Source: an uncultured Candidatus Micrarchaeota archaeon (GTDB lineage Archaea; Micrarchaeota; Micrarchaeia; Anstonellales; Bilamarchaeaceae). From it: a DNA stretch of 64,000 bases. Shown piece after piece: positions 1 through 64,000 of the stretch. Location: contig OY970229.1 in the NCBI GenBank assembly GCA_963714085.1, positions 1,056,001 through 1,120,000 on the forward strand. The letters are read 5' to 3'. Under the pieces are notes generated by a model that was not told where the DNA came from, did no database searches, and was given only the letters and a program-made list of their open reading frames with translations. Within the stretch, counting starts at the first letter, position 1. Each line of letters opens with the position of its first letter. The translations under genes and the position numbers were made by a program.

Positions 1-1284
1 CTGCGTATAGCCGTTCTTGTGCACGTGGCCGCAATGGAGCACGTCCGGCTCGTCATCTATCACCATGTAATCGATGTTCTCGGGTATGATGAGGTTGCCC
101 CCGTATATGGGCGAGAGGTTCCGGCGCTTGAGGTACTCCACCATGACCTTCTCCGGGTGCATGTAGGACGCGTTAGGCAGGTTCGATATCATGGAGTCTA
201 TGGATGTCGCATGGTATATGAGGTGCTTGAGCCCCTCCACGACCACCGTGGACGGGTTCCCGACCGAGGTCACGTCCGACTTGAGCAGGTCCTTGCCTAT
301 GGCCGGCATGGGCTCCCCGCGCCTCACCGCGTCGTGGTTGCCAGGGGACACGATGACCTCCACCCAGTCCGGCAACGATTCCACGAAATCGTCGAACATC
401 CTGTACTGCTGGTAGATGTCCTTCACCACGAGCTCCTTCTCCTGGTTCGGGTAGATGCCGATGCCGTCCACCAGGTCGCCAGCCACCATGACGTATTTCA
501 CCTTGGCCGCGAGCTCCCGGGCCTCGCCCCTGCCGTGTATCCAGTCCACGAAGGCCTTGAACTCCTTCTCAAGGAAATACTTCGAGCCGAAATGCGTGTC
601 CGAGAGGTAGGCCACGGCGAGGTCGTTCTCGCTCCTTTTCAGCTCCTTGCGCGTCACCGGGAAATCCGGCCATTCCACGTCGTTCACTATCATGTATGGC
701 TCGAGCACCTTCCCGGTCAGGGCGATCACGTCGTCCACGAGTATGGATTTAGCCTTCTCCGCCAGCTTCTCGTCGCGCTGGCCGGATATCACGGCCTTGA
801 ACGAGCCGGTCATGTCCTCTATCTCGAGGAGCAGGTTGCCCTTCTTCGTCTCCTGCTTCGAGCTCACCATGACGTGCACGAGCACCTTCTCGTTGACATG
901 CCCCTTTGCGTCCTTGAGGTCCATGAGCGCCTCCTCCCCCATGCTGTGCAGCATGCGGGAGGTCCGCTGGTAGCGGTTCCTGAAATAGTTTATGAAGTTC
1001 TCCGTCTCGCCCTTGGTCCTGGACTTGCCGGTGACGTCCTTCGTGTGAATGACCTTTATGTCCGCCGGGTACTCCTTGGCGAGCCGGATGGGGCCCGCGG
1101 TCCGCACCTCGACCTTGGGCTCGTCCTTCTTCGGGGACAGCAGCGACTCCATGTCCGTCCTGCCCACGAGCGGCTTGTTGAGCGCGATTATCTTCTGGAC
1201 GAGCTCCGGGTCGCTGCTCTGGTTTAGGAACTGCTCTGCCTCGACCGAGAGCCGTATCCCCCTCTCGTCCAGCTCCTTCACCAT
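1..1284 (-). CDS. polB: DNA polymerase D small subunit DP1 (3' end runs off window)
   Basis: Minus-strand translation from ATG 1284 (MVKELDERGIRL...) gives calcineurin-like phosphoesterase motifs YLSDTHFGS, AGDLVDGIGIYPNQE, SPGNHDA, LHCGHVH after an OB-fold segment; missed by the ORF track because it has no stop in the window. Confidence 0.95.
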   Translation of the reverse strand, partial: MVKELDERGIRLSVEAEQFLNQSSDPELVQKIIALNKPLVGRTDMESLLSPKKDEPKVEVRTAGPIRLAKEYPADIKVIHTKDVTGKSRTKGETENFINYFRNRYQRTSRMLHSMGEEALMDLKDAKGHVNEKVLVHVMVSSKQETKKGNLLLEIEDMTGSFKAVISGQRDEKLAEKAKSILVDDVIALTGKVLEPYMIVNDVEWPDFPVTRKELKRSENDLAVAYLSDTHFGSKYFLEKEFKAFVDWIHGRGEARELAAKVKYVMVAGDLVDGIGIYPNQEKELVVKDIYQQYRMFDDFVESLPDWVEVIVSPGNHDAVRRGEPMPAIGKDLLKSDVTSVGNPSTVVVEGLKHLIYHATSIDSMISNLPNASYMHPEKVMVEYLKRRNLSPIYGGNLIIPENIDYMVIDDEPDVLHCGHVHKNGYTQ

Positions 1285-1286
1285 GC

Positions 1287-1541
1287 CTATCGCTGCTTGG
1301 TGGCCTCGAGCTCGCCCATTATGGCCCATATCTGGGTGCGGGCATGCGCGGGCATGTTTATGTCGTCAGAAACGGATTCTATGAGGTAGATGGCCGCGCT
1401 GACCTTCACGCTGTCGTCGTCGACCCCACGCAATCTGTCCTTGGCGTCAGAGAGCGCCTTCCTTATGTTCTTGGGTATCGAATTGTCGGAAACCAGCTCT
1501 TCCAGCATGTCCGCGATCTGCCCTAGTTTCGCTGAAGCCAT
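1287..1541 (-). CDS. UPF0147 family protein
   Basis: DNSIPKNIRKA and DDINMPAHARTQIW motifs; GGTGA SD upstream. Confidence 0.9.
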   Translation of the reverse strand: MASAKLGQIADMLEELVSDNSIPKNIRKALSDAKDRLRGVDDDSVKVSAAIYLIESVSDDINMPAHARTQIWAIMGELEATKQR

Positions 1542-1572
1542 CTGACATCACCCTCCGCACTCAATCAACATA

Positions 1573-1737
1573 CGGGCCCGACGAGAATCCCAGTCCGGGC
1601 GACACCGGTCGCCCGCACGTTTGAACTCGTGACCGTCAGCTGTCCTCGGCCCTCAGGCCTTAGAAGGCTGCTGCGCTATCCATTACAGGACACGGAACTC
1701 GGAACACGAGACTCGTGTCTGGCTGCGCCACGGGCCC
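1573..1737 (-). tRNA. tRNA-Arg(UCU) with three introns (1683-1720 at 17/17a, 1642-1660 at 37/38, 1587-1619 at 59/60)
   Basis: Removing three BHB-bounded inserts (38, 19 and 33 nt) gives a 75-nt cloverleaf GGGCCCG TG GCGC AGCCTGGATA GCGC A GCAGC CTTCTAA GCTGA CGGTC ACGAG TTCAAAT CTCGT CGGGCCC G. Confidence 0.92.
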
Positions 1738-1832
1738 GGCAAGTTCTCTATTGTAAATAGAAAAGTATTAAAAAATGGGAACCGGCACGCGGCCGGCCTA
1801 TTATTGGATGGAATGAAAAAATACGGTGCTTT

Positions 1833-1931
1833 TCAGGACTCCTCTTCCTCTTCGTCCTCTTCCTCCCAGTCCTCGTCCTCGAAATCGTCGTCTTCCCAGT
1901 CTTCGTCGTCCTGTGCTCCAAGAGGCTTCAT
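1833..1931 (-). CDS. 32-aa hyperacidic peptide MKPLGAQDDEDWEDDDFEDEDWEEEDEEEEES
   Basis: ATG preceded by GGTGG SD-like motif and an upstream TTAATAA TATA-like box; codon usage matches the host; fills the gap between SRP RNA and tRNA-Arg. Confidence 0.7.
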   Translation of the reverse strand: MKPLGAQDDEDWEDDDFEDEDWEEEDEEEEES

Positions 1932-2060
1932 AGGCCCACCTTCAAACATTTTGATTGCTATACTTACGAAAGGTTATTAAAGGTTTCAAAAGGCTCCGCC
2001 CGTCCTCGTACGTCCGTATTCCACGGCATAACCCGGAACAAAAATCAGTCATTTGAAAAT

Positions 2061-2317
2061 GTAGGCTTCCCGGTTGGCCGACTGAAACAGCTGTGGAGCT
2101 CAAGTCCGTCCGCTCGGTTCTGTTTCCTGCGAGCACGGAATGGAACGCTTAGGGCTGCTCCTTTCGGCCTGACCCGGTTCACGAGGCATCCCGCCACACA
2201 GGGCAGAACGTCTACGCTTCAGGAAAAGAGGCGCAACTGAAACAGGAAACGCCCCGGGCATTCGAGCCGCCTAAGGGGATTTGCGGTGCTGGGACCCCTG
2301 GCCCCACTCTAGCCCAC
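2061..2317 (-). ncRNA. ffs: Archaeal SRP (7S) RNA, compact
   Basis: Helix 8 signature GAACCGGGTCAGGCCGAAAGGAGCAGCCCTAAGC; terminal helix GTGGGCT/AGCCTAC; Alu-domain loops AGGGG/CCCCT complementary; TTAAATA box about 25 nt upstream. Confidence 0.9.
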
Positions 2318-2460
2318 GATAAGGTTATGGCACGTCCTGCTATTTAAGGCTTGCTCTACGCGTTTCCATTCGAGGTTGTAAGCTCTGCACATACCCCACC
2401 AAAAATCAGATATAACGTTACTTTTTATTGATTGCTGATGTTTATTACTGGGGATATGCT

Positions 2461-2874
2461 ATGAAATGTTACAAACATACTGATAAAGATGCGGTTGGGC
2501 AGTGCAGTTCTTGCGGGAAAGGTGTTTGTAGCAATTGCGCAGTAGACGTGAACAAGAAACTGTTTTGCAGGGACTGCGCATCAAGCGGTAATGCTTCCGC
2601 GAGCGGCAGCCAATCCCTTAAAAGACGCGACCCTGGGATAGCCGCCTTATTGAGTTTCCTCTTCGTGGGAGCCGGCCAAATCTACAACGGTGAGCTAAAT
2701 AAATTCATGATGCTGTGGGTGGCGAACATAGTGATAATCCTGGTCAGCCTCGTCCTCATGATTGTGCTGATAGGCCTCTTCACGATATTTCTTGTGATCC
2801 CGGTTTGGCTTTATGGGATTTACGACGCGTACGAGTCTGCCAAGAAGATAAACAGCCAGCTCGGGCTGGAGTAA
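2461..2874 (+). CDS. B-box-type zinc finger plus TM2-like membrane protein
   Basis: CYKH..CSSCGKGVCSNC..CRDC N-terminus; PGIAALLSFLFVGAGQIYNG motif followed by hydrophobic helices. Confidence 0.75.
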   Translation: MKCYKHTDKDAVGQCSSCGKGVCSNCAVDVNKKLFCRDCASSGNASASGSQSLKRRDPGIAALLSFLFVGAGQIYNGELNKFMMLWVANIVIILVSLVLMIVLIGLFTIFLVIPVWLYGIYDAYESAKKINSQLGLE

Positions 2875-3046
2875 ACCCGCATTTTCGACAGTTACGATGC
2901 TTGCGTGCATCGCCCAGTCCGATGCCGAAACATCGAATACTTCATTTCATGATGAACTGGCAGAGTCAAGTTATCAATTTTTGCCTGGTCCAGCAATCAA
3001 ATTCGGGAAAAGAAAATCAGAAAATTAAAAAAGAAAATAAAACCGC

Positions 3047-3442
3047 TTATTTCACCTGTTTCTTCGCGAAGTCGCCGAGTACCGGCAACCCGTACTGCTC
3101 GCCCTCATACGCCTTCCATGCAAGGAAGAGGACGACCACCACTATCAGGAGATAAAACGGAAATATGCACAAGCCCCCGATGCCGGTCGTAATCGCGAGT
3201 ATCCCGGCCACAATCGAAATTGGAATGGACAGCACTATGAAAACCACGGTTACGAGCAACGACTGCCACGCGTGGAACGCGAGGAACTTATTCGTTTTCT
3301 TGTCGGTAAAGAGAACGAAAAGCGGAACGAGCACCGCGATGATATAGCAGAGCGCGCCGAATATTCCGTCATCCCCCGAGCTTGCAGCCACGGATTTTGC
3401 CGGAGCGGCATTTGACGCAGCGGCAGGTTTTTCTTCAGCCAT
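3047..3442 (-). CDS. DUF4870-like membrane protein
   Basis: GALCY...FHAWQSL...KAYEGEQYGLPVLG pattern with three TM helices. Confidence 0.75.
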   Translation of the reverse strand: MAEEKPAAASNAAPAKSVAASSGDDGIFGALCYIIAVLVPLFVLFTDKKTNKFLAFHAWQSLLVTVVFIVLSIPISIVAGILAITTGIGGLCIFPFYLLIVVVVLFLAWKAYEGEQYGLPVLGDFAKKQVK

Positions 3443-3505
3443 ATTATCATACCCCCATAACAGAATGTTGTTTTAGTGTCGCACGGTATATTTTTAATTA
3501 CTTAG

Positions 3506-4814
3506 GCCCGGGAAATCCATCTTAAGTCAAACCCAAGGCACGGCTTTAGCCGTTGGATGAAAGGGCCGAATGTGTCAGCTCCGTCGTGAGCACCGTGGAA
3601 ATCCACCTGGGAAACGCTTATAAACAGCCTTTCCGGCAAATCCTTATGAAAGCAATGCGGGCCTGGAGGTACAGAATCTACCCTTCCAGAAGCCAGGAAA
3701 AAATCCTGGACCGCCACCTCTACGAATGCAAAACCATCTGGAATTCCCTGCTGGAATACACAAAGAAGTATTATGAAGAAACAAGGAAATTCCCTGCCAG
3801 AAAGCAGCTTTACCTGCGGACAAAAGAAACCGACATCTTCTCCCAGGTAGCCCAGAATGTTGCAGACCGGCTTGCAAAATCCCTGAAAGGATTTGTCGCA
3901 AAGAGGAAAGCAGGCAGGAAGGCAGGATTCCCACGGTTCAAACCAATCGAACGGGTAAAATCTTTCACTTACCCCCAGTTCGGTTTCAAACTCGATGACA
4001 AGCTGGAGCTATCAGGCATCGGAAGCGTTTCCATCAGAAAACACAGGGAAATGGACGGGGAAATCAAAAACCTCACCATAAAGAAATCCCCTTCAGGAAA
4101 ATGGCATGCGATTTTCACGGCTGAATCCGAAAGAAAGATGCCTGAGAGGAACAAGAAGCTCGAAGTAGGGATAGACCTTGGGATAGAAACATTCGCCTAT
4201 TTGAGCGACGGCTCGAAGATAGAGAACCCACGGAATCTCAGATTGGCGCAAGAGCGGCTGGCGCTCACCCAAAGGAGAATGTCGAATAAACAAAAGGGCA
4301 GCTCAAACAGGGCCAAAGCCAGAAAAGCGGTTGCAATCTCCTATGAGAGGCTAACGAATAAGAGAAGGGATTTCCTGCACAAGGCTAGCCGCGCCCTTGC
4401 GGAGAATCATTCGCTCATAGCCATGGAAGCGCTGAACAACGAAGGATTGGCACGGGGTTTTCTGGCGAAAGAGGTATTGGACTGCAGCTGGGCGGAGTTC
4501 GCCAACATGATCAGCTACAAGGCGGAAGGAGCTGGTTGCGAAGTCGTGCTGGTGGACCCTGCCTACACCTCGCAGAGGTGCAGCAGCTGCGGCCTGATAG
4601 TGAAGAAAACGCTTGCTGAGAGGTGGCACGATTGCACCTGCGGTGCATCCATGCACAGGGACCTCAATGCAGCGTTGAACATACTCCAACGAGCTACCGG
4701 CGGGACGCCGGGAAGTAAGGCCTGCGGAGAAGAGACCTCTACTGGTTATACGCATAATTGGCAAGTATCTTCGATGAAACAGGAAGCCCACGCCTTTAGG
4801 CATGGGTAGTTCAC
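3506..4814 (+). mobile_element. IS200/IS605-family (IS1341-type, tnpB only) insertion sequence
   Basis: Left-end hairpin CCAA(GGCA)CGGC-TTTA-GCCGTTGG (3533-3556); right-end GAAG + CCCACGCC-TTTA-GGCATGGG hairpin ending in TCAC (4811-4814); left boundary after TTAG (3502-3505) is inferred; no tnpA. Confidence 0.85.
3646..4809 (+). CDS. tnpB: RNA-guided endonuclease TnpB
   Basis: RAWRYRIYP N-terminus, GFPRFK, RuvC motifs GIDLG / IAMEAL / HRDLNAALNI all intact, CSSCG..CTCG zinc ribbon; TTATAAA box about 22 nt before the ATG (leaderless). Confidence 0.95.
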   Translation: MKAMRAWRYRIYPSRSQEKILDRHLYECKTIWNSLLEYTKKYYEETRKFPARKQLYLRTKETDIFSQVAQNVADRLAKSLKGFVAKRKAGRKAGFPRFKPIERVKSFTYPQFGFKLDDKLELSGIGSVSIRKHREMDGEIKNLTIKKSPSGKWHAIFTAESERKMPERNKKLEVGIDLGIETFAYLSDGSKIENPRNLRLAQERLALTQRRMSNKQKGSSNRAKARKAVAISYERLTNKRRDFLHKASRALAENHSLIAMEALNNEGLARGFLAKEVLDCSWAEFANMISYKAEGAGCEVVLVDPAYTSQRCSSCGLIVKKTLAERWHDCTCGASMHRDLNAALNILQRATGGTPGSKACGEETSTGYTHNWQVSSMKQEAHAFRHG

Positions 4815-4832
4815 TGATTTCCAGTGGCCGCT
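4696..4832 (+). ncRNA. omegaRNA/reRNA of tnpB; guide begins 4815 (TGATTTCCAGTGGCCG...)
   Basis: Overlaps the tnpB 3' end and IS right end, as established for TnpB systems; internal hairpins visible; exact ends inferred. Confidence 0.7.
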
Positions 4833-4886
4833 AAAGCAGCCTGTTTTATATTTCATGGTTGATTAAATCCCCGATAGGTGCTTTTC

Positions 4887-6338
4887 ATGCAGGTGTTCGA
4901 CTCATTGTCCAGGAAGGCGGGGGAGTTCGCCCCGGCTGACGGCAGGAGGGTGCTGATGTACGTCTGCGGCCTCACGCCCTACGACAGCGCGCACATCGGC
5001 CACGCGCGCACCTACGTGGCCTTCGACCTGGTGAAGCGCCTCCTGATCAGGCGCGGCTTCAAGGTGTTCCACATGCAGAACATAACCGACGTGGAGGACA
5101 AGATAATCCGGCGCTGCAGGGAGACCGGCGCGGACCCGAGGAAGCTCACATCCGAGATACATTCAGAAGCGTTGGAGCTCTTCGACGCGCTCAACATCAT
5201 CAGGGCGGACGTATACCCCAAGGTCACGGAGCACATCAGCGAGATAATCGCGCTTGTCACCACGCTGGTGGACAAGGGGTTCGCGTACGAGACCGCGACC
5301 GGCGTGTATTTCGACGTGTCCAAGTTCAGGGGCTACGGCTCGCTCTCGGGCCAGGACATGGACGAGATCGAGGCCGGGAGCAGGAAGGAGGTCGACGAGA
5401 CCAAGGCCGACCCGGCGGATTTCGCGCTGTGGAAGAAGACGAAAAACGAGATAATAGAGTTCGACTCGCCCTGGGGAAGGGGCAGGCCGGGCTGGCACAT
5501 AGAGTGCTCGGCCATGTCGCTCAAGTACGCCGGGACCACGCTCGACATCCACGGCGGCGCCCGCGACCTGATATTCCCGCATCACGAGAACGAGATCGCG
5601 CAGTCCGAGGCCGCGACCGGGAAGACCTTCTGCCGCTGCTGGATGCACACCGGCTTCCTCACCGTGGAGGGCGAGAAGATGTCCAAATCCCTGGGCAACT
5701 TCATCACCCTGAGCGAGTCGCTTTCGCGGTTCAGCGCGAACGCCATGAGGATGTTCTACCTCCAGGCGCATTATAGGAGCCCCCTGGACTACGACGAGGA
5801 CGCGCTGCAGGCGGCCGGCGAATCCGTGGAGAGGATATTCAACTCGCTCGGCCTCATGCGGGAGATCGAGTCCGACAGGATGGACGTGGAGGACGCGCAC
5901 TTCCGGGAGGAGAGCGACGGGTTCATCGCAGGTTTCTACTCGTCTTTGGAGAACGATTTCGACACCCCCGCCGCCTTCGCAGCCCTTTTCGGGCTCCTGA
6001 GGTCGACCAACACGCACGTGGAGAAAGACGCGGTGGACCATGCCCAGCTGGACAAGGTGCTCAAGGCGCTGGAGGATATAATCTGGATACTGGGGTTCAA
6101 GGAGGAGAAGAGCGGCATGGAAGGCAAGGCCGACGCGCTCAAGGCGCTCGCGGCCGGGTTCAAGATAAACGAGAGCGAGCCGGAGAAAATAGTCGACGCC
6201 ATGGTCTCGCTCCGCGAAGGGTACCGCAAAGAGAAGAACTACGAGAAAGCCGACGAGATCCGGCTGGCGTTGTCGAACCTCGGGATAGGCCTCGAGGACA
6301 AGAAGTCCGGCGCCGGCCCGCGGCGCAAGGTGAGATGA
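4887..6338 (+). CDS. cysS: Cysteine--tRNA ligase
   Basis: YVCGLTPYDSAHIGH, GRPGWHIECSAM, FPHHENE, KMSKS; AGGTG SD. Confidence 0.97.
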   Translation: MQVFDSLSRKAGEFAPADGRRVLMYVCGLTPYDSAHIGHARTYVAFDLVKRLLIRRGFKVFHMQNITDVEDKIIRRCRETGADPRKLTSEIHSEALELFDALNIIRADVYPKVTEHISEIIALVTTLVDKGFAYETATGVYFDVSKFRGYGSLSGQDMDEIEAGSRKEVDETKADPADFALWKKTKNEIIEFDSPWGRGRPGWHIECSAMSLKYAGTTLDIHGGARDLIFPHHENEIAQSEAATGKTFCRCWMHTGFLTVEGEKMSKSLGNFITLSESLSRFSANAMRMFYLQAHYRSPLDYDEDALQAAGESVERIFNSLGLMREIESDRMDVEDAHFREESDGFIAGFYSSLENDFDTPAAFAALFGLLRSTNTHVEKDAVDHAQLDKVLKALEDIIWILGFKEEKSGMEGKADALKALAAGFKINESEPEKIVDAMVSLREGYRKEKNYEKADEIRLALSNLGIGLEDKKSGAGPRRKVR

Positions 6339-6740
6339 GTGGCCTACTCCTTCCTCGAGCACCGCTCCGACGTGATAATACTCGGCCGGAACGCGACCTT
6401 CGCCAAGGCGCTCGAGGACGTGGGCAACGGCATGCTGACCCAGATGGGCGCCGAGCACGCGGCCGAGAAGGAGTCCTTCACGCTGCATTTCTCCGCTCCT
6501 AGTGCCGAGCAGCTGGTGGTGCAGCTGCTCTCCCAGGTGGTCGCCGAATGCGAGACGCGCCCGCTCACCCCGAAGAGGTTCGAGGTGCTCGCCCTGGACG
6601 AGAAGGCGTTTTCCGCCTCGGTCCGCGTGTACGGCGAGAAGAAGGTGCCCGAGAACATAATAAAGGCGGTGACCTATCACGAGTTCCGGGCCGAGAGAAA
6701 AGGGAAGGATTGGGAGATACAGGTCCTGTTCGATATTTAG
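6339..6740 (+). CDS. Archease
   Basis: YSFLEHRSD N-terminus, IKAVTYH, C-terminal FDI. Confidence 0.92.
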   Translation: MAYSFLEHRSDVIILGRNATFAKALEDVGNGMLTQMGAEHAAEKESFTLHFSAPSAEQLVVQLLSQVVAECETRPLTPKRFEVLALDEKAFSASVRVYGEKKVPENIIKAVTYHEFRAERKGKDWEIQVLFDI

Positions 6741-8134
6741 ACAATCCCTCTCGCAACCTCTGACGACAGTGTCGCGCCGTTTTTCTTTGCTATCGCTGCT
6801 ATTTCCGTATGGACCCTTTGTATGTCGTCGTAGCTGACATTCGTCATAGTGCTCAGCCATAACTTTTGTATCATGTCGATGTTTATGTGGTCATCCACGC
6901 GTATCTCTTCTGCCACTGACGGCTGGCTCTCCTCTAGTTTCCTCAGGAAATCGGTATACCATCTTGCATTTGGAAGGGGAGTGACAATCCTGCCAGCCAC
7001 CCGGTAAATCATGCCATTCGCCGCGTCCGCTATCCTGCCGAAGTGCTCCAATGTCCGGTGAAGGTCATCTCTCGTTTCCCCAGGTATGCCATACAACAGG
7101 TTAACGTACGTCATTATCCCTGCATCCGCCAGAAAACGGATCGCGGCCAGGTTTTTTTCTATGCTCGATCTTTTTCCTATCGTTATCATCGTCCTATCCG
7201 AACCGGTCTCGACTCCAATCGAGGTTTTTGTCACTCCAAGCGAGCGCAGAAACGCTGCGCTCTCTGCGGATATCTCATCTGCCCTTGCGTATACGGTGAA
7301 TGTAACGTCCGGGTCATGCTCGATACCAACCCCGCCGAACCTGTTTAACGAGGAGGTGAAGGAGTCCGAACAGTCGAAGATATGGATTCTCCGACAGAGC
7401 CAGGATAGCTGCTCCTTTATTTTTTTCATGTCCTGGGCGAATCTATCCGGGCTCCTATACTTGAGTTCGTTTCCGAGTCTGCTTCCGCAGAATCCGCAGC
7501 GCGGCATTTGGATGCATCCTCTCGACGACTGGTAAAAGACAAAAAGCGGTATCTCGTCAGGGGCAGGGCCGTATTTGCCAGATCTGATCATCCTCCGGTA
7601 ATTATCGAAGTATGTCTTGATATCTTCCTTGCTCCATCCAGAAAAATCCGGCGCGGGCAGCTCATCCATCCGTATGGGTGCGGAATCGACAATTCCGTGC
7701 GGCAGGTACCGGTTCCCTATTATTTTTCCAAGTCCGGTCTCTCCTTCTCCCTGCACAAGATAATCTATATCCGTGGCGTGCCTATCCATTATCTGCCTCG
7801 CCTTTGCACCTGCCCACGGTCCGCCTACTGCCGTCGTCGCTCCGGCTTCTTTCGCCTTTTTGATGACGCGTAGTGCACTCTTATAGTTTGAGAGCGTCAG
7901 TGTAACGCATGCGAGATCTCCGGTATGTATCCCTTCCAGGGCTCCTTTTTCCTCGTGTATGTCCAGATCGACGCATCTTGCATCCTTGAACCTGCCAAAC
8001 CCCATTCCTTTGGCGAACGAATACAACGCAGTTGGCCCTATGGGTATCGCAGTTCCCACTAGCGATACCTGGCGCGCTTCTCGACAGTCTGGTAGAATGA
8101 AATGTATCCTTTTTCCTGGCACAGTTACCAACAT
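6737..8134 (-). CDS. B12-binding-domain radical SAM protein
   Basis: VGGPWA and GEGE in the N-terminal domain; SRGCIQMPRCGFC cluster motif, IGVETGS, LYGIPGET; AT-richer than neighbours. Confidence 0.85.
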   Translation of the reverse strand: MLVTVPGKRIHFILPDCREARQVSLVGTAIPIGPTALYSFAKGMGFGRFKDARCVDLDIHEEKGALEGIHTGDLACVTLTLSNYKSALRVIKKAKEAGATTAVGGPWAGAKARQIMDRHATDIDYLVQGEGETGLGKIIGNRYLPHGIVDSAPIRMDELPAPDFSGWSKEDIKTYFDNYRRMIRSGKYGPAPDEIPLFVFYQSSRGCIQMPRCGFCGSRLGNELKYRSPDRFAQDMKKIKEQLSWLCRRIHIFDCSDSFTSSLNRFGGVGIEHDPDVTFTVYARADEISAESAAFLRSLGVTKTSIGVETGSDRTMITIGKRSSIEKNLAAIRFLADAGIMTYVNLLYGIPGETRDDLHRTLEHFGRIADAANGMIYRVAGRIVTPLPNARWYTDFLRKLEESQPSVAEEIRVDDHINIDMIQKLWLSTMTNVSYDDIQRVHTEIAAIAKKNGATLSSEVARGIV

Positions 8135-8226
8135 ATATCATATATTAGCACATTATTAAATAGCTATCCGTTTATCATCGCGTGCTTTCGGAGGAACCAA
8201 GCCTGAATTCGCTTCCATGGTCCTTC

Positions 8227-8928
8227 TTATTTCCTATAAGATTTTGCGTCCTTTCCGCTTCCGAGCCAGGCCCTCGCGTCCGCCACGATCCACATGAGCA
8301 CCGTGCGGAAGAAGCCCCCTTCCCTGAACCTGCGGTCCGAGAGCGTGGCGACGATCTTCGCGTCGTAGACGACGTTGCGGCTGGCCGGCAGCCTCATCAT
8401 CAGGTCGTTGTCCTCGCACACCACGGAGCGGTATCCGCCCACTGAGAAGAACACGTCCTTCCTTATCACGGAGTTGTTCGCTGCGAGCCAGTACTTGCCG
8501 CTCAAGAAATGGAACGCTTTCCCGAGCCAGAACACTTTCATGGAATAGACGTTGTAAACCGTCCTCCACAGGGCGGAATCGGACGAGTAGAGGTCCAGCC
8601 CGCACAGGGCGACGAGCCCCGGTTTCGCCTTGAAATGCGCCTTTATGCGCTGGACGAAATCCGCGCATGGCACGCAGTCGGCATCGAGCATCACGATCAA
8701 CCCGTTGGACGCGTTCCTTGCGCCCTCGGTCTTCGCCGCGCCGATGCCCAGCTTCTGCTGCAGCACCACCCTGGCGCCCTTGGACTGGGCGACGTCCACG
8801 GTCCTGTCCTTGGAGTAGCTGTCCACTATTATTATCTCGTCGCCGTCTCCCATCTGCGCGCCGAGGGCGTCCAGCAGCGGGCCGATGCTTTTTTCCTCGT
8901 TGTAAGTGGGTATCACGAAACTGAGCAT
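8227..8928 (-). CDS. Glycosyltransferase family 2
   Basis: SFVIPTYNEE, IVDSYSKDRT, MLDADC, CEDNDL. Confidence 0.92.
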   Translation of the reverse strand: MLSFVIPTYNEEKSIGPLLDALGAQMGDGDEIIIVDSYSKDRTVDVAQSKGARVVLQQKLGIGAAKTEGARNASNGLIVMLDADCVPCADFVQRIKAHFKAKPGLVALCGLDLYSSDSALWRTVYNVYSMKVFWLGKAFHFLSGKYWLAANNSVIRKDVFFSVGGYRSVVCEDNDLMMRLPASRNVVYDAKIVATLSDRRFREGGFFRTVLMWIVADARAWLGSGKDAKSYRK

Positions 8929-8936
8929 GATCTGTC

Positions 8937-9560
8937 CTACCCCCGCAGGTATACTACCCTTCTGCCTTCCAGCGCGTATCTCCCTTTCGCGAACGAGTCA
9001 ATGACCTTCGGGTAGGCCTTGTGCTCGACCTCGAGGATTTTGTGCGCTGCCTCCGCCGCGGTCTTGCACTCCGATATGTCCACTGCCTCCTGGTATATTA
9101 TGGGTCCGGCGTCCAGGTTCTCGTCCACGAAGTGTATCGTGATGCCGCTGACCTTCGCCCCGTAGTCGAAGGCCTGCTTCTGCGCGTCCACTCCTGGGAA
9201 CGAGGGGAGCAGCGCGGGATGGATGTTTATTATTTTATTTTTGTAGGAGTCGAGCAGTTTCTTGCCTTTCAGCAGGAGCATATAGCCGGCGAGCACCGCT
9301 AATTCTACCCCGTGCTTGTCCAGCAGCTCCTTTATGCGCTCATCCAGCGCCTCGCGGCTCGGAAAATCTTTCCTGTCAACAATCTCTACAGAGATGCCGT
9401 TCTCCTTAGCGCGCTCGATCGCCTTCGCGTCCGCCTTGTTCGTTATGAGCACCCTTATGTCCGCGCTGCACGTGCCTGCCTTCACCGCGTCTATGATGGC
9501 CTGGAAATTGCTGCCCCTGCCAGATGCAAGCACGGCTATCCTCACTTTTCTCTCTTGCAT
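8937..9560 (-). CDS. purN: Phosphoribosylglycinamide formyltransferase
   Basis: ASGRGSNFQA, LAGYM, INIHPALLPSFPG, HFVDENLDAGPII. Confidence 0.96.
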   Translation of the reverse strand: MQERKVRIAVLASGRGSNFQAIIDAVKAGTCSADIRVLITNKADAKAIERAKENGISVEIVDRKDFPSREALDERIKELLDKHGVELAVLAGYMLLLKGKKLLDSYKNKIINIHPALLPSFPGVDAQKQAFDYGAKVSGITIHFVDENLDAGPIIYQEAVDISECKTAAEAAHKILEVEHKAYPKVIDSFAKGRYALEGRRVVYLRG

Positions 9561-9647
9561 AAGAAGAGTATGGAAACCGGATATTTAAATTGTTGCGCAG
9601 GGGTGGACCTGCTACGAGCTAGCGTGTTTCCTGGATCCTCGATGATA

Positions 9648-9845
9648 TCATATTGATTTGAGGAAGCCGCTCTCATCCACCCTGAACTTGTGCGCCGGGT
9701 TCACGCTGCACTGGAATTCACCCTCGACTTTAGCGAGCGGAGAACTCCATCCGTGTGACATCGAGCACTCAGGGCATCCTCTTAGACATTCGTTTGCCAT
9801 GGGAACCAACTCCTGCCGGCTGGTCGAATCCGGCATAGGTCGCAT
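9648..9845 (-). CDS. Small zinc-ribbon-like protein
   Basis: CPEC...C..NPAH; TTTAAA box about 20 nt upstream; start uncertain (9845, 9836 or 9800); the longer track ORF runs through a tRNA. Confidence 0.6.
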   Translation of the reverse strand: MRPMPDSTSRQELVPMANECLRGCPECSMSHGWSSPLAKVEGEFQCSVNPAHKFRVDESGFLKSI

Positions 9846-9913
9846 ATCGGCTACACAGATAAGGGATTTAAACCTGTGTATCATGCGTGCTCGCCGAGCA
9901 TGCCGTACGACGT

Positions 9914-10156
9914 TCAAAAAGCGATTCCCAGCACGTGGAGCAGCACGACCAGGGCCAGTCCCACGAAGCCGCCTATGGCTACTATCAGCACGGTGAGCAG
10001 GTTTATGGCGACGTTCAGCCCGAAGACGTTGAGCAGCCAGAGGGCGACGAGAGCCACGATGGCATGCAGGATGAGCGGGGCTATCGCCTTCACGACCCTG
10101 TATATCACGATGGCGGCGAGCACCGCGAGCAGGAGCACGACGAGTTCGACAATCAT
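9914..10156 (-). CDS. BofA-like (pro-sigmaK processing inhibitor family) small membrane protein
   Basis: Three hydrophobic segments; INLLTVLIVAIGGFVG pattern. Confidence 0.7.
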   Translation of the reverse strand: MIVELVVLLLAVLAAIVIYRVVKAIAPLILHAIVALVALWLLNVFGLNVAINLLTVLIVAIGGFVGLALVVLLHVLGIAF

Positions 10157-10192
10157 GGTTTGCACCCGGAACGGGCAACGAGAAAATAAATA

Positions 10193-10287
10193 CGGGCCTG
10201 GAGAGATTTGAACTCTCGACACACGGATTAAGAGTCCGTCGCTTTTGGTGGATAACCCTATCCTCTACCAAGCTGAGCTACAGGCCC
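10193..10287 (-). tRNA. tRNA-Lys(CUU) with a 21-nt intron (10244-10264) at position 22/23
   Basis: Mature GGGCCTG TA GCTC AGCTTGGTA GAGC G ACGGA CTCTTAA TCCGT GTGTC GAGAG TTCAAAT CTCTC CAGGCCC G; BHB with TGGT/ACCA helix and bulges AG|A, AA|A. Confidence 0.93.
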
Positions 10288-10354
10288 AAAAGCTATCCTA
10301 TTTCCCTAAGAAGAATTTAAAAAACAATTTACCCGGCATTCATCCCGAATTGTC

Positions 10355-10639
10355 CTATTTTTTCTTCTTCGCTGGCGCAGCAGCCGCTCCAGCAGCCCTG
10401 CCATAGAGGAGTCCGAACAGGATCAGCAGGTAGCCGGCGGCGCGGATAACGACAATCGGAAGCGCCAGCACCGTCGCCAGCCCCGCGAGCGTGATGATGT
10501 AGGATACGGAAAAGAAAGCGAATGCCACACCGATATAGAACGGCATCGTGTTCTTGCTTTTCGTATACATCCACAAGCCCGCAGCTAGTATCAGTATGTC
10601 AAAGACCAGATTCACGACGCTTACCAGATCGGTTGCCAT
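10355..10639 (-). CDS. Small membrane protein
   Basis: Three TM helices and a basic tail. Confidence 0.7.
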   Translation of the reverse strand: MATDLVSVVNLVFDILILAAGLWMYTKSKNTMPFYIGVAFAFFSVSYIITLAGLATVLALPIVVIRAAGYLLILFGLLYGRAAGAAAAPAKKKK

Positions 10640-10682
10640 GACATTTTCCTGGGACTCAAAGGATTAAGAATCTACTGTTGGT

Positions 10683-11339
10683 TCAGTGAACCTCGTCCGT
10701 CTCGAATCCATACACCGCGAGCGTGCGGTTGTCCATGTCGAGGACGGTCTCCTTCGACGCTATGGTCGTGCCGTTGAGCTTTATCTTCGTATTCTGGGGC
10801 GTGGTGTAGTCGATATCGATCGGGAGCGCGGAGGCAACGAAGCCATCCAGCATCGCGCTGTCATCCTGCACGATCACGTAGCCGCTCGCCGTCTTCGTAC
10901 CGTTGGCGGGCTGGTAGGTCGTGAAGCCGAACGCGACCATCTGCTGCTCAGGATTTCCGTTGAAGAGCACCGCATAGGTCGGATTCGCGACCGTGATTGT
11001 CGCCGTGTTGTTCCCGAATCCGAGCGACACCCATGTGTACGTCTTCTCTATGTACGGCCCCCCTCTCTTGTTGGGCAGGCCTTTGAGTTCCTGGTCCAGC
11101 AGGGCCGCCGCGCTCAGGTTCGTACTCACCAAAGTCGGCTGCCGCGCAGGAGGCGGAGTGACCACCGTGGTGTTCTGCTGCGCGTGCGTTACGTTTTGTT
11201 GCACGGATGCGTTCTGCTGCGGCGGAGCCGTGTTCGGAGGCGCTTGAGGCGCCTGCGGAGCGGTTTGGTTCTGCGCGGGCTGCGCAAGGCAGCCGAAAAG
11301 CATCGCCATGAGAGCGAATGCGAGAGCGGTCTTCAGCAT
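10683..11339 (-). CDS. Predicted lipoprotein
   Basis: Lipobox LFGC, Q/P/N-rich linker with N-x-T sequons. Confidence 0.8.
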   Translation of the reverse strand: MLKTALAFALMAMLFGCLAQPAQNQTAPQAPQAPPNTAPPQQNASVQQNVTHAQQNTTVVTPPPARQPTLVSTNLSAAALLDQELKGLPNKRGGPYIEKTYTWVSLGFGNNTATITVANPTYAVLFNGNPEQQMVAFGFTTYQPANGTKTASGYVIVQDDSAMLDGFVASALPIDIDYTTPQNTKIKLNGTTIASKETVLDMDNRTLAVYGFETDEVH

Positions 11340-12409
11340 GGTTGTGACGCGCCTCCGAGATAGCCGTACGAGCAGTACTGGCCGTCGTATTCCACCTGCA
11401 CGGTGGAGCCGCCGTTCGCGTAGTTCTCTATGTAATTTACATTGTCCTCGTAGAGCAGGCTCCTGAACGGGTCCCTGGAGCCTCCAGATTCGTCAGGCCC
11501 TCCGGATATCACCATGAGCTTCGGGTTGGTGGTCTTGAGGAAATTCGCTATGCCGGAGGTCCCCGGCCCAAGGCCGTAGTAAGGCGCCTGGATAACTTCG
11601 CACTTGATTTGGCTTCCTTCGTCGTTCAACAGCTCGTTCTGTGCGCCGAACTGCACGCCCGAGAGCAGCAGCGCGCAGAAACCCCTGTCCTCCACCCTGA
11701 GCACCACGGCGTCGTTGTTCGGATCGTCGAACAGTGCCGGCCCGGGGTTGAGGACGGTGAAATCGATGCCGTTTAGCGACATGTTGAAGCCCCGGCTCAC
11801 GTTGCGCGCTGTCTTGACCATGCCGGCCATGCTAGGGCCGAGCGCCGCGTAGGCCGGGTCCTTGAACGTCTCGTCCGACCACCAGAACTCCTGGACCGGG
11901 AAGGCTGCGGCCACCGCGCTTATGCCCCCGTAGTGCATCGGGTCGGCGTTGGTGGAAAGCATCACGGCCACGTTGCCCACATCCAGGGTCTTGAGGAAGT
12001 CCACCACCTTGCCGCCGTTCTGTGCCGGGCCCGCGTCCACGAGCACGTTGAGGTCGCCCTTCTTTATCAGGATGGCGTCACCCTGGTTCGCCTGGTCGCC
12101 CACGTATATGAAGTATATCGCCAGGGTGTCGTTGGGCTCGAAGGTGTAGTTTATCGCCTTGGATACCACGGGCGGAGGCGGGCTCGTGTAGTTCTGCTGC
12201 TGCTGGACGGTCTGGTTCTGCTGCTGCGTTATGATTATCGTGACATTGGTCTCGTTCATCGGTATGGTGCCGTTTGCGGGTAGGGTGGAATTCGTGGCAT
12301 TCGTCTTCGTAGTGGTGTTCTGCACCGGGGCCGGGCCCAGGCATCCTGCAAGCAGAAGGCCGAAAGCAAGAAACGCCAAAACCAGAATCGGGAACCTGGA
12401 AACCGTCAT
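11333..12409 (-). CDS. Lipoprotein with ComEC/Rec2-like metallo-beta-lactamase fold, degenerate active site
   Basis: Lipobox LAGC; VGD..QGDAILI, VLVDAG, NNDAVVLRV scaffold; ATGA overlap with glyS stop. Confidence 0.8.
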   Translation of the reverse strand: MTVSRFPILVLAFLAFGLLLAGCLGPAPVQNTTTKTNATNSTLPANGTIPMNETNVTIIITQQQNQTVQQQQNYTSPPPPVVSKAINYTFEPNDTLAIYFIYVGDQANQGDAILIKKGDLNVLVDAGPAQNGGKVVDFLKTLDVGNVAVMLSTNADPMHYGGISAVAAAFPVQEFWWSDETFKDPAYAALGPSMAGMVKTARNVSRGFNMSLNGIDFTVLNPGPALFDDPNNDAVVLRVEDRGFCALLLSGVQFGAQNELLNDEGSQIKCEVIQAPYYGLGPGTSGIANFLKTTNPKLMVISGGPDESGGSRDPFRSLLYEDNVNYIENYANGGSTVQVEYDGQYCSYGYLGGASQPC

Positions 12410-13899
12410 AACGTCACTCTCGCATCCGAGATGTTCTTCTTTATAACAGCTGCGCAATCAGCTATTTTAATCCTTTCCTGCTTCCCGTCGTTCCGGTACC
12501 TTATCGTGACCGTGTCGTCCTTGAGCGTGTCGTAGTCCACCGTGAGCGCGTAGGGGCACCCGATCTCGTCCGCCCGCGCATAGCGCTTGCCTATGGAGCC
12601 GCCCTCCTGGTGGAAGACGTCGAACTCCTTCCGCAGCAGGTCCACGAGCGACTGGGCCTTCTCTGCGAGCCCGTCCTTCTTCATGAGCGGGAACACGGCG
12701 GCCTGGAACGGCGCGGCGACGGGCGGGAAGTCGAACCACTCCCACTCCCTTTCCGCGGACTTCTCCCTGAAGCAGTGCTCCAGCATGCAGAAGAAAAGCC
12801 TGTCCACGCCCATGGACACCTCGAACACGTGGGGCACGAGCTTCTCCTTCCTCGCCTCCACGAAAACCGAGAAATCCTTCTTGCTGAACTTGGCATGCGC
12901 GCCCAGGTCGAAGTCCGTCCTGTACGCGTTACCTATGGTCTCTATCGTACCATAGGATGTCTGGACCTCCATGTCCACGTTGCCCTTCGAGTAGTGCGGG
13001 ATCTCCTCCTTTGGCAGCACCCTGAGCCACATCTCGGTCTCCCGGATGCCGACCTTCCTGTAGAACTGCCACTGCCTGGCAAGGAAATAGGCCATTATCT
13101 CGTTGGCGGCTATGCCGGCGGAGACGAGCTCGGCCGTCTTCCTCATCTCCGTTGCGCCGCCGCGCTGGAACCGCATGCTCTCCTCCGCGACCTTTGCCAT
13201 CGCCTGGCAGCCCTGCTCAGCCGGGTCGAAGAAAAACTCCAGCTCCATCTGGGTGAACTCGCGCATGCGCACGAGGCCCTTGCGCGGCGATATCTCGTTG
13301 CGGAAGCTCTTGCCGACCTGCCCCACGCCGAGGGGCAGCTTCGCGCCGTGGTTCCTGAACAATCTCGGGAACGCGGTGAATATGCCCTGGGCGGTCTCCG
13401 GCCGGGCGTAGGCCATCGCCTGCTCGCCGCCTATCCCTGTCTTGAACATGAGGTTGAACATCGCGGCCGGACCGAACTCGCCCTTGCATTTCGGGCACGC
13501 GATCCCGTTCTCCTTTATCACGCGGTCTATCGTGTCCAGCTTGCCGTCCCACCGCTCGCCATGCCCCTCGCCGCCCTTCGCCTTGAGCTTCTCCTCTATC
13601 AGCGTGTCCCCCCGCACGCGCGTCTTGCACACCCTGCATTCCACCACCGGGTCCGCGAAGTTCGCGGCATGGCCGGATGCCTGGAGCACGATCTCCGGGG
13701 TTATTATCGAGGTCTCCACCTCGTGGAAACCCTCCTCCTTTATGAACATCTGCCTCCAGATGTTCTCTATCCTGGTCTTCATCAGCTTGCCGACCGGCCC
13801 GTAGTCGTAGAATCCGCTCACCGCGCCATAGGGCTCGTTGGAAGGTACGAAGAACGACCTGGTGAGCGCTAATTCGAAAATCCTTTCGTGCAGTTCCAT
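12406..13899 (-). CDS. glyS: Glycine--tRNA ligase (alpha2 type)
   Basis: RPETAQGIF, GKSFRNEISPR, FTQMELEFF, SIGKRYARADEIG. Confidence 0.97.
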   Translation of the reverse strand: MELHERIFELALTRSFFVPSNEPYGAVSGFYDYGPVGKLMKTRIENIWRQMFIKEEGFHEVETSIITPEIVLQASGHAANFADPVVECRVCKTRVRGDTLIEEKLKAKGGEGHGERWDGKLDTIDRVIKENGIACPKCKGEFGPAAMFNLMFKTGIGGEQAMAYARPETAQGIFTAFPRLFRNHGAKLPLGVGQVGKSFRNEISPRKGLVRMREFTQMELEFFFDPAEQGCQAMAKVAEESMRFQRGGATEMRKTAELVSAGIAANEIMAYFLARQWQFYRKVGIRETEMWLRVLPKEEIPHYSKGNVDMEVQTSYGTIETIGNAYRTDFDLGAHAKFSKKDFSVFVEARKEKLVPHVFEVSMGVDRLFFCMLEHCFREKSAEREWEWFDFPPVAAPFQAAVFPLMKKDGLAEKAQSLVDLLRKEFDVFHQEGGSIGKRYARADEIGCPYALTVDYDTLKDDTVTIRYRNDGKQERIKIADCAAVIKKNISDARVTL

Positions 13900-13965
13900 A
13901 AGATCATCCAGAGTAACCTATTCTTGTGGGGAAGTAATAAAAAACTGCGCCGAGAGAAATATGTC

Positions 13966-14475
13966 ATGGAGGCCGAGCAGGGGGATTCCACCTCTGGTGA
14001 GGGATCCGGCGAAATGTCGGACACTGAACGCGCAGTGCAAGCGCTCTCGCTCGCGGGCGAGATGCTGCATTCGGCCGAGCTCAAGAACTCGGAATCCAGC
14101 TACGAGGAGGCCATCGCGTTCGCGAGGGACAGCATGAGGCTCGCGTCCTCCGCGGTGCTTTTCCTGGACGGAAAGGTGGCGCCCGATTTTGACACCAGCT
14201 GCCGCTACCTCCGCGAGAAATACGGTGACATGCTCCACGTCGACGAGTGGCAGGAGGTGGAGCAGCTGTCGAAGATGGGGCTCGCCGAGCGGATCTGGGG
14301 CATTTTCAGCGCAGGCAAGAGGCTCCAGAAGGACGCGGAGAAGGCCCTGGAGTCCGCGGCCAGGTTCCTGGGGACCGTCACCGCGATAGTGGACGGATCC
14401 GCGCAGGAAGGGGAGGCTGCGGAAGAGGAGAAGCCCGCGGCACCCAAAGAGGAGCTTTACGGGGAAGCGTCCTGA
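13966..14475 (+). CDS. Hypothetical protein, HEPN-like helical fold without an evident RxxxxH/Y motif
   Basis: YEEAIAFARDSMRLASSAVLFLDG and DAEKALESAARFL resemble HEPN helices. Confidence 0.55.
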   Translation: MEAEQGDSTSGEGSGEMSDTERAVQALSLAGEMLHSAELKNSESSYEEAIAFARDSMRLASSAVLFLDGKVAPDFDTSCRYLREKYGDMLHVDEWQEVEQLSKMGLAERIWGIFSAGKRLQKDAEKALESAARFLGTVTAIVDGSAQEGEAAEEEKPAAPKEELYGEAS

Positions 14476-14499
14476 ATACGATTCATCCGGTGCATCTTT

Positions 14500-17238
14500 A
14501 TGGACGTAGACAAGAATGAACTTCGCAGGCAGTTCGCGAAAGACTGGGAGACGCACTACAAGCTCAGGAGCCTCATGGAGAGGGGCTTCTCCAGGAGGAA
14601 ATGCAAGGCCTGCGGAAGGATGTTCTGGAGTCTGGAGGAGCGGGAGCGCTGCGGCGACTCGTCCTGCATCGGCTACCAGTTCATAGGCTCCACTCCGGTC
14701 AAGGGCAAGCTCGGCTACGTGGACACCTGGAAGACGATAGAGAAATACTTCACAAGCCACGGCCACGGCTACGTGAAGCCCTACCCGACGGTCGCCAGGT
14801 GGAGGGATGACCTCTATTTCACAATCGCATCCATCAATGATTTCCAGCCCTACGTCGTGAACGGCGAGCTGGACCCGCCACACAACCCGCTCATAGTGCC
14901 CCAGGCGTGCATCCGGTTCCCGGACATAAGCAACGTGGGCGTCTCCGGCAGGCACTACACCAACTTCGTCATGGTCGGGCAGCACGCGTTCAACACCAAG
15001 AAGACCGGGCTTTTCTACTGGAAGGACGAGGCCCTGGAGCACGACATCAACTACCTCACCGCGCTGGGCATCCCTGAGAAGGAGCTCATATTCCAGGAGG
15101 ACGTCTGGGCCGGAGGGGGCAACTACGGCCCGTGCATCGAGTATTTCGTGCGCGGGCTTGAGCTGGGCAACTGCGTCTTCATGCAGTACGAGTCCACGCC
15201 CACCGGCAACCGCGAGCTCAACACCAAGGTCATCGACATGGGCGCCGGCCTCGAGAGGCTCTCATGGATAACCAGCGGGGACCTGACGAGCTACGAGACG
15301 GTCTTCGGTCCCGTGATAGCCGAGATGAAGAAAGAGGCCGGAGTCTCTGTCCCTGAAGACCTGTTTGAGAGATACGCGAAGCTCGCCGGTTCGCTCAACG
15401 AGGACGAGGTCGCGGACATGGAGAAGGAGAAGGAGCGCGTGGCAGCGCTGCTTGGCATAGGGAAGAAGGAGCTCTTCGACACCGTCCTGCCGCTCCAGGC
15501 GCTCTACGCGTCCGCGGACCATCTCAAGACATCGCTCTTCTCAATAACCGACGGCATGCTCCCCTCCAATTCCGGAGGCGGATACAACATACGCATGCTG
15601 CTCCGCCGCGTGTTCGGCTTCGGCGAGCAGTTCGGCTACTCGCTCGATTACGGGAAAATCGTGGAGGCGCATGCGAGGCACGTGGCATACATGTACCCGC
15701 ACCTGAAAGACGGCGTCCCAACGGTGATGGACGTCATCGCGGAGGAGAGGAAGCGCTACGACGCCACGAAGGAGAAGGCGCGGCTCACGGTCATAAGCAT
15801 AGTCAAGAGGGCCAAGGCCGCCAAGCAGGGCGTTCCCACCAAGGAGCGCGAGAGCACCGGCAGCATAACTGCCAAAGAGCTGTCCACGCTCTACCGCTCC
15901 AACGGCATCGCGCCCGAATACGTCGTCGACATCGCCAAGGAGAACGGGGTGGACGTGCAGGTGCCGGGCAACTTCTACGCAGTGGTCCGCGAAGGCGAGG
16001 GGGAGTCGGAAGGGAAGCGGGGGGAGCAGGGCGTGAAGCTCCTGGCTGTCGACGTCGTCGACCTGCCCAGGACCAAGGACCTATATTATACGAAGGAGCG
16101 GATGTTCCGGGCGAAGATACTCGCGATCATCGCCGCGAAGTACGTGGTGCTCGACCAGACCGGGTTCTATCCGGAAGGCGGAGGCCAGGTGGCAGACACC
16201 GGCGCAATCGAAGCCTCGGGCTCGGTCTACCGCGTACTCAACACGCAGAAGACGGCCGGCGTGGTGCTCCACGAGGTCGAGAACGCGGCCAAGCTGAGAA
16301 AAGGCCAGGAGATAAGCGGCATAGTGGACATCGCGAGGCGGACCGCCATAGCGAGGCACCATACCTCCGCGCACCTGGTGAACGCCGCGTGCCGCGAGAT
16401 CCTCGGGCAGCACATCTGGCAGGCTGGCTCGCACAAGGACGACGAGAAGGGCCACCTCGACGTGACGCATTACAGGAAGATAACCCAGGCGGAGCTTAGG
16501 AAGATAGAGCTCAAGGTGAACGAGTACATAATGCTGGACTTGCCTATAGTCACCAATGTCCTGCCCCGCAACGAGGCCGAGAAGAGGTTCGGGTTCAGGC
16601 TCTACCAGGGCGGCGCGGTGCCGGGCAAGGAGCTGCGCGTGGTTTCGGTCGGGGACATAGACCACGAGGCATGCGGGGGCACGCACCAGATGCTCGATTC
16701 CACGGGTCAGATAGGCGCGCTCAAGATAGTCAAGCGCGAGGGCGTGCAGGACGGGGTGGAGCGCATAGTCTACAAGGCGGGCGCCGCCGCGATATCCTAC
16801 ATGCAGGAGAAAGAGGAGCTGCTCCGTTCGGCATCGGACGTGCTGGGCGTGAGCGATCCCGAGCTCGTGCAGACCGTGGAGCGTTTCTTCAGGGAATGGA
16901 AGGAGCAGCGCAAGTCGCTGGAGAAGCTCGGTAGCCAGATGGTCGGTTTCGAGGCCGAGGAGATCATCAAGCACGGCGTTGACAAGCCCGTGGTGCGGAC
17001 CCTGGAGCTGGACATCGCCATGCTCAGGCAGCTGGGCCAGCTGATAGCCGAGAGCGACGCTGCCGCGGCATGCGTCATGAACAAGGAGGGGAACATAATC
17101 TGCGCCGCGGGGAAGAACTCGAAATTCAGCGCCAAGGAGCTGCTCGCCGAGGCCGTGAAGCAGCTGGGCGGCACGGGCGGCGGTTCGGACCGCATCGCGC
17201 AGGGGAAAGTCGCGAAGGTCGCGGCGATAATCCTCTGA
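14500..17238 (+). CDS. alaS: Alanine--tRNA ligase (archaeal type)
   Basis: VARWRDDLYFTIASI, GLELGNCVF, FYPEGGGQ, editing motif HHTSAH..CGGTH, C-terminal GGTGGG. Confidence 0.97.
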   Translation: MDVDKNELRRQFAKDWETHYKLRSLMERGFSRRKCKACGRMFWSLEERERCGDSSCIGYQFIGSTPVKGKLGYVDTWKTIEKYFTSHGHGYVKPYPTVARWRDDLYFTIASINDFQPYVVNGELDPPHNPLIVPQACIRFPDISNVGVSGRHYTNFVMVGQHAFNTKKTGLFYWKDEALEHDINYLTALGIPEKELIFQEDVWAGGGNYGPCIEYFVRGLELGNCVFMQYESTPTGNRELNTKVIDMGAGLERLSWITSGDLTSYETVFGPVIAEMKKEAGVSVPEDLFERYAKLAGSLNEDEVADMEKEKERVAALLGIGKKELFDTVLPLQALYASADHLKTSLFSITDGMLPSNSGGGYNIRMLLRRVFGFGEQFGYSLDYGKIVEAHARHVAYMYPHLKDGVPTVMDVIAEERKRYDATKEKARLTVISIVKRAKAAKQGVPTKERESTGSITAKELSTLYRSNGIAPEYVVDIAKENGVDVQVPGNFYAVVREGEGESEGKRGEQGVKLLAVDVVDLPRTKDLYYTKERMFRAKILAIIAAKYVVLDQTGFYPEGGGQVADTGAIEASGSVYRVLNTQKTAGVVLHEVENAAKLRKGQEISGIVDIARRTAIARHHTSAHLVNAACREILGQHIWQAGSHKDDEKGHLDVTHYRKITQAELRKIELKVNEYIMLDLPIVTNVLPRNEAEKRFGFRLYQGGAVPGKELRVVSVGDIDHEACGGTHQMLDSTGQIGALKIVKREGVQDGVERIVYKAGAAAISYMQEKEELLRSASDVLGVSDPELVQTVERFFREWKEQRKSLEKLGSQMVGFEAEEIIKHGVDKPVVRTLELDIAMLRQLGQLIAESDAAAACVMNKEGNIICAAGKNSKFSAKELLAEAVKQLGGTGGGSDRIAQGKVAKVAAIIL

Positions 17239-17241
17239 AGA

Positions 17242-17970
17242 TCATTTCTTCGCGAGCAGGCCCGGCTTTTTCAGGAACGCGAACTTCTCTGGATGCGAGT
17301 CGAACTCCGAGAGTATGTCCCTGCACGCGAAGCCGAACCTCTTGTTGAATTCGGCCGGTCCAGGACGGCCCATGTCCTTGACCACATAAGCCGCGTTCTG
17401 CTCGATGTTGCCGTCCGAGAGGTAGTAGAACGCCGCGCCCCTGTTCTCCTTGAACTCCGAGTAGTCCGGGTCGAAACAGTCCGCCACCAGGTTCGCGAGC
17501 ACCAGCGTGGTCTCCCCGGGATTTATCGTGACGTGGCTGTGGTTCGGAGGTATGAGCAGCACCTGCCCGGCCTCAGCCCTTATCATGCTGACATCCACGG
17601 AGCGGTCGTGGTTGGTGCGCTGGAGCAGGAATATCGCGGTGCCGCCGAGCACCTGGTAGACCTCCGGGTAGCCCAGGCCGCCCTCGGCGATCGGATGGCT
17701 GTGGCCGTAGGTCTTTGCGCACTCGTCAAGTATCACCCTGGACGGCATGACCGTGATGTCGAAGCGCATGCCGTCCTTCTTGTATACCTCCCTGAACATG
17801 TAGTAGATGTCCGGGTCGCCCTCGAAATCCGGCATGACCCTCCCCCTTAGCACGTCCCGCAGCTCGGAGAGCTTCCGCGCGTCCCTCTTGTGGGGTTTGC
17901 CGTCTACGAAGACCTGGTCGTCCGCCAGCTCCACCCTCACAGGCTTCTCATAAAGAGTCCGCATGCTCAA
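17242..17970 (-). CDS. Cupin-type glucose-6-phosphate isomerase family protein
   Basis: KTYGHSHP, YPEVYQVL.G, IPPNHSHVTINPG, RGAAFY. Confidence 0.85.
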   Translation of the reverse strand: MSMRTLYEKPVRVELADDQVFVDGKPHKRDARKLSELRDVLRGRVMPDFEGDPDIYYMFREVYKKDGMRFDITVMPSRVILDECAKTYGHSHPIAEGGLGYPEVYQVLGGTAIFLLQRTNHDRSVDVSMIRAEAGQVLLIPPNHSHVTINPGETTLVLANLVADCFDPDYSEFKENRGAAFYYLSDGNIEQNAAYVVKDMGRPGPAEFNKRFGFACRDILSEFDSHPEKFAFLKKPGLLAKK

Positions 17971-18361
17971 CTACCCGCTTCATCCTTCCGAACTCGTTCC
18001 TCTTCTCCATGGGCTTCTTCACCCTGAGCTTCTGCTTCCTCATGCGCTTGAGCAGCAGCTTCAGCAGCAATACGAAACCGAGGTTTTTAATGCCCTCAGC
18101 CTCGAGCCCGAGCTCTATGCGGGAGACCGCCTTCGTGGTCCCTATGAGGAACGACGCGTCTATCGCACCGCTTCCGTCGAATGACATGAGCTGCTCGTAC
18201 AGGGCGTGCTTCATGACCTGGAGCTCCTTGCGCAGGCGCATGAGCTTGACGTTCTCCGGCTCCATGTCCAGGGGGATGTCTATGGGGAACGCTATCAGCG
18301 TCCTTGCGACGTAATCCCAGCCCTCGCTCTCGATGGTCTCGTGTGGGACGACTGGTTGCAT
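17948..18361 (-). CDS. Hypothetical protein
   Basis: MQPVVPHE... start with TTTTTAA box upstream; overlaps the GPI start; upstream extension in the track is doubtful. Confidence 0.6.
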   Translation of the reverse strand: MQPVVPHETIESEGWDYVARTLIAFPIDIPLDMEPENVKLMRLRKELQVMKHALYEQLMSFDGSGAIDASFLIGTTKAVSRIELGLEAEGIKNLGFVLLLKLLLKRMRKQKLRVKKPMEKRNEFGRMKRVVEHADSL

Positions 18362-18568
18362 GGGGGGAGATTGGACACGCAAGGTTAAAAAAATCCTCTG
18401 GCGGACACGGGTGGGATTAGCCGGCAGCTTCATGTCCCCTTTGAAGCCCGCCTCAAGCGCCCCGAATCTCTGCGACAACCCGGTCGAGAGGCACGAGCCC
18501 GTCCACTTCACCGCGCTGAAATCCATGAAGACGTCCACAACGCCGTAATCGTTGTCCTTGTAGTGCGG

Positions 18569-18694
18569 GCCGGGAAGTGAAGCCTGCGGAGACGAGACCT
18601 CTGCTAGTTATAAGCATAACTGGCAAGTATCTTCAGGGAAGCAGGAAGCCCATGCATTTAGGCACGGGTAGTTCACAAATAATCGCGCTATTTT
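18569..18694 (+). ncRNA. Orphan copy of the tnpB omegaRNA / IS right end; guide begins 18677 (AAATAATCGCGCTA...)
   Basis: 18569-18676 aligns ungapped to 4707-4814 with 94/108 identity by hand count, ending in GTAGTTCAC; no tnpB or left end adjacent. Confidence 0.8.
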
Positions 18695-19239
18695 TTCGCA
18701 CCGAACGCCGCGACGACAGTGTATCTCGGCGCCGTCCCTGGCTTCAGCTCGGAACGCATGAGATAGAACTCCTCTACATCGAACGCGCCGAACTCTTCAT
18801 CGGAATGCTTCCGCAGGAACTCCTTCACGTCGATTTTCCTTTTCACGCGCGCAATGGTCAGGTGCGCGGAGAAGCCGCGCGCCTCCTCCTTTCCGATCCC
18901 ACGCAGCGCTCCGATCACTTTCTCAGCGAGCGCGTCCAGCTCCGGACTCTTCGCTCCGGCCCATACCACGCGGACGTAGCTCTCGTCCGGGAATACGCCG
19001 GTCCCTCTGAGCGGGACCGTGAACCTCCCGAACTCCACGCCCCGCAGCCTGCGTTCGATCTCGCCGACCGCGCGCTCCGGGACCTCTCCGATGAACCTGA
19101 GCGTGAGGTGCATGTTGTCAGGCCTCACAGGGGTTATCGCGTCCTGCGGCAGCTCCTGCGCGAGCTCCGCGATCCTCTCCCGCAGCCCGCGCGGGGCCTC
19201 CACGGAAACAAACAGCCTCTCCCCGCCTCCAAGCGCCAT
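18688..19239 (-). CDS. thpR: RNA 2',3'-cyclic phosphodiesterase (2'-5' RNA ligase family)
   Basis: Two HxT motifs (HLTLRF, HLTIAR), GVFP, SEL..G..Y. Confidence 0.92.
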   Translation of the reverse strand: MALGGGERLFVSVEAPRGLRERIAELAQELPQDAITPVRPDNMHLTLRFIGEVPERAVGEIERRLRGVEFGRFTVPLRGTGVFPDESYVRVVWAGAKSPELDALAEKVIGALRGIGKEEARGFSAHLTIARVKRKIDVKEFLRKHSDEEFGAFDVEEFYLMRSELKPGTAPRYTVVAAFGAKK

Positions 19240-19275
19240 AACCCTTTTTTAAATGGCGCCGGGTAATAAAATCCT

Positions 19276-20535
19276 ATGGTCGGGGAGTCAGCCAAGCCCA
19301 GCGGCAACGAGACGTTCTGCTCCGAGGAGTCGTCCATATCCCTCACGTTCTCGTCCGGCGAGATGAAATCCAAGGAGCAGACCGACGAGAAGGGCTATGG
19401 CATCCGCGTGTTCAAAGACGGCAGGCTCGGGTTCTCCTACTGCGAGAGCGAAGCGGGCATAGCAAGGGCGCAGGAGCTAGCGGCCTCGCTCTCCGCCTAT
19501 TCGCCGAAGACCGGGTTCTCGTTCGCGCCCAAGGCCGCTTATCCGACCCTGGAGCTGGTCGACCAGAAGATAGCCTCCCTCGGCGCCTCGGAGATGGAGG
19601 CCATGCTGGGCCAGATGCGCGAAGGCGCGCAGAAGCACGTGCCCAAGCCGCGCATCATGCTTTCGGCAGGCACCGCCGCGATAAGCCTCGAGAACAGCGA
19701 GGGCTTCTCAGGCTCCTACCGCTCGTCCGCATTCTCCGCCTATGTGGAGGCCATGGACGGGGACGGGTATGGCTTCTCGTATTTCGAGGGCATCTCTCTG
19801 CCGGACGATCCCGCGGCCCTGGGGGAGAAGGCCGGGGCAATGGCCAAGGCGATGAGGAGCGCCAAGAAGCTCGAGCCCGGCCTCTACGACATAGTGTTCG
19901 AGCTCACCGCGCTCGAGGACGTGCTCAGCGTCCTGTTCCCGTCATTGTCAGGGGAGTGGAAACGGAAGCGCACCTCGCTGCTCGCGGAAAAGCTGGGGGA
20001 GCAGGTCTTCAACCCGGCGTTGAGCATCCATGACGACCCGCTGGCCCGGGCGAGCGCCGCGAGGCCGTTCGACGACGAGGGCACGGTGTCCAGGCGCATC
20101 CCGCTCATAGAGAAGGGGGTCCTGAGGAATTTCATCTACGACCGGGAGACCGCCGCGCTCGAGGGCGTGGACGCATGCGGCTTCTGCTCCAGGCAGGGCT
20201 TCACGTCGCCACCCGGCGCGGGGCGCTCGAACGTGGACATAGCGGCCGGCGACTACGATGATCTGGAGCAGGAGCTGGACGGCTGCGTCGTTGTGCACGC
20301 GCTGCACGGCGCCCACACCGCGAACACCACGACCGGGGATTTCGGGCTCGAGGTCAACGTCGCGTTCCACAGGCCGGCCAAGGGTGCCGCGCAGGTGCCG
20401 GTCCGCGGTTTCCTCATCAGCGGTAACATATTTAAACTGCTGAATGGCAATCTATGTCTCGAGAAGAGAAGGGAGACGGTGGGCGGCATGATCGCGCCGC
20501 GCATCGCTTTCAAGGGAGTGCAGGTGATATCCTGA
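19276..20535 (+). CDS. TldD/PmbA family protein
   Basis: [34 protein letters not shown]. Confidence 0.9.
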
Positions 20536-22520
20536 GGCAGTTCAAGACTACGGAAGAGATTGAGGTCCCGAAGAAGATCATAGACCAGGTCGTGGGCCAG
20601 GACGCCGCGGTGCAGATAATCAAGAAGGCCGCGGCCCAGAAAAGGAACGTGCTGCTCATCGGCCCGCCCGGGACAGGCAAGTCCATGCTTGCCCAGGCCA
20701 TGGCCGAGCTGCTCCCGCTGGAGGAGCTCACGGACGTCGTAGCCATCCCGAACGAGAACAACGAGAACCAGCCGCGCATAGAGGTCGTGAAGACATATCC
20801 CGATTTCGATTATCTCACCAAGCACAAGGAATTCAGGGAATACTACACACCGCAGGAGGTCGCCGCGCTGCAGGCTGCGGCGAAGAAGGGGGGCTCGCGG
20901 CCCGCGCTGCTAAGGATCGGGCTCGGGAGGCGCATAACCACCATAAACAAGGCCATAGACGCCCAGCGCCAGGTGTCGCCCGCGATCGTGTTCGGGTTCC
21001 TCATCCTGATATCGGTGGCGATATGGTTCTTCACCGACCTGCCGGACAACACCAAACTATTCATCGCAGGCGTACTGCTCTTCATAGGCGTGCTCTACGC
21101 GTTCTCGAACGCGTTCTCCGGGCTCAAGCGCGGCATGAGCCCCCAGGAGGCGGGCAGGCCGAAGCTCATAGTGGACAACACCGAGAAATCCGAGGCTCCG
21201 TTCGTGGACGCCACCGGGACCAGGTCCGGCGCGCTGCTCGGTGATGTGCGCCACGATCCGCTCCAGAGCGGCGGCCTCGGCACCCCACCGCACCTCCGCG
21301 TGGAGGCAGGGGCCATCCACAGGGCGAACAAGGGCGTGCTCTTCATAGACGAGATCGCGTCGCTCAAGCTCAACTGGCAGCAGGAGCTGCTCACGGCCAT
21401 GCAGGAGAAGAAATACCCGATAACCGGCCAGAGCGAGATGAGCTCCGGCGCGCTGGTGAAGACCGAGCCGGTCCCAACGGATTTCGTGCTCGTGGCGGCC
21501 GGTAACCTGCCGGACATGCAGCAGATCCACCCTGCGCTGCGCTCGCGCATACGGGGCGGCGGCTACGAGGTCTACGTGGAGGACACCATGGCGGACACGC
21601 CAGCCAACGAGGACAAGCTCGTCCAGTTCGTGGCCCAGGAGGTCAGGAAGGACGGCAAGATACCGCATTTCACCTACGCCGCGGTCCACGAGATCATAGA
21701 GGAGGCCAGGCGCTACGCAGGCCGCAAGAAGAAGTTCACGCTCAACCTCCGCGAACTCGGAGGCCTCGTGCGTGCGGCCGGGGACGTGGCCAGGGAGGAG
21801 AACGCCCCCTACGTGGACGTCAAGCACGTGACCAAGGCCAAGACGATATTCAAGTCCATAGAGACCCAGCTGAGCAGCAAGCTCATAGAGCAGAAGAAGG
21901 AGTACCAGACCGTGCTGACGACGGGCGCCTCGGTCGGAAGGGTGAACGGCCTCGCGGTGCTGGGCAATTCCGCTGCGGGCCTCGTGCTCCCGATAGTGGC
22001 GGACATGACCCCCGCCGCGTCCAGGAGCGAGGGCAAGGTCATCGCGACCGGCAAGCTGGGCCAGATAGCCAAGGAGGCGGTGGAGAACGTGACCGCCATC
22101 ATCAAGAAGCACATCGGCACCGACATATCCAGGACCGACATCCATATCCAGTTCCTCCAGACCTACGAGGGGCTCGAGGGCGACAGCGCTTCTATTTCCA
22201 CGGCGGTGGCCGTGATATCCGCCATGGCCGGGATACCCGTCGAGCAGTCCGTGGCCATGACCGGCTCGCTGGATGTCCGCGGCGACGTGCTGCCCGTGGG
22301 AGGGGTGACCTCCAAGATAGAGGCTGCCATAGACACCGGGCTCAAGAAGGTGCTCATACCGAAATCCAACCTCGAGGACGTCTACCTCGCCGCGGACCGC
22401 AAGAAGCGCATCGAGATAATCCCCGTGGAAAACATCGTCGAGGTCCTGGAGCACTCGCTCAAAGACTGCAAGGAGAAGGACAAGCTGATAAAGCAGATGT
22501 CGAAGCAGTTCAAGAAGTGA
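20532..22520 (+). CDS. lonB: ATP-dependent protease LonB (probable CTG start)
   Basis: GPPGTGKS, two TM helices, [27 protein letters not shown] 4 nt before CTG 20532. Confidence 0.93.
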
Positions 22521-22521
22521 G

Positions 22522-23763
22522 CTATTCCCCTGCCTTTAGCACCACGTTCTCCCCTATGGCGCTTATGGCCGCGAAGGGCATCGCGTATTTCTTCTCGAAC
22601 ACGGTCTGTATCACCAGGTTGCCCTTGGCGCCGTCCACTCCGACTATCCTGCCGAGGTACGTGCCGTGCTCGTTCACCGCCTCCTTGCCCTCCAGTTTCA
22701 TGTTGAGGACTATGTCCTTCCTTATGGAGGTGATTATCCTGGTGCTCAGGTAGCCTATCACCAGCGCGGCCGCGAGCGTGAAGAGAAAGTCGCCGAAGCT
22801 CACATACGGCGGGCTGATGTTGAGCACCCATTCGCTGCCTATCTTGAGCACGGTCATGGCGAGAGTGAATCCGACGACGTAGAGCGCGTAGGTGGTCACC
22901 GCGTACTTCCTCTTGTCGCTGAGCGCGTCCGCGGTCTTACCCGCGATGAGCACGAGGGAGGCGATGAGCACCACCCAGACCATGGAGCCGACCACGTAGG
23001 CGAGCATCTTCTCGTTGGTGAGGCCGAGCTTGGCGCCATCCAGGAAGGTCTGGTAGCCTATCAGCGCCCCGACGAGCAGCAGCGCGTAGCCGCATATGTA
23101 GGCTATCCAGCTCATCTTCTCTATGGAGAACCTGAAGTCCTTCATCGTGCCGGCGAGCGCCTCGTCTATGCCGAACCCCTTCATTATCAGGAACAGCCCG
23201 ACCACGATGCCGGCCGGCTGCCAGCCGAGGCCGAGCGCGCTGGACACCGAGAAGAGGAGTATGAGCAGCGCGGGCACGCCTATGAAGAGCCGGGCGTAGT
23301 GCGGGTCCCGCAGCTTCTCCAGGAGCACGAAATATGTCTTCTCCAGCTCCTTGGCCTGCTTGATGAATATTATCTTGGTCGAGTCTATCTTGAGCCTGGA
23401 GTTCACTATGGGCACGATCTCCTCGTCGGACGCGCCGTCCGAGACCAGCACGCACGAGACGGGGTTGAGCTCCCTCACTATCCTGTCCAGCTGCGCCGAT
23501 ATCTCCCGGTCCGCGCTGTAGCCCATGAGCTTGTTGCCGGTGAGCGTGACGATCTCGGCCTCCCGGCCCTCCTTGCGCATCTGGTCGCATATCTTGATGG
23601 CGTAGAATATGGCGTTGCTGTCTGGGTCCTCCGGGTCGGCCAGAGCCAGCCGCGTGGCCCCGTCCACGTTGTTCTCCCTGCCTATGAGAGGCCCGCTGAC
23701 CTTCGCCTTCTCGTAGAGGTCGTTGTCGCGGTCGACGCATAGGACTAAGATGGGCCTTTTCAT
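22522..23763 (-). CDS. DUF373 family membrane protein
   Basis: LVLCVDRDND, DPEDPDSN, VSDGASDE; multiple TM helices; PRC-barrel-like tail. Confidence 0.88.
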   Translation of the reverse strand: MKRPILVLCVDRDNDLYEKAKVSGPLIGRENNVDGATRLALADPEDPDSNAIFYAIKICDQMRKEGREAEIVTLTGNKLMGYSADREISAQLDRIVRELNPVSCVLVSDGASDEEIVPIVNSRLKIDSTKIIFIKQAKELEKTYFVLLEKLRDPHYARLFIGVPALLILLFSVSSALGLGWQPAGIVVGLFLIMKGFGIDEALAGTMKDFRFSIEKMSWIAYICGYALLLVGALIGYQTFLDGAKLGLTNEKMLAYVVGSMVWVVLIASLVLIAGKTADALSDKRKYAVTTYALYVVGFTLAMTVLKIGSEWVLNISPPYVSFGDFLFTLAAALVIGYLSTRIITSIRKDIVLNMKLEGKEAVNEHGTYLGRIVGVDGAKGNLVIQTVFEKKYAMPFAAISAIGENVVLKAGE

Positions 23764-23819
23764 ATGGCTATATTGGGCTTCCCCTTGTTTTTAAATTCTT
23801 CCCTAGCAAATCCATCCCC

Positions 23820-24390
23820 ATGGGAGAAACAAAGAAGACAGTACTGCCAGGCGAATACATCGCCGGCGCGGAAGAAGTGGTCCCCGGCGAGAACACCTAT
23901 TCGGAGAACGACGAGGTGTACTCCTCCGCCTTCGGAGAGATCAGGGAGCGGGAGCGCAGGGTCGAGGTATCCTGGGACAAGACCAGGCACATGGCGCAGG
24001 TCAAGGTGGGATTGGAGCTCTACTGCATGGTGCGCAAGGTCAGCTCGACCAAGGCGTTCCTGGACTGTACACCGGTCGCAGACTCCGACAAGAGCGGCTC
24101 CGCCATAGAGGTATCTGCCGTCCTGCCGGTCACCGCGATAAGGAACAACTACGTGCGGGACATGCGGGACGAGGTCCGGACCGGTGACATCATAAAGGCG
24201 AGGATAGCCAAGATTGAGCGGGCCGGAGTGGACGTGTCCGTGAACGCGCCAGACTGCGGCGTGGTGAAGGCATACTGCAGCAGCTGCAGGTCCGGAATGG
24301 ATTTAAAAAATGGCGGTCTTATCTGTAGTAATTGCGGAAGGAAGGAGAGCAGGAAGATGTCTTCTCGAGTATCCGTCCGCCTCAGCGTGA
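23820..24390 (+). CDS. csl4: Exosome subunit Csl4 (reads in-frame into rpoL; probable 1-nt indel near 24366)
   Basis: VLPGE N-terminus, S1 domain GDIIKARI, GVVKAYCSSC..CSNCG zinc ribbon. Confidence 0.85.
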
Positions 24391-24395
24391 TTTTT

Positions 24396-24671
24396 ATGGA
24401 AGTCAAGATACTGAAAGAAGAGAAGGGAGAGCTCACCTTCGAGCTCGTGGGCGCGGACCAGTCCCTGCCGCAATTGCTCGTGGAGAAGCTCAACGCCGAC
24501 AAGTCCGTGGATTTCGCCGCCTGCAAGGTCACCCACCCGCTGGTCGCGAACCCGATAGTCATAGTGCGCACTGGTAAAGGCAAGCCATCGGACGTCGTGG
24601 TCAAGGCCCTCAAGGAGCTCTCCGAGGAGCTCGCCAGCTTCAGGAAAAAATTCTCCGACATCGTAGGGTAG
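24396..24671 (+). CDS. rpoL: RNA polymerase subunit L (Rpo11)
   Basis: MEVKILKE..LTFEL, VDFAACKVTHPL; own GTGA SD. Confidence 0.9.
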   Translation: MEVKILKEEKGELTFELVGADQSLPQLLVEKLNADKSVDFAACKVTHPLVANPIVIVRTGKGKPSDVVVKALKELSEELASFRKKFSDIVG

Positions 24672-24675
24672 TGGA

Positions 24676-25674
24676 ATGGCTGACCTGGCCGGAAGCCTGC
24701 AGAAGGCGTACGTGCAATTCGCCATCCTCGTCGGCACGCTGCTCTTATACCTGCTTCTGAAGGGGTTCAGCCCCATGCTCGGCGAGCTGCTCCTCGTCCT
24801 CATACTCGTGGAGATACTTGCGATGGTGGCCCTCGAGGTCCGCCAGGGCGCCAAGGAAACAGGCTGGAAGCACGAGCTGATGGACACCGTCCTGGCCCTG
24901 ATGGTCGCGGTCGCCATATGGCTCTCCGCGTCCTTCATACTCAACACCAGCTCGCCCATATCCGCGGTGGTCTCCTGCTCCATGCTGCCCAACCTCTACC
25001 GCGGCGACTTCGTGGTGCTCCAGGGCGCGCAACCGGACTCCTACCAGATATCCATGACCCAGCAGGAGTTCGAGGAGTTCTCCAAGGGCACTCCGACGAT
25101 ATCCTGGAACAACACCCAGATGCAGGTCAACGGTTCGGTATATGCGTATTGCCAATCATCCTATGCGGTCTCGCAGTCGCCGCTCTGCAGGGCTTTCATA
25201 TCCGACCCCTCCAGCGTGTCTGAGGTTTCCGGCCCTTTCACCTACCAGTATTCCACCTGCACCATACAATACACGAATAACAGCCCGACAGTCTACGGGC
25301 CCTGCCTCCAATCCATCCTTTTCCACGGCCAGGAGTACCCCATGAACCTCTCGCACAACGTCATAGTGTACAAGTCCGACCCAGGCAACTACTACAGCCT
25401 CGTGGGGGACATCGTGCACAGGGTGCTCTTCACCATAAACGCCGACGGGCAGACGTATTACATGACAAAGGGGGACAACAACCCGATAACCGACAACCAG
25501 GTCTTCGACTACAACGGCTCGCACATGGGCAACTCGCCGATACCCGCGAAGAACGTGCGGGGCAAGGTCGTAGCCCGGGTCCCGCTGCTCGGCTACTACA
25601 AGCTCGTGATATCGCTCTATTTCCAGGAGGATCCCCAGTGCAATACGCTGATGCACTACCCGTACGTCAATTGA
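24676..25674 (+). CDS. Signal peptidase I (S26, Sec11-like) with large insert
   Basis: SCSMLPNLYRGD, DIVHRV, TKGDNN, GKVVARVPLLG. Confidence 0.9.
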   Translation: MADLAGSLQKAYVQFAILVGTLLLYLLLKGFSPMLGELLLVLILVEILAMVALEVRQGAKETGWKHELMDTVLALMVAVAIWLSASFILNTSSPISAVVSCSMLPNLYRGDFVVLQGAQPDSYQISMTQQEFEEFSKGTPTISWNNTQMQVNGSVYAYCQSSYAVSQSPLCRAFISDPSSVSEVSGPFTYQYSTCTIQYTNNSPTVYGPCLQSILFHGQEYPMNLSHNVIVYKSDPGNYYSLVGDIVHRVLFTINADGQTYYMTKGDNNPITDNQVFDYNGSHMGNSPIPAKNVRGKVVARVPLLGYYKLVISLYFQEDPQCNTLMHYPYVN

Positions 25675-25675
25675 A

Positions 25676-26224
25676 TCAGCGGTTCAGGATGAGGCATACG
25701 TCATCTACGTATTCGCCTTTATGCAGCATCCATTTCGGGAAAATTGCGAATTCCCTGAACCCCACCTTCTTGTAGAGCGTCAAAGCTGGTTTGTTCGGGG
25801 CGAACGCGCAGAGCCAGATGTTCCTCGGCTTCATCAGCTTCCTCGCCATGCTGGTATTCAGGCGCAGGAGCGCTTCGCCCAAACCAATCCCGCGATATGG
25901 TTTCGCAATGGCGATTCCGAGCGAGACGTTGTCCCTTTCCTTGAACCTGCCGCGCCTCGCTTCCGTGGCCCCCGCGATCTTCCCGTCCACCCGCGCGGCC
26001 ATATAATAAAAGTCCCCTTTCTCCATCGCCTTGAGCGAATCCCTCTTCCATTTTTTTTGCTCTTCCAGCGAGTATTTCCTGTCGTGCACGATATAGGTTC
26101 CCTCGGCGATAAGTGAGTTTATGAATAGCCGGAGCTCTGCCGCGCTGTCCTTGTCGCTGAGGAACGAAACAGTCGCAATCCTTCCGTCCTTAAGCCGGAT
26201 TCTCCTGTCCAAGCGCCATGCCAT
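25676..26224 (-). CDS. GNAT acetyltransferase
   Basis: YRGIGLGEALL, NKPALTLYKKVGF. Confidence 0.9.
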   Translation of the reverse strand: MAWRLDRRIRLKDGRIATVSFLSDKDSAAELRLFINSLIAEGTYIVHDRKYSLEEQKKWKRDSLKAMEKGDFYYMAARVDGKIAGATEARRGRFKERDNVSLGIAIAKPYRGIGLGEALLRLNTSMARKLMKPRNIWLCAFAPNKPALTLYKKVGFREFAIFPKWMLHKGEYVDDVCLILNR

Positions 26225-26228
26225 CTGC

Positions 26229-26924
26229 TCAACCGTACTGCGTCGGCTTCTCCTCTTTCGCCATGAGCTCCTTGAGCTCGTCCCTCAGCTCCTGCTTCTG
26301 GTCCGCGGGAAGCTCCACGGTGTCTATCTTGGCAGCCCAGTCCGAGAGCGCGCCCACCATGCGGCCGAAGAGCTTGTCGCTGTCTGTCAGCCGCGCGTAG
26401 TCTATGAGCGCCCTCAACGCGTAGGGCGAGTCCGACGTGCCCATAGCCTCTATCGCGGCGTTCCGGAGCATGCGGTTTAGCTCGCTCTCCGATGCGCATA
26501 GGCTGGAGAATAAGTGCGACAGCAGCTTCGCCGGCTCGTTCCCCTCCAGCTCGCCGAGCAATAGCACGAGCTCCACGAGCCCCTCCACAGAGGACGTGTA
26601 GTCGAACATCTCCTTGTATACGCTCATCCTCAGGGCGCCCGGCGCCTGCTTCGGGGCTTTCTGCTTGAAGTAATCATATGTCTTCAACGTCCTCATGTCC
26701 GATGCCTGCGCGACTATCTCGTTTATCAGGAAAAGCACGTGCTGGCGCACGGAGTCGCCGCCTTTGGAGTACGCCTTCTGCAGGGACTCCACTGCCGCGT
26801 CCTTGGCGGCTTCGTTCACCGCCACCGGGTAGAGCTTCACGCTGCGCATCGCCTTCTCAATGTCTTTCAGCAGGGGGCCGGTCGCTTTGGCGCCCCTCTT
26901 TTCTGCTTTCCTGGCTGCCACCAT
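26229..26924 (-). CDS. Hypothetical alpha-helical (HEAT-like) protein
   Basis: LRNAAIEAMG..ALRAL pattern; host-like codon usage. Confidence 0.65.
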   Translation of the reverse strand: MVAARKAEKRGAKATGPLLKDIEKAMRSVKLYPVAVNEAAKDAAVESLQKAYSKGGDSVRQHVLFLINEIVAQASDMRTLKTYDYFKQKAPKQAPGALRMSVYKEMFDYTSSVEGLVELVLLLGELEGNEPAKLLSHLFSSLCASESELNRMLRNAAIEAMGTSDSPYALRALIDYARLTDSDKLFGRMVGALSDWAAKIDTVELPADQKQELRDELKELMAKEEKPTQYG

Positions 26925-26985
26925 ATCACCTTTTTTATTATCTCTTCCATCTAAACCAATTATCTATATTAAAGTGGTGGTCCTG

Positions 26986-27555
26986 ATGGAGATCCATTTC
27001 GCGACATCTAACGAGGGCAAGTTCCGCGAGGCCAAGGAGATACTCGGCAAGGCAGGCATCGAAGTGTCGCACTTCCAGTTCGAGCACAACGAGATCCGTT
27101 CGGACAGCCTGGAGGAGGTCGCGATCGAGGCGGTACGCGCCGCTTATAACCAGGTGGGGAAGCCGGTTTTCGTCGAGGACGCCGGTCTCTTCATCCACGT
27201 GCTCGAGGGGTTCCCGGGAACATACTCCGCGTGGGTGCAGAGGAAGATCGGGAACACCGGGATACTGCGGCTGCTCGAAGGAGTGCCAGACCGGTTCGCG
27301 GAATTCCGCGCATCGATAGCGTTCACCGCTGACGGCAAGGATGTCAAGTCGTTCGAAGGGATCTGCAAAGGCACGATCGCGAGGAAGGCAGAAGGCCAGT
27401 CCGGTTTCGGCTACGACCCCATATTCGTGCCGGAAGGCCATTCTCAGACGTTCGCGCAAAACATACAATTAAAAAACGAACTATCGCATAGATACAAATC
27501 TCTTTCAGAGTTTTCCAGGTATCTTCAGGGATATCAGAAGGGCTCTAAGTTCTGA
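26986..27555 (+). CDS. rdgB: Non-canonical purine NTP pyrophosphatase (RdgB/HAM1)
   Basis: FATSNEGK, EDAGL, GFPG.YS, GFGYDPIF, KNELSHR. Confidence 0.95.
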   Translation: MEIHFATSNEGKFREAKEILGKAGIEVSHFQFEHNEIRSDSLEEVAIEAVRAAYNQVGKPVFVEDAGLFIHVLEGFPGTYSAWVQRKIGNTGILRLLEGVPDRFAEFRASIAFTADGKDVKSFEGICKGTIARKAEGQSGFGYDPIFVPEGHSQTFAQNIQLKNELSHRYKSLSEFSRYLQGYQKGSKF

Positions 27556-27564
27556 GGTGTTTTT

Positions 27565-28017
27565 ATCGCAAGATTACATTCGAAGCGGAAGGGGAAGGCG
27601 GGCACGAAGAGGCCGAAGTCAGCCGTCGCACCGGAGTGGTCCGGCGCGAAGAAGGCAGAAGTCAAGGAAATAGTCCTGAAGATGGCAAAGGAGGGTGTGA
27701 CCCCCACCAGGATAGGGCTCACTCTGCGCGACCAGCACGCAATACCGAACGCAAAGGCGGTGCTCGGCATGGGCGTCATCTCGTTCCTCAAACAAGAGAA
27801 CGCGCTTCCGGAGTTCCCGGACGACCTCATGAACCTGATCAAGAAGGCGGTGCGGATGCAGGAGCACCTCAAGACGAGGCGGGACATCCACAACCAGGTC
27901 AAGCTCAGGCACGTGGAATCCAAGATAGGCAGGCTGGTGAAATACTACGCCGCCAAGAAGAGGATACCCGCCGGCTGGAGATACGATGCGGAAAAAGCCG
28001 CGCTCCTCGTGAAGTGA
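27565..28017 (+). CDS. rps15: 30S ribosomal protein S15 (uS15), apparent ATC start
   Basis: ATC-GCA-AGA-TTA-CAT-TCG = (M)ARLHSKRKGKAG, the conserved archaeal uS15 N-terminus; GAGGTG SD 5 nt upstream; IGLTLRDQ, PDDL, ESKI.RL..YY. Confidence 0.93.
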   Translation: MARLHSKRKGKAGTKRPKSAVAPEWSGAKKAEVKEIVLKMAKEGVTPTRIGLTLRDQHAIPNAKAVLGMGVISFLKQENALPEFPDDLMNLIKKAVRMQEHLKTRRDIHNQVKLRHVESKIGRLVKYYAAKKRIPAGWRYDAEKAALLVK

Positions 28018-28021
28018 TCAC

Positions 28022-28615
28022 ATGGCTGCCAAGAAAACGAAAGTAGTAGATAAATGGAAACAGAAGAAATGGTACGCAGTCTCAGCCCCGGCGATTTTCG
28101 ACTCCAGGCAGATATGCGAGGTCGTCGCGGCGGAGGACGCCCAGCTCACGAACAGGATAATACGGACCACTCTGGCGGACATCGGGGTCACCGGCGCGGG
28201 CCAGGTGGGCATGTTCACCTCGCTGCGGTTCAGGATAACCGACGTGAAGGGAACCACCGCGAACACGAAGCTGATAGGCCATGAGATAGCGCCTTCCTAC
28301 GTGAAGACGTTCGCGAGGAGGGGCCGCTCGCTGATCCACCAGGTCGTGGACGTCAAGAGCAAGGACGGAGTCCACATCCGGCTCAAGGCCATCGTGGTGA
28401 CCGGCGCGCGGGTGAGCGAGAACACCATGAGGAACCTCAGGGCCGCCACGGTGAAGGAGATATTCACAAGCGCCTCGGCGTTGAATTTCGACCAGCTCAT
28501 GCAGGACGTGCTCTACGGCAAGTTCACCGCCAACCTCTACAGCACGCTGAAGAAGATCACAAGGATAAGGCGCGTCGAGATCCGCAAGTCCGAGCTCAAA
28601 GAGGTATTCGCATGA
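28022..28615 (+). CDS. rps3ae: 30S ribosomal protein S3Ae (eS1)
   Basis: DKWKQKKWYAVSAP, RRVEIRKSEL. Confidence 0.95.
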   Translation: MAAKKTKVVDKWKQKKWYAVSAPAIFDSRQICEVVAAEDAQLTNRIIRTTLADIGVTGAGQVGMFTSLRFRITDVKGTTANTKLIGHEIAPSYVKTFARRGRSLIHQVVDVKSKDGVHIRLKAIVVTGARVSENTMRNLRAATVKEIFTSASALNFDQLMQDVLYGKFTANLYSTLKKITRIRRVEIRKSELKEVFA

Positions 28616-28944
28616 TGCCTCCGGGCATGGACCCGAAGCATATGAAGCAGATGATGAAGCAGATGGGCATCGGCTCGGAGGAGCTCGATGCCAAGAGCGT
28701 AGTCATCGAAACAACAGACGGCAAGCTGATCGTCGACAATCCACAGGTCGTCAAGATAACCATGCAGGGCCAGGTGTCGTTCCAGATATCCGGCACCGTG
28801 CGCAAGGAATCCTCCATAAGCGAGGATGACGTCAAGATGGTGGCGGAGCAGGCCGGGGTCCAGGAACAGGACGCCAGGGCGGCGCTCGAATCCAGCGACG
28901 GGGACATCGCCGAAGCCATCATGAAGCTCAAAGAAGGCAGATGA
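28612..28944 (+). CDS. nac: Nascent polypeptide-associated complex protein
   Basis: MMKQMGI, GQVSFQISG, UBA-like GDIAEAIMKL. Confidence 0.95.
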   Translation: MMPPGMDPKHMKQMMKQMGIGSEELDAKSVVIETTDGKLIVDNPQVVKITMQGQVSFQISGTVRKESSISEDDVKMVAEQAGVQEQDARAALESSDGDIAEAIMKLKEGR

Positions 28945-28988
28945 ACCGCCGCTAGTTATAAAAAATCTATCATCCCATATTGGAACCC

Positions 28989-29576
28989 ATGGGACTCAGA
29001 AGGGAATTGCTTCTCGTCATCGTGCTGCTCCTGCTCATAGTCCTTCTCGTCAAGGCAGTCGGGTTCTTCCAGCCAAACGTGCAGCCGGCTGACGCGGCGA
29101 ATTTCGTGCTCCAGGACCTGGCCGTGAAGTATCCAACGGCCAATATCTCCATACTCGAGACCACACCCATGGTAAACAGCCAGGGTGAGAAATATTTCGA
29201 GGTGAAGGCGAAGGTCACGGAGGGGGTCTACACGCCCTGCCCGGTGAGGGAGCACATCTACTACGATTACCCGGTGCAGAACTTCGTCCCGCAGCCGCCC
29301 GACATCGTAACCGACAACTGCACGGTCTGCACCACGGGCACCTGCATACTCAACTTCCCCGAAGAGGCGATAATCGCGTCCCACACGTTCCCCGGGACGG
29401 AGCAAGTATCCTCGTTCATAAACGCCTCGCAGGCGGTTCCGAGCACGGAGGACCTGGGGACGCAATGGCTCGTGAAATGGGATTCGGTGAGCTCGCCTTA
29501 CTATTATACCGTCCTGCTCGACAAGGGCGGCGAAGTGCTCAACGTGACGCAGACGCAGAAACCGTCTACCCAATAG
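28989..29576 (+). CDS. Membrane-anchored exported hypothetical protein
   Basis: N-terminal TM helix; CP..C..C..C, EEAIIASH. Confidence 0.7.
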   Translation: MGLRRELLLVIVLLLLIVLLVKAVGFFQPNVQPADAANFVLQDLAVKYPTANISILETTPMVNSQGEKYFEVKAKVTEGVYTPCPVREHIYYDYPVQNFVPQPPDIVTDNCTVCTTGTCILNFPEEAIIASHTFPGTEQVSSFINASQAVPSTEDLGTQWLVKWDSVSSPYYYTVLLDKGGEVLNVTQTQKPSTQ

Positions 29577-30537
29577 ATACCCTGCTGCCTTCTGTTGCTA
29601 TCTCTTTTCCGATGAATTTCCGGATTATCTCCGCGTTCGTCTGCAGGTGGGCGCTCATGCCCGAAGTTGTGAACGAGGTTTTGCCGTCCGCGAGCGCGCC
29701 GTAGATTAGCAGCTGGTCAGCCAGATGCGCGTCCACGTCCGAATCGCTTTTTTTCTCCTTCATCAGGGCGTCGTAGGCCTCCTGTGCCACGGCCTCGGAC
29801 TTCTTCCCCTTCTCTCCCAGCGCGTAGCTGCCGAGCAGCCCGGCCCAGGCGGTCACGCAGTTCCCCGGGCAGCTCACGTCGTCCTCGAACACGCGGATGT
29901 CCTCGATGCCGTTCTGGACGAATATCTTCTTCTCCCGTATGGCGACCAGCATGGGGAGCTTGGACAAGCGGATCAGGACCCTGACATGCTCTTCTTTCGG
30001 CCAAACGACGTTCCCGGCGAGCCTGGACGGCTTTATCGTCATCTCGATCCTTCCGCCTCCCGTCGGGTAGTATCCGGGCCTTACGATCCTGCTCTCCACA
30101 GCAGCTCCCATCAACCGTATCGCAGGCAGGAAGACCTTGTCGAAATAGTCGTATCCCGGGGACTTCATGACATGCGTGCCCCCGGTTATCCTCACCTCGC
30201 TCTCCTTGGATGCCGCGAGCAGGATGGGGATCAGCGTCTGCGCCACGAGCGTGGCCGAGCCCGCGGTGCCGATGTCGAAATCGTACCTTCCGCCCACTAT
30301 CTCGCCCGGGTGGAAGACTAGGTTCCTGCTGCCCTGCTCCGCGCCTTCGAGCGTCCCCCTGCACACGTTGCGCACCGCCTTCACCGCGGTCAGGTGCTGC
30401 GGCTGGAGCCCCGGGTTCGGCCTTCCGGCGCGGATGCTGTCTATGGATACGTCTTTCCTCGTGATCGCGGCGAGGGTGAGCGCGGTCCTTATGACCTGGC
30501 CGCCACCCTCCCCATGGGATCCATCTACATGTATCAT
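29566..30537 (-). CDS. rtcA: RNA 3'-terminal phosphate cyclase
   Basis: DGSHGEGGGQVIR, PGLQPQH, GYYPTGGG, DAHLADQL. Confidence 0.95.
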   Translation of the reverse strand: MIHVDGSHGEGGGQVIRTALTLAAITRKDVSIDSIRAGRPNPGLQPQHLTAVKAVRNVCRGTLEGAEQGSRNLVFHPGEIVGGRYDFDIGTAGSATLVAQTLIPILLAASKESEVRITGGTHVMKSPGYDYFDKVFLPAIRLMGAAVESRIVRPGYYPTGGGRIEMTIKPSRLAGNVVWPKEEHVRVLIRLSKLPMLVAIREKKIFVQNGIEDIRVFEDDVSCPGNCVTAWAGLLGSYALGEKGKKSEAVAQEAYDALMKEKKSDSDVDAHLADQLLIYGALADGKTSFTTSGMSAHLQTNAEIIRKFIGKEIATEGSRVSIG

Positions 30538-30721
30538 AAATGCACCGTGTGAAATACCAGGCACTAAGCCGAATGAAAATTAGGCCAGCGGTTTGACCCG
30601 CTGGCAAGGCGACCAGTTATCCTCCCATGCACTCAAAAAGAGCGTGAGTCAATTACAAGTTAAATTTATTCATATTTATAAATCTTCCCATCCGCGGTGT
30701 CAATTTATGCTGGCTGATGTA

Positions 30722-31585
30722 TTATTCTGAAAACACGAACCTCGTGGCCCCGTCGTAACCGCCTTCCAGGATCCCGGCCAGGCGCGCCTCGCTCCCTGCG
30801 ACGACCACGCACTCCACGCGCGCGGCGGCTACGGCCATGTTTCTGGCCTTGACCGCCATGCCATCGGTTATCACGCCCTGCTCCATGAGCCGCACGGCTG
30901 AACCCTGGTCCAGCACCGCCAGCCTCGAGCCGTCTTCTCCGAGCACGGCCTTGTCCGAGAGCATGATGAGCTTCCCTGCGCCTGCCTCGACGGCCACGCA
31001 AGCCGCCACCTCGTCGGCATTTATGTTCAGGAACCGGTAATCTTCGTCGCTGCCCTGGAGCCCCATGGAGGACATCACCACCACGTCGCTTCTCTCCAGC
31101 ACGTTCTTCAGCACCCCGAGGTCCACTTCGTCCACGTTGCCGCTGCAGCTGTCGCCTATCGGCTTGCCGCGCACTATCGGCGCTCCGCCGGCGATGCCCG
31201 CCTGACAGACGCTCATGCCGTGCCCACTGATTGCGCTGGCTATCTCGTGGTTTATCCATTCGAACACGCCCGTGATGACGTGCATGGCCTTTGGGGTGGT
31301 GACCCGTATCCCGTCCTTTTTTTCAGTTTTGATGCCAGCCTCGGAAAGCGCCGCGTCTATCTGCTTCCCTCCTCCGTGGATTATTATGAACTTGCTTCCC
31401 TTGGCCACCGCATCCTTTATGTCTGCGGCGAGCGCAGCGAGCCTTCCCTTGTCATCCAGGATCTTGCCGCTGAGCTTCACTACCACCAGGTTGGAAATCA
31501 GCTTGCCGGTCTCCGGCTGCTTCTTGCTGGCCCTGGGCGTGGAATGGCCCTCTCTAAGCAGTTGCAGATGGGCAGCTGGCGACAT
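30722..31585 (-). CDS. argB: Acetylglutamate kinase-like amino-acid kinase
   Basis: VVKLSG, IHGGG, GIRVT, NINAD, GMAVK; about 30-aa N-terminal extension. Confidence 0.75.
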   Translation of the reverse strand: MSPAAHLQLLREGHSTPRASKKQPETGKLISNLVVVKLSGKILDDKGRLAALAADIKDAVAKGSKFIIIHGGGKQIDAALSEAGIKTEKKDGIRVTTPKAMHVITGVFEWINHEIASAISGHGMSVCQAGIAGGAPIVRGKPIGDSCSGNVDEVDLGVLKNVLERSDVVVMSSMGLQGSDEDYRFLNINADEVAACVAVEAGAGKLIMLSDKAVLGEDGSRLAVLDQGSAVRLMEQGVITDGMAVKARNMAVAAARVECVVVAGSEARLAGILEGGYDGATRFVFSE

Positions 31586-31589
31586 GGTC

Positions 31590-32195
31590 TCATCCGGTCG
31601 TGGCAAACGAACTCGGTATAGCCGCCACGAGGGGCGCGTATCTGGCGGCGTTCTCTTCCCGGATACCCCGCCAGTACACGTTATATCCCCCTACGGGTAT
31701 CGGGCCGTCTGCCCCGTGTTCTACGTACCATCTGTTTGTCGCGTCCCTTTCGGGTCCCTTCCCGGTCCGCCACATCAATTCAGGATACTCCGTCCCCAGG
31801 ATTGTCCATATCGCGCTCCCGACTCCGTTTCCTTTAAAATCCGGGTGTGTCGCGAACTTGCAGAGGTAGGAATATGGTATGCCTGGTATGTCCCTGATTA
31901 GCGCGATGCTTTTGACATTTCCCTTTTCCACGATCACGCCCTGGAAGTCGTCCATGTCCATGTAGCCTTCCACAAGCTTTCTCCCGAAGCTGAGCTCGAG
32001 CAAGGATTTCATCCGGGCCACGTCGGAGGGCAAAAAGCATTTCAGGCTCGGTTCGCATGCGAATTCGTAGTCCCTTGCAACGCGTGGTACTAGCTCCACC
32101 AACGGTCTTGGAACCACTAACTTTGATGCAGAATCCGAAGTGGTCGCACTCCGTCTTGAAGCTTTTCCGGCATTGTATCCTATCAATCCAGGCAT
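31590..32195 (-). CDS. NAT/DUF619-like N-acetyltransferase domain protein (as in vertebrate-type NAGS)
   Basis: LLELSFGRKL..Y, YLCKFA, GNGVG.AIW, LMWR, NRWY...ADG, VYWRG. Confidence 0.75.
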   Translation of the reverse strand: MPGLIGYNAGKASRRSATTSDSASKLVVPRPLVELVPRVARDYEFACEPSLKCFLPSDVARMKSLLELSFGRKLVEGYMDMDDFQGVIVEKGNVKSIALIRDIPGIPYSYLCKFATHPDFKGNGVGSAIWTILGTEYPELMWRTGKGPERDATNRWYVEHGADGPIPVGGYNVYWRGIREENAARYAPLVAAIPSSFATTG

Positions 32196-32277
32196 GATTC
32201 CATTGCGCCGGACTCGCTATTTAAATATTTCGTAACTTGTGTTACATTTATATTATAATATGTTCCAAATGTAACAC

Positions 32278-32886
32278 ATGGAGGAGAACATATCCGAGCT
32301 GGTGTGGCTCTACGTCAAGAAACGCCCATTCCTCAAGGAGATGCTGCGCGAGCGCATAGCAAATTATTCCTCCCTCGCGAGGAAGATATCCAAGGAGGCC
32401 TTCGGCAACGAGCGGCGCTCGAACGCCGTGAAGATGGCCCTGGTGCGCATGGTGGGCAGGATACGGGAGAGGGAGGAGGACCTGGAAGGGAGGATACTCT
32501 CGGTCCTGCGCCGCAGCTCGCTCTCCATAAAGAGCAAGGTCGCGGTGATAATATGCTCCCGCGAGCTGGAGAAGGTCAAATACCTCTCGTACGCGGAGAG
32601 CGGGGGCATCATAATCTATGTGACCACCCTGCAGGAGGCGGAGAAGGCGAGGCGTTCCAAGTCCGTGGTGCGCATCGAGACCAACCTCAACCTGATGACG
32701 GTCCACAGCCCGCCATCGCTTGAGGACACCCCGGGCGTGATAGCCCATGTCCTCGATTCCCTGGCCGAGGAGGGCATAAACGTCATTGAATTCGTCTCGT
32801 GCTACACCGACACGCTGCTGGTCGTCAAGGAGGCCGACACCGCGAGGGCGTACGAGATCCTGAGCAGCTTGACGGCTGATAAGTAG
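32278..32886 (+). CDS. ACT-domain regulatory protein
   Basis: IANYSSLAR N-terminus; TPGVIA...EGINVIEFVSCYTD C-terminus. Confidence 0.85.
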   Translation: MEENISELVWLYVKKRPFLKEMLRERIANYSSLARKISKEAFGNERRSNAVKMALVRMVGRIREREEDLEGRILSVLRRSSLSIKSKVAVIICSRELEKVKYLSYAESGGIIIYVTTLQEAEKARRSKSVVRIETNLNLMTVHSPPSLEDTPGVIAHVLDSLAEEGINVIEFVSCYTDTLLVVKEADTARAYEILSSLTADK

Positions 32887-34023
32887 CTAATCCGGCAATG
32901 CCTCGGCGCCGACCACCGTCGCTCGTAACGCATTCCTGCGGATTTTCGGTGCGATGTAAACTTCGGAAGCACTACGGACGCCCGTTGCCCCGGAGTTCAA
33001 AGCTCCGGGTTTCGGGCAGGGGGAAGCGGTCTGGATCGGAGCCGGTGCGCTTTGCGTGGCATCCCAGGATTCAACAAACACCGCGCCCGCCGCAAAGGTG
33101 TCCATCTTCGCAGCCGGAACCATCGGTTGCGATACCGCTGGCCTGGGAGCACGGACCATGATGCCACGCAACGGGGAAACGTAAACCGGAACAGGCGCGT
33201 AATCGGCTTCCTGCACCGGCACGGCCGGGGCATCCGCTCCGCGGGCCGCAGGCGCGCTGTACACTTCCAAGGGACGTCCGGTCGCCCCGTAGACGCGGAT
33301 CTCCGGGATGATGCTCTGCGCGGTCCTTTCCGGGCTGTGCCGCGTGGCGCTCACCCTGCATTCCGGTTTCTGCGGGCATTCAACGCGCTCAGAGGAGCGT
33401 TCCGGTTGCGGTACAATGACCGAAACAGGTTCCGAGCGCTCCATCCTGTGCCCGTGCAACTGGCTCGGATCCGGTGAGCGCTCCGTCCGCTCCGCCACCG
33501 CTTCGCTCGTATGCGCTGGAAGCGGCTCCCCGCGCGCTTCGCATATGATAATGTGCGCCAAAGGCAGCGGCTCCCTTGGGTCTTCTGCTGCCATGCTCTC
33601 GTGTACAAAGTGGCGGATTTCATGCCCCGCACCTTCCGTTCTCCAGTCCGTGGGTTCGGATGCGGCATGTTCGCGGGGCGTTTCCTGCTGGCAGCTCCAA
33701 TGGGATTCCTGGGCCACGTGCGCCGTACTGGCGAATTCCGCGGCATGCGGACGCTCGGCCGCGTTCTCCTCGAGGACTGGTACGCGCCTCATCGCCTCAT
33801 GCGACGGCCGCGGGTCCGGATTCAGGACTGTCAGCCCGTATTTATTGTAATAGCCGCGGGTGCCGACCACCGCCCGGTAGGCGCCATAGGATTTGTGCGG
33901 CGTCCTGCAATAATATCTCCTGTGGATTCCGGACTCCCATCTCTGGCTGCGAGTCCCGCGCCCCTTTCCCGCAGGCTGGCCCGGGCTACGCTCTGGGGGA
34001 AGTTTGAATCTCTGAGCAGACAT
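32887..34023 (-). CDS. Low-complexity, probably disordered hypothetical protein
   Basis: 379-codon ORF filling the gap; P/E/R/A rich; start chosen at ATG 34023 to avoid overlap with recJ. Confidence 0.55.
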   Translation of the reverse strand: MSAQRFKLPPERSPGQPAGKGRGTRSQRWESGIHRRYYCRTPHKSYGAYRAVVGTRGYYNKYGLTVLNPDPRPSHEAMRRVPVLEENAAERPHAAEFASTAHVAQESHWSCQQETPREHAASEPTDWRTEGAGHEIRHFVHESMAAEDPREPLPLAHIIICEARGEPLPAHTSEAVAERTERSPDPSQLHGHRMERSEPVSVIVPQPERSSERVECPQKPECRVSATRHSPERTAQSIIPEIRVYGATGRPLEVYSAPAARGADAPAVPVQEADYAPVPVYVSPLRGIMVRAPRPAVSQPMVPAAKMDTFAAGAVFVESWDATQSAPAPIQTASPCPKPGALNSGATGVRSASEVYIAPKIRRNALRATVVGAEALPD

Positions 34024-34136
34024 CGCTCTTCCGGGCTCTTCCCGTCCCTCTTTTTTCAGAGTGCTAAGATTGAAGCTTCTCACGATTGAGGCTGGGTGGA
34101 AAGGGTATTTAAAGATTTGTCCGGCTGCTGATTGTT

Positions 34137-35465
34137 CTACGTCTTTTGTCCCAATTCCTTTCCTGCGGCGAGCAGGAATTCGTTTATCTTGCCCGCCGGG
34201 ATGGAAGCGCCAGCGGCTATCCTGTGCCCGCCCCCCACGCCTCCCGAGGCTTCCACGCCGGCCCTCATGACCTGCGCGAGGTTCAATCCGGCGGCCATGA
34301 GCGCCCTTGGCGTGCGGGAGGAGACCTTTATGGTGTTGTTCTCGCCGTCCGAGATGCCGATTATCGGCTTCGTCCACGTGGCGCGGAGCACCATGCCGCA
34401 CACCGTGCCGATTATGGACTCCTCCACCTTCCCGCGCGCGTCCAGGAAATAGAACGGCCCGAGGTCCTGCACGTTGGCAGACGCGAAGCCTATGCCGTCC
34501 CTTATCATCTTCCTGTGGAACGCGAGCAGCATCCTCGCCTCCGCGTACGCGGACTCGTCGCCGAGGCAGACTTTCAGCCCTATGTCCGCCCTCTCGTGCC
34601 TTCCGCAGGCGTTCAGCAGCGTGGAGAACTCGTTCGCCTCGTAGGTCTCGTTCTTCGGCCGCTTCGGGAACACGTAGGACTCGCCTATCAGGTCGTTCGC
34701 CCTCTTCACCATGTTGCTTGCCACCAGGATGTTGGCGATCTCGGATATCAGCTTCCTCTTCTCCTCCTCGTTTAAGTCTGCATACACCCGCCAGCGCTCG
34801 CCGTCCTTGAGCTCTATCCCGAGGTTCGCGAGCAGCCCGGTCGCCCGCTCCTCGTTATAGGATATCATGGGTATGTACGGGTCGTCCGAATAGGCCAGGA
34901 ACTGGACGAGCGGCCTGCAGTAGCGTCCGTAGAATCGCAGGTCTATGTCCACCTTGATATCGTTGCTCCGCACTCCCTGTTCCACCACCCACCTGTTCAT
35001 GGATTTTAGCGGGGACTGGATGTCCCCGATCGCGCCCACGATGCCCAGGTCCACCCTGGAGCGGAAGACGCAATACGCCGCTCCCGCGGCGCTCAGCTCG
35101 TCCGAGCCCTCGATCCCGTGGAGCATGGGGTTTGCCTGCGGCTTCGTTATGCCGCTGGTCTGGTGATGGTCTATTATCAGCACGTCCTTGAGCTCGTTAA
35201 CCCTCGCGTTGCCCCCGCCCAGATCCGAGAAGATTATCTCCTGCTCCCCGATCAGCGCGTCGATGGCCGCGTCATCGAGCTTCCTGATGCACCTGCTCCT
35301 TGGATTCTTCCCAGCATCGCGCAGCGCCCCGACCACTATCGCCCCGGAGCTCACCCCGTCCGCGTCGTGGTGGTGGACCACGAGTGGATCCTTGAATGAG
35401 AGCGCTAACTTGCGCGCCTCTTCGCAGGAATCCAGGAACGCTAGCTGGTTGGTTTCCAAGTCCAT
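34137..35465 (-). CDS. RecJ/Cdc45-like DHH phosphoesterase
   Basis: HDADG, DLG, IDHH, DHHA1 GGGHRIAAGA. Confidence 0.92.
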   Translation of the reverse strand: MDLETNQLAFLDSCEEARKLALSFKDPLVVHHHDADGVSSGAIVVGALRDAGKNPRSRCIRKLDDAAIDALIGEQEIIFSDLGGGNARVNELKDVLIIDHHQTSGITKPQANPMLHGIEGSDELSAAGAAYCVFRSRVDLGIVGAIGDIQSPLKSMNRWVVEQGVRSNDIKVDIDLRFYGRYCRPLVQFLAYSDDPYIPMISYNEERATGLLANLGIELKDGERWRVYADLNEEEKRKLISEIANILVASNMVKRANDLIGESYVFPKRPKNETYEANEFSTLLNACGRHERADIGLKVCLGDESAYAEARMLLAFHRKMIRDGIGFASANVQDLGPFYFLDARGKVEESIIGTVCGMVLRATWTKPIIGISDGENNTIKVSSRTPRALMAAGLNLAQVMRAGVEASGGVGGGHRIAAGASIPAGKINEFLLAAGKELGQKT

Positions 35466-35529
35466 GATAAGAGTTCCGCTCGCCTAATTTTTTAAACCGT
35501 GCCCACCACCGTTACCTAAGGTGTTTCAC

Positions 35530-36966
35530 TTGAACATAGAAAAGGCGAAAGATTTCTCAGAATGGTACAACACGATCACGAAAGAAGCTGAGCTCTGCGA
35601 CCTGCGCTACCCAGTGAAGGGGTTCGTGGTGTTCATGCCGTGGTCCGTGATGACCATGAAAAGGATGTACTTCATGTACGAGCAGGCCCTCGAGCGCAAC
35701 GGCCACGTGCCCGCATGGTTCCCCGCGCTTATCCCGGAGTCATTCTTGATGAAGGAGAAGGAGCACGTCGAAGGGTTCGCACCCGAAGTCTTCTGGGTGA
35801 CCAAAGCCGGTTTGAACGAAGTCGAGGAACGGCTGGCCATGAGACCGACCTCCGAAACCGCGTTCTACACCATGTATTCGCTCTGGGTCCACGGGCTCAA
35901 GGACCTCCCGCTGAAAGTGTACCAGTCCTGCCAGGTCTGGCGCTACGAGACCAAGGCCACGAAGCCGTTCATACGCTCCAGGGAGTTCCACTGGATAGAA
36001 GCCCATGATGTTTTTGCAACCGAGACCGAAGCAATGGCCCAGGTGCGGCAGGACATGGGGATGGCTGAAGAAGTGATCCATCAGAAGTTCGGGATCCCGT
36101 TCCTTTTCTTCAGGAGGCCGCAGTGGGACAAGTTCGCAGGGGCGGTGGACACTTTCGCAGCGGACACGCTGCTTCCGGACATGCGCACGCTCCAGCTTCC
36201 CTCAACCCACATGCTCGGCCAGAATTTCGCCAAATCGTTCAACGTGAAATACACGGACGAGAAGGGCGAGGAGAAGTTCTGCTGGCAGACCACCTACGGG
36301 CCGGCAATCTCGCGCATATACGCGGCGCTAATCGCCACGCACGGTGACGAGCGGGGGCTCGTGCTTCCGTTCGACCTTGCGCCTGTCCAGGTCGTCATAG
36401 TGCCCATAGTGAAAGGTGAAAACAAGGGGAAAGTGCTAACGAAGTGCAAAGAAGTGGAGAGGCAGCTCTCATCTTTCCGCGTGAAGCTCGACGATTCCGA
36501 GAACACCCCGGGCTTCAAGTACAACCAGTGGGAGATGAAGGGCGTGCCGGTGCGCATAGAAATCGGCGAGCGCGACATCGACTCTGGAAGTGCAATGGTC
36601 GTGCGGCGCGACACGAAGGAGAAACTGAAAATCAACTTCGGAGAGCTCGAAAAGGAGATCTCAAAAATATCCGTAAGTATGCTCGCGAACCTCGTTTCGA
36701 AAGCGGACGCATGGTTCAAGGGGCAGCTCGGCGCGGCGGAGTCCATGGACGCGCTCGCGGCAGAGCTGGAGAAGCACGGCTTCGTGCGCGTGCCCTTCTG
36801 CACGGACCAAATGGAGGGCGAGAAATGCGCTGATGCGGTCAAGGAGAAGACCCACGCGAACATGCGCGGCTCGCTGTTCGATTCGAAGGAGGTTCCGAAA
36901 GGCGCCAACTGCATCGCGTGCGGCAAGAAGGCGACGGTATACCTCTATGGGGCTAGGCAATACTGA
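35530..36966 (+). CDS. proS: Proline--tRNA ligase (archaeal/eukaryotic type)
   Basis: MRPTSET, WRYETK, REFHWIEAH, C-terminal ARQY; TTG start after AGGTG SD. Confidence 0.96.
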   Translation: MNIEKAKDFSEWYNTITKEAELCDLRYPVKGFVVFMPWSVMTMKRMYFMYEQALERNGHVPAWFPALIPESFLMKEKEHVEGFAPEVFWVTKAGLNEVEERLAMRPTSETAFYTMYSLWVHGLKDLPLKVYQSCQVWRYETKATKPFIRSREFHWIEAHDVFATETEAMAQVRQDMGMAEEVIHQKFGIPFLFFRRPQWDKFAGAVDTFAADTLLPDMRTLQLPSTHMLGQNFAKSFNVKYTDEKGEEKFCWQTTYGPAISRIYAALIATHGDERGLVLPFDLAPVQVVIVPIVKGENKGKVLTKCKEVERQLSSFRVKLDDSENTPGFKYNQWEMKGVPVRIEIGERDIDSGSAMVVRRDTKEKLKINFGELEKEISKISVSMLANLVSKADAWFKGQLGAAESMDALAAELEKHGFVRVPFCTDQMEGEKCADAVKEKTHANMRGSLFDSKEVPKGANCIACGKKATVYLYGARQY

Positions 36967-36976
36967 ACGAAGTAGA

Positions 36977-37049
36977 TAGCCCCGGGCAGATTCGAACTGC
37001 CGTCAATGGGTCCAAAGCCCACTATCCTTGACCGCTAGACGACGGGGCT
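36977..37049 (-). tRNA. tRNA-Gln(UUG)
   Basis: AGCCCCG...GTGGG CTTTGGA CCCAT...GGCAG TTCGAAT CTGCC CGGGGCT A; A1-U72 pair typical of archaeal tRNA-Gln. Confidence 0.95.
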
Positions 37050-37128
37050 GTGATTGGTATAGTGCTTCTGATAGCAATTATAACCTTTTCGTAGGATTAT
37101 CAAAACTCGCAACACGGAACGCGTTCTC

Positions 37129-37201
37129 GGGCCCGTAGTCGAATGGCTAAGACGCTACTCTCACACAGTAGAGATTGCCGGTTCGATCCCGGCCGGGCCC
37201 A
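37129..37201 (+). tRNA. tRNA-Val(CAC)
   Basis: GGGCCCG...CTACT CTCACAC AGTAG...GCCGG TTCGATC CCGGC CGGGCCC A; divergent from tRNA-Gln. Confidence 0.93.
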
Positions 37202-37202
37202 T

Positions 37203-37748
37203 TCATTCTTCTGGCTTCGGATTTTGAGAATCCGAGCCCCGGAGCCGCTCCAGTATCCTGGCCCCCATCTTGAGCATCTGTGGATCGTCGTCCGGAGCCC
37301 AGCGGTAAAAATAGTTGACAGCGCCCGAATCCGCCAGGTCCGCGAATTTTCGATACGTTTCAGGGTCATAGACACAGAGTATGACCGCGGAATCCGGATT
37401 GCCTTTCCTGAAAGACCATATCGCGGTTCTGAGCGCATCTATCCTATCCGGGAATACGCTGGAGCTGCGCAGGATGAGCATGTCCGCCCTTAACCCTTTT
37501 GCTGCGAAGAATTCAGAATATCTCATAACCCTGCTGCTTCCCATGGCCCCGGTATGAGAGCGTATGATAGCGCCTAAGCCCAACGTTTCCACCTCATGGT
37601 CGCTGTCATCTACTGCGAAAATAATCGTCTTGCCTCTGAGTCCATCGATGATGTGCCGATCGCCTTTCATCAATCCGCCGAACTCCGGATATGCATCTGG
37701 GCGCACGGCGGGCTGCTGATGGCCTGGAGTCGCTTTACGGACAGCCAT
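37203..37748 (-). CDS. Hypothetical protein, weak receiver/flavodoxin-like pattern
   Basis: IIFAVDDS...ADMLIL...NPDSAVILC...SGAVNYF. Confidence 0.5.
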   Translation of the reverse strand: MAVRKATPGHQQPAVRPDAYPEFGGLMKGDRHIIDGLRGKTIIFAVDDSDHEVETLGLGAIIRSHTGAMGSSRVMRYSEFFAAKGLRADMLILRSSSVFPDRIDALRTAIWSFRKGNPDSAVILCVYDPETYRKFADLADSGAVNYFYRWAPDDDPQMLKMGARILERLRGSDSQNPKPEE

Positions 37749-37807
37749 ATCATGGGTGTATGGGAAGAAATGTTTAAATACGAGATTATCCAAGTGGCAG
37801 TTTTATA

Positions 37808-38443
37808 ATGAGCTTCTCTCAAATCAGAATCAATCGCGAAAGGGCTGATGACTTGCAGAAACGACTGAAAGACCTTTACCTGGAACTGCTGGCTGCGTAC
37901 GGGCACCAGGGATGGTGGCCGGCCGGCTCGCCCTACGAAGTGATGGTCGGAGCGGTGCTCACGCAGAACACGAACTGGAGGAACGTCGAGAAGGCGGTCG
38001 CGAACCTGAAAGCCGCGGACTGCCTCTCGCCGTCCGCGATGCTCGCCACGCGTAAAGCGAGGCTCGAGGCGCTCATCCGGCCGAGCGGCTTCTACAGGCA
38101 GAAGGCCGAACGGTTGAAACGCGCCACTGAGACGTGGACGGAGATTAACCGGCGCAAGTCGAGACTCGACACCATTGCGCTCCGCAGCAGGTGGCTGTCG
38201 GTGAAAGGGGTAGGGAAAGAGACCGCTGATTCCATCCTCCTCTATGCTTACGGGCGCCCGGTGTTCGTGGTGGACGCCTACACGCGGCTTTTCTGCAGCC
38301 ATCACGACCTGTTCGAGGCAAAGGAATACGACGAATACAGGCATTTCTTCGAGTCGAACATCCCAGGTTCCGTTCCGCTGTTCAAGGAGTACCACGCACT
38401 GATAGTGCAGTGGGCGAAACAGAACAAGAGAAAAAAGTCCTGA
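37808..38443 (+). CDS. HhH-GPD DNA glycosylase (endonuclease III-related)
   Basis: GWWPA, GAVLTQNTNW, VKGVGKETADSILLYA, VVDAYT, EYHALIV. Confidence 0.92.
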   Translation: MSFSQIRINRERADDLQKRLKDLYLELLAAYGHQGWWPAGSPYEVMVGAVLTQNTNWRNVEKAVANLKAADCLSPSAMLATRKARLEALIRPSGFYRQKAERLKRATETWTEINRRKSRLDTIALRSRWLSVKGVGKETADSILLYAYGRPVFVVDAYTRLFCSHHDLFEAKEYDEYRHFFESNIPGSVPLFKEYHALIVQWAKQNKRKKS

Positions 38444-38449
38444 AACCGC

Positions 38450-39256
38450 TCAGAACCCTATGTGCTCGCGCACCCACTCGCGCAGCGCATCCTTCTTCCT
38501 CTCCTCCTCCTTCTCCTCTTTCTTTTCCTCTTCGCTATTATCGACTATCTCGATTTCCTCCTCTTTCTTCTCCTCATGCTTCGTTTCAGTCTTCTTATGG
38601 TGCGCGAGGATGTCTTCGGCCATCTTCTCGATGTCCTCTTTCTTCCGGCTTCTCTTCGCCTTCTTCGGAGCTGGCTTCTCTGCAGTTTTCTTCGGCTTTT
38701 CCTTCACGACCTTCTTGGCCGGCTTCGTCCGGGCTCTCCGCTTCCTCGCGTAGCCCATGACCTTGCCCAGGAGATTCAGGTAGAGCTCGCCCCTGTTGGA
38801 CGGCGTGAGCATCTGCACCTCGCCCCACGCCCCGTAGTCCTCGATGTAATCCCGATGCAGCGAGGCCACCAGCGGCGTGTCGCTTTCGAGCAGGTCGCCG
38901 AGGAGCTCGCTGAACTTCGCGCTCTTCATCTCCATCCTGCCGATCTCGTCTATGACGATGACGTCGTATCTGGATGCCTTTTGAAGTATGGGCAGCGCCA
39001 CGCTCTCGAACGCGCGGACGTCCACGTGGTATTTCGCGACCTTCGGGCCGTCGATGTCCGTCGCCGCGAACGTCTCGCGGGTGCCGGTCTCCACGTCCTC
39101 GACCGCGAACCCGGTCCGCGCGCCGTGGGCCTTCGCATCCGGGGTTATGAAGCCGCCGACCCTCAGCCCCTGCGCTTTCATCTTCTCCACCAGCTTGCGC
39201 AGCAGCGTCGTCTTGCCGGATTTCGGCATCCCGCTTATGAAGTAGTTGTTAGGCAT
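38450..39256 (-). CDS. Nucleoside-triphosphatase (THEP1/NTPase_1) with long K/E-rich tail
   Basis: GMPKSGKTT, VGGFIT, IVIDEIGRME. Confidence 0.88.
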   Translation of the reverse strand: MPNNYFISGMPKSGKTTLLRKLVEKMKAQGLRVGGFITPDAKAHGARTGFAVEDVETGTRETFAATDIDGPKVAKYHVDVRAFESVALPILQKASRYDVIVIDEIGRMEMKSAKFSELLGDLLESDTPLVASLHRDYIEDYGAWGEVQMLTPSNRGELYLNLLGKVMGYARKRRARTKPAKKVVKEKPKKTAEKPAPKKAKRSRKKEDIEKMAEDILAHHKKTETKHEEKKEEEIEIVDNSEEEKKEEKEEERKKDALREWVREHIGF

Positions 39257-39324
39257 ATCATCCAACCTCCCGTTTTTCTCTGGAAGCCAAAGTATAAAAA
39301 TGCTGGCTCGGCTAAATCGCATTC

Positions 39325-40197
39325 ATGCTCGAGGTGACATTCATAGGGACATCAGGCTCCATCCCCACTAGGGAGCGGGGCATGCCGGCGCTCGCGATAA
39401 AATACGAGTCCGAGCTCCTGCTCTTCGACTGCGGCGAAGGCACCCAGAGGCAGATGATGGCCTACAAGACCGGGTTCGGCTCCATCAGCGCCATATTCAT
39501 CTCCCACCCGCACCTCGACCACTATCTCGGGCTGTTCGGGCTTCTCGAGACGCTGAAGATGTCGTCGGCAGCGCCGAAGAAGCTCAAGGCGTTCCTACCG
39601 CCGGGGATTGTGGAGGCGTTCGCCGGCCGCTATCCGTTCTTGGAGGCGGTGAAGATAAAGAAAGGCAGGCTCTACCAGGGCAGGGGGTTCTCGGTGTCCG
39701 CGTTCCCTGTGGAGCACTGCAAGGGCTCGTTCGGCTTCGTGTTCGAGGAGGAGCCCAGGCTCAAGTTCCATGAGCAGAAGGCGAAGTCGCTCGGCTTGAA
39801 AGGGAGGATGTTCACCGAGATCCAGGACAAGGGCGCGCTCACGGTGCTGGGGAAGAAGATCTCGCTGGCAGACGTCACCTGGAGCAACCCCGGAAGGAAG
39901 ATAGTCTATTCTGGAGACACCGCGTTCTCGGAAGCAGTGGTGGAGGCGGCCAAAGGCGCGGACCTCCTGGTCCACGAGGGCACGTTCGACGCCTCGAGGA
40001 AAGCGGAGGCGCAGGAGCGGAAGCATTCCACGGTTGAGGACGCAGCCAGGGCCGCCAAGCAGGCCGGCGCCAAGAGGCTGGTAATAATACATATAAGCCC
40101 CAGGTACTCGGATGTCATCAAATCGCTTCTCGAAGCTTCGACGAAGATTTTCAAGAATACGACAATCGCAGACGACGGCATGAAACTCCGGCTCTGA
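39325..40197 (+). CDS. rnz: Ribonuclease Z
   Basis: DCGEGTQRQ, HPHLDH, YSGDT, HEGT, HST, HISPRY. Confidence 0.95.
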   Translation: MLEVTFIGTSGSIPTRERGMPALAIKYESELLLFDCGEGTQRQMMAYKTGFGSISAIFISHPHLDHYLGLFGLLETLKMSSAAPKKLKAFLPPGIVEAFAGRYPFLEAVKIKKGRLYQGRGFSVSAFPVEHCKGSFGFVFEEEPRLKFHEQKAKSLGLKGRMFTEIQDKGALTVLGKKISLADVTWSNPGRKIVYSGDTAFSEAVVEAAKGADLLVHEGTFDASRKAEAQERKHSTVEDAARAAKQAGAKRLVIIHISPRYSDVIKSLLEASTKIFKNTTIADDGMKLRL

Positions 40198-40313
40198 ACG
40201 TGGTAAAAATGACTGGGAACGTCTGGAATACGTTTATCTACGTACCATACATACGGCTTTTGTCTTGTTTGGATTTTCTATTTATAAATCGCAGTTTAGG
40301 TGAATAGAAAATC

Positions 40314-40321
40314 TTTATAAA
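40314..40321 (+). promoter_or_regulatory. TATA box of S-layer gene (long 5' UTR follows)
   Basis: GAAAATC-TTTATAAA (BRE-TATA-like) about 175 nt upstream of the ATG. Confidence 0.6.
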
Positions 40322-40493
40322 GGTTTTGTAAGTCATCATCTCAGTCCACTGGAGGGCTTACCTTAGCTCTTCAGCACCGGGGAAACCCGGATATTTTGGG
40401 CCGCACCCGTGAACGTGTCATGGGACAGGATCCCGCCGCTAACAATTGTTTTCTGCGGCTCATTTGGCGGGCAAGCAAAAACGAGGTGAAGAA

Positions 40494-43292
40494 ATGAAAG
40501 TGAATCTGAAGAAAATCGGAGCAATCGTCGCAGGTGCGGCGATATTGGCCAGCTCCGTCAGTTTTGCCGGGCTCATGTTCGGCTCAACGACGCTGGTCGA
40601 TAGCAACGGCGCTCCAGTAGTGAAAGTAGTAGTTGGAGCGAACGCAGCGGCCTCGGATGGCGTGGCGGCAGCGCTTATCGCGTCGAAGATCGCGAGCGCG
40701 GCCTACTCGACCAGCACCCTGACCGCGGCAGTGAGCGGAACCGCGAACTGCGGTGGCAGCATGTCGAACGGCACGGCCACCACGGGCGCAGGCAGCTGCA
40801 CGGTGAGCGACCAGACAGCGACACTGGCAATTACAGTGCCGGGATCGGTCACATCGGGCACCTATACAATAAACAACCTGATCGGAGACTACCTCAACAG
40901 GGAGCTTGACGACAGGGACCTTGGGCAGACGAACTACAGCCTTGGTTCGGACACCGCAGACGATGCGAACCCGTTCACCCTTGGCACGAACAGCGGCACC
41001 CTCGGTCCGACAGACACGAACCTGTTCAGGATCAGCGGTGACATGTTCTCTCCGTTCGCCACCTCTACGGTAACCGACCAGGAAGCTGCGGTATCGTATG
41101 TCGAGCAGCAGGACATGTGGATCAGCGGTGACAACCACTACGAGGACACCCCCGACAACATAGTCGGCAAAGTCAACGACGTCGCCTACACCATAAAGTT
41201 CAAAGGCCAGAGCGACGACCTCGGTATCCCGGTGTGCACCACGCCGTCCAACGGCTCGAACTACGCGCAATGCGACTCGGACTACATGACCTCCACCCAC
41301 AAGATGGCAATAACATTCTTGGGTGACCAATGGGTTATCTCCGACATGTCGCCGCCGACGAGCTCGCTCACGACCGAGACCACGCTGGTTCCGGGTGGTG
41401 TGATAAAACTGGCGAAGGAATCCATTGCCGGAATCCTGAACCAGGGCCAGTCCCTCACTGCGAACGGCTTGCAGTTCAAGCTGGACGACCTCGAGGCCAT
41501 CTCTGGAAACATAGCGGCCATTGTGTCCGTGCTCGATGCCAACGGCAACGTGCAGGCTCAGGACACGATAGCAGCAGGCGAGACGAAGGAGTTCCAGATA
41601 AACGGCAACGACTACAGGTTCCACGTCTACAAGGTCGCACCTGGTTATACCTTCGGTGCGAAGTGGGCTGATGTCGCGGTTTATTCCCAGGAGCTGCAGT
41701 TGTCGAGCGGACAGAAGCTTGATCCGAACTACAACACCAACCCCTACTGGACCGTCTACCTCGGTTGGAAGAACGAGGGCGCCGCTACCAGCACCGACAC
41801 ACTGCCGGACCACCTGAGGACCATAGTCCTGTACGCCTCGGCCAGCAACATACAGCGGCTCAGCAGCGGAGGACAGAACTACCTCAGCCCAGGTGACTAC
41901 CTGCCGATTGTCCAGAACCCGGTTTCGTGGAAACTCACCTACTCGGGGCTTGACCTCGGTGGAAGCGACCGCGACGACTTGGCTTTCAACCTGGAAAGAT
42001 CGTCAGCCCTGACGTTGAGCGGGACCAACAACGGCCCGATCATCGACGCGACCAACGAGCAGTCGACCTGCACCCTTTACGCACCGTATGTCCACGTGAC
42101 ATCCGGAAGGACCGGTTCGGTGTTCTCCGTTACAAGCGCGTCTGGTGCCACATACAACGCCCCGTCCGAGTCCACGGCTGACGAATTCTACGTCGCCACG
42201 AGTGGAGCGAACTGCAGCACCGCGAACATGAACTTCACCCTGTCTCTGCCCCCGGGTTCGGTGTTCATCGCAGGTTCCACGTCTTCGGACGCATCTTGGA
42301 CCTACGAGAACTACAGCCCGCAGATGCAGGTGTTGACCCCGGTGATCGGCGATGGTGACCAGACCTGGAAGCTTGGAGGTGTGATCGAGTGGACCGCTTG
42401 GAACGCATCCGCGACCAACCCGGTGACTGGCGACCTCAACAACGCGAGCGCGTTCGGCAATGTCACTTCCGGCACGGTTCCGAGCTGGGTGTTCGGCGTA
42501 TCCGAGAAGGCTGGTACCGGAGTCTCCAACAACTTCGCAGACCAGTTCTTGTTCGGGCTCTACCTGAGCGGCTCTTCGCCCTCGACGTCTACCTTCAACA
42601 TCGACTCCTACAGGTCGGGTGGACAGCAGTTGACGAAGAACGATGTCGGCTATGTGACCGCGGGCCCGGTGGGCTCTGCAGGTGCCTTCGGGAACTACAA
42701 GGAAGGGTTCATCTCCGAGAGGGGATCTGAGTTCAACAGCATCTCAGACACCGGAGTGGACTTCGCCATGGCGAGCAAGCTTGGACACGCGCAGTGGGTT
42801 CTGGCCTCATCCGCGGCTGCGAATGAGACCCCGGGAACCACGGTGTGGACCGGCGGCATCGGCGACTCGACCAACGTCAACGGCGTGACAGTGCAGATAC
42901 AGGCAATCAACCAGACTGCCGTATGCTCTGCGACCGGTGGCGCGGCTTCGTGCTCAGCGGCGGACATGACGCCAGTGAGCGCAGTCATCGTGCAGAATGG
43001 CGCACAGGTGCCGTCTGCGACAACGATGGCGCCGTACGACTTCGCCAAGTACAGCCCGCTGGTCATCCTGGACCAGGATGCGGCCGGAGTCTCCACCGTG
43101 ATCTCAGTCGGTGGTGACGCAGTCAACACGGTGACCGCCAGCATACTGGCCGGGACCCCGAATGACTGGAACGCCAACCCGCAGATGGTGAAGGAAGTCG
43201 TGAAAGGCTCGAAGATCGTCGTCGCAGGCAAAGCCGCCTCTGACACGACCGCCGCAGCGAACACCTTCATCAGCGAGCTTACGTCGAACTGA
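40494..43292 (+). CDS. S-layer protein
   Basis: MKVNLKKIGAIVAG signal; VVVGANAAASDGVAAA and ISVGGDAVN..VVAG...DT.AAA terminal motifs of archaeal S-layer proteins; many N-glycosylation sequons; GAGGTGA SD. Confidence 0.92.
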   Translation: MKVNLKKIGAIVAGAAILASSVSFAGLMFGSTTLVDSNGAPVVKVVVGANAAASDGVAAALIASKIASAAYSTSTLTAAVSGTANCGGSMSNGTATTGAGSCTVSDQTATLAITVPGSVTSGTYTINNLIGDYLNRELDDRDLGQTNYSLGSDTADDANPFTLGTNSGTLGPTDTNLFRISGDMFSPFATSTVTDQEAAVSYVEQQDMWISGDNHYEDTPDNIVGKVNDVAYTIKFKGQSDDLGIPVCTTPSNGSNYAQCDSDYMTSTHKMAITFLGDQWVISDMSPPTSSLTTETTLVPGGVIKLAKESIAGILNQGQSLTANGLQFKLDDLEAISGNIAAIVSVLDANGNVQAQDTIAAGETKEFQINGNDYRFHVYKVAPGYTFGAKWADVAVYSQELQLSSGQKLDPNYNTNPYWTVYLGWKNEGAATSTDTLPDHLRTIVLYASASNIQRLSSGGQNYLSPGDYLPIVQNPVSWKLTYSGLDLGGSDRDDLAFNLERSSALTLSGTNNGPIIDATNEQSTCTLYAPYVHVTSGRTGSVFSVTSASGATYNAPSESTADEFYVATSGANCSTANMNFTLSLPPGSVFIAGSTSSDASWTYENYSPQMQVLTPVIGDGDQTWKLGGVIEWTAWNASATNPVTGDLNNASAFGNVTSGTVPSWVFGVSEKAGTGVSNNFADQFLFGLYLSGSSPSTSTFNIDSYRSGGQQLTKNDVGYVTAGPVGSAGAFGNYKEGFISERGSEFNSISDTGVDFAMASKLGHAQWVLASSAAANETPGTTVWTGGIGDSTNVNGVTVQIQAINQTAVCSATGGAASCSAADMTPVSAVIVQNGAQVPSATTMAPYDFAKYSPLVILDQDAAGVSTVISVGGDAVNTVTASILAGTPNDWNANPQMVKEVVKGSKIVVAGKAASDTTAAANTFISELTSN

Positions 43293-43318
43293 AGGTAGCA
43301 ATACCTTTCTTTTTTTTT
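43293..43318 (+). terminator. Hairpin plus oligo-T terminator after the S-layer gene
   Basis: AGGTA-GCAA-TACCT followed by a T-run. Confidence 0.7.
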
Positions 43319-43574
43319 ATTTTCCTCTTATTTTCCTCTTTCCTAATCCCCAGTCCAGCCTCTCCAGGCGCCAGCATGGCCCAGGCACCGTACCTAACCG
43401 CTTTTTTCGCGCTATCGGCCTATGCAGGGCTATCGCAGCCGGATATCCGCATAAAAAGGGGAGAAACATAAGATCGCTGGGCTGAACCGCGGGCGCGGGC
43501 GGACAGTATCCCTTATAAATACTCTGTTTCATATACTAATTACAACAAAATAACGCATCACACGAGGCGGCACC

Positions 43575-44108
43575 ATGACAACCAAGAGGCCAACTAGCGA
43601 GGTTCTTAAGGCGATACTCCCAGAACCATCCGCAGGAACCCCGCGCGGCTCCAAAAAGGCCAAACCGCGGCAAACGCCGGTGCGGGGCTTTAGAAATGCC
43701 GAACTGGCAGCGCCGGATGGGCAGCCCGCCCCGAAGCGCGATGGCATCCTCGCGTGGGCCAACACCCTGCCTTCCGAGGCTGACATCAGGAAGCGCGACG
43801 CTATGCTCCACTGGGCCAACACCCTCCTTTTCGAGGCTGTCGCAAGAAGGAACATACCCGGTATCGAATCTGCGCTGGAGCGGGGAGCCGATATAAATGC
43901 GAGGGATAAACTGGGGAGGACGCCGCTGATGCACGCCGCATTCGATATGAACCAAAAAATAGAAAGGTTCCTGATAAGGAAGGGGGCGAGCAGCCTGCTG
44001 CAGGATATCGATGGCCACACTGCCGATTTCATGGCGATCAGGGCACGTATTCTGAAGGGAATCAAACCGTCGAATGCGTCTGAAGATGCTCACGTGTTTT
44101 CTGAGTGA
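43575..44108 (+). CDS. Ankyrin-repeat protein with disordered N-terminus
   Basis: ERGADINARDKLGRTPLMHAA...LIRKGA...QDIDGHTA. Confidence 0.85.
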   Translation: MTTKRPTSEVLKAILPEPSAGTPRGSKKAKPRQTPVRGFRNAELAAPDGQPAPKRDGILAWANTLPSEADIRKRDAMLHWANTLLFEAVARRNIPGIESALERGADINARDKLGRTPLMHAAFDMNQKIERFLIRKGASSLLQDIDGHTADFMAIRARILKGIKPSNASEDAHVFSE

Positions 44109-44113
44109 TTTGC

Positions 44114-45526
44114 ATGACAAGAACCCTCTCACATCCAAGGATGGTCGCAGCGGCAAGCGCCGCAGCCGTAGCCTCGTCGCTTTTCTTATCAAGGCCGGTG
44201 CTTGCGGAAGACCAATGCCGCTCCAGCGTAGTGGGGAAGGCGGCGCCGAGGGCCAACGAGGTCAAATACACGGACAGGCTCGAGTCGGTCACGCTTTTCG
44301 TGGACACCGATAAGGCAGACCAGTCCCTCGCGATAACCGTGCCGGGAGAGGTCGTGGCTCGCGCGAAAGACAGCGCAGGCGTGTCGGAATTGCTCCTTGC
44401 GAATGAGAAAGTCGCGATTAAGAGGTATCTTGAAGGAAAAACCTCCTCAGAGTGGGAGTGCGTAACGCTGCCTGCGAAAGCGGAGGCATACGCTCCGGTC
44501 CCGGAGACGCCGGCTCCAGCAGCTGCCGGTTGGACCATTAACGTCCCGGTCAAACCTCCTGCGGCGCCGCAGCCAGCCGAGACGACCAAGCCGCCGGCTC
44601 CAAAGCTTAGCGAGGCGGAAGAGGCAGCCGAAAGAGCGGTTACCTCCTCCGTAGGCGTTGCTCAAGACGAAATTGCATCGTCTGCAAAAGACAATGGTTT
44701 CGCAGACAAATCGCTGGCCCGTGGCAAGCTGAAAGATAAGGCGCTGGATAAAGTCAGGGGAGCGGTTCAAAGAAGGGAAAACGCCGTCCTCCGCGCAATG
44801 TACCCGGTCATGGACCAGCATATCATAATGCCGGCCTACAGGCACTGGAAAGCCGCGCACAATATGCTCGCAAAAGAAACGGTTTCCAAGGATGAGCTGA
44901 GCGCGGCTAACGACCATCTCAAGGCTGCGGAAAAAGAGCTGGAGCCGGACAGCCTGAAGCGGCGCCCCGAGAAGCGGCAGGCCGACAAGGAGGATGGCGA
45001 CGCTAGAGACGATATACGAACCACATATGACGAGCGCGGGAAGAAAGAGAGAGCAGACAAGCTGACTGCAGAATTAACCCGGGTGAAAAAATACGTCGAG
45101 GCCGTGTACGCAAAATACCCGAAGAGCGAGCAGGCCAAGAGCGATAAATCGGAACTGCTAAAAGAACCGGACCCCCAGAAGATGGAGCGAAAAGCAAAAA
45201 AGAGGGAGATTGTAGCCTCGAAAAAATCGTACACCGCGAAAGGCGAGGGTGATTCCATCGCTGACGAAGAGGCGCTTGCCGAGGCGATAACCAAAGTTCA
45301 TGACCGTCTATTGACGCGGGATAATGATCTAAAGTTCAATTGTGCCATAGACGCCCAGATAAAAGTCAATAGGAACGGCCACGCCGCGGAAGTAACCTTC
45401 CTCAAAGGCCCGACTGGCTATCTTGGCAACGAGGACTTCCTTCAGCAACTGGCCAACATCATCGGCAGAATGGACGAGCCCGGGAAGGCGAACACGACGT
45501 ATACACGGCCATTAACGTTTTTCTGA
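44114..45526 (+). CDS. Exported hypothetical protein (Pro-rich linker, helical middle, TonB-C/AgmX-like C-terminus)
   Basis: Signal peptide ending VLA-E; PAAPQP linker; C-terminal IKVNRNGHAAEV...YTRPLTFF. Confidence 0.65.
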   Translation: MTRTLSHPRMVAAASAAAVASSLFLSRPVLAEDQCRSSVVGKAAPRANEVKYTDRLESVTLFVDTDKADQSLAITVPGEVVARAKDSAGVSELLLANEKVAIKRYLEGKTSSEWECVTLPAKAEAYAPVPETPAPAAAGWTINVPVKPPAAPQPAETTKPPAPKLSEAEEAAERAVTSSVGVAQDEIASSAKDNGFADKSLARGKLKDKALDKVRGAVQRRENAVLRAMYPVMDQHIIMPAYRHWKAAHNMLAKETVSKDELSAANDHLKAAEKELEPDSLKRRPEKRQADKEDGDARDDIRTTYDERGKKERADKLTAELTRVKKYVEAVYAKYPKSEQAKSDKSELLKEPDPQKMERKAKKREIVASKKSYTAKGEGDSIADEEALAEAITKVHDRLLTRDNDLKFNCAIDAQIKVNRNGHAAEVTFLKGPTGYLGNEDFLQQLANIIGRMDEPGKANTTYTRPLTFF

Positions 45527-45572
45527 CTCTTTTTTCCGATACTATTTTTAATCACCGAGAGGAAACCACGAT

Positions 45573-46319
45573 ATGCGATGCTCACGTTGCGGCTCCGAAG
45601 GCGAGGTACAATACGCGTCCGACGGGCTCGCCTATTGCAACTCCTGCTTATTCTATGGCATGAACAAGCAGTGCTACAGGTGCAGGATGTACCTGCCGGC
45701 CACCGAGCTCCAGCAGTACAAGGGCCAGCTGATGTGCCCGTATTGCCTCAACGATTCGCGCGATGAGGACCGCAGGGCTGAGGAACGCAGCGTGGAGGGG
45801 GCTGAAAGGGCGACGGGATACCTCTCGGGCGAGCACTGCGACCGGTGCGGCCGCGAGCTCTCAACGGTCTATTACTACGGGGGCAGGAAGCTGTGCGAGG
45901 ACTGCCTCGACGACGCCAAGCGCGAATGGAAGGAAACCGGAGGCGAGAAGCCGCCGCTCCCGCCATACCGCATCACTGAGAAGGCGGCCGCGGAGGGGTC
46001 CAGGCGCTCGTTCATCGAGCGGCTCGTCTCCGAGATATTGATCCTGCTCCGGCTCAGGAAACGGAGACAGGAGCCGGAGATCGTGGCACTCGAGAAGCCC
46101 GTGGCCGCGCCCAAAGAGGAAATCTCATTAGGCCAGGAAATAGTCAAGGAGCAACCCGGGTCTGAGATCATGACCGAAGGCCTGCAGAGCAAGCAGAAGA
46201 GGAAACGGAAGAAGGCGCAGGACGTCAGCTTCTCATCTTACGTGCCCCAGGAAAAGACGGAAAAAGCAGAGAAGAAAAAAGACAAAAAGAAGGGTTTCGG
46301 CGGATTGAAGGAAGACTGA
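45573..46319 (+). CDS. Multi-zinc-finger protein with charged tail
   Basis: Six CxxC pairs (three treble-clef-like units). Confidence 0.75.
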   Translation: MRCSRCGSEGEVQYASDGLAYCNSCLFYGMNKQCYRCRMYLPATELQQYKGQLMCPYCLNDSRDEDRRAEERSVEGAERATGYLSGEHCDRCGRELSTVYYYGGRKLCEDCLDDAKREWKETGGEKPPLPPYRITEKAAAEGSRRSFIERLVSEILILLRLRKRRQEPEIVALEKPVAAPKEEISLGQEIVKEQPGSEIMTEGLQSKQKRKRKKAQDVSFSSYVPQEKTEKAEKKKDKKKGFGGLKED

Positions 46320-46320
46320 T

Positions 46321-48414
46321 TCACCATCTCGTTTTTAGCGGCGGCCTTGGTGGCTGCCCACCTGTTTTTTGCTGTCCTGGTTCTGATGTCTGCCCCCCTG
46401 GTCTCCAGCGTCTTTGTGGGAATTCCTTCTCTTTAACATGCAGTCTGCTTACTGTACCCGCTAAGTTCATACTCCCTGCATTCGGGTCAGGGCTTCCCAG
46501 GTCGCGGTGCACTATGCGCTCCCTGCCTTGCATTCTGACGACGCCCATCCGTCTAAGTGCCTGGTCGATCTCTTCAGGTGTCCGTCTCTCCACCGGCTTC
46601 GATTTCTCCGGCCCCTTTGCTTCGGTTGCCGCAGTAGCCGGCATCCCGATCTGGATCGCAGCGACATCGCGCCGCTCGAGTTCTGCGCATATCTGCCCCA
46701 ATCCAGGGTAATCCCGTATCTGTGCGACAAGTTCCGGGTCCCCTCTTATCGTAATCTGCGTTTCTGCCGGCTGGGGCTGGAAAACGCGACCGGTTCCGTC
46801 TCTTGACTTATTCGGGACGTTAAAGCTCGCGACAAGCACCTGCTCATCAACAACCGCCCTGATGGTCAGCATGTCGCTAAGGCATACATTTCTTCGTTCC
46901 ACGCCTTGCCAAGTGGCTTTTCCTTCAAATATGGTGCCAAGCAGTATCGAGAGGTCCCCCTCAGCTGTCTTCGTTACTGCTCCTACCAGCTCCCCGAGAG
47001 GCTGGCGTATCCGCCTGCCGAGCCTTATTTCGCATTCCGAAACAAACGGGTTTACGGAGTCCGCATCCGCGATTCCCGAAACATTGCGCGTCTTCAACTG
47101 GGTGCAGATGCCGGGAAAATCCTTATGGCCGGTTATTCTTGAGACAGCGGCTTGGGGCCCGCTTATCGTGATGACATGCCTCGCCCTCAGCTCTGCCTCC
47201 GGGCACCCTTTCGCAAGGCTGCAATGCTGCGTACTAAAGACCACGACCGCGCTCTCGTCGCCGCCAACCGGGACGATTGCGGATGTCTTCGTATTATAGT
47301 CATATCTCCCCAGCGACACGGTCTCGGACGACAGCTTCAGCCTGCGCAGGACGTCATTCCCGAGCGTTCCGGCCAGCAGCACCGCAACGTCCCCCTGGCT
47401 GTGCAGGCAATCCATTGATTTTCCTGCAGCGTTTTGCAGCCGCAGCACAGGCTGGAACACATCTCTGTTCGCAAGCGTTATGGATTCGAGGACAACCTCG
47501 GATTGTTTTGCCTGCGCTGGACCCTTTAACAGTCCGTGTATCCTTCGGAATTCGGATTCAGGAGGAAGAGCCCGCTTATCTCCTATTACCGTGATTTCAT
47601 CCCTTCCTTTGCCTGATTCGATTTCCTGTACCACACTTCTTGGCACCACGAACCAAATCTCCGCTGAATCCGCTATACCCCCTAAGTACGGGTGCACCCT
47701 TACCATCGCCATTTGACCAGACTCTGTGCAAGCCCCAAGAGTCACCAGTCCGTTGCAAGTGCCACGTGGGAACAGGTTGTTCGCAACAAGCAGGATATCC
47801 CCAGGCTTGCTGATTCTGCCCCCGCTACCGAGAATAAACATCTCCTGGTCTACTCTTCTGCCCAGGGGCATCACGTATTTCCGACGGCCATTGCTTAAGT
47901 CCTCAAACATCAAATCAAGATTCGCTTCCACGGTTCCACTCCCGCGCGCCGCGCTCCTCCTCAGCAGATTTTCCACCGCGACCGGAATGCTGCCGTCTTC
48001 TACCATATCGTTGACTAGGACGCGGTTCCCCGCAATCCTGATGATCCGCCTGGCTTTTTCGTCTTCTCCCCCCGGACTTTGCATCACTCCGGCTTTTGGT
48101 GCTTCGAATTTTACGTAAAACCAATCGCCATATGCATCCAGTTCCACTATTATCTCTACGTTCGATTGGCTTGCTGCCCCTCCTGTCGCGTTGTTCCTGA
48201 CCGGCGTGCCCGTGCTTATGGATTCGGTTCCCAGCGCTCCGGGGAACAACTCCATTATAAGCGATACGACATCGCCGGACCTGTCCAGCCTGAATCTGTC
48301 CGGGCCTGACCCAAATTGGCCATTTACGCTCTGGAACACCGCGCTGTCCAGAGTTATGGCGCATTCCGCAGTTGATCCAAAATCAGTCACTCGATAACGA
48401 TTAGTAATGTCCAT
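46321..48414 (-). CDS. Hypothetical protein with four diverged internal repeats
   Basis: 697-aa ORF, AT-richer than core; recurring I.L...V.Q...GD...L and I.I.G motifs. Confidence 0.7.
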   Translation of the reverse strand: MDITNRYRVTDFGSTAECAITLDSAVFQSVNGQFGSGPDRFRLDRSGDVVSLIMELFPGALGTESISTGTPVRNNATGGAASQSNVEIIVELDAYGDWFYVKFEAPKAGVMQSPGGEDEKARRIIRIAGNRVLVNDMVEDGSIPVAVENLLRRSAARGSGTVEANLDLMFEDLSNGRRKYVMPLGRRVDQEMFILGSGGRISKPGDILLVANNLFPRGTCNGLVTLGACTESGQMAMVRVHPYLGGIADSAEIWFVVPRSVVQEIESGKGRDEITVIGDKRALPPESEFRRIHGLLKGPAQAKQSEVVLESITLANRDVFQPVLRLQNAAGKSMDCLHSQGDVAVLLAGTLGNDVLRRLKLSSETVSLGRYDYNTKTSAIVPVGGDESAVVVFSTQHCSLAKGCPEAELRARHVITISGPQAAVSRITGHKDFPGICTQLKTRNVSGIADADSVNPFVSECEIRLGRRIRQPLGELVGAVTKTAEGDLSILLGTIFEGKATWQGVERRNVCLSDMLTIRAVVDEQVLVASFNVPNKSRDGTGRVFQPQPAETQITIRGDPELVAQIRDYPGLGQICAELERRDVAAIQIGMPATAATEAKGPEKSKPVERRTPEEIDQALRRMGVVRMQGRERIVHRDLGSPDPNAGSMNLAGTVSRLHVKEKEFPQRRWRPGGQTSEPGQQKTGGQPPRPPLKTRW

Positions 48415-48681
48415 GATTTTATCTTATTGGGAACCATTTAAATTTGTTGTTGTTTCTCTATGTTCATCATCTCGTCGGCAACGATTACTAGCGCACGCCC
48501 GAACCAATCGCGCGTTTCGCATCGCCCGAGCGCCGAACGCACGTGCACTCGAACGTGCGGACGCAGATGGATTTTTTGTTCCGCATTTTTTCGCTTTGCG
48601 TTTTTAGTTTCGTGTTTTTTTGTTTTCGCAAATCCCGCCAACAGTTAAAAACCCCTGCCTGCAAAACCGTCTTTTGGGAGA

Positions 48682-49203
48682 ATGATGCTGAACTACGTCA
48701 TGCTGCGGGACATACAGAAGAAGGAGTCCGAGTCCGCAGCGGTAGTGCGCCTCGAGCCGGAGTTCTACGAGGAAGCGGCCAAGCTCATAGCCGACCGGAA
48801 GCGGGTGGCTCTCGATTCCGGTTCCATCCTGGCCATAAAGGAGTACGAGAACGCCAGGAAAATAGTCGCGGCCATCCAGATGAAGCGCGAGGAGAAGATC
48901 GTGCTCATGGCCGTGCGCGGGGAGAAGGATTCGCCTGGCCTCACCAAGGAGGAAGCCGGCCTGCTGGGCGAGTTGTCGGACAGGATAACCTCCTCCAGGT
49001 CGAAGGTGTCCGACATCTGGAACGGCGGCAGGGAGGCAGGTTCGGCCCCTAGCACGCGGAAAGTAAGGATATTAAAGGACATCGAAGCATATAGCGGCAT
49101 CGACAAGGCGGTCTACGGGCCCTTCCGGACCGGCGAGGAGCGCATCCTGCCGGTGTCCGAGGCTGACTGGCTGCTCAAATCCAGGCTGGCGGAGCTCCTC
49201 TGA
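48682..49203 (+). CDS. GINS complex subunit (Gins51/15)
   Basis: L..EFY, KREEKI, LTKEE, YGPF..GE...LP.SEA..L; precedes L44e as in the conserved archaeal cluster. Confidence 0.85.
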   Translation: MMLNYVMLRDIQKKESESAAVVRLEPEFYEEAAKLIADRKRVALDSGSILAIKEYENARKIVAAIQMKREEKIVLMAVRGEKDSPGLTKEEAGLLGELSDRITSSRSKVSDIWNGGREAGSAPSTRKVRILKDIEAYSGIDKAVYGPFRTGEERILPVSEADWLLKSRLAELL

Positions 49204-49256
49204 AAGCCCCGTCCGGCCATGTGACTGATTTAGCGAAAAAAAGAGAGGTTGAGAAG

Positions 49257-49535
49257 ATGAAATTCCCGAAGGAAACAAGGACATACTGCCCATACTGCAA
49301 GTCGCACCAGGCCCACAAGGTTAGGCTGGTCAGCAAAGGCAGGGCCAGGACCATGGCCGCGGGCAACCGCGCCCACGAGAGGAGCCTGCTCGGCCACGGC
49401 GGTAAGGTCGCAGGCGAGAAGACGGTTAAGAAGCAGGGCAAGAGGCAGGTGCTGATGCTGGAGTGCTCAAAGTGCAAGAAGAAGCACCAGCGCACGGTCG
49501 GCACCAGGACCAAGAAGAAGATCGAGCTCAAGTGA
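49257..49535 (+). CDS. rpl44e: 50S ribosomal protein L44e
   Basis: MKFPK..RTYCPYCKSH, LECSKC. Confidence 0.95.
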   Translation: MKFPKETRTYCPYCKSHQAHKVRLVSKGRARTMAAGNRAHERSLLGHGGKVAGEKTVKKQGKRQVLMLECSKCKKKHQRTVGTRTKKKIELK

Positions 49536-49546
49536 GGTGTTGGTGA

Positions 49547-49711
49547 ATGGCAGGCAAGTTCTTTCTCGTGAAATGCAAATGCGGAAATGAGCAGAAGGTG
49601 TTCTCGCACACGACCTCGGTGGTCAACTGCGCCAAATGCAGCGAGCCCATCGCGCATCCTAGCGGCGGCGAGGCGATCATACACGGGGACATAGTGAAGG
49701 AGTTGGGATGA
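49547..49711 (+). CDS. rps27e: 30S ribosomal protein S27e
   Basis: MAGKFFLVKCKCGNEQKVFSH...CAKC...PSGG (below the ORF-track cutoff). Confidence 0.93.
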   Translation: MAGKFFLVKCKCGNEQKVFSHTTSVVNCAKCSEPIAHPSGGEAIIHGDIVKELG

Positions 49712-49712
49712 A

Positions 49713-50471
49713 ATGGTCGAGTTTCCGGAGCCGGACGAGCTCGTCATAGTTGTCATAAAGAAGATCATGCCCTATGGCGCGTTCTGCGTGCTTCCGGAAT
49801 ACGGCAACATGGAGGCTTTCCTCCACGTATCCGAGATAGCCCCCAGGTGGATAAAGAACATCCACGAGTTCATATCCGAGGGCCAGCGCCACGTGGCCAA
49901 GATACACCGCGTGGACAGGGAGAAGAACCAGGTCGACGTTTCGCTCAAGCGGGTCAACGAGGAGGAGAAGAAGGGGAAGCTCGAGGTCATCCGCACGGAG
50001 AAGAGGGCGGAGAAGCTGCTCTCGCTCGTGCTGAAGAACTCGAAGTCCAAGCTCAAGCCCGAGGAGGCCGCGGAGCTCCTCACCAAGGAGTTCGGCGACG
50101 TCTGGTCCGCGTTTGCGGTGGCGTTCGAGAAGAAGGAGGCGGGCCTCAAGGGCGTGGACCTGCCAGACCCGGTCAAGGCGGAGATAGTCGCGATCGCGGA
50201 GAAGAACATCAAGAGGCCGACGGTCGAGGTCTCGGGAATGATAAACCTCGCCTGCCTCGGCGTGGACGGCCTGGGCGACATAAAGAAGGTGCTCGCTTCC
50301 GAAGAGGAGGACGTGGAGATCCACTACCTGGGCGCGCCGCGCTATAGGATCCAGCTCACAGCGCCCAATTACAAGGACGGGGAGAAGCGGCTCGCCAAGA
50401 TAATCGAGAGGATGCAGGAGATGGCGCAGAAATGCAGCTGCGACTTCAGCTTCGAGCTCGAGAAATCCTGA
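49713..50471 (+). CDS. eif2a: Translation initiation factor 2 alpha subunit
   Basis: S1 domain LHVSEIAPRWIKNI, VDVSLKRV, GAPRYRI. Confidence 0.95.
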   Translation: MVEFPEPDELVIVVIKKIMPYGAFCVLPEYGNMEAFLHVSEIAPRWIKNIHEFISEGQRHVAKIHRVDREKNQVDVSLKRVNEEEKKGKLEVIRTEKRAEKLLSLVLKNSKSKLKPEEAAELLTKEFGDVWSAFAVAFEKKEAGLKGVDLPDPVKAEIVAIAEKNIKRPTVEVSGMINLACLGVDGLGDIKKVLASEEEDVEIHYLGAPRYRIQLTAPNYKDGEKRLAKIIERMQEMAQKCSCDFSFELEKS

Positions 50472-50517
50472 GCAGGCGGCACGTATTTTAACCTTGCCGC
50501 AGAGTTGATTCCATAAC

Positions 50518-50676
50518 ATGAAAAAGCTCCGTAAATGTACGGTCTGCGGCAACTATACCCTCGGTGACGCGCACTGCGGGAAGCCGACGGCTTCCGGCCA
50601 TCCGGCCGGATACGACCCGAACGACCGCTACGGCGATTACAGGAGAAGATGGAAAGGTGTTTCTTATGAGGACTGA
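50518..50676 (+). CDS. nop10: H/ACA RNP protein Nop10
   Basis: RKCTVCGNYTL...HP..Y.PNDRYGDYRR (below the ORF-track cutoff). Confidence 0.92.
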   Translation: MKKLRKCTVCGNYTLGDAHCGKPTASGHPAGYDPNDRYGDYRRRWKGVSYED

Positions 50677-51421
50677 AATCGTCGAGAAGAGGAAGATAAG
50701 GTTCAAGAACGGCGTGCTAATAACCGGGCTTCCCGGCATAGGGCTCATAGGCCAGGTCGTCGGGCGCTACCTGGTGGAGGAGCTCAAGGCGAAGAAGGTC
50801 GCCAACCTGTACTCGAACCACTTCCCGCACCAGGTCTTCATGACCAAGAAGGGCGGGCTGCGGCTCATCAAGAACAGCTTCTACGAGTACCGCGACGGCA
50901 AGAACGAGTTCCTCATCCTGGTCGGCGACGTGCAGGCCATGTCCTCCATAGGGCAGTACGAGGTCGTGGAGTACATCCTCGAATACGCCAAGAAGGTCGG
51001 CGTGAACACGATACTGACCGTCGGCGGCTACAGCACGGGCAAGATAAGCGAGGATAGGCGCATATTCGCGGTCACCACGCACAAGGAGATGCTATCCAGC
51101 TTCAAGAAGCACGGCGTGATATTCGGGGAGGCCAAGGGCTCCATAGTGGGCGTGGCCGGGCTGCTTCCGGCCGTCGGCAAGCTGCGCGGCTTCAAGGGTG
51201 TGTGCCTCATGGGCGAGACCCACGGCGGCTACGTGGACACCGTCTCCGCCAGGAACATCGTGAAGCTGATCTCGAGCTATTTCCAGATATCCGTGGACCT
51301 CAAAAGGCTGGACCAGAAGGCCAAGGAGAGCGAGAAGATGCTCAAGAAGATAGAAGAGGAGATCCAGAAGTCCATGGTCGCCCCCTTCGAATCCCCCAAG
51401 GGCGTCTCATACATCCGCTGA
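50666..51421 (+). CDS. PAC2 family proteasome assembly chaperone
   Basis: TGLPGIGLIG, LMGET, C-terminal YIR; conserved position after nop10. Confidence 0.9.
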   Translation: MRTEIVEKRKIRFKNGVLITGLPGIGLIGQVVGRYLVEELKAKKVANLYSNHFPHQVFMTKKGGLRLIKNSFYEYRDGKNEFLILVGDVQAMSSIGQYEVVEYILEYAKKVGVNTILTVGGYSTGKISEDRRIFAVTTHKEMLSSFKKHGVIFGEAKGSIVGVAGLLPAVGKLRGFKGVCLMGETHGGYVDTVSARNIVKLISSYFQISVDLKRLDQKAKESEKMLKKIEEEIQKSMVAPFESPKGVSYIR

Positions 51422-51527
51422 GACTCCTGATTTTTTTATTTTCTGTCCTGTAGCGGCAGCCAGCCTAGCTAAAATGGGCATGGGCGGCCCTAAACGCGGA
51501 AATAAAAAATGGAGGAAGAAGCCGTTC

Positions 51528-51812
51528 CTAAAGCACGGTCATCTTGCCGAACTTGCCGAGCGTGAGCTGCGGGGTCCCCTGCCATTCGTTGACGTAGCCG
51601 TTCTCTATCTTCAGCTTCGAGCCCTCTTTCACGAGGTCTATCTGCTCGTTCCAGAGCACGAGCGTTATGGTGCCGCTGTCATCCTTTATCGTGGCGTTCG
51701 CCACCCTGAGCTTGCGGCCGTACTTGTTTATCTCCCTGGCCGCGTCTATGGAAACGACCTCTACATCGAGGTTCACGCTGCCGGTGCCAGGCTTAAGTTC
51801 GCTGATATTCAT
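51528..51812 (-). CDS. ssb: Single-OB-fold ssDNA-binding protein (SSB/RPA)
   Basis: KDDSGTITLVLW, IENGYVNEWQG; GAGGTG SD. Confidence 0.9.
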   Translation of the reverse strand: MNISELKPGTGSVNLDVEVVSIDAAREINKYGRKLRVANATIKDDSGTITLVLWNEQIDLVKEGSKLKIENGYVNEWQGTPQLTLGKFGKMTVL

Positions 51813-51909
51813 CAATACACCTCTTACTTTTTAGTTGTAAAAGGGGAATAATTAAAAATGGTGGGCATCGGAGATTTAAACTCATCCGGCATAGATAACA
51901 TCTGCTGCC

Positions 51910-51981
51910 GCCCCAGTAGCTCATCGGTAGAGCGCTCGCCTTGTAAGCGAGAGGCAGGGGTTTCAATTACCCTCTGGGGCT
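51910..51981 (+). tRNA. tRNA-Thr(UGU), atypical U53-A61 pair
   Basis: GCCCCAG TA GCTC ATCGGTA GAGC G CTCGC CTTGTAA GCGAG AGGCA GGGGT TTCAATT ACCCT CTGGGGC T. Confidence 0.88.
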
Positions 51982-52958
51982 TTTTTCAGCTCTCCCCTCA
52001 GCGGATTCAGCATCCTTTCCTCTATCGCCGCGACATAGGCGTGCCTGCCTATGAGGTGACCGAATTTGGTCTTTATCTCGAGGAGGAAGCGGTGCAGCTC
52101 CATGACGTCCTCCACTATGACGTCTACTTCTATGTCCCAGGAGCCGATCGTCTTGTTCAGGAAAATCACATTGTCGTGCTCGAGGCAGAACTCCAGGAAC
52201 CTCTTCTCTTTTTCCGCCGTCATGCCACGGAAACCGAACATGATCTTGTAATACTCCAGCCCCAGCTTCTTCGCGTCGTACCAGGAAGTGTAGCCCAGTA
52301 TGAAGCGCTTTTTCGTGAGTTTTTTGATCCGGTACTGGACCGCGTCCGGGGTCAGGCCCACCAGCGCGGCCAGCTCCACGGTCGTCGAGCGGGCATTTCC
52401 GTAAAGCGCGGCGAGCAGCTTCATGTCCGTACCATCCGGCTTTTCGGCCTCGGTCACACTCTCGAGCGGGAATTCCGGATGGCGTTCGCCTCCGAATGCG
52501 CGGTTCCACGACAGATACGTCTGGTATGTCGTGGTCGCGACCGTCTTCTCGATTATCCTTTTCCCGAAGCGCTCGGTCACGAGGTTCATGATCTCCTCGA
52601 CTTCGACCTCGTCCTTCGCGAGTATGCGCCAAAGCACGTCGTACTCCCCTTCGCAGACAACCCCCCAGAGCGTCCTTGGGATCGATTCGAAGAGGGCCAA
52701 AACATCCTTTTCGGTCTTATCGTCCATCACGTCGAACCTGAAATAGAGCCGATAGGATTTGAGGCCGAGCTTTGCGAAATTGACGTCAGCCATGAGCAGG
52801 GAGACTGCCCCCCTGTCCTTGAGGGTCCTGAATCTTCTCTCCACCGCGCTGCTGCTTAGCTTCAGCTTCCTGCCCATTTCTGTGAAGCTCGCACGAGAGT
52901 TGAGGTATAACAGAGTGAGCAGGTCCCTGTCCTTCTTATCGAGCCTCATTTTCTCCAT
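51963..52958 (-). CDS. Tandem (double) Lrp/AsnC transcriptional regulator
   Basis: Two HTH+RAM units (LDKKD..LL..NSR; DMKLL..NAR...RIKKL); GEYD and GSWD motifs. Confidence 0.9.
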   Translation of the reverse strand: MEKMRLDKKDRDLLTLLYLNSRASFTEMGRKLKLSSSAVERRFRTLKDRGAVSLLMADVNFAKLGLKSYRLYFRFDVMDDKTEKDVLALFESIPRTLWGVVCEGEYDVLWRILAKDEVEVEEIMNLVTERFGKRIIEKTVATTTYQTYLSWNRAFGGERHPEFPLESVTEAEKPDGTDMKLLAALYGNARSTTVELAALVGLTPDAVQYRIKKLTKKRFILGYTSWYDAKKLGLEYYKIMFGFRGMTAEKEKRFLEFCLEHDNVIFLNKTIGSWDIEVDVIVEDVMELHRFLLEIKTKFGHLIGRHAYVAAIEERMLNPLRGELKKAPEGN

Positions 52959-53074
52959 ATTTGCAATTATTACTAAAATATTTAAATAATTTACGGTTTT
53001 CTTGCGTTTTTCTTTGAAATATAATATATACTCTGATTGCTTAGTTGTAATTGGTGATAATTATGGTATTGGTT

Positions 53075-53590
53075 ATGAGCAACAAACCGAAAGAACTCGA
53101 ACATGCGGTGCTGGGGCCGGCAAGCCCGGCGCAGCTTCAAACGAAGCTTCCTGCAGTGGAGCCGATCTCGAAAATGAAGACCGTGGTCGTGATGCGGCAT
53201 GCGGAATATATAGAAAAATATGGTGCGTGCAGCCTCCATCCCATTGGGGAAAACCAAATCGCACGTGCTGCCGAGCAATTGAGGGGGGTTGTGAGTGGAA
53301 AAGATGCAGTCATTCTCATGTCTAGTGCTTTCTGGGTGCCTCTAAGTGGTGATTCTCTTGGCAAGAAACTCGGGATAACTAGGATAACGAAAGAAGAAAG
53401 ATTGACCATGGGGCGCTCAGATGTCCATGGATTGCTGAGAGATCTGCCAAAGATGGATGCGAGCGTCATCATCCTGGTCACGCACGAGCCAGAAGCAGCG
53501 GACCTTTCGTATACGCTTCGTGCCGTGTCAGTTAGACTCGAAAATGGAGGATTCTTCATCGCAAAACTGCAAGGTGATAACGATGGCTGA
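53075..53590 (+). CDS. SixA-like histidine phosphatase
   Basis: VVMRHA, L.P.G..Q, ILVTHEP. Confidence 0.75.
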   Translation: MSNKPKELEHAVLGPASPAQLQTKLPAVEPISKMKTVVVMRHAEYIEKYGACSLHPIGENQIARAAEQLRGVVSGKDAVILMSSAFWVPLSGDSLGKKLGITRITKEERLTMGRSDVHGLLRDLPKMDASVIILVTHEPEAADLSYTLRAVSVRLENGGFFIAKLQGDNDG

Positions 53591-54278
53591 ACTGAAATAT
53601 GGAAAAACAGATGAGAAACCGGGGTGGCCCAAAATGACAGCAAGAAAGCTCGGCCGTGCACTCGTAGGGGCAGCGTTCGCAGCGGGTCTTATGCTCTTGA
53701 CGCCGAAGCCAGCCAAGGCGGATTCGATCGAACTGATGGCAGGAAACAAGAGCGCCACCATGGACATGAAAGCCTCGGCTGACGTTACGAATAAGCTGAA
53801 CGTGCTCATCAGGGCGAGGCCGTCCGTGGATTACACTCGAGCGATCAGTTCATTCGGCCTCGTGGATCTGAACATCAAACTGGTCGGCGGATTGGATGCC
53901 ATGGGCGAGGTCCAGGCTTTCGGAGGGAAGGTCGTACCGAGGACCGGCGCGCAGTATTTCATCAAAACCGGGGATTTCAGCCTGTACGACTCGGCGACGA
54001 TAGGCCTGGACAGCAAACCCTATCTGGAATCAGACACTGTCCTGAGATACGTTCCGGTGCTTCGCAATAACCTGAGGCTGCTCATGCAGGCCGAAGGCTT
54101 GAGCGACGTAGACGCCGGAGGGAACGTTTTCAGCACGCAGAGGATGCGGCTCGGGGTCGAATCGAAGGGCTGGGGAGCCGGAGCTGCGATTGATCTGACC
54201 GAAACAGGTCGCAATCCGAGCGCTCATGACGGGGCATTCGGCTGGAATGCCGGCGGTTTCATGTCGAAGAGATTCTGA
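53583..54278 (+). CDS. Exported beta-strand-rich protein, OMP/beta-barrel-like
   Basis: Signal peptide ending AKA-D; alternating hydrophobic/polar strands; ends WNAGGFMSKRF. Confidence 0.6.
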   Translation: MAELKYGKTDEKPGWPKMTARKLGRALVGAAFAAGLMLLTPKPAKADSIELMAGNKSATMDMKASADVTNKLNVLIRARPSVDYTRAISSFGLVDLNIKLVGGLDAMGEVQAFGGKVVPRTGAQYFIKTGDFSLYDSATIGLDSKPYLESDTVLRYVPVLRNNLRLLMQAEGLSDVDAGGNVFSTQRMRLGVESKGWGAGAAIDLTETGRNPSAHDGAFGWNAGGFMSKRF

Positions 54279-54292
54279 TTCGGGTGAATTCA

Positions 54293-55018
54293 ATGACTCC
54301 TGCGATGAGGGACAAGGACGCCCTTTTCAAGGGCGAACAGGCAAAGGAATACGCGCTGTTCAATCGTGCGGTCCCGCACCACGACGACTTCCAGCGGACG
54401 GTCGGGCGGTTGGTGAATTCCAGCATCGTCCGCCCAGCAGTAATGCGCGGAAAAAAGGCAACGCTGGCAGAAGGCGGCATCGGGATCGGTTGCAGCCTCG
54501 CCATGGTGCTTGATGAAACAGGTGGTCTTGCCGGAGTGGAACGCCTCTATGCGATCGATGCAAGCCCTGCCATGGTTGACATCTGCAGAAGCACTTTCGC
54601 AGTTCCGCAGATAGAATTCGTAACCGCGGACCTGCTAAGCTTCCTTGAAGGTCCTGCACCCCTTCTGGAAGGCCTCTATAGCGCTTATACGATACACAAC
54701 ATGTCGCAAGCTGACCAGATACTCATCTTTAAGGCGATATACGCGAAACTGAAGCCAGGCGGTTGTTTTGTGGACGGCGACCTCCTCGCATACTCCGATC
54801 CGGAGGCACAGAAACGCACTTTCCAGTGGCAGCTTGAAATGGTCGTGAAGGAACTGCCCTCGGAACTCGCCGCGAGCTGGATTGACCATTACAACGAGGA
54901 CGCACCGAGGTATTTCACGGTGGAGCAGCTGCTCTCAATACTTTCAGGCATCGGCTTCAAGGCAAGCCTGGAATACCGCGAGAAGCTCGAGGCGGTGATC
55001 CTCGCGAGGAAGCCCTGA
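54293..55018 (+). CDS. Class I SAM-dependent methyltransferase
   Basis: EGGIGIG, AIDAS..M, YTIHN, LKPGG.FVDGD. Confidence 0.85.
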   Translation: MTPAMRDKDALFKGEQAKEYALFNRAVPHHDDFQRTVGRLVNSSIVRPAVMRGKKATLAEGGIGIGCSLAMVLDETGGLAGVERLYAIDASPAMVDICRSTFAVPQIEFVTADLLSFLEGPAPLLEGLYSAYTIHNMSQADQILIFKAIYAKLKPGGCFVDGDLLAYSDPEAQKRTFQWQLEMVVKELPSELAASWIDHYNEDAPRYFTVEQLLSILSGIGFKASLEYREKLEAVILARKP

Positions 55019-55149
55019 GTGTCACCGCGGAAATGAGGTCTGACGCAGTCCTCTACTTTCCGAGGAAGCCGACGTCCACCGCGGAAATCCACCCCCGGAA
55101 AGGATATAAACACAGAAAAACCGAGTGGCATCCATGACAAATTTTCGGG

Positions 55150-56196
55150 ATGATTCCCATGGAAGACAACGCCATGAAAGATGATGTTACCGGGAAAGAG
55201 TACGGGAAATTTCTCGGCGAAATCAAACGGAGAATTGCGGCATCCCAATATGCGGCACTGAAAGCAGTAAACAAGGGACTCATTGCACTATACTGGGATC
55301 TGGGCAAAAGTATCGTGGAGCAACAGGAACGATTCGAATGGGGTCGCTCCATTGTTGAAACCCTTGCCAATGATCTTCAAAAAGAATACCCTGGCATGCG
55401 GGGTTTCTCTTCGCAAAACCTTTGGTATATACGACAATTCTACATGAATTATAAGGATAATCCAAAACTCCAACCATTGGTTGGAGAAATAAGCTGGGCC
55501 AAAAATATCATTATTTTCTCCAAATGCAAAGACGAATTGGAAAGAGAATTCTACATAAAAATGACCAAAAAATTTGGATGGAGCAAGAGCATCCTTATCC
55601 ACCAGATTGAAGGCAAAGCCTATGAAAAATACCTTCTCAATCAGACGAGCTTTGATGGTACCGTATCCACAGAGTACAAAAACCAGGCCAAGCTCGCTGT
55701 GAAGGACGAATATACTTTTGATTTTCTTGAACTCTCTGAAGAGCATTCGGAAAAACAGCTCGAAGACGCCCTTATCGGAAAAATAAGCCGCTTTCTCCTC
55801 GAGATGGGAGATGGTTTTTGCTTTGTTGGAAGTCAATACAGAATTGAAATCAGCGAAGAGGAATATTTCATAGACCTTGTTTTGTATCATCGGAAGCTGA
55901 AAAGCCTTGTTGCAATCGAGCTCAAGGTCGGGAAATTCAAGCCGGAATATGCAGGTAAGATGCAGTTCTACCTATCGGTGCTGAATGACAAAGTCCGGCT
56001 GAATGGCGAAAATCCCGCGATAGGCATGATCATCTGCAAAGAGAAAAATCGAACTGTGGTGGAATACGCGCTCAAGGACGTGAACAAACCCATTGGCATC
56101 GCCACGTACAAGATTACTTCATCCTTGCCTAGGGGCTTATTGAAATACCTCCCTTCAAAAGAAAAAATCGTGGAACGGTTGGAAGCGTTGGAATGA
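55150..56196 (+). CDS. YhcG/DUF1016 PD-(D/E)XK nuclease family protein
   Basis: LYWDLG, GFSSQNL, KDEYTFDFL, IDLVLYH...IELK, GKMQFY; AT-rich. Confidence 0.93.
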   Translation: MIPMEDNAMKDDVTGKEYGKFLGEIKRRIAASQYAALKAVNKGLIALYWDLGKSIVEQQERFEWGRSIVETLANDLQKEYPGMRGFSSQNLWYIRQFYMNYKDNPKLQPLVGEISWAKNIIIFSKCKDELEREFYIKMTKKFGWSKSILIHQIEGKAYEKYLLNQTSFDGTVSTEYKNQAKLAVKDEYTFDFLELSEEHSEKQLEDALIGKISRFLLEMGDGFCFVGSQYRIEISEEEYFIDLVLYHRKLKSLVAIELKVGKFKPEYAGKMQFYLSVLNDKVRLNGENPAIGMIICKEKNRTVVEYALKDVNKPIGIATYKITSSLPRGLLKYLPSKEKIVERLEALE

Positions 56197-56200
56197 TTCT

Positions 56201-57277
56201 ATGAAAACCGGCTCAGTCGACCTTCCGTTGCATCCTGGCAAGTGCCCGCCATGGCTGTTCCGCAGGATGAAGCCGCTCTCAAAGGCCATAAGCCAGCTGG
56301 TGATAGACGAGTACGGCACCCTGGAATTGCTCAGGCGCCTCTCCGACCCGATGTTCTTCCAGTCTCTGGCGTGCGTCATCGGGTTTGATTGGCATTCATC
56401 GGGTACGACCACCACAGCGTGCGGCGCCCTCAAGGAAGCGCTCACCGAAGACATGGGAATCGTCGCATGCGGCGGCAAAGGCAAAACATCCAGAAAAACC
56501 CCGAGCGAAATCACCGCGTACTCGGACCGCTTCAACATCTCCGAATCAAAAAGAAGCGCGTTGCTTCAAGCGACCCGCTTATCTGCCAAAGTCGACAGTT
56601 CCTGCGTCCAGGACGGCTACGAGCTCTACCATCATTCGTTCTTCATGGACGAGAAGGGGAACTGGGCGGTAGTGCAGCAGGGTCTCAACAACGGGAACGG
56701 GTTCGCGAGGAGATACCACTGGCTCGATACGGATAATTTCACCGAAGGGCCACCTGAGAGCATCGCTGGCATGAGCAAGGAGGAAAACGTGCTGAACCTC
56801 GTGAGCTCCGAGACCAACGACGCCCGCGAGCGCTCGGTTGAACTCGTCCAGGACAATCCCCTGCGGCTGCAGAAATACTTCACGGGCCAGACCACGCTTT
56901 TCGATTCCGGTTTCTTCGCGCTTCCGGAGCGGCATGAAATACTCCAATGTGATATGTCGAAGAAGGACTGGGAGGCGCTCGAGCGCGCGTACGAGCTGCA
57001 GCCGCAAAACTACAAGGAGCTCCTGTCGCTGAGCGGCATGGGGAAGAAGAAGCTGCGCGCCCTCGCTTTGGTTTCAAAACTGATATACGGGAGCAATCTA
57101 GACTGGAAGGATCCGGTCAAGTACTCATTTTCCCATGGAGGTAAAGACGGTTATCCATTTTTCGTTCAGCGAGATGTTTATGATCATTCCATATCGTTTT
57201 TACGAGATGTGATTGAAGCAGCTAACTTAGACGCAAATGAGAAGAAAAATGCGTTGAAGCGACTCTCGATTATTTGA
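56201..57277 (+). CDS. DUF763 domain protein (3' end recoded, AT-rich)
   Basis: DLPLH.G..P.WL, GFDWHSSG.TT, AKVD...QDG, WAVVQQG, SHGGKDG. Confidence 0.92.
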   Translation: MKTGSVDLPLHPGKCPPWLFRRMKPLSKAISQLVIDEYGTLELLRRLSDPMFFQSLACVIGFDWHSSGTTTTACGALKEALTEDMGIVACGGKGKTSRKTPSEITAYSDRFNISESKRSALLQATRLSAKVDSSCVQDGYELYHHSFFMDEKGNWAVVQQGLNNGNGFARRYHWLDTDNFTEGPPESIAGMSKEENVLNLVSSETNDARERSVELVQDNPLRLQKYFTGQTTLFDSGFFALPERHEILQCDMSKKDWEALERAYELQPQNYKELLSLSGMGKKKLRALALVSKLIYGSNLDWKDPVKYSFSHGGKDGYPFFVQRDVYDHSISFLRDVIEAANLDANEKKNALKRLSII

Positions 57278-57303
57278 AGACAAAATATCATGCGGTGTTG
57301 TTT

Positions 57304-58530
57304 ATGGCAAATGCTTCATCCTTGAATAGACTAGAGACAAAAGCAAAGAAAAGACAGATATTCATCGAATATTTGCAAAAAGAAGCTTCAATCGGTCACT
57401 ATCCTACATACAATGAACTTAGCGAACTATTCCACATTAATCTCAGAACTGTATTCCCAAGTATTATCGATGCATATCATCAAGCTGGTGTCGCATACGT
57501 TCGTGATCCAAATCCATTCATAAAATACGAAAAAGAACGAAAACTTACCGTAATCAGTGTCAAACTCTTTAGGAAAATGGGCTACAAAATTGAACGGATT
57601 TCAATTGGTCCATCCACAAAAGGCGGACCGGACATACTTATCCGAAATCCAGGTGGTAGCATCATTCCAGTAGAAATAAAAGGTTACCATAAATTCGGAA
57701 GCATAGGGGGTTATGGGCATCATACCCCATATTCACATTACTTTGGTATGGAGATGGAACAGCTTCTTTCTTACATGAGTGCATATTCTGCAAAGACCGG
57801 TTATCTTGTAACTAGTACGGACAGAAACAACTTATGCAACCCCGACCCCCGGGTGAAAATTTTCTTTTCAAATGATCTTCGGCATCTTCTTATACGATAC
57901 GGCATGCATGATGAACTGAAGAACCTGGAATGGGTGAGAAATACATATACATCCTACAGTAAGAGAAGTCGCATAGAGTTGACAAAAAACCGCATAAAAA
58001 AATATTGCAAGATGGCACTGGCGCAAGGGAAGTACACCAGCAGGAGAACACTTCAGGGAGCATTGAGAATCAATCTTAAATCGTACTTCGGAAGCATGAA
58101 AGATGTATACGCCGAAATTGGTGTGGATGCAAACTCCCTGCCAAACCATAGAATGGGCGGCCAAGCAGATAAAAGTGTCATGAAAGACCGAATTCTTGTT
58201 TATGTAAAATCTATGAGCAAAAAAGGAATAAAGGCAACGTACAAGGAGATACAAAGAACATTCGGGTGCCTTCCGAAGCTTTACTTCCCAGGTGGAATAC
58301 GTGAAATCTATGACCGTGCGGGTGTCCAATATGATCGCATTGCTGTTTCAAAGACCCCAGAAGAAAGGCGTGCGATAAGGAGTCGGATACTTTCGTATAT
58401 CCGAGAGAATGCTTCAAAAGGTAAACACATCGGATGGACGGAAATAAACAAAGAATTAAGGGTCGGCCTTGGAAATTATTTTAAGACTCTAAACGATGCA
58501 TATCGGGCAGCTGGAGTTACTCTCGAATAA
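57304..58530 (+). CDS. PD-(D/E)XK (Mrr-like) endonuclease with four homing-endonuclease-associated-type repeats
   Basis: E...GY...GPDILI...VEIK...QL..Y core; four ~45-aa repeats ending F.S..DAY..AGV; strongly AT-rich. Confidence 0.75.
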   Translation: MANASSLNRLETKAKKRQIFIEYLQKEASIGHYPTYNELSELFHINLRTVFPSIIDAYHQAGVAYVRDPNPFIKYEKERKLTVISVKLFRKMGYKIERISIGPSTKGGPDILIRNPGGSIIPVEIKGYHKFGSIGGYGHHTPYSHYFGMEMEQLLSYMSAYSAKTGYLVTSTDRNNLCNPDPRVKIFFSNDLRHLLIRYGMHDELKNLEWVRNTYTSYSKRSRIELTKNRIKKYCKMALAQGKYTSRRTLQGALRINLKSYFGSMKDVYAEIGVDANSLPNHRMGGQADKSVMKDRILVYVKSMSKKGIKATYKEIQRTFGCLPKLYFPGGIREIYDRAGVQYDRIAVSKTPEERRAIRSRILSYIRENASKGKHIGWTEINKELRVGLGNYFKTLNDAYRAAGVTLE

Positions 58531-58550
58531 CAGAATTTGTTTTCCTTTTC

Positions 58551-58655
58551 AAATCCTACGACCACACCATAGCTTTCCTGCGGGATGCGATTGACGCGGC
58601 GAAAATGGATTCCGAAGAGAAGAAGGCGGCGTTGAGGCGATTGCAAGCCATTTGA
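58551..58655 (+). pseudogene. Stranded original 3' end of the DUF763 gene
   Basis: Encodes KSYDHTIAFLRDAIDAAKMDSEEKKAALRRLQAI*, 20/32 identical to the current C-terminus, in host-like GC-rich codons, with no start. Confidence 0.88.
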
Positions 58656-58699
58656 GAAAACGATTATTTTATAAAGAATATGATTGTATTATATAAAAT

Positions 58700-59260
58700 A
58701 TGATTCAGGAATGGGCGAAGTTCAAAGGATGGAGTGTCATGGAATACTTCCTGCTGAACCCGAATACGAAGATTCACATCAATGCCCTGGCCAGGGAACT
58801 GGGTATCTCCCCGAGGACAGCGCACGTCTTCTGCCAGGCGTACTACGAAGACGGGCTGTTTTTGAGAGAGGAGATCGGGAACATCCGCAGATTCTCTCTC
58901 AACGGAAGTGATTCGAGGGCGATCAGCCTCAAGAGGTTCATAGGGCCGTATCTCGTGTCCGACAAATCGCGCCTCAAGCCGTTCCTCGAGAAAAACAGCA
59001 ACGTCCTTTCCATCTCCATATATGGCAGCTTCGCAACCGGCGAGTACGGCGACCAGAGCGACCTAGACATACTGGTGCTGGCTGCCGACGAGAAAAAGCT
59101 GGATACAAGAGACCTGGCTTCCATAGAGCAGAAACTCGGCAGGGAAGCCGCCGTCACCACGATCCCCCTCGCGAAATGGAGGGCGATGGAAAGGAAAAAG
59201 CAGGACTTCTTCCTCTCGGTGAGGAAGAACTCTGTTCTCGTGTGGGGTAATCCGATATAG
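58700..59260 (+). CDS. HTH plus minimal nucleotidyltransferase (MNT) domain protein
   Basis: HINALARELGIS; YGSFATGEY...SDLDILV. Confidence 0.88.
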   Translation: MIQEWAKFKGWSVMEYFLLNPNTKIHINALARELGISPRTAHVFCQAYYEDGLFLREEIGNIRRFSLNGSDSRAISLKRFIGPYLVSDKSRLKPFLEKNSNVLSISIYGSFATGEYGDQSDLDILVLAADEKKLDTRDLASIEQKLGREAAVTTIPLAKWRAMERKKQDFFLSVRKNSVLVWGNPI

Positions 59261-59325
59261 TATCATGACGTTACAAACGCTTTAATTTCATTCCCTATCA
59301 TCTATCCCCCAAGCAGGTGCTATTC

Positions 59326-60420
59326 ATGGACATAGAGACCAAAATCGACCTCGTGAAGAGGAAGCCGACCGAGGAGGTCGTGACCGAGCAGGCGCTCAGG
59401 GAGATATTCGAGGCCTACGAGCATCCCAGGCACTACATCGGTTTCGAGATATCCGGGAAAGTGCATCTCGGGACCGGGCTCTGCACCATGCTGAAGATAA
59501 AGGACTTCCTGGAAGCCGGGATCAAGCCCACGATATGGCTAGCGGACTACCATACATGGATAAACGGCAAATTAGGCGGCGACCTGGAACGCATACAACG
59601 CATCGCAGAAGGCTATTTCAAGCACGCTTTCATCTCCCTGGGCCTCGAGGAGGGGAAAGTTGACTATCTGCTCGAAAGCAAGAAGTGCGACAACGACTAC
59701 TGGGCGGACGTGCTTCGCATCACGAAGGACACCACCATGAAAAGGATGCTGCGCTGCATCACTATAATGGGGAGGAAGGAGAGCGAGACGCTCTATAGCT
59801 CCTCAGTGGTCTATCCGGCCATGCAGGTCGCGGACATATTCATGCTTGACGTGCAAATCGCGCACGCAGGAATGGACCAGAGGAAGGTGCACATGCTCGC
59901 GCACGAGCTCGCGCCGAAGTTCGGGAACAGGAAGATTGCCTCTGTCCACCACCGCCTGCTGCCCGGGCTGCAGGGCGTCCAGAGGATGGACGCCTCAAAG
60001 CTGCAGGCGCAGTCGAAAGAGGAGCGCGTGGATGCGGAAATAGACATGAAGATGAGCAAGTCCGTCCCCGGAAGCGCAATATTCGTGCACGACAGCGAGG
60101 ATGAGATAAAGAAAAAAATCGGGGCCGCGTATTGCCCCGAGAAGGCCACGGAGGGGAACCCGGTGTTCGAGATGGCCGAGTACCTGATCCTGCGCGACAA
60201 GGCGATTAAGATAGAGCGCCCTGCGAAATTCGGCGGAGACCTGGAGATCCCGGATGCTGCGGCGCTAAAGAGCGTCTATTCAGAGGGTAAGCTGCACCCG
60301 ATGGACCTCAAGAACTCGGTCGCCAAAGAGCTGATCTCCGTGCTCGCGCCCTGCCGCGAGTACTTCGCGAAGAACAAGGAGTACCTGGAGCAGATCAGGG
60401 AAATCGAGATAACCCGCTGA
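59326..60420 (+). CDS. tyrS: Tyrosine--tRNA ligase
   Basis: YIGFEISGKVHLGT, YPAMQVADI, GMDQRK, KMSKS, LHPMDLK. Confidence 0.96.
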   Translation: MDIETKIDLVKRKPTEEVVTEQALREIFEAYEHPRHYIGFEISGKVHLGTGLCTMLKIKDFLEAGIKPTIWLADYHTWINGKLGGDLERIQRIAEGYFKHAFISLGLEEGKVDYLLESKKCDNDYWADVLRITKDTTMKRMLRCITIMGRKESETLYSSSVVYPAMQVADIFMLDVQIAHAGMDQRKVHMLAHELAPKFGNRKIASVHHRLLPGLQGVQRMDASKLQAQSKEERVDAEIDMKMSKSVPGSAIFVHDSEDEIKKKIGAAYCPEKATEGNPVFEMAEYLILRDKAIKIERPAKFGGDLEIPDAAALKSVYSEGKLHPMDLKNSVAKELISVLAPCREYFAKNKEYLEQIREIEITR

Positions 60421-60421
60421 G

Positions 60422-61144
60422 CTACTCGTCCGCCACGACTTCCAGCAGCCCGCCGATTATCGGGTCTATCTTGCCCTTCGCCTTCTCGGTCATGGCCACT
60501 ATCTCGTCGTGGATAAGAGGCGTCTTTGACACGCCGCACGCGTAGTTGGACACGATCGCCAGGCCGGCCATCGGTATCTCGACCTCGTGCGCGAGGATTA
60601 TCTCGTATCCCGCTGTCATGCTCACCAGGTTCGCGCCCATCTTCTTCAATGCGGCGACTTCCGCTTTGGTCTCGAACCTCGGGCCCTGGGTGGTCGCCAC
60701 GATTCCGCCCTCGGCGATCCTTATCTTCTCCGCGCTCGCTATCTCCCTCGTCCGCTCGCAGAGCTCGAAGTCGAAGGGCTCCGTGAAATCCGCGTGCTTT
60801 ATCCCGTTCGAGAAATCGTCGAAGAAGGTCACCGGAGTGTTGAACGCGATGAAGTCCTTGAGCATCACCAGGTCGTTCGGCTTGTATTTCGTTATCGCAC
60901 CGCAGGCGTAGGTGGCGAGTATCGCAGTCACGCCGAGCTTCTTGAGCGCGTAGACGTCCGCCCTATAGTTTATCCTGTGGGGCGGCAGCTCGTGCCCCTC
61001 CCCGTGCCTGGGTATGAAGTAGAGCTCCTCGTCCAGCACCTTCACACGATCCACGGTCGCATGGCCATAAGGAGTGATGACCTCCTCCTTCTCCAAGACC
61101 TTCCCCAATCCCAGATATCCGGTTCCACCTATCACGGCTAGCAT
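60422..61144 (-). CDS. MTAP/purine nucleoside phosphorylase family protein
   Basis: VIGGTG, PRHG..H..PPH.INY, GPRFETKAE, VSMT. Confidence 0.92.
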   Translation of the reverse strand: MLAVIGGTGYLGLGKVLEKEEVITPYGHATVDRVKVLDEELYFIPRHGEGHELPPHRINYRADVYALKKLGVTAILATYACGAITKYKPNDLVMLKDFIAFNTPVTFFDDFSNGIKHADFTEPFDFELCERTREIASAEKIRIAEGGIVATTQGPRFETKAEVAALKKMGANLVSMTAGYEIILAHEVEIPMAGLAIVSNYACGVSKTPLIHDEIVAMTEKAKGKIDPIIGGLLEVVADE

Positions 61145-61218
61145 GGGTATGCATGGGACTCTAAGATTTAAAGCATTAATTGCTAGGACCCCGGAACTCC
61201 ATCAAACCAAAGGTCGTC

Positions 61219-61788
61219 TTACACCAGAACATCTCTTATCATTTCAGTCAGCTTTTCCCGCACCCACCCAACCGTGACGTATCCGCTAAGGAGCACGTCG
61301 CACGCCACTGAGGCGGTTTCACGTTTTTCTATATTATGCACCCAGCCCTTCAGGGCCGCGTGCACGCAACCCAGGAGCTTCAGGCCGGCATACGCACCGA
61401 CCAGGCCCCCGACTATGAACCAGCCCGACGGGTGGCGCGGGTCGAATTTCGCCGTGTCATCCTGCCATAAATGTCCCAAGAACCCTCCAGCCGCAAAGGA
61501 TCCCACCACGGTAAACGCTGTTAAACAAAGGCTATCCCCTATCCCGGAGAACCACTCGATGAATCTTCTTCCAGGCGTGTCCGGCGCAGCCCTCACGCAC
61601 ATCACCATCTCCGGGATTCTAGCTTGCATGTCAAATGGTATGCTCCTTTCAGCCCCGTCCTTTTTACTGCGCGGAGCGCCATCCTCCGCGCCGAAGCACC
61701 GCTCGCCGAAGTACTTGTTGAATGTCGCCCTCGCCCTCTCCATGGTGGCTGGTCGCGCTCTGTAAATCAGTGGTCTTAAGTCATCCAT
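61219..61788 (-). CDS. Hypothetical membrane protein
   Basis: Two Gly-rich TM segments; TATA-like TTATAA upstream. Confidence 0.55.
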   Translation of the reverse strand: MDDLRPLIYRARPATMERARATFNKYFGERCFGAEDGAPRSKKDGAERSIPFDMQARIPEMVMCVRAAPDTPGRRFIEWFSGIGDSLCLTAFTVVGSFAAGGFLGHLWQDDTAKFDPRHPSGWFIVGGLVGAYAGLKLLGCVHAALKGWVHNIEKRETASVACDVLLSGYVTVGWVREKLTEMIRDVLV

Positions 61789-61899
61789 GAAATCTCCATC
61801 TGCTTATATAACGAAACACTTTATAACCTGTTTTGCCCCTGCCAGGGCAATCCAAAAACCGTATTAATATTGGCGATGTAATGCTCAACTGATGATTCC

Positions 61900-62601
61900 A
61901 TGGTTTCTCTTGACAAAGCGATAATCGCGTCCTACGACCGGGAGGGGAAGCATTTCGAGCTCTACGTCGACCCTGACGCGGCATATGCCTACCTGGAGGG
62001 CCAGAAGAAGGACCTCAAGAACATCCTCGTGGCAGAGGAGGTCTACGAGAACGCGAAGAAGGGCGAACGCGCGACGAGCGCGGCTGTGCAGAAGGCATTC
62101 GGCACCACGGACATAATGGGCGTCCTGGAGTTCATATTGAAGAACGGGGAGGTCCAGCTGACGACCGAGCAGAAGCGGAAGAAGCTGGAGGAGAGGAGGA
62201 AGCAGATCCTCGCCATACTGCTGCGCGAGTCCATAGACCCGCGCACCAACGCGCCCCACACGCTGATAAGGCTGGAGAACGCCTTCGAGGAGGCCAGGAT
62301 AACGGTGGACCCGTTCAAGGACGCCAGGGAGCAGCTCCCTGACGTCATCAAGAAGCTGCGGCCGCTGCTTCCGCTGAAGTTCGAGAAGGTGAGGGTCGCG
62401 GTGAAGATACCTGCCGCGTTCGCGCACCGAGCCTACGGCTCGCTCAAGGGCTGGGGCATGAAGCAGGAGGAGTGGGCCAAGAACGGCGACCTCATATGCG
62501 TGCTGGAGATTTTCGGCGGCGAGCAGGGCGACCTGTTCGACAAGCTCAACAAGATGACCGGCGGCCAGGTCGAGACCAAGATACTGGGCACCATGCAGTG
62601 A
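61900..62601 (+). CDS. Ribosome maturation factor SBDS/Sdo1
   Basis: GKHFELYVDP, AFGTTD, IDPRTNAPH. Confidence 0.95.
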   Translation: MVSLDKAIIASYDREGKHFELYVDPDAAYAYLEGQKKDLKNILVAEEVYENAKKGERATSAAVQKAFGTTDIMGVLEFILKNGEVQLTTEQKRKKLEERRKQILAILLRESIDPRTNAPHTLIRLENAFEEARITVDPFKDAREQLPDVIKKLRPLLPLKFEKVRVAVKIPAAFAHRAYGSLKGWGMKQEEWAKNGDLICVLEIFGGEQGDLFDKLNKMTGGQVETKILGTMQ

Positions 62602-62771
62602 GAGGGGCCTCTCTTAATCCATTTTAAATGTTTCCATGCTTAATCCCCCTGTTCAGAGAGACAGACAGTCGAAACACATTGCTATATTTTGACGTTGTGA
62701 ATTGAGCGGCGGTGCAGCTGCCCGACTATTTCGGTTCATGCCCCACCATGCCGCAAGACTAGGTGAATTTG

Positions 62772-63389
62772 ATGAATGGCAGGAAGATAATCCTTCCAGG
62801 CGAGAAGATAGCCGATGGGCGGGTCCAGGTGCCGGGTGCTTTCAATTCCGGCGAAGCGACCTACGCGTCAGTTGTCGGAATGCTGGACGAGGAGGGGAGA
62901 TTCATCCCCATGGAGAAGAAGTACAGGCCCGTCGTGGACGACGTGGTGATCGGCATGGTGACCGACGCCAGGCACGCGGGCTACGACGTGGAGCTCAACC
63001 TCCCGAACGTGGGGTTCATACCCGCGCGGGACATCCGGCTCAAGCTGGAGCTGGGCGATTTCGTCGTGTGCAAGATTCGCGAGGTCACGGAGACCGGAGA
63101 CATGGACCTCGCCGATGTGCGCAGGCTGCCCAGGGGGCAGATGGTCGTGTTCCCGCCGGCCAAGGTGCCGCGGCTCATAGGCAAGAAGCTCAGCATGATA
63201 AACATGATCAAGGAGAACGTCGGCGACATACTCGTAGGCAACAACGGCTATGTCTGGATCTCTGAGAAGGCGGACATCCCGCTGGCCATACGGGTAATCA
63301 GCATGATAGACGAGGGGGCGCATTTCTCAGGCCTCACGGACAGGATCGCGGCGTTTTTCGCCAAGGAAAAGCAGAACAAGGTGATATGA
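62772..63389 (+). CDS. rrp4: Exosome RNA-binding subunit Rrp4
   Basis: ILPGE, Y.P..DDVVIG, KVPRLIGK..SMI, GNNG.VWI, AHFSGLTD. Confidence 0.93.
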   Translation: MNGRKIILPGEKIADGRVQVPGAFNSGEATYASVVGMLDEEGRFIPMEKKYRPVVDDVVIGMVTDARHAGYDVELNLPNVGFIPARDIRLKLELGDFVVCKIREVTETGDMDLADVRRLPRGQMVVFPPAKVPRLIGKKLSMINMIKENVGDILVGNNGYVWISEKADIPLAIRVISMIDEGAHFSGLTDRIAAFFAKEKQNKVI

Positions 63390-64000
63390 TGGCAAGTTCG
63401 ACATCAGAAGTCAGGCTAGTCATAGACGGCAAGCGCTTGGACGGCAGGAGCGCCGAGGACCTCAGGGAGCTGCGCATAGAGACCGGCGTGCTCCACGAGG
63501 CGGACGGCTCCGCGTTCGTGGAATGGGGAGGGAACAAGATAATCTGCGGCGTATACGGGCCGAGGGAGTGCATCCCGAGGTTCGAGGCCAGCCCGTACCG
63601 GGCGCTGGTGAAATGCAGGTACATGATGTCCCCCTTCGCGTCGTTGGAGGAGCACAGCAGGTCCGGGCCGAGCAGGAGGAGCACAGAGCTCTCCAAGGTC
63701 ATACGGGAGGTCTTCGAGAACTTGGTCATAGCGGAGAAATTCCCGAACACCCAGATAGACATCTACATCGACGTGCTCCAGGCCGAAGGCGGCACGAGGA
63801 CAGCGTCCATAACCGCTGCGGCGGTGGCGCTGGCGAACGCGGGCATACCCATGAAGGACATGGTGGCCGCGGTCGCGGTCGGCAAGGCCGACGGTCATAT
63901 GCTGGTGGACCTGGGCAAGGCCGAGGACAACTTCGGACAGTCCGACACGCCCGTCGCATTCGCGTCGCGGACCAAGGACATACTCCTCATACAGATGGAC
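63386..64000 (+). CDS. rrp41: Exosome core subunit Rrp41 (runs off window)
   Basis: RLDGR, ADGSA.VEWG, VYGPRE, PSRRS.E.SKVI, QAEGGTRTASITAA. Confidence 0.95.
   Translation, partial: MMASSTSEVRLVIDGKRLDGRSAEDLRELRIETGVLHEADGSAFVEWGGNKIICGVYGPRECIPRFEASPYRALVKCRYMMSPFASLEEHSRSGPSRRSTELSKVIREVFENLVIAEKFPNTQIDIYIDVLQAEGGTRTASITAAAVALANAGIPMKDMVAAVAVGKADGHMLVDLGKAEDNFGQSDTPVAFASRTKDILLIQMD

Follow-up and report, generated by a model that had tools for sequence, protein, structure and literature searches.

The 108 bases at positions 18569-18676 (+ strand) of the window, the whole 64,000-nucleotide stretch of DNA from an uncultured Candidatus Micrarchaeota archaeon analysed here, are in all probability what remains of the right end of an IS200/IS605 element of the tnpB-only kind, a likely deletion leftover. 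With its first hairpin and pseudoknot loop missing, the scaffold is predicted not to yield a TnpB guide that works. The first-pass annotation had offered two options for this orphan sequence, a decayed IS remnant or a retained standalone guide; the former is supported by an empty allele in relatives, by a host gene deleted along with the element, and by the loss of the 5' hairpin and of the loop that forms the pseudoknot. The orphan belongs to the plain class of decayed right ends, a kind that is already known, and IS605 loci reduced to their ends have been described (PMC7290912, in the excerpt available). It resembles decayed IS1341-type and other IS200/IS605 ends in its right-end hairpin, GAAG DNA guide, TTCAC end and overlap with the tnpB 3' end, and in the presence of several copies at different stages of decay within one genome. 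It differs in that the right end alone remains and host DNA appears to have been lost with the deletion.

Alignment recovered the ungapped identity of 94/108 between 18569-18676 and 4707-4814 that had been reported, and the orphan matches the six intact copies of the genome at 91-95 of 108 positions. As an IS200/IS605 (IS1341-type) right-end remnant, it corresponds to omegaRNA positions 18-125 of a 125-nt conserved frame. Its 3' terminus is the cleavage motif TTCAC, and homology ends, as had been noted, at TCAC (18673-18676), beyond which the 3' flanks of the orphan and the window's IS differ. The DNA guide GAAG and the subterminal hairpin, the TnpA binding site that is also omegaRNA stem 4, lie at 18645-18668 (+), with 6/8 pairs formed versus 6-8/8 in intact copies. 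The terminal features of an IS200/IS605 right end are in place (GAAG, hairpin, and TCAC at the boundary of homology to all six copies). Both tnpB and the left end are missing, in agreement with the first-pass annotation, and neither TTTAA, a left guide nor a left hairpin was found upstream of the orphan; a complete IS1341-type element, with left end, tnpB and right end, is present at 3498-4814 and not at 18569. An exact 518-nt contig of sequencing run X1, which may be the source sample, covers both orphan junctions (18508-19025), making an assembly artefact unlikely. An Rfam scan of the window gave no omegaRNA family at gathering level, the RAGATH-18 match on the window's intact copy staying below threshold (25.8 bits versus a cut-off of 44.9). 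An SRP RNA lies at 2061-2317 (- strand; Rfam RF01854, 67.6 bits), and four tRNA genes lie elsewhere in the window.

The intact relative in the window is a tnpB-only IS200/IS605 element at 3498-4814 (+; Pfam PF07282, PF01385 and PF12323). Its tnpB (3646-4809, +) encodes 387 aa with intact RuvC D-E-D motifs, its full omegaRNA spans 4690-4814 (+; covariance model score 137.9 bits), and its left end includes TTAG (3502-3505) and the DNA guide AAAT (3513-3516). The genome, a single contig of 1.57 Mb, holds six full copies, the sisters being 85-88% identical to the window's copy, in addition to two more distant tnpB genes. All six 387-aa TnpBs keep the RuvC motifs GIDLG, IAMEAL and RDLNAA. No match to the Y1 transposase TnpA (PF01797) was found in the genome, which is 87.65% complete by markers, and the elements are therefore classed as IS1341-type; the tnpB frames are open in all six copies despite this. 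Every intact copy sits at TTTAA in AT-rich, intergenic, promoter-like DNA, although the genome is GC-rich. A literature search on TnpB with Micrarchaeota gave no paper that, by title or abstract start, deals with this TnpB family.

The TTTAA at 3493-3497 (+) precedes the window's element and is common to all six intact copies, which share a layout with 15-16 nt between TTTAA and AA(A/G)T and a hairpin after the latter. We take the pairing register to be the one that fits AAAT to TTAA and GAAG to TCAC. The first-pass annotation had named TTAG as the target motif, which is contradicted by G001, a congeneric genome in which the site occupied here by sister copy IS5 is empty: the IS5 flanks join without a gap after TTTAA, versus a 9-nt gap when joined after TTAG. 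TTAG as the TAM is ruled out on this ground; it lies inside the left end, and the earlier target search therefore relied on the wrong motif. IS5 was the one decisive case among seven empty-site attempts, the sites of IS1, IS2, IS4, the relic O2 (described below) and two G001 elements being too diverged or rearranged. The empty site of the window's own copy is too diverged to read. Element boundaries together with the IS5 site indicate that TTTAA is the likely TAM of the family. Cleavage in IS608 takes place 19 nt from the foot of the hairpin, at a site that pairs with a 4-nt guide located there (PMC3201880, from the portion of the text available), and the distance from TTTAA to the hairpin foot in the window's copy is also 19 nt. 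The Sulfolobus protein SisTnpB1, another archaeal IS200/IS605 TnpB, is reported to use the TAM TTTAA (10.1101/2023.03.06.531077, in partial text); here, by contrast, the TAM is a prediction from element boundaries, and the host is an archaeon of Micrarchaeota type.

The scaffold that the orphan would have to provide was defined by comparison of tnpB-linked right ends, which were taken from 25 of 41 loci. The resulting alignment has 26 rows, 23 of these ends and three added by coordinates; two sequences (L050 and L057) with an insert or a mis-called end were omitted from it and added back for the pseudoknot count, which covers 28 sequences. Conservation starts 17 nt upstream of the orphan's first base, so that the orphan, presented by the first-pass annotation as an omegaRNA copy, is not a complete one: the first 17 of 125 conserved positions are gone. 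RNAalifold places a hairpin, P1, at positions 8-22 of the alignment, with up to 11 two-sided changes per pair and two-sided changes in 4 of its 6 pairs across the 26 sequences. In the whole structure, 92.6% of 726 cells are paired, above all 500 shuffles and the slid controls, the sequences being kin and not independent. The P1 loop (14-16) pairs with positions -3, -4 and -5, the first pair being G-C in 28/28 sequences, the second A-U, G-U or G-C in 28/28, and the third A-U in 22, C-G in 5 and U-U in 1; pairing of the loop with the 3' UUC is complete in 27 of the 28. Just one of 20000 shuffles equals this observation, a level of support overstated by kinship. An alternative pseudoknot, of the 5' GCUAC with a GUAGU near the 3' end, showed two-sided change in none of four pairs and was rejected in favour of the loop-to-UUC pairing. 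In the window's IS, P1 occupies 4697-4711 (+), its loop at 4703-4705 pairing with 4810-4812.

This layout is close to that of the ISDra2 omegaRNA, where -103A to -105G are the pairing partners of -5U to -3C, and where TnpB binds stem 1, a triple helix and the pseudoknot, the latter stacked on stem 1 (PMC10097598, in the part of the article available). By covariation, the family has the same 5' stem with a loop pairing to -5 to -3, a stem 2, a variable stem 3 and a right-end stem with a UUUA loop. An ISDra2-like pseudoknot is thus the likely core of this Micrarchaeota TnpB family. The orphan differs in that only the part 3' of the pseudoknot loop is retained: it has neither the 5' GCUAC motif nor the pseudoknot loop, P1 has lost its 5' arm, and 2 of 6 P1 pairs and 20 of 25 invariant positions are kept. 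The P1 positions of a covariance model trained on the 26 tnpB-linked right ends are unaligned in the orphan, which scores 88.1 bits versus 131-142 bits for intact copies that are themselves in the training set. For a Sulfolobus TnpB, 5' truncation of the reRNA to less than 113 nt of CDS-derived RNA is reported to reduce activity sharply (PMC11043419, in the available excerpt). We infer that TnpB would be unable to use the orphan RNA; by analogy with ISDra2, an RNA devoid of stem 1 and the pseudoknot would not load productively.

A competing explanation, which we consider quite unlikely, is that the remnant is transcribed by read-through and loads a resident TnpB in trans, a GUGAA/UUCAC helix replacing the pseudoknot, with empty alleles as the only natural target, that is, as selfish homing with no host function. 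Standalone omegaRNAs are reported to act in trans (PMC10691335, from partial text), six TnpBs with intact RuvC motifs are encoded in the genome, and an AT run at 18385-18394 could serve as a weak plus-strand promoter. Stem 2, the stem 4-like hairpin and the right-end hairpin are predicted still to form in the orphan. The three pairings singled out in the first-pass annotation do all form when the 108-nt orphan is folded with 16 nt of flank in ViennaRNA, with mean pair probabilities of 1.0 for CCUGC/GCAGG, 0.97 for CUAGUUAU/AUAACUGG and 0.93 for GUGAA/UUCAC, and the 108-nt orphan has a cleaner in silico fold than the corresponding part of the window's IS, a point against the remnant reading. 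However, the last of the three is unstable in longer transcripts, dropping to 0.12-0.18 in folds of 180-260 nt. Stem P3 is lost in the orphan (0.05, versus 0.03-0.48 for the window's IS). The middle pair of GUGAA/UUCAC (position 28 with -3) is unpaired in 26/26 tnpB-linked copies, marking the helix as non-native, and such a helix would hide the pseudoknot strand. Against trans loading stand this unstable, non-native helix and the loss of P1 with the pseudoknot loop, and the nearest empty allele seen, on metagenome contig L033, diverges from the guide after 3 nt. In terms of a standalone trans-acting omegaRNA, compatible TnpBs are thus available, but the scaffold, with its 5' stem and pseudoknot, is incomplete.

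The substitutions in the orphan fit a decaying right end. Several had been described as keeping or improving pairing, but as a set they are not mainly improvements. Other intact copies have the orphan's state at 6 of the 14 positions that differ from the window's IS, the GCAGG change being shared with IS3. The remaining 8 changes are private: pairs are broken at 18593, 18656 and 18665 and improved at 18603 and 18606, while 3 changes are unpaired in the model. The pair-breaking changes at 18656 and 18665 lie in the right-end hairpin. Eight random changes would break 2.7-3.3 pairs on average, which matches the three observed; there is hence no sign of purifying selection. Two or more pair-improving changes arise in 2-7% of random draws (P 0.02-0.07), a mild point in favour of the earlier view that counts against the remnant reading. 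Both of these changes fall within a hairpin that many relatives lack entirely, and they may come from an extinct parent copy. Overall, the four retained helices keep 27 of 30 pairs in the orphan versus 27-28 in intact copies, also a point against the remnant reading.

The surroundings of the orphan preserve a record of how it may have arisen. On one side lies an intact thpR gene (18688-19239, -), encoding a LigT-like RNA 2',3'-cyclic phosphodiesterase (Pfam PF02834, E 8e-25), whose neighbourhood is syntenic in G001 and L033. On the other side, at 18431-18568 (-), is the 3' remnant, about 50 codons, of a hypothetical gene of about 250 aa, with 92% nucleotide identity to L033 and 62% amino acid identity to residues 198-250 of a 251-aa G001 protein; it has no Pfam match. 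The rest of the homologue of the G001 protein is not present anywhere else in this genome, and transfer of the missing part by recombination between IS copies is ruled out, no second piece being found. The remnant has no stop codon, about 9 nt being missing relative to L033 (by eye, 18420-18445), and its frame continues into that of the next gene, which starts near 18361, to form a 196-aa ORF at 17948-18538. In L033, which is 90% identical, thpR is followed by an AT-rich spacer with TTTAA and the intact gene, with no element. The order in the congeneric G001 (82% identical) is thpR, a type IIG restriction-modification gene and the intact 251-aa gene; the restriction-modification gene (1032 aa, L031:2511-5609) is absent from L033 and from the window. 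Empty alleles with an intact host gene are thus found in both of the two relatives that cover the locus, neither of which is a strain of the same species, and a contig of run X4, whose organism may be the same as that of L033, skips 18569-18685. The interval between thpR and the hypothetical gene is a repeated insertion site. Elsewhere, related elements lie in opposite orientation between the same two flanking genes in G001 (L019, on contig C10) and in this genome (C1:840147-841450), which suggests independent insertion at one promoter.

Based on these comparisons, we propose the following history for the remnant. The genome contains six intact copies of the family, with TAM TTTAA and end motif TTCAC. 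One copy would have inserted 3' of a TTTAA in the AT-rich promoter region between thpR and the ~250-aa gene, as the empty allele implies; this would have made the thpR-side flank the element's guide. The insertion point appears good but not base-perfect: in L033, TTTAA is followed by AAA..TCGCG, matching the bases after the window's TCAC, and the alignment needs an indel next to TTTAA. The left junction of the old insertion is deleted in the window. A deletion of ~1.8 kb, made up of ~1.2 kb of element and 612 nt of host DNA (the L033 span), would then have brought the omegaRNA P1 loop up against codon ~200 of the host gene, taking with it the promoter and first ~200 codons of that gene along with the left part of the IS. 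At the breakpoint, the element reads GCGGGACG and the L033 gene GCGGCACG, a 7/8 microhomology by eye with three further bases lost, and microhomology joining is plausible. The gene tail is 92% identical to L033 versus 88-89% for the flanking genes, and the deletion is therefore recent on this scale. What is left has neither a left end, and so cannot move as a unit, nor 5 of the 25 invariant scaffold positions.

This origin also accounts for the guide. The would-be 16-nt guide (18677-18692, +) is the right flank of the old insertion, as the empty allele in L033 indicates, and a "different guide", as the first-pass annotation put it, is ordinary, since every IS200/IS605 copy has its own right flank; the flanks of the six intact copies all differ from one another. 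The reported run of the guide, antisense, into the thpR stop is correct as to position, the last 5 nt being antisense to the end of thpR, but the overlap arises only because the guide is an insertion flank. Right after the 16-nt guide is a T6 run (18691-18696), missing from L033, which counts against the remnant reading. The genome yielded no TAM-flanked target: the best matches among 1278 TTTAA sites are 9/12 and 10/16, similar to the best genomic matches of the other eight guides at TTTAA sites; a single site of the 1278 matches the 6-nt seed, as for four other guides. The search with TTAG that had been suggested gave the same picture and no target. In IMG/VR, TTTAA is followed by the initial 12 bases of the guide at 8 loci and TTAG by 12 bases at 6 loci, as partial matches only, the TTTAA loci reaching 13/16 at most; none of the IMG/VR loci exceeds a 13-nt run or 14/16 guide matches. 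The guide of the window's IS, used as a control, gives 10 viral loci versus 8, which puts the viral matches at control level.

These searches bear on the possibility that the remnant is kept by selection as a host-serving guide, for virus defence or gene regulation, which we regard as extremely improbable. The two pair-improving private changes, the T6 run at the end of the guide and the 8 viral loci with TTTAA and the first 12 guide bases could be read in its favour; the higher count for the control guide, genomic best matches like those of other guides and the lack of the orphan in both relatives speak against it. Moreover, the TnpBs are nuclease-intact, unlike TldR, and a TldR-type repressor role, which does not fit because all six retain their RuvC motifs, was rejected, the guide not being conserved in relatives. 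The retained standalone guide of the first-pass annotation accordingly gained no positive support, there being no conservation in the two relatives, no genomic target and no viral matches beyond the control level. A naturally minimised omegaRNA, which would have gained the GUGAA/UUCAC helix and two stabilising changes after the loss of stem 1 and the pseudoknot loop and which, with U6 after the 16-nt guide, would program one of the six resident TnpBs in trans, is likewise very unlikely.

The genome-wide search that had been suggested did reveal further scaffold copies: with 150 of 411 genome candidates scored, the covariance model found the scaffold in at least 13 places, at least 8 beside tnpB and at least 5 without it (the orphan, O2, O3, X538 and X514). 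O2 is a right-end remnant at C1:778755-778879 (-; model match 778755-778864, locus L084), in which a TAM-like ATTAA and the tip of a left end are joined straight to the right end, by a deletion whose two sides, GGGAAAT of the left end and GGGAAGT of the scaffold, share GGGAA(A/G)T microhomology. Its breakpoint falls at almost the same scaffold position as that of the orphan, and it also has no P1. O3 (C1:1473577-1473678, -; model match 1473577-1473661, locus L088) is an older right-end remnant directly upstream of a tRNA gene, with anticodon UUU (Lys) read by eye, and X538 (C1:538061-538175, +; model match ~538100-538175, locus L090), also older, is directly upstream of an ORF; both retain an internal TTATAA that could act as a TATA box. 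A left-end-only remnant (TTTAA, guide AAAT and hairpin; C1:272284-272333, -) is 90% identical to the left end of IS4/IS6. With O2, O3, X538 and this left end found in addition to the orphan, end-only relics are common in this genome.

The positions of such relics raise the question of a cis element independent of TnpB, either a thpR terminator or a minus-strand promoter via TTATAA, which we judge highly improbable. The orphan lies 11 nt past the thpR stop and has stable hairpins, and two other remnants in the genome immediately precede a tRNA gene or an ORF. Yet the downstream gene has an AT-rich promoter-like run of its own (18385-18394), relatives do without the orphan, and neither a promoter nor a terminator emerged from a consensus scan of 18300-18800, which was of bacterial type and weak for archaea.

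Standalone omegaRNAs and omegaRNA-encoding PATEs, for which the primary report is said to be that of Altae-Tran et al. in 2021, offer a further comparison with the remnant. The orphan is like them in being a gene-less scaffold with a flank-derived guide in a genome with a compatible TnpB. It differs in lacking the left end, the 5' stem and the pseudoknot loop; a PATE, or mobile mini-element, is gene-less with both ends, and the orphan has one. PATEs that encode omegaRNA have been described (PMC10055086, as seen in part), and elements of both kinds are said to be mobilised, keeping both ends and a scaffold fit for use. X514, a single-copy, gene-less element of ~295 nt at C1:513830-514130 (+; 39.6 bits, omegaRNA 514023-514130, loci L089/L112), makes a stronger candidate for a PATE-like standalone omegaRNA than the orphan does. 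Its TTTAA and left-end hairpin are accompanied by a TATA-like run in the interior and by a complete omegaRNA that has P1, the GGA/UUC pseudoknot register and a TTCAC end. X514 is assigned to another IS605 subfamily and is missing at the same place in G001; its guide has no TAM-flanked target in the genome.

On this reading, the orphan is a transposon relic of an ordinary kind whose value is that of a worked example only. The locus records the insertion of an IS into an archaeal promoter, followed by the loss of a lineage-specific gene. It also points to the core and the TAM of an uncharacterised Micrarchaeota TnpB family, which are likely to be an ISDra2-like pseudoknot and TTTAA, respectively. 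If a minimised omegaRNA were real after all, it would show that a substitute can replace the pseudoknot core that TnpB and Cas12 guides are believed to require. Loading of TnpB by a truncated RNA of this kind would matter for guide engineering and would bear on standalone omegaRNAs as steps toward CRISPR-like reprogramming.

Follow-up and report, generated by a model that had tools for sequence, protein, structure and literature searches.

The DUF763 gene in the stretch of DNA analysed here (the window; 64,000 nucleotides from an uncultured Candidatus Micrarchaeota archaeon) carries a cassette of 1.43–1.45 kb that combines a foreign DUF763 end with a gene for a PD-(D/E)XK nuclease bearing HTH repeats, and the native end of the gene is left downstream (Table 1). 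Judged from sequence comparison, the locus is very probably a splicing-free homing element with a mechanism like that of the WHO elements of yeasts and the mobile endonuclease open reading frames (mORFs) of fungal mitochondria, and the nuclease gene is probably a selfish DNA-cutting gene. A sequence-only reading of the window had proposed that a foreign module of about 1.4–1.5 kb displaced the native gene end, and the measured size agrees with it; the foreign part of DUF763 comprises the last 50–58 codons.

Table 1. Features of the DUF763 locus in window coordinates
Feature	Position	Strand	Evidence
DUF763 gene	56201-57277	+	358 aa; PF05559, E 1e-124
DUF763 5′ part, host-derived, codons 1-300	56201..57100	+	GC3 0.77; 94% identity to P0062 over aa 1-285
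Left junction, best bracket, codons 301-309	57101..57125	+	GC3 change point at codon 309; synonymous-identity jump at equivalent of codon 301
Element version of WxDPVKYSF..GGKDG.P..V.R segment	57101..57178	+	Segment missing from all orphan tails; differs from P0062
Installed DUF763 tail, foreign; last 32 codons plus stop	57179..57277	+	GC3 12/32; identity 19/32 aa with P0062 and 55/96 nt with empty locus L074
Endonuclease gene, 408 aa (418 from TTG 57274)	57304 (ATG)..58530	+	57 homologs; AlphaFold model pLDDT 85; GC3 0.38
Helical HTH repeat 1, aa 14-66	57343..57501	+	Repeat alignment; TetR-family HTH match, model residues 5-63
PD-(D/E)XK restriction-endonuclease-like domain, aa 71-204; D110, E124, K126	57514..57915	+	Motif alignment; fold match
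Helical HTH repeats 2-4, aa 225-279, 290-344, 354-408	57976..58527	+	TetR-family HTH matches, Z 7-8
AT-rich spacer, 20 nt, right end of cassette	58531..58550	+	Sequence; no exact 9-mer in common with left junction region
Orphaned native DUF763 3′ end, codons 326-358 and stop, start-less	58554..58655	+	29/32 aa to P0062; GC3 22/32

The window protein is as long as that of its closest relative (P0062), its sister in a tree of the 5′ part (SH-aLRT 95), and the reading frame is intact despite the cassette. Codon composition changes within the gene: GC3 is 222/287 over codons 2–288 and 16/50 over codons 309–358 (P = 6 × 10−11 against 0.76), and values as low as that of the nuclease gene occur in 1.6% of 641 long open reading frames. 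The switch to AT-rich codons noted in the earlier reading is thus real; its proposed start at 57065 is poorly supported, because codons 301–308 are still GC-rich (7/8) and codons 289–308 do not differ from the host (12/20, P = 0.10). The left junction appears to lie within 57101–57125, a bracket that is not base-exact. Synonymous identity among six Bathyarchaeia-like element alleles rises from 0.37 to 0.71 at the equivalent of codon 301, a sign of shared foreign DNA, whereas the same comparison for free alleles gives 0.34 to 0.41 and 0.39 to 0.43; Patescibacteria element alleles go from 0.49 to 0.53, with no jump.

On the right, native sequence restarts at 58551–58554 (AAA/TCC TAC GAC). The second C-terminus that the sequence-only reading had recognized (58557–58655) matches 57179–57277 in length, at 20/32 amino acid and 64/99 nucleotide identity; it is start-less and GC-rich as described, with host-like GC3 (P = 0.41), and is the only further DUF763 match in the 1.57-Mb genome (tblastn E = 1 × 10−6). 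Around 16 native codons surrounding GGKD are missing between the two tail copies, and the absence of a native copy of the GGKDG segment, also claimed earlier, was confirmed. No meaningful att-like junction repeats were found, the junction regions sharing no exact 9-mer, and an Rfam scan of 55000–60000 returned one chance-level match and no intron family. Contigs from the public run X1 span both junctions (55365–57430 and 58415–58705) with zero differing letters. Because X1 may be the source sample, this agreement argues only against a chimera of this particular assembly; that the cassette recurs in other genomes weighs more, and together they answer the suspicion of a chimera. No empty-allele joint was found in the X1 contigs, which drop rare variants, or in run X2, whose share is too small to be informative.

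The association recurs widely. Of 39 informative loci, 36 have DUF763 ending directly upstream of the nuclease gene (27 of the 30 clusters formed at 95%), with −44 to +37 nt between the DUF763 stop and the nuclease ATG in 33 of 35 measured loci. The linkage on which the earlier reading depended is borne out, and its hosts include several archaeal groups and Patescibacteria; the element, first read as archaeal, is not restricted to archaea. Three informative loci depart from the pattern: in L022, DUF763 is reduced to 53 codons with the nuclease still beside it, L062 is a fusion without DUF763 and L066 is a divergent paralog. Of 43 loci, 21 have an orphan tail downstream (17 of the 31 clusters), scoring 11–45 bits, whereas control scores reached no more than 4.1 for 1020 shuffles and 0.9 for the reverse strand; none was detected in the other 22 loci, and none of those found contains the GGKD motif. 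Empty alleles, which the earlier reading predicted in relatives, are common: the nuclease is absent from 31 of 31 DUF763 loci of relatives and 7 of 7 Patescibacteria loci (38 in all, none strain-level), and was found in 2 of 401 genomes of the phylum. Element alleles nest among free alleles in a quick version of the DUF763 5′ tree. The nuclease tree groups sequences by host lineage, with poorly resolved deep branches, and recent cross-domain homing is therefore without support.

To decide which of the two tails is native, we compared both with free alleles. P0062, which judged from its own tail appears to be cassette-free, matches the orphan tail at 29/32 positions versus 19/32 for the installed tail; at the nucleotide level the orphan tail is identical to L074 at 72/96 positions and to L075 at 64/96, compared with 55/96 between the installed tail and L074. 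For the Bathyarchaeia-like locus L033, 116 of the 119 nearest 5′ relatives are closer to the orphan than to the installed tail, as are 115–116 of 116 relatives for four further Bathyarchaeia-like loci, and in Patescibacteria loci the orphan is closer in 7/7, 7/7 and 6/7 free alleles. These identities indicate that the downstream GC-rich tail is native and the AT-rich tail in use is foreign, disposing of the alternative that the AT-rich tail is ancestral, and that native tails have been displaced independently in three lineages (the window, Bathyarchaeia-like and Patescibacteria). One protein considered as donor of the installed tail, P0180, also has GYPFPVQRDVYD, but its identity to the tail is only 17/32.

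The allele differences are not confined to the tail. The window protein differs from P0062 at residues 311, 318, 320, 321, 323, 325 and 326, and has F321 where proline stands in 83 of 83 close homologs. At related loci, Bathyarchaeia-like element alleles read YSFC[VL]GGKD in nine of nine cases, and the C or V/L occurs in none of 116 free-type alleles. Some Patescibacteria element alleles retain the common AHGGKD, so that the difference at the presumed target is clear in the window and the Bathyarchaeia-like loci and less clear in Patescibacteria. We presume from these alignments that 57101–57178 is a recoded, cleavage-resistant version of the target region. The GGKD segment (aa 311–321) has low confidence in a structural model of DUF763 (pLDDT 79), which has no clear structural match (best Z 5.8) and 0 Foldseek matches at E ≤ 0.001, implying neither a new fold nor a function.

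The nuclease belongs to the PD-(D/E)XK superfamily: the D...ExK residues D110, E124 and K126 are invariant in 55 of 55 aligned homologs, and the core matches 1y88 (Z 10.2, r.m.s.d. 2.7, 110 aligned) and AspBHI 4oc8 (Z 8.8, r.m.s.d. 3.9, 121 aligned). Pfam Mrr_cat scores 20.3 bits on the window protein, the curated cut-off being 21, and is found in 17 of 55 homologs at E ≤ 0.01; LexA_DNA_bind occurs in 40 of 55 and HNH_repeat in 3. TetR-family HTH matches cover residues 225–274 and 351–406 at Z 7–8, a range common for small helical units, and repeats 2–4 are likely to serve in DNA recognition. Homologs have 0–4 HTH repeats before the nuclease motif and mostly 3 after it. Profile HMMs for the nuclease and its repeats match 91 clusters at E ≤ 1 × 10−10. 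The ratio dN/dS is 0.08–0.30 in 19 unsaturated homolog pairs, which do not include the window nuclease as it lacks a close partner.

In the homing cycle that we propose, the nuclease would recognize cassette-free alleles by a long site, within the conserved stretch that encodes WxDPVKxSF-xx-GGKDG-xP, and cut them there. The break would be repaired from a cassette-bearing copy, with the left crossover in the common 5′ gene and the right crossover in the orphan tail of the donor; because the right crossover falls there, the recipient's own tail would become the new orphan. The recoded segment would allow the element to withstand its own nuclease. Two steps are weaker: the two alleles might come to share one cell through DNA uptake, cell contact or polyploidy, and spread might mostly stay inside one lineage, other lineages being reached by rare, old jumps or by gene and cassette moving together. 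The usual targets of homing elements are essential genes, and the patchy DUF763, found in only 26 of 99 genomes of the family, is unlike these. DUF763 also occurs in Sulfolobus acidocaldarius. Within the literature searched, the name DUF763 appeared in a single paper, where it is merely listed (PMC554113).

The closest published parallels, as far as the accessible parts of the cited sources describe them, are WHO elements and mORFs. WHO elements occupy FBA1 of Torulaspora and Lachancea yeasts (PMC7282813; bioRxiv 10.64898/2026.08.13.744650). Like the DUF763 cassette, they are chromosomal, have no intron or intein, and combine a host 3′ end with an endonuclease gene; the native 3′ end is displaced downstream, serving as the right homology arm, the 5′ and 3′ parts are discordant, and resistance comes from allelic difference at a conserved motif. 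They differ in having a LAGLIDADG nuclease with a zinc finger, related to HO, in eukaryotic hosts with meiotic homing and in an essential target gene, whereas the PD-(D/E)XK and HTH-repeat nuclease studied here sits at a patchily distributed gene in archaea and bacteria. WHO elements also form tandem clusters, whereas each DUF763 locus examined, on contigs many of which are short, has a single cassette; cleavage is demonstrated for WHO and predicted from sequence for the DUF763 nuclease. The fold, the motif and the DUF763 target rule out a WHO element proper. The mORFs make host genes of fungal mitochondria hybrid (atp6 in Allomyces; atp6, atp9, cox2 and nad3 in Glomus), and they too combine a foreign C-terminus, an endonuclease and a displaced native C-terminus that resembles close relatives more than the installed one does; they are organellar, of LAGLIDADG or GIY-YIG type and often fused in frame, whereas the DUF763 nuclease is a separate, coupled reading frame on prokaryotic chromosomes (PMC3630166).

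The sequence-only reading had instead drawn a parallel with free-standing phage endonucleases. This holds in part: in the 'intronless homing' of SegF and SegB there is no splicing element, and self is distinguished from non-self by sequence differences in an adjacent conserved gene, but these genes are described as flanked by intact genes, and no gene end is displaced (PMC13565253). I-Ssp6803I, compared by catalytic motif and fold class alone, represents a PD-(D/E)xK homing family of group I intron endonucleases (PMC3943268), from which the DUF763 nuclease differs in its HTH repeats; an intron-encoded enzyme of this type is ruled out by a reading frame that follows the host stop codon and by the lack of an Rfam intron family in the scanned interval. 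Among the papers listed in our literature search, judged by title and the opening of the abstract, none describes gene-end-replacing nucleases on prokaryotic chromosomes.

Three other explanations were weighed. The best of them, which we nevertheless regard as improbable, is a functional two-gene module for repair or defence, in which DUF763 and the nuclease act together and the nuclease moves along with the C-terminus to which it binds, recombination bringing in both and leaving the old tail behind. The tight coupling of the two genes, purifying selection on the nuclease, a weak HhH motif in DUF763 (E = 0.075) and the repair-type passengers that some loci carry ahead of the orphan, after the nuclease gene (Ogg-like glycosylase, alkylation repair and ITPase-like genes), would fit such a module. 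However, most DUF763 alleles have no nuclease, and no common binding tail is evident because installed tails differ between lineages (35–45% amino acid identity). The changes concentrate at a near-invariant motif and not in the tail alone, the nuclease survives beside the broken DUF763 of L022, and its relatives occur at unrelated genes and in rRNA.

Still less probable is a remnant of an integrase-borne element, in which a prophage or plasmid in the 3′ part of DUF763 restored the gene end, decayed and left the nuclease as a passenger. Gene-end replacement by integrases is known, and the accessible description of e14 at icd of Escherichia coli resembles our locus in that the element brings a 3′ end and displaces the native one as a pseudo-fragment (PMC6379469); the varied passenger genes in some loci would also suit this origin. 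But e14 requires an integrase and att sites, and neither an integrase in the 8 neighbouring reading frames scanned nor an att-like repeat was found. Independent decay would not yield a nuclease constantly beside the installed tail in 36 of 36 linked loci, integration would have retained the codons lost around GGKD, and none of 17 candidate stretches in viral contigs of IMG/VR proved to be a relative of the nuclease. The least credible of the three starts from a lone Mrr-like restriction nuclease, caught together with part of DUF763 in a single illegitimate recombination event; homologous recombination would then have spread it passively, and the nuclease would not cut its own target. In favour of this, its structural neighbours are restriction enzymes (MspJI, AspBHI and the LlaBIII nuclease), and some homologs carry Mrr_cat and the source name 'restriction endonuclease'. 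But this fold is common to all PD-(D/E)XK enzymes, a known homing family included (PMC3943268, as far as accessible), and passive spread leaves unexplained the repeated invasion of separate host alleles in three lineages, the recoding at one motif and the HTH repeats, whose number (four to seven) suggests a long recognition site.

If the homing reading is right, chromosomes of archaea and bacteria harbour, with another class of nuclease, a strategy described for yeasts and for the mitochondria of fungi. Since the presumed target is narrowed to about 60 bp, with predicted sensitive and resistant alleles available for three lineages, cutting is directly testable. The cassette may also mark DNA movement among uncultured episymbionts (Micrarchaeota and Patescibacteria), and it is a caution for annotation: what is labelled as a lone 'restriction endonuclease' gene can be a selfish element that turns the adjacent gene into a chimera. 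New long-site enzymes may be found among the nucleases with repeats.

In keeping with the homing reading, relatives of the nuclease occupy further homing niches: some lie within genes for 23S rRNA, and one follows a PF01008 gene whose orphan tail is also present. L026 has a second paralog on the upstream side of DUF763. No orphan tail was found for this upstream paralog, for L111 or L116, or for L066 and L113, which are antisense paralogs. A broader proposal is tentative and, in our judgement, rather doubtful: that the 'third class' of homing elements, which the literature calls rare and reports from yeast, has a firm place on the chromosomes of archaea and bacteria alike, and that a single family of modular nucleases, with a PD-(D/E)XK core and HTH repeats varying in number, has homed across the archaea–bacteria boundary at the same DUF763 site and changes targets (PF01008 isomerase gene end, DUF763 start and 23S rRNA) through gain, loss or swap of repeats. 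If true, it would be a naturally occurring nuclease for long sites that it reads through a code of repeats. Separately, an atlas search returned archaeal Mrr_cat/HTH clusters and one HNH_repeat cluster at 0.91–0.92, which serve as leads only.

The switch to AT-rich codons that the sequence-only reading described in the DUF763 gene is borne out by third-position GC content (GC3), which drops from 222/287 in codons 2–288 to 16/50 in codons 309–358; GC3 is 0.38 in the nuclease gene and 22/32 in the second C-terminus, which lies where that reading placed it, and the genome median is 0.79. The genome is one contig (1.57 Mb, GC 57%), and the closest named homologs of the window proteins are from Micrarchaeota. 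An assembly chimera is not indicated: contigs of the public run X1, which may be the source sample, span both junctions with zero differences. The closest relative found with DUF763 residues 1–285 alone, P0062, matches them at 94%; by protein comparison its tail agrees with the displaced, start-less C-terminus (the orphan) at 29/32 positions versus 19/32 for the installed tail, and mismatches to the window protein accumulate from residues 311–318 onward. The tails of the next four relatives (82–84%) are likewise nearer the orphan. Of the nuclease-free loci, L074 matches the orphan at 72/96 nt versus 55/96 for the installed tail and L075 at 64/96 versus 49/96; three further, more distant loci are near even. 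The proposed polarity, a GC-rich native orphan and an AT-rich foreign tail, thus stands.

The pattern recurs in other lineages. For the Bathyarchaeia-like L033 (a label based, for metagenome loci, on named homologs), the tail is nearer the orphan in 116 of 119 nearest 5′ relatives; the exceptions comprise two sequences that copy the element allele at 99% and another DUF763 protein, P0191, which is 89% identical in the 5′ part yet matches the installed tail at 32/33. For L034, L035, L038 and L043 the orphan is nearer in 115–116 of 116 relatives, as it is for Patescibacteria free alleles compared with L046 (7/7), L054 (7/7) and L051 (6/7). We consider it shown, at the level of sequence comparison, that the installed tail is foreign and the native tail displaced. 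Cassette-free DUF763 alleles predominate: the empty alleles anticipated earlier were found at all loci of the window's relatives (nuclease absent from 31/31, each with at least 876 nt of downstream DNA), the nuclease is absent from 7/7 Patescibacteria DUF763 loci checked, and a search of 401 phylum genomes detected it in 2. Element alleles are nested among free alleles in a quick 5′ tree of DUF763, and the nuclease tree has three fully supported groups by host lineage, with deep branches open. Patescibacteria DUF763 proteins (L100–L106, L026, L053) lack the archaeal near-invariant residues H11 and H65; nuclease-free alleles among them vary strongly directly after the GGKD motif, and a cassette since lost may have left some of them resistant.

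The nuclease has 57 homologs; 50 loci were fetched (9 from genomes, 41 from metagenomes), and record titles mention Micrarchaeota, Altiarchaeota, Thermoplasmatales, Parcubacteria, Saccharibacteria and Patescibacteria. Eleven lack upstream DNA, and linkage was counted on the remaining 39, with sets assigned by hand; a DUF763 3′ end lies directly upstream of the nuclease at 36 (27/30 clusters at 95% identity), the recurrence that had been named as a check. One of the 11, L023 (titled Altiarchaeota), is linked to DUF763 through a 141-nt contig overlap. Among the exceptions, L022 keeps the orphan and 53 codons of DUF763, separated from the nuclease by a serine hydrolase gene; in L062, behind an rpoN-like gene, a 23S rRNA IVP (four-helix bundle) ORF is fused in frame to a nuclease without its first repeat, a real fusion or a misassembly; and L066 carries a 34% paralog. 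A tail HMM applied within 1.2 kb at the 43 loci with downstream DNA detected an orphan in 21 (17/31 clusters; 11–45 bits) and none in the other 22, with maxima of 4.1 in 1020 shuffles and 0.9 on reverse strands. The longest orphans (L038, L055) start right after GGKDG-xP, and none of the orphans at the 21 loci contains GGKD.

Features of the window and of the compared loci
Feature	Locus	Position (strand)	Remark
YhcG (DUF1016 + PDDEXK), AT-rich	window	55150–56196	upstream of DUF763
DUF763	window	56201–57277	PF05559, E 1e-124
Nuclease ORF, 408–418 aa	window	up to 58530	ORF call; downstream of DUF763
Second DUF763 C-terminus	window	58557–58655	20/32 aa, 64/99 nt identical to tail in use
Solo HTH-nucleotidyltransferase (Polbeta/NTP_transf_2)	window	58700–59260	between orphan and tyrS
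Ogg-like glycosylase	L038	6224–6967	passenger between nuclease and orphan
DNA alkylation repair	L046	1904–2458	passenger, same place
DUF84/ITPase-like	L054	1919–2440	passenger, same place
Unknown 203-aa protein	L069	305–916	passenger, same place
Linkage exception	L022	3927–6314	
Divergent LAGLIDADG gene	L022	3132–3776 (−)	at DUF763 start
Linkage exception	L062	2456–3361	
27% PD-(D/E)XK paralog	L026	2004–3389	directly upstream of DUF763
LAGLIDADG protein with the nuclease's HTH repeats	L116	1465–2964 (−)	directly upstream of DUF763
35% nuclease relative	L112	1077–3429 (−)	behind PF01008 gene
HTH + PD-(D/E)XK ORFs	L117, L119, L121	about 1080–2370	in/at archaeal 23S rRNA genes
HTH + PD-(D/E)XK ORFs	L118, L120		in/at archaeal 23S rRNA genes

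Some 12 codons upstream of GGKD, synonymous codon identity among six element alleles of the Bathyarchaeia-like group climbs from 0.37 to 0.71; in free alleles it is nearly flat across the same point (0.34 to 0.41; 0.39 to 0.43). It changes little in Patescibacteria element alleles (0.49 to 0.53), so a shared junction is not supported there. In the window this jump corresponds to 57101, GC3 changes at 57125 and native sequence starts again at 58551–58554; the cassette therefore measures 1.43–1.45 kb, within the 1.4–1.5 kb first estimated. Native codons from ~301–309 to 324 are missing, confirming the reported loss of the native GGKDG segment. Motif positions −2/−1 are C and V/L in 9/9 related element loci versus 0/116 free alleles, and position +8 is F in the window versus P in 83/83. 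We infer that the putative recognition site lies within the segment around GGKD. The yhcG gene also precedes DUF763 in the nuclease-free L074 and L002 and is therefore not part of the cassette. The HTH-nucleotidyltransferase is a separate acquisition outside it; the gene is missing in L074, L075 and L003, where tyrS lies closely downstream of DUF763, and the L074 order yhcG-DUF763-tyrS is that of the window minus the cassette and this gene.

The AlphaFold model of the nuclease (pLDDT 85) has a restriction-endonuclease-like core at residues 71–204 (1y88: Z 10.2, rmsd 2.7, 110 aligned; AspBHI: Z 8.8), and structure comparison also identified TetR-like HTH units. Four ~55-residue repeats flank the window core; across 58 proteins, one precedes and three follow it in 36, and three stand on either side in 12. 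The predicted active site is shown to be intact, with D110, E124 and K126 invariant in 55/55 aligned sequences. Of 30 nuclease pairs, 19 have unsaturated dS and give dN/dS values of 0.08–0.30; dS is saturated in all pairs containing the window gene.

The cassette architecture, its linkage to DUF763 and the empty alleles are direct observations, and the cassette is very probably a homing element. The nuclease would cut in an allele-specific manner, gene conversion would mend the break, the orphan serving as its right arm, following the model in the available text of PMC7282813, and the element allele would be immune through recoding. An oddity under homing is that DUF763, which has no known function, was found in no more than 26 of the 99 genomes of the family. 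That gene and nuclease form a functional two-gene module is improbable; a remnant of an integrase element is somewhat more so, and a passive restriction gene is hardly credible. As a homing element, the cassette would work like the yeast WHO elements (PMC7282813) and fungal mitochondrial mORFs (PMC3630166), as far as the available text of these sources describes them, but falls outside both families, with another nuclease, target and domain of life. A 2026 preprint, in its accessible part, places WHO elements in a third, rarer category (bioRxiv 10.64898/2026.08.13.744650). Gene conversion and intein homing are on record, in the accessible text, for polyploid Haloferax (PMC11276520, PMC3024317). 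In literature of incomplete coverage we found no published account of such elements on prokaryotic chromosomes; the present case adds a single target common to archaea and bacteria, controlled replication at the level of three lineages, and a site narrowed to a bracket.

A profile search of the wider family yielded 91 clusters at E ≤ 1e-10, and distant members used to search 371 genomes of another archaeal phylum led to L112. There, a 35% relative of the nuclease lies behind a PF01008 (R15P isomerase/eIF2B-like) gene, and after it 15 codons repeat the end of the PF01008 gene (10/15 aa, 37/57 nt, E 0.009); the stop of this copy overlaps the ATG of the next gene. This single case is probably the same gene-end strategy at a second target. 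Relatives at L066 and L113 lie tail-to-tail with a PF01008 family gene, with no visible orphan at either. Several kinds of homing element may share DUF763 as a hot spot (Table). Five weaker relatives (25–30% over the nuclease domain) are candidate intron-encoded homing endonucleases associated with archaeal 23S rRNA genes: three lie within the Rfam match, one separates two pieces of it and one sits just ahead of it. The L112, 23S rRNA and L116 placements fit a homing lifestyle and do not prove it. Some of the 23S rRNA-sited ORFs adjoin LAGLIDADG-looking ORFs.
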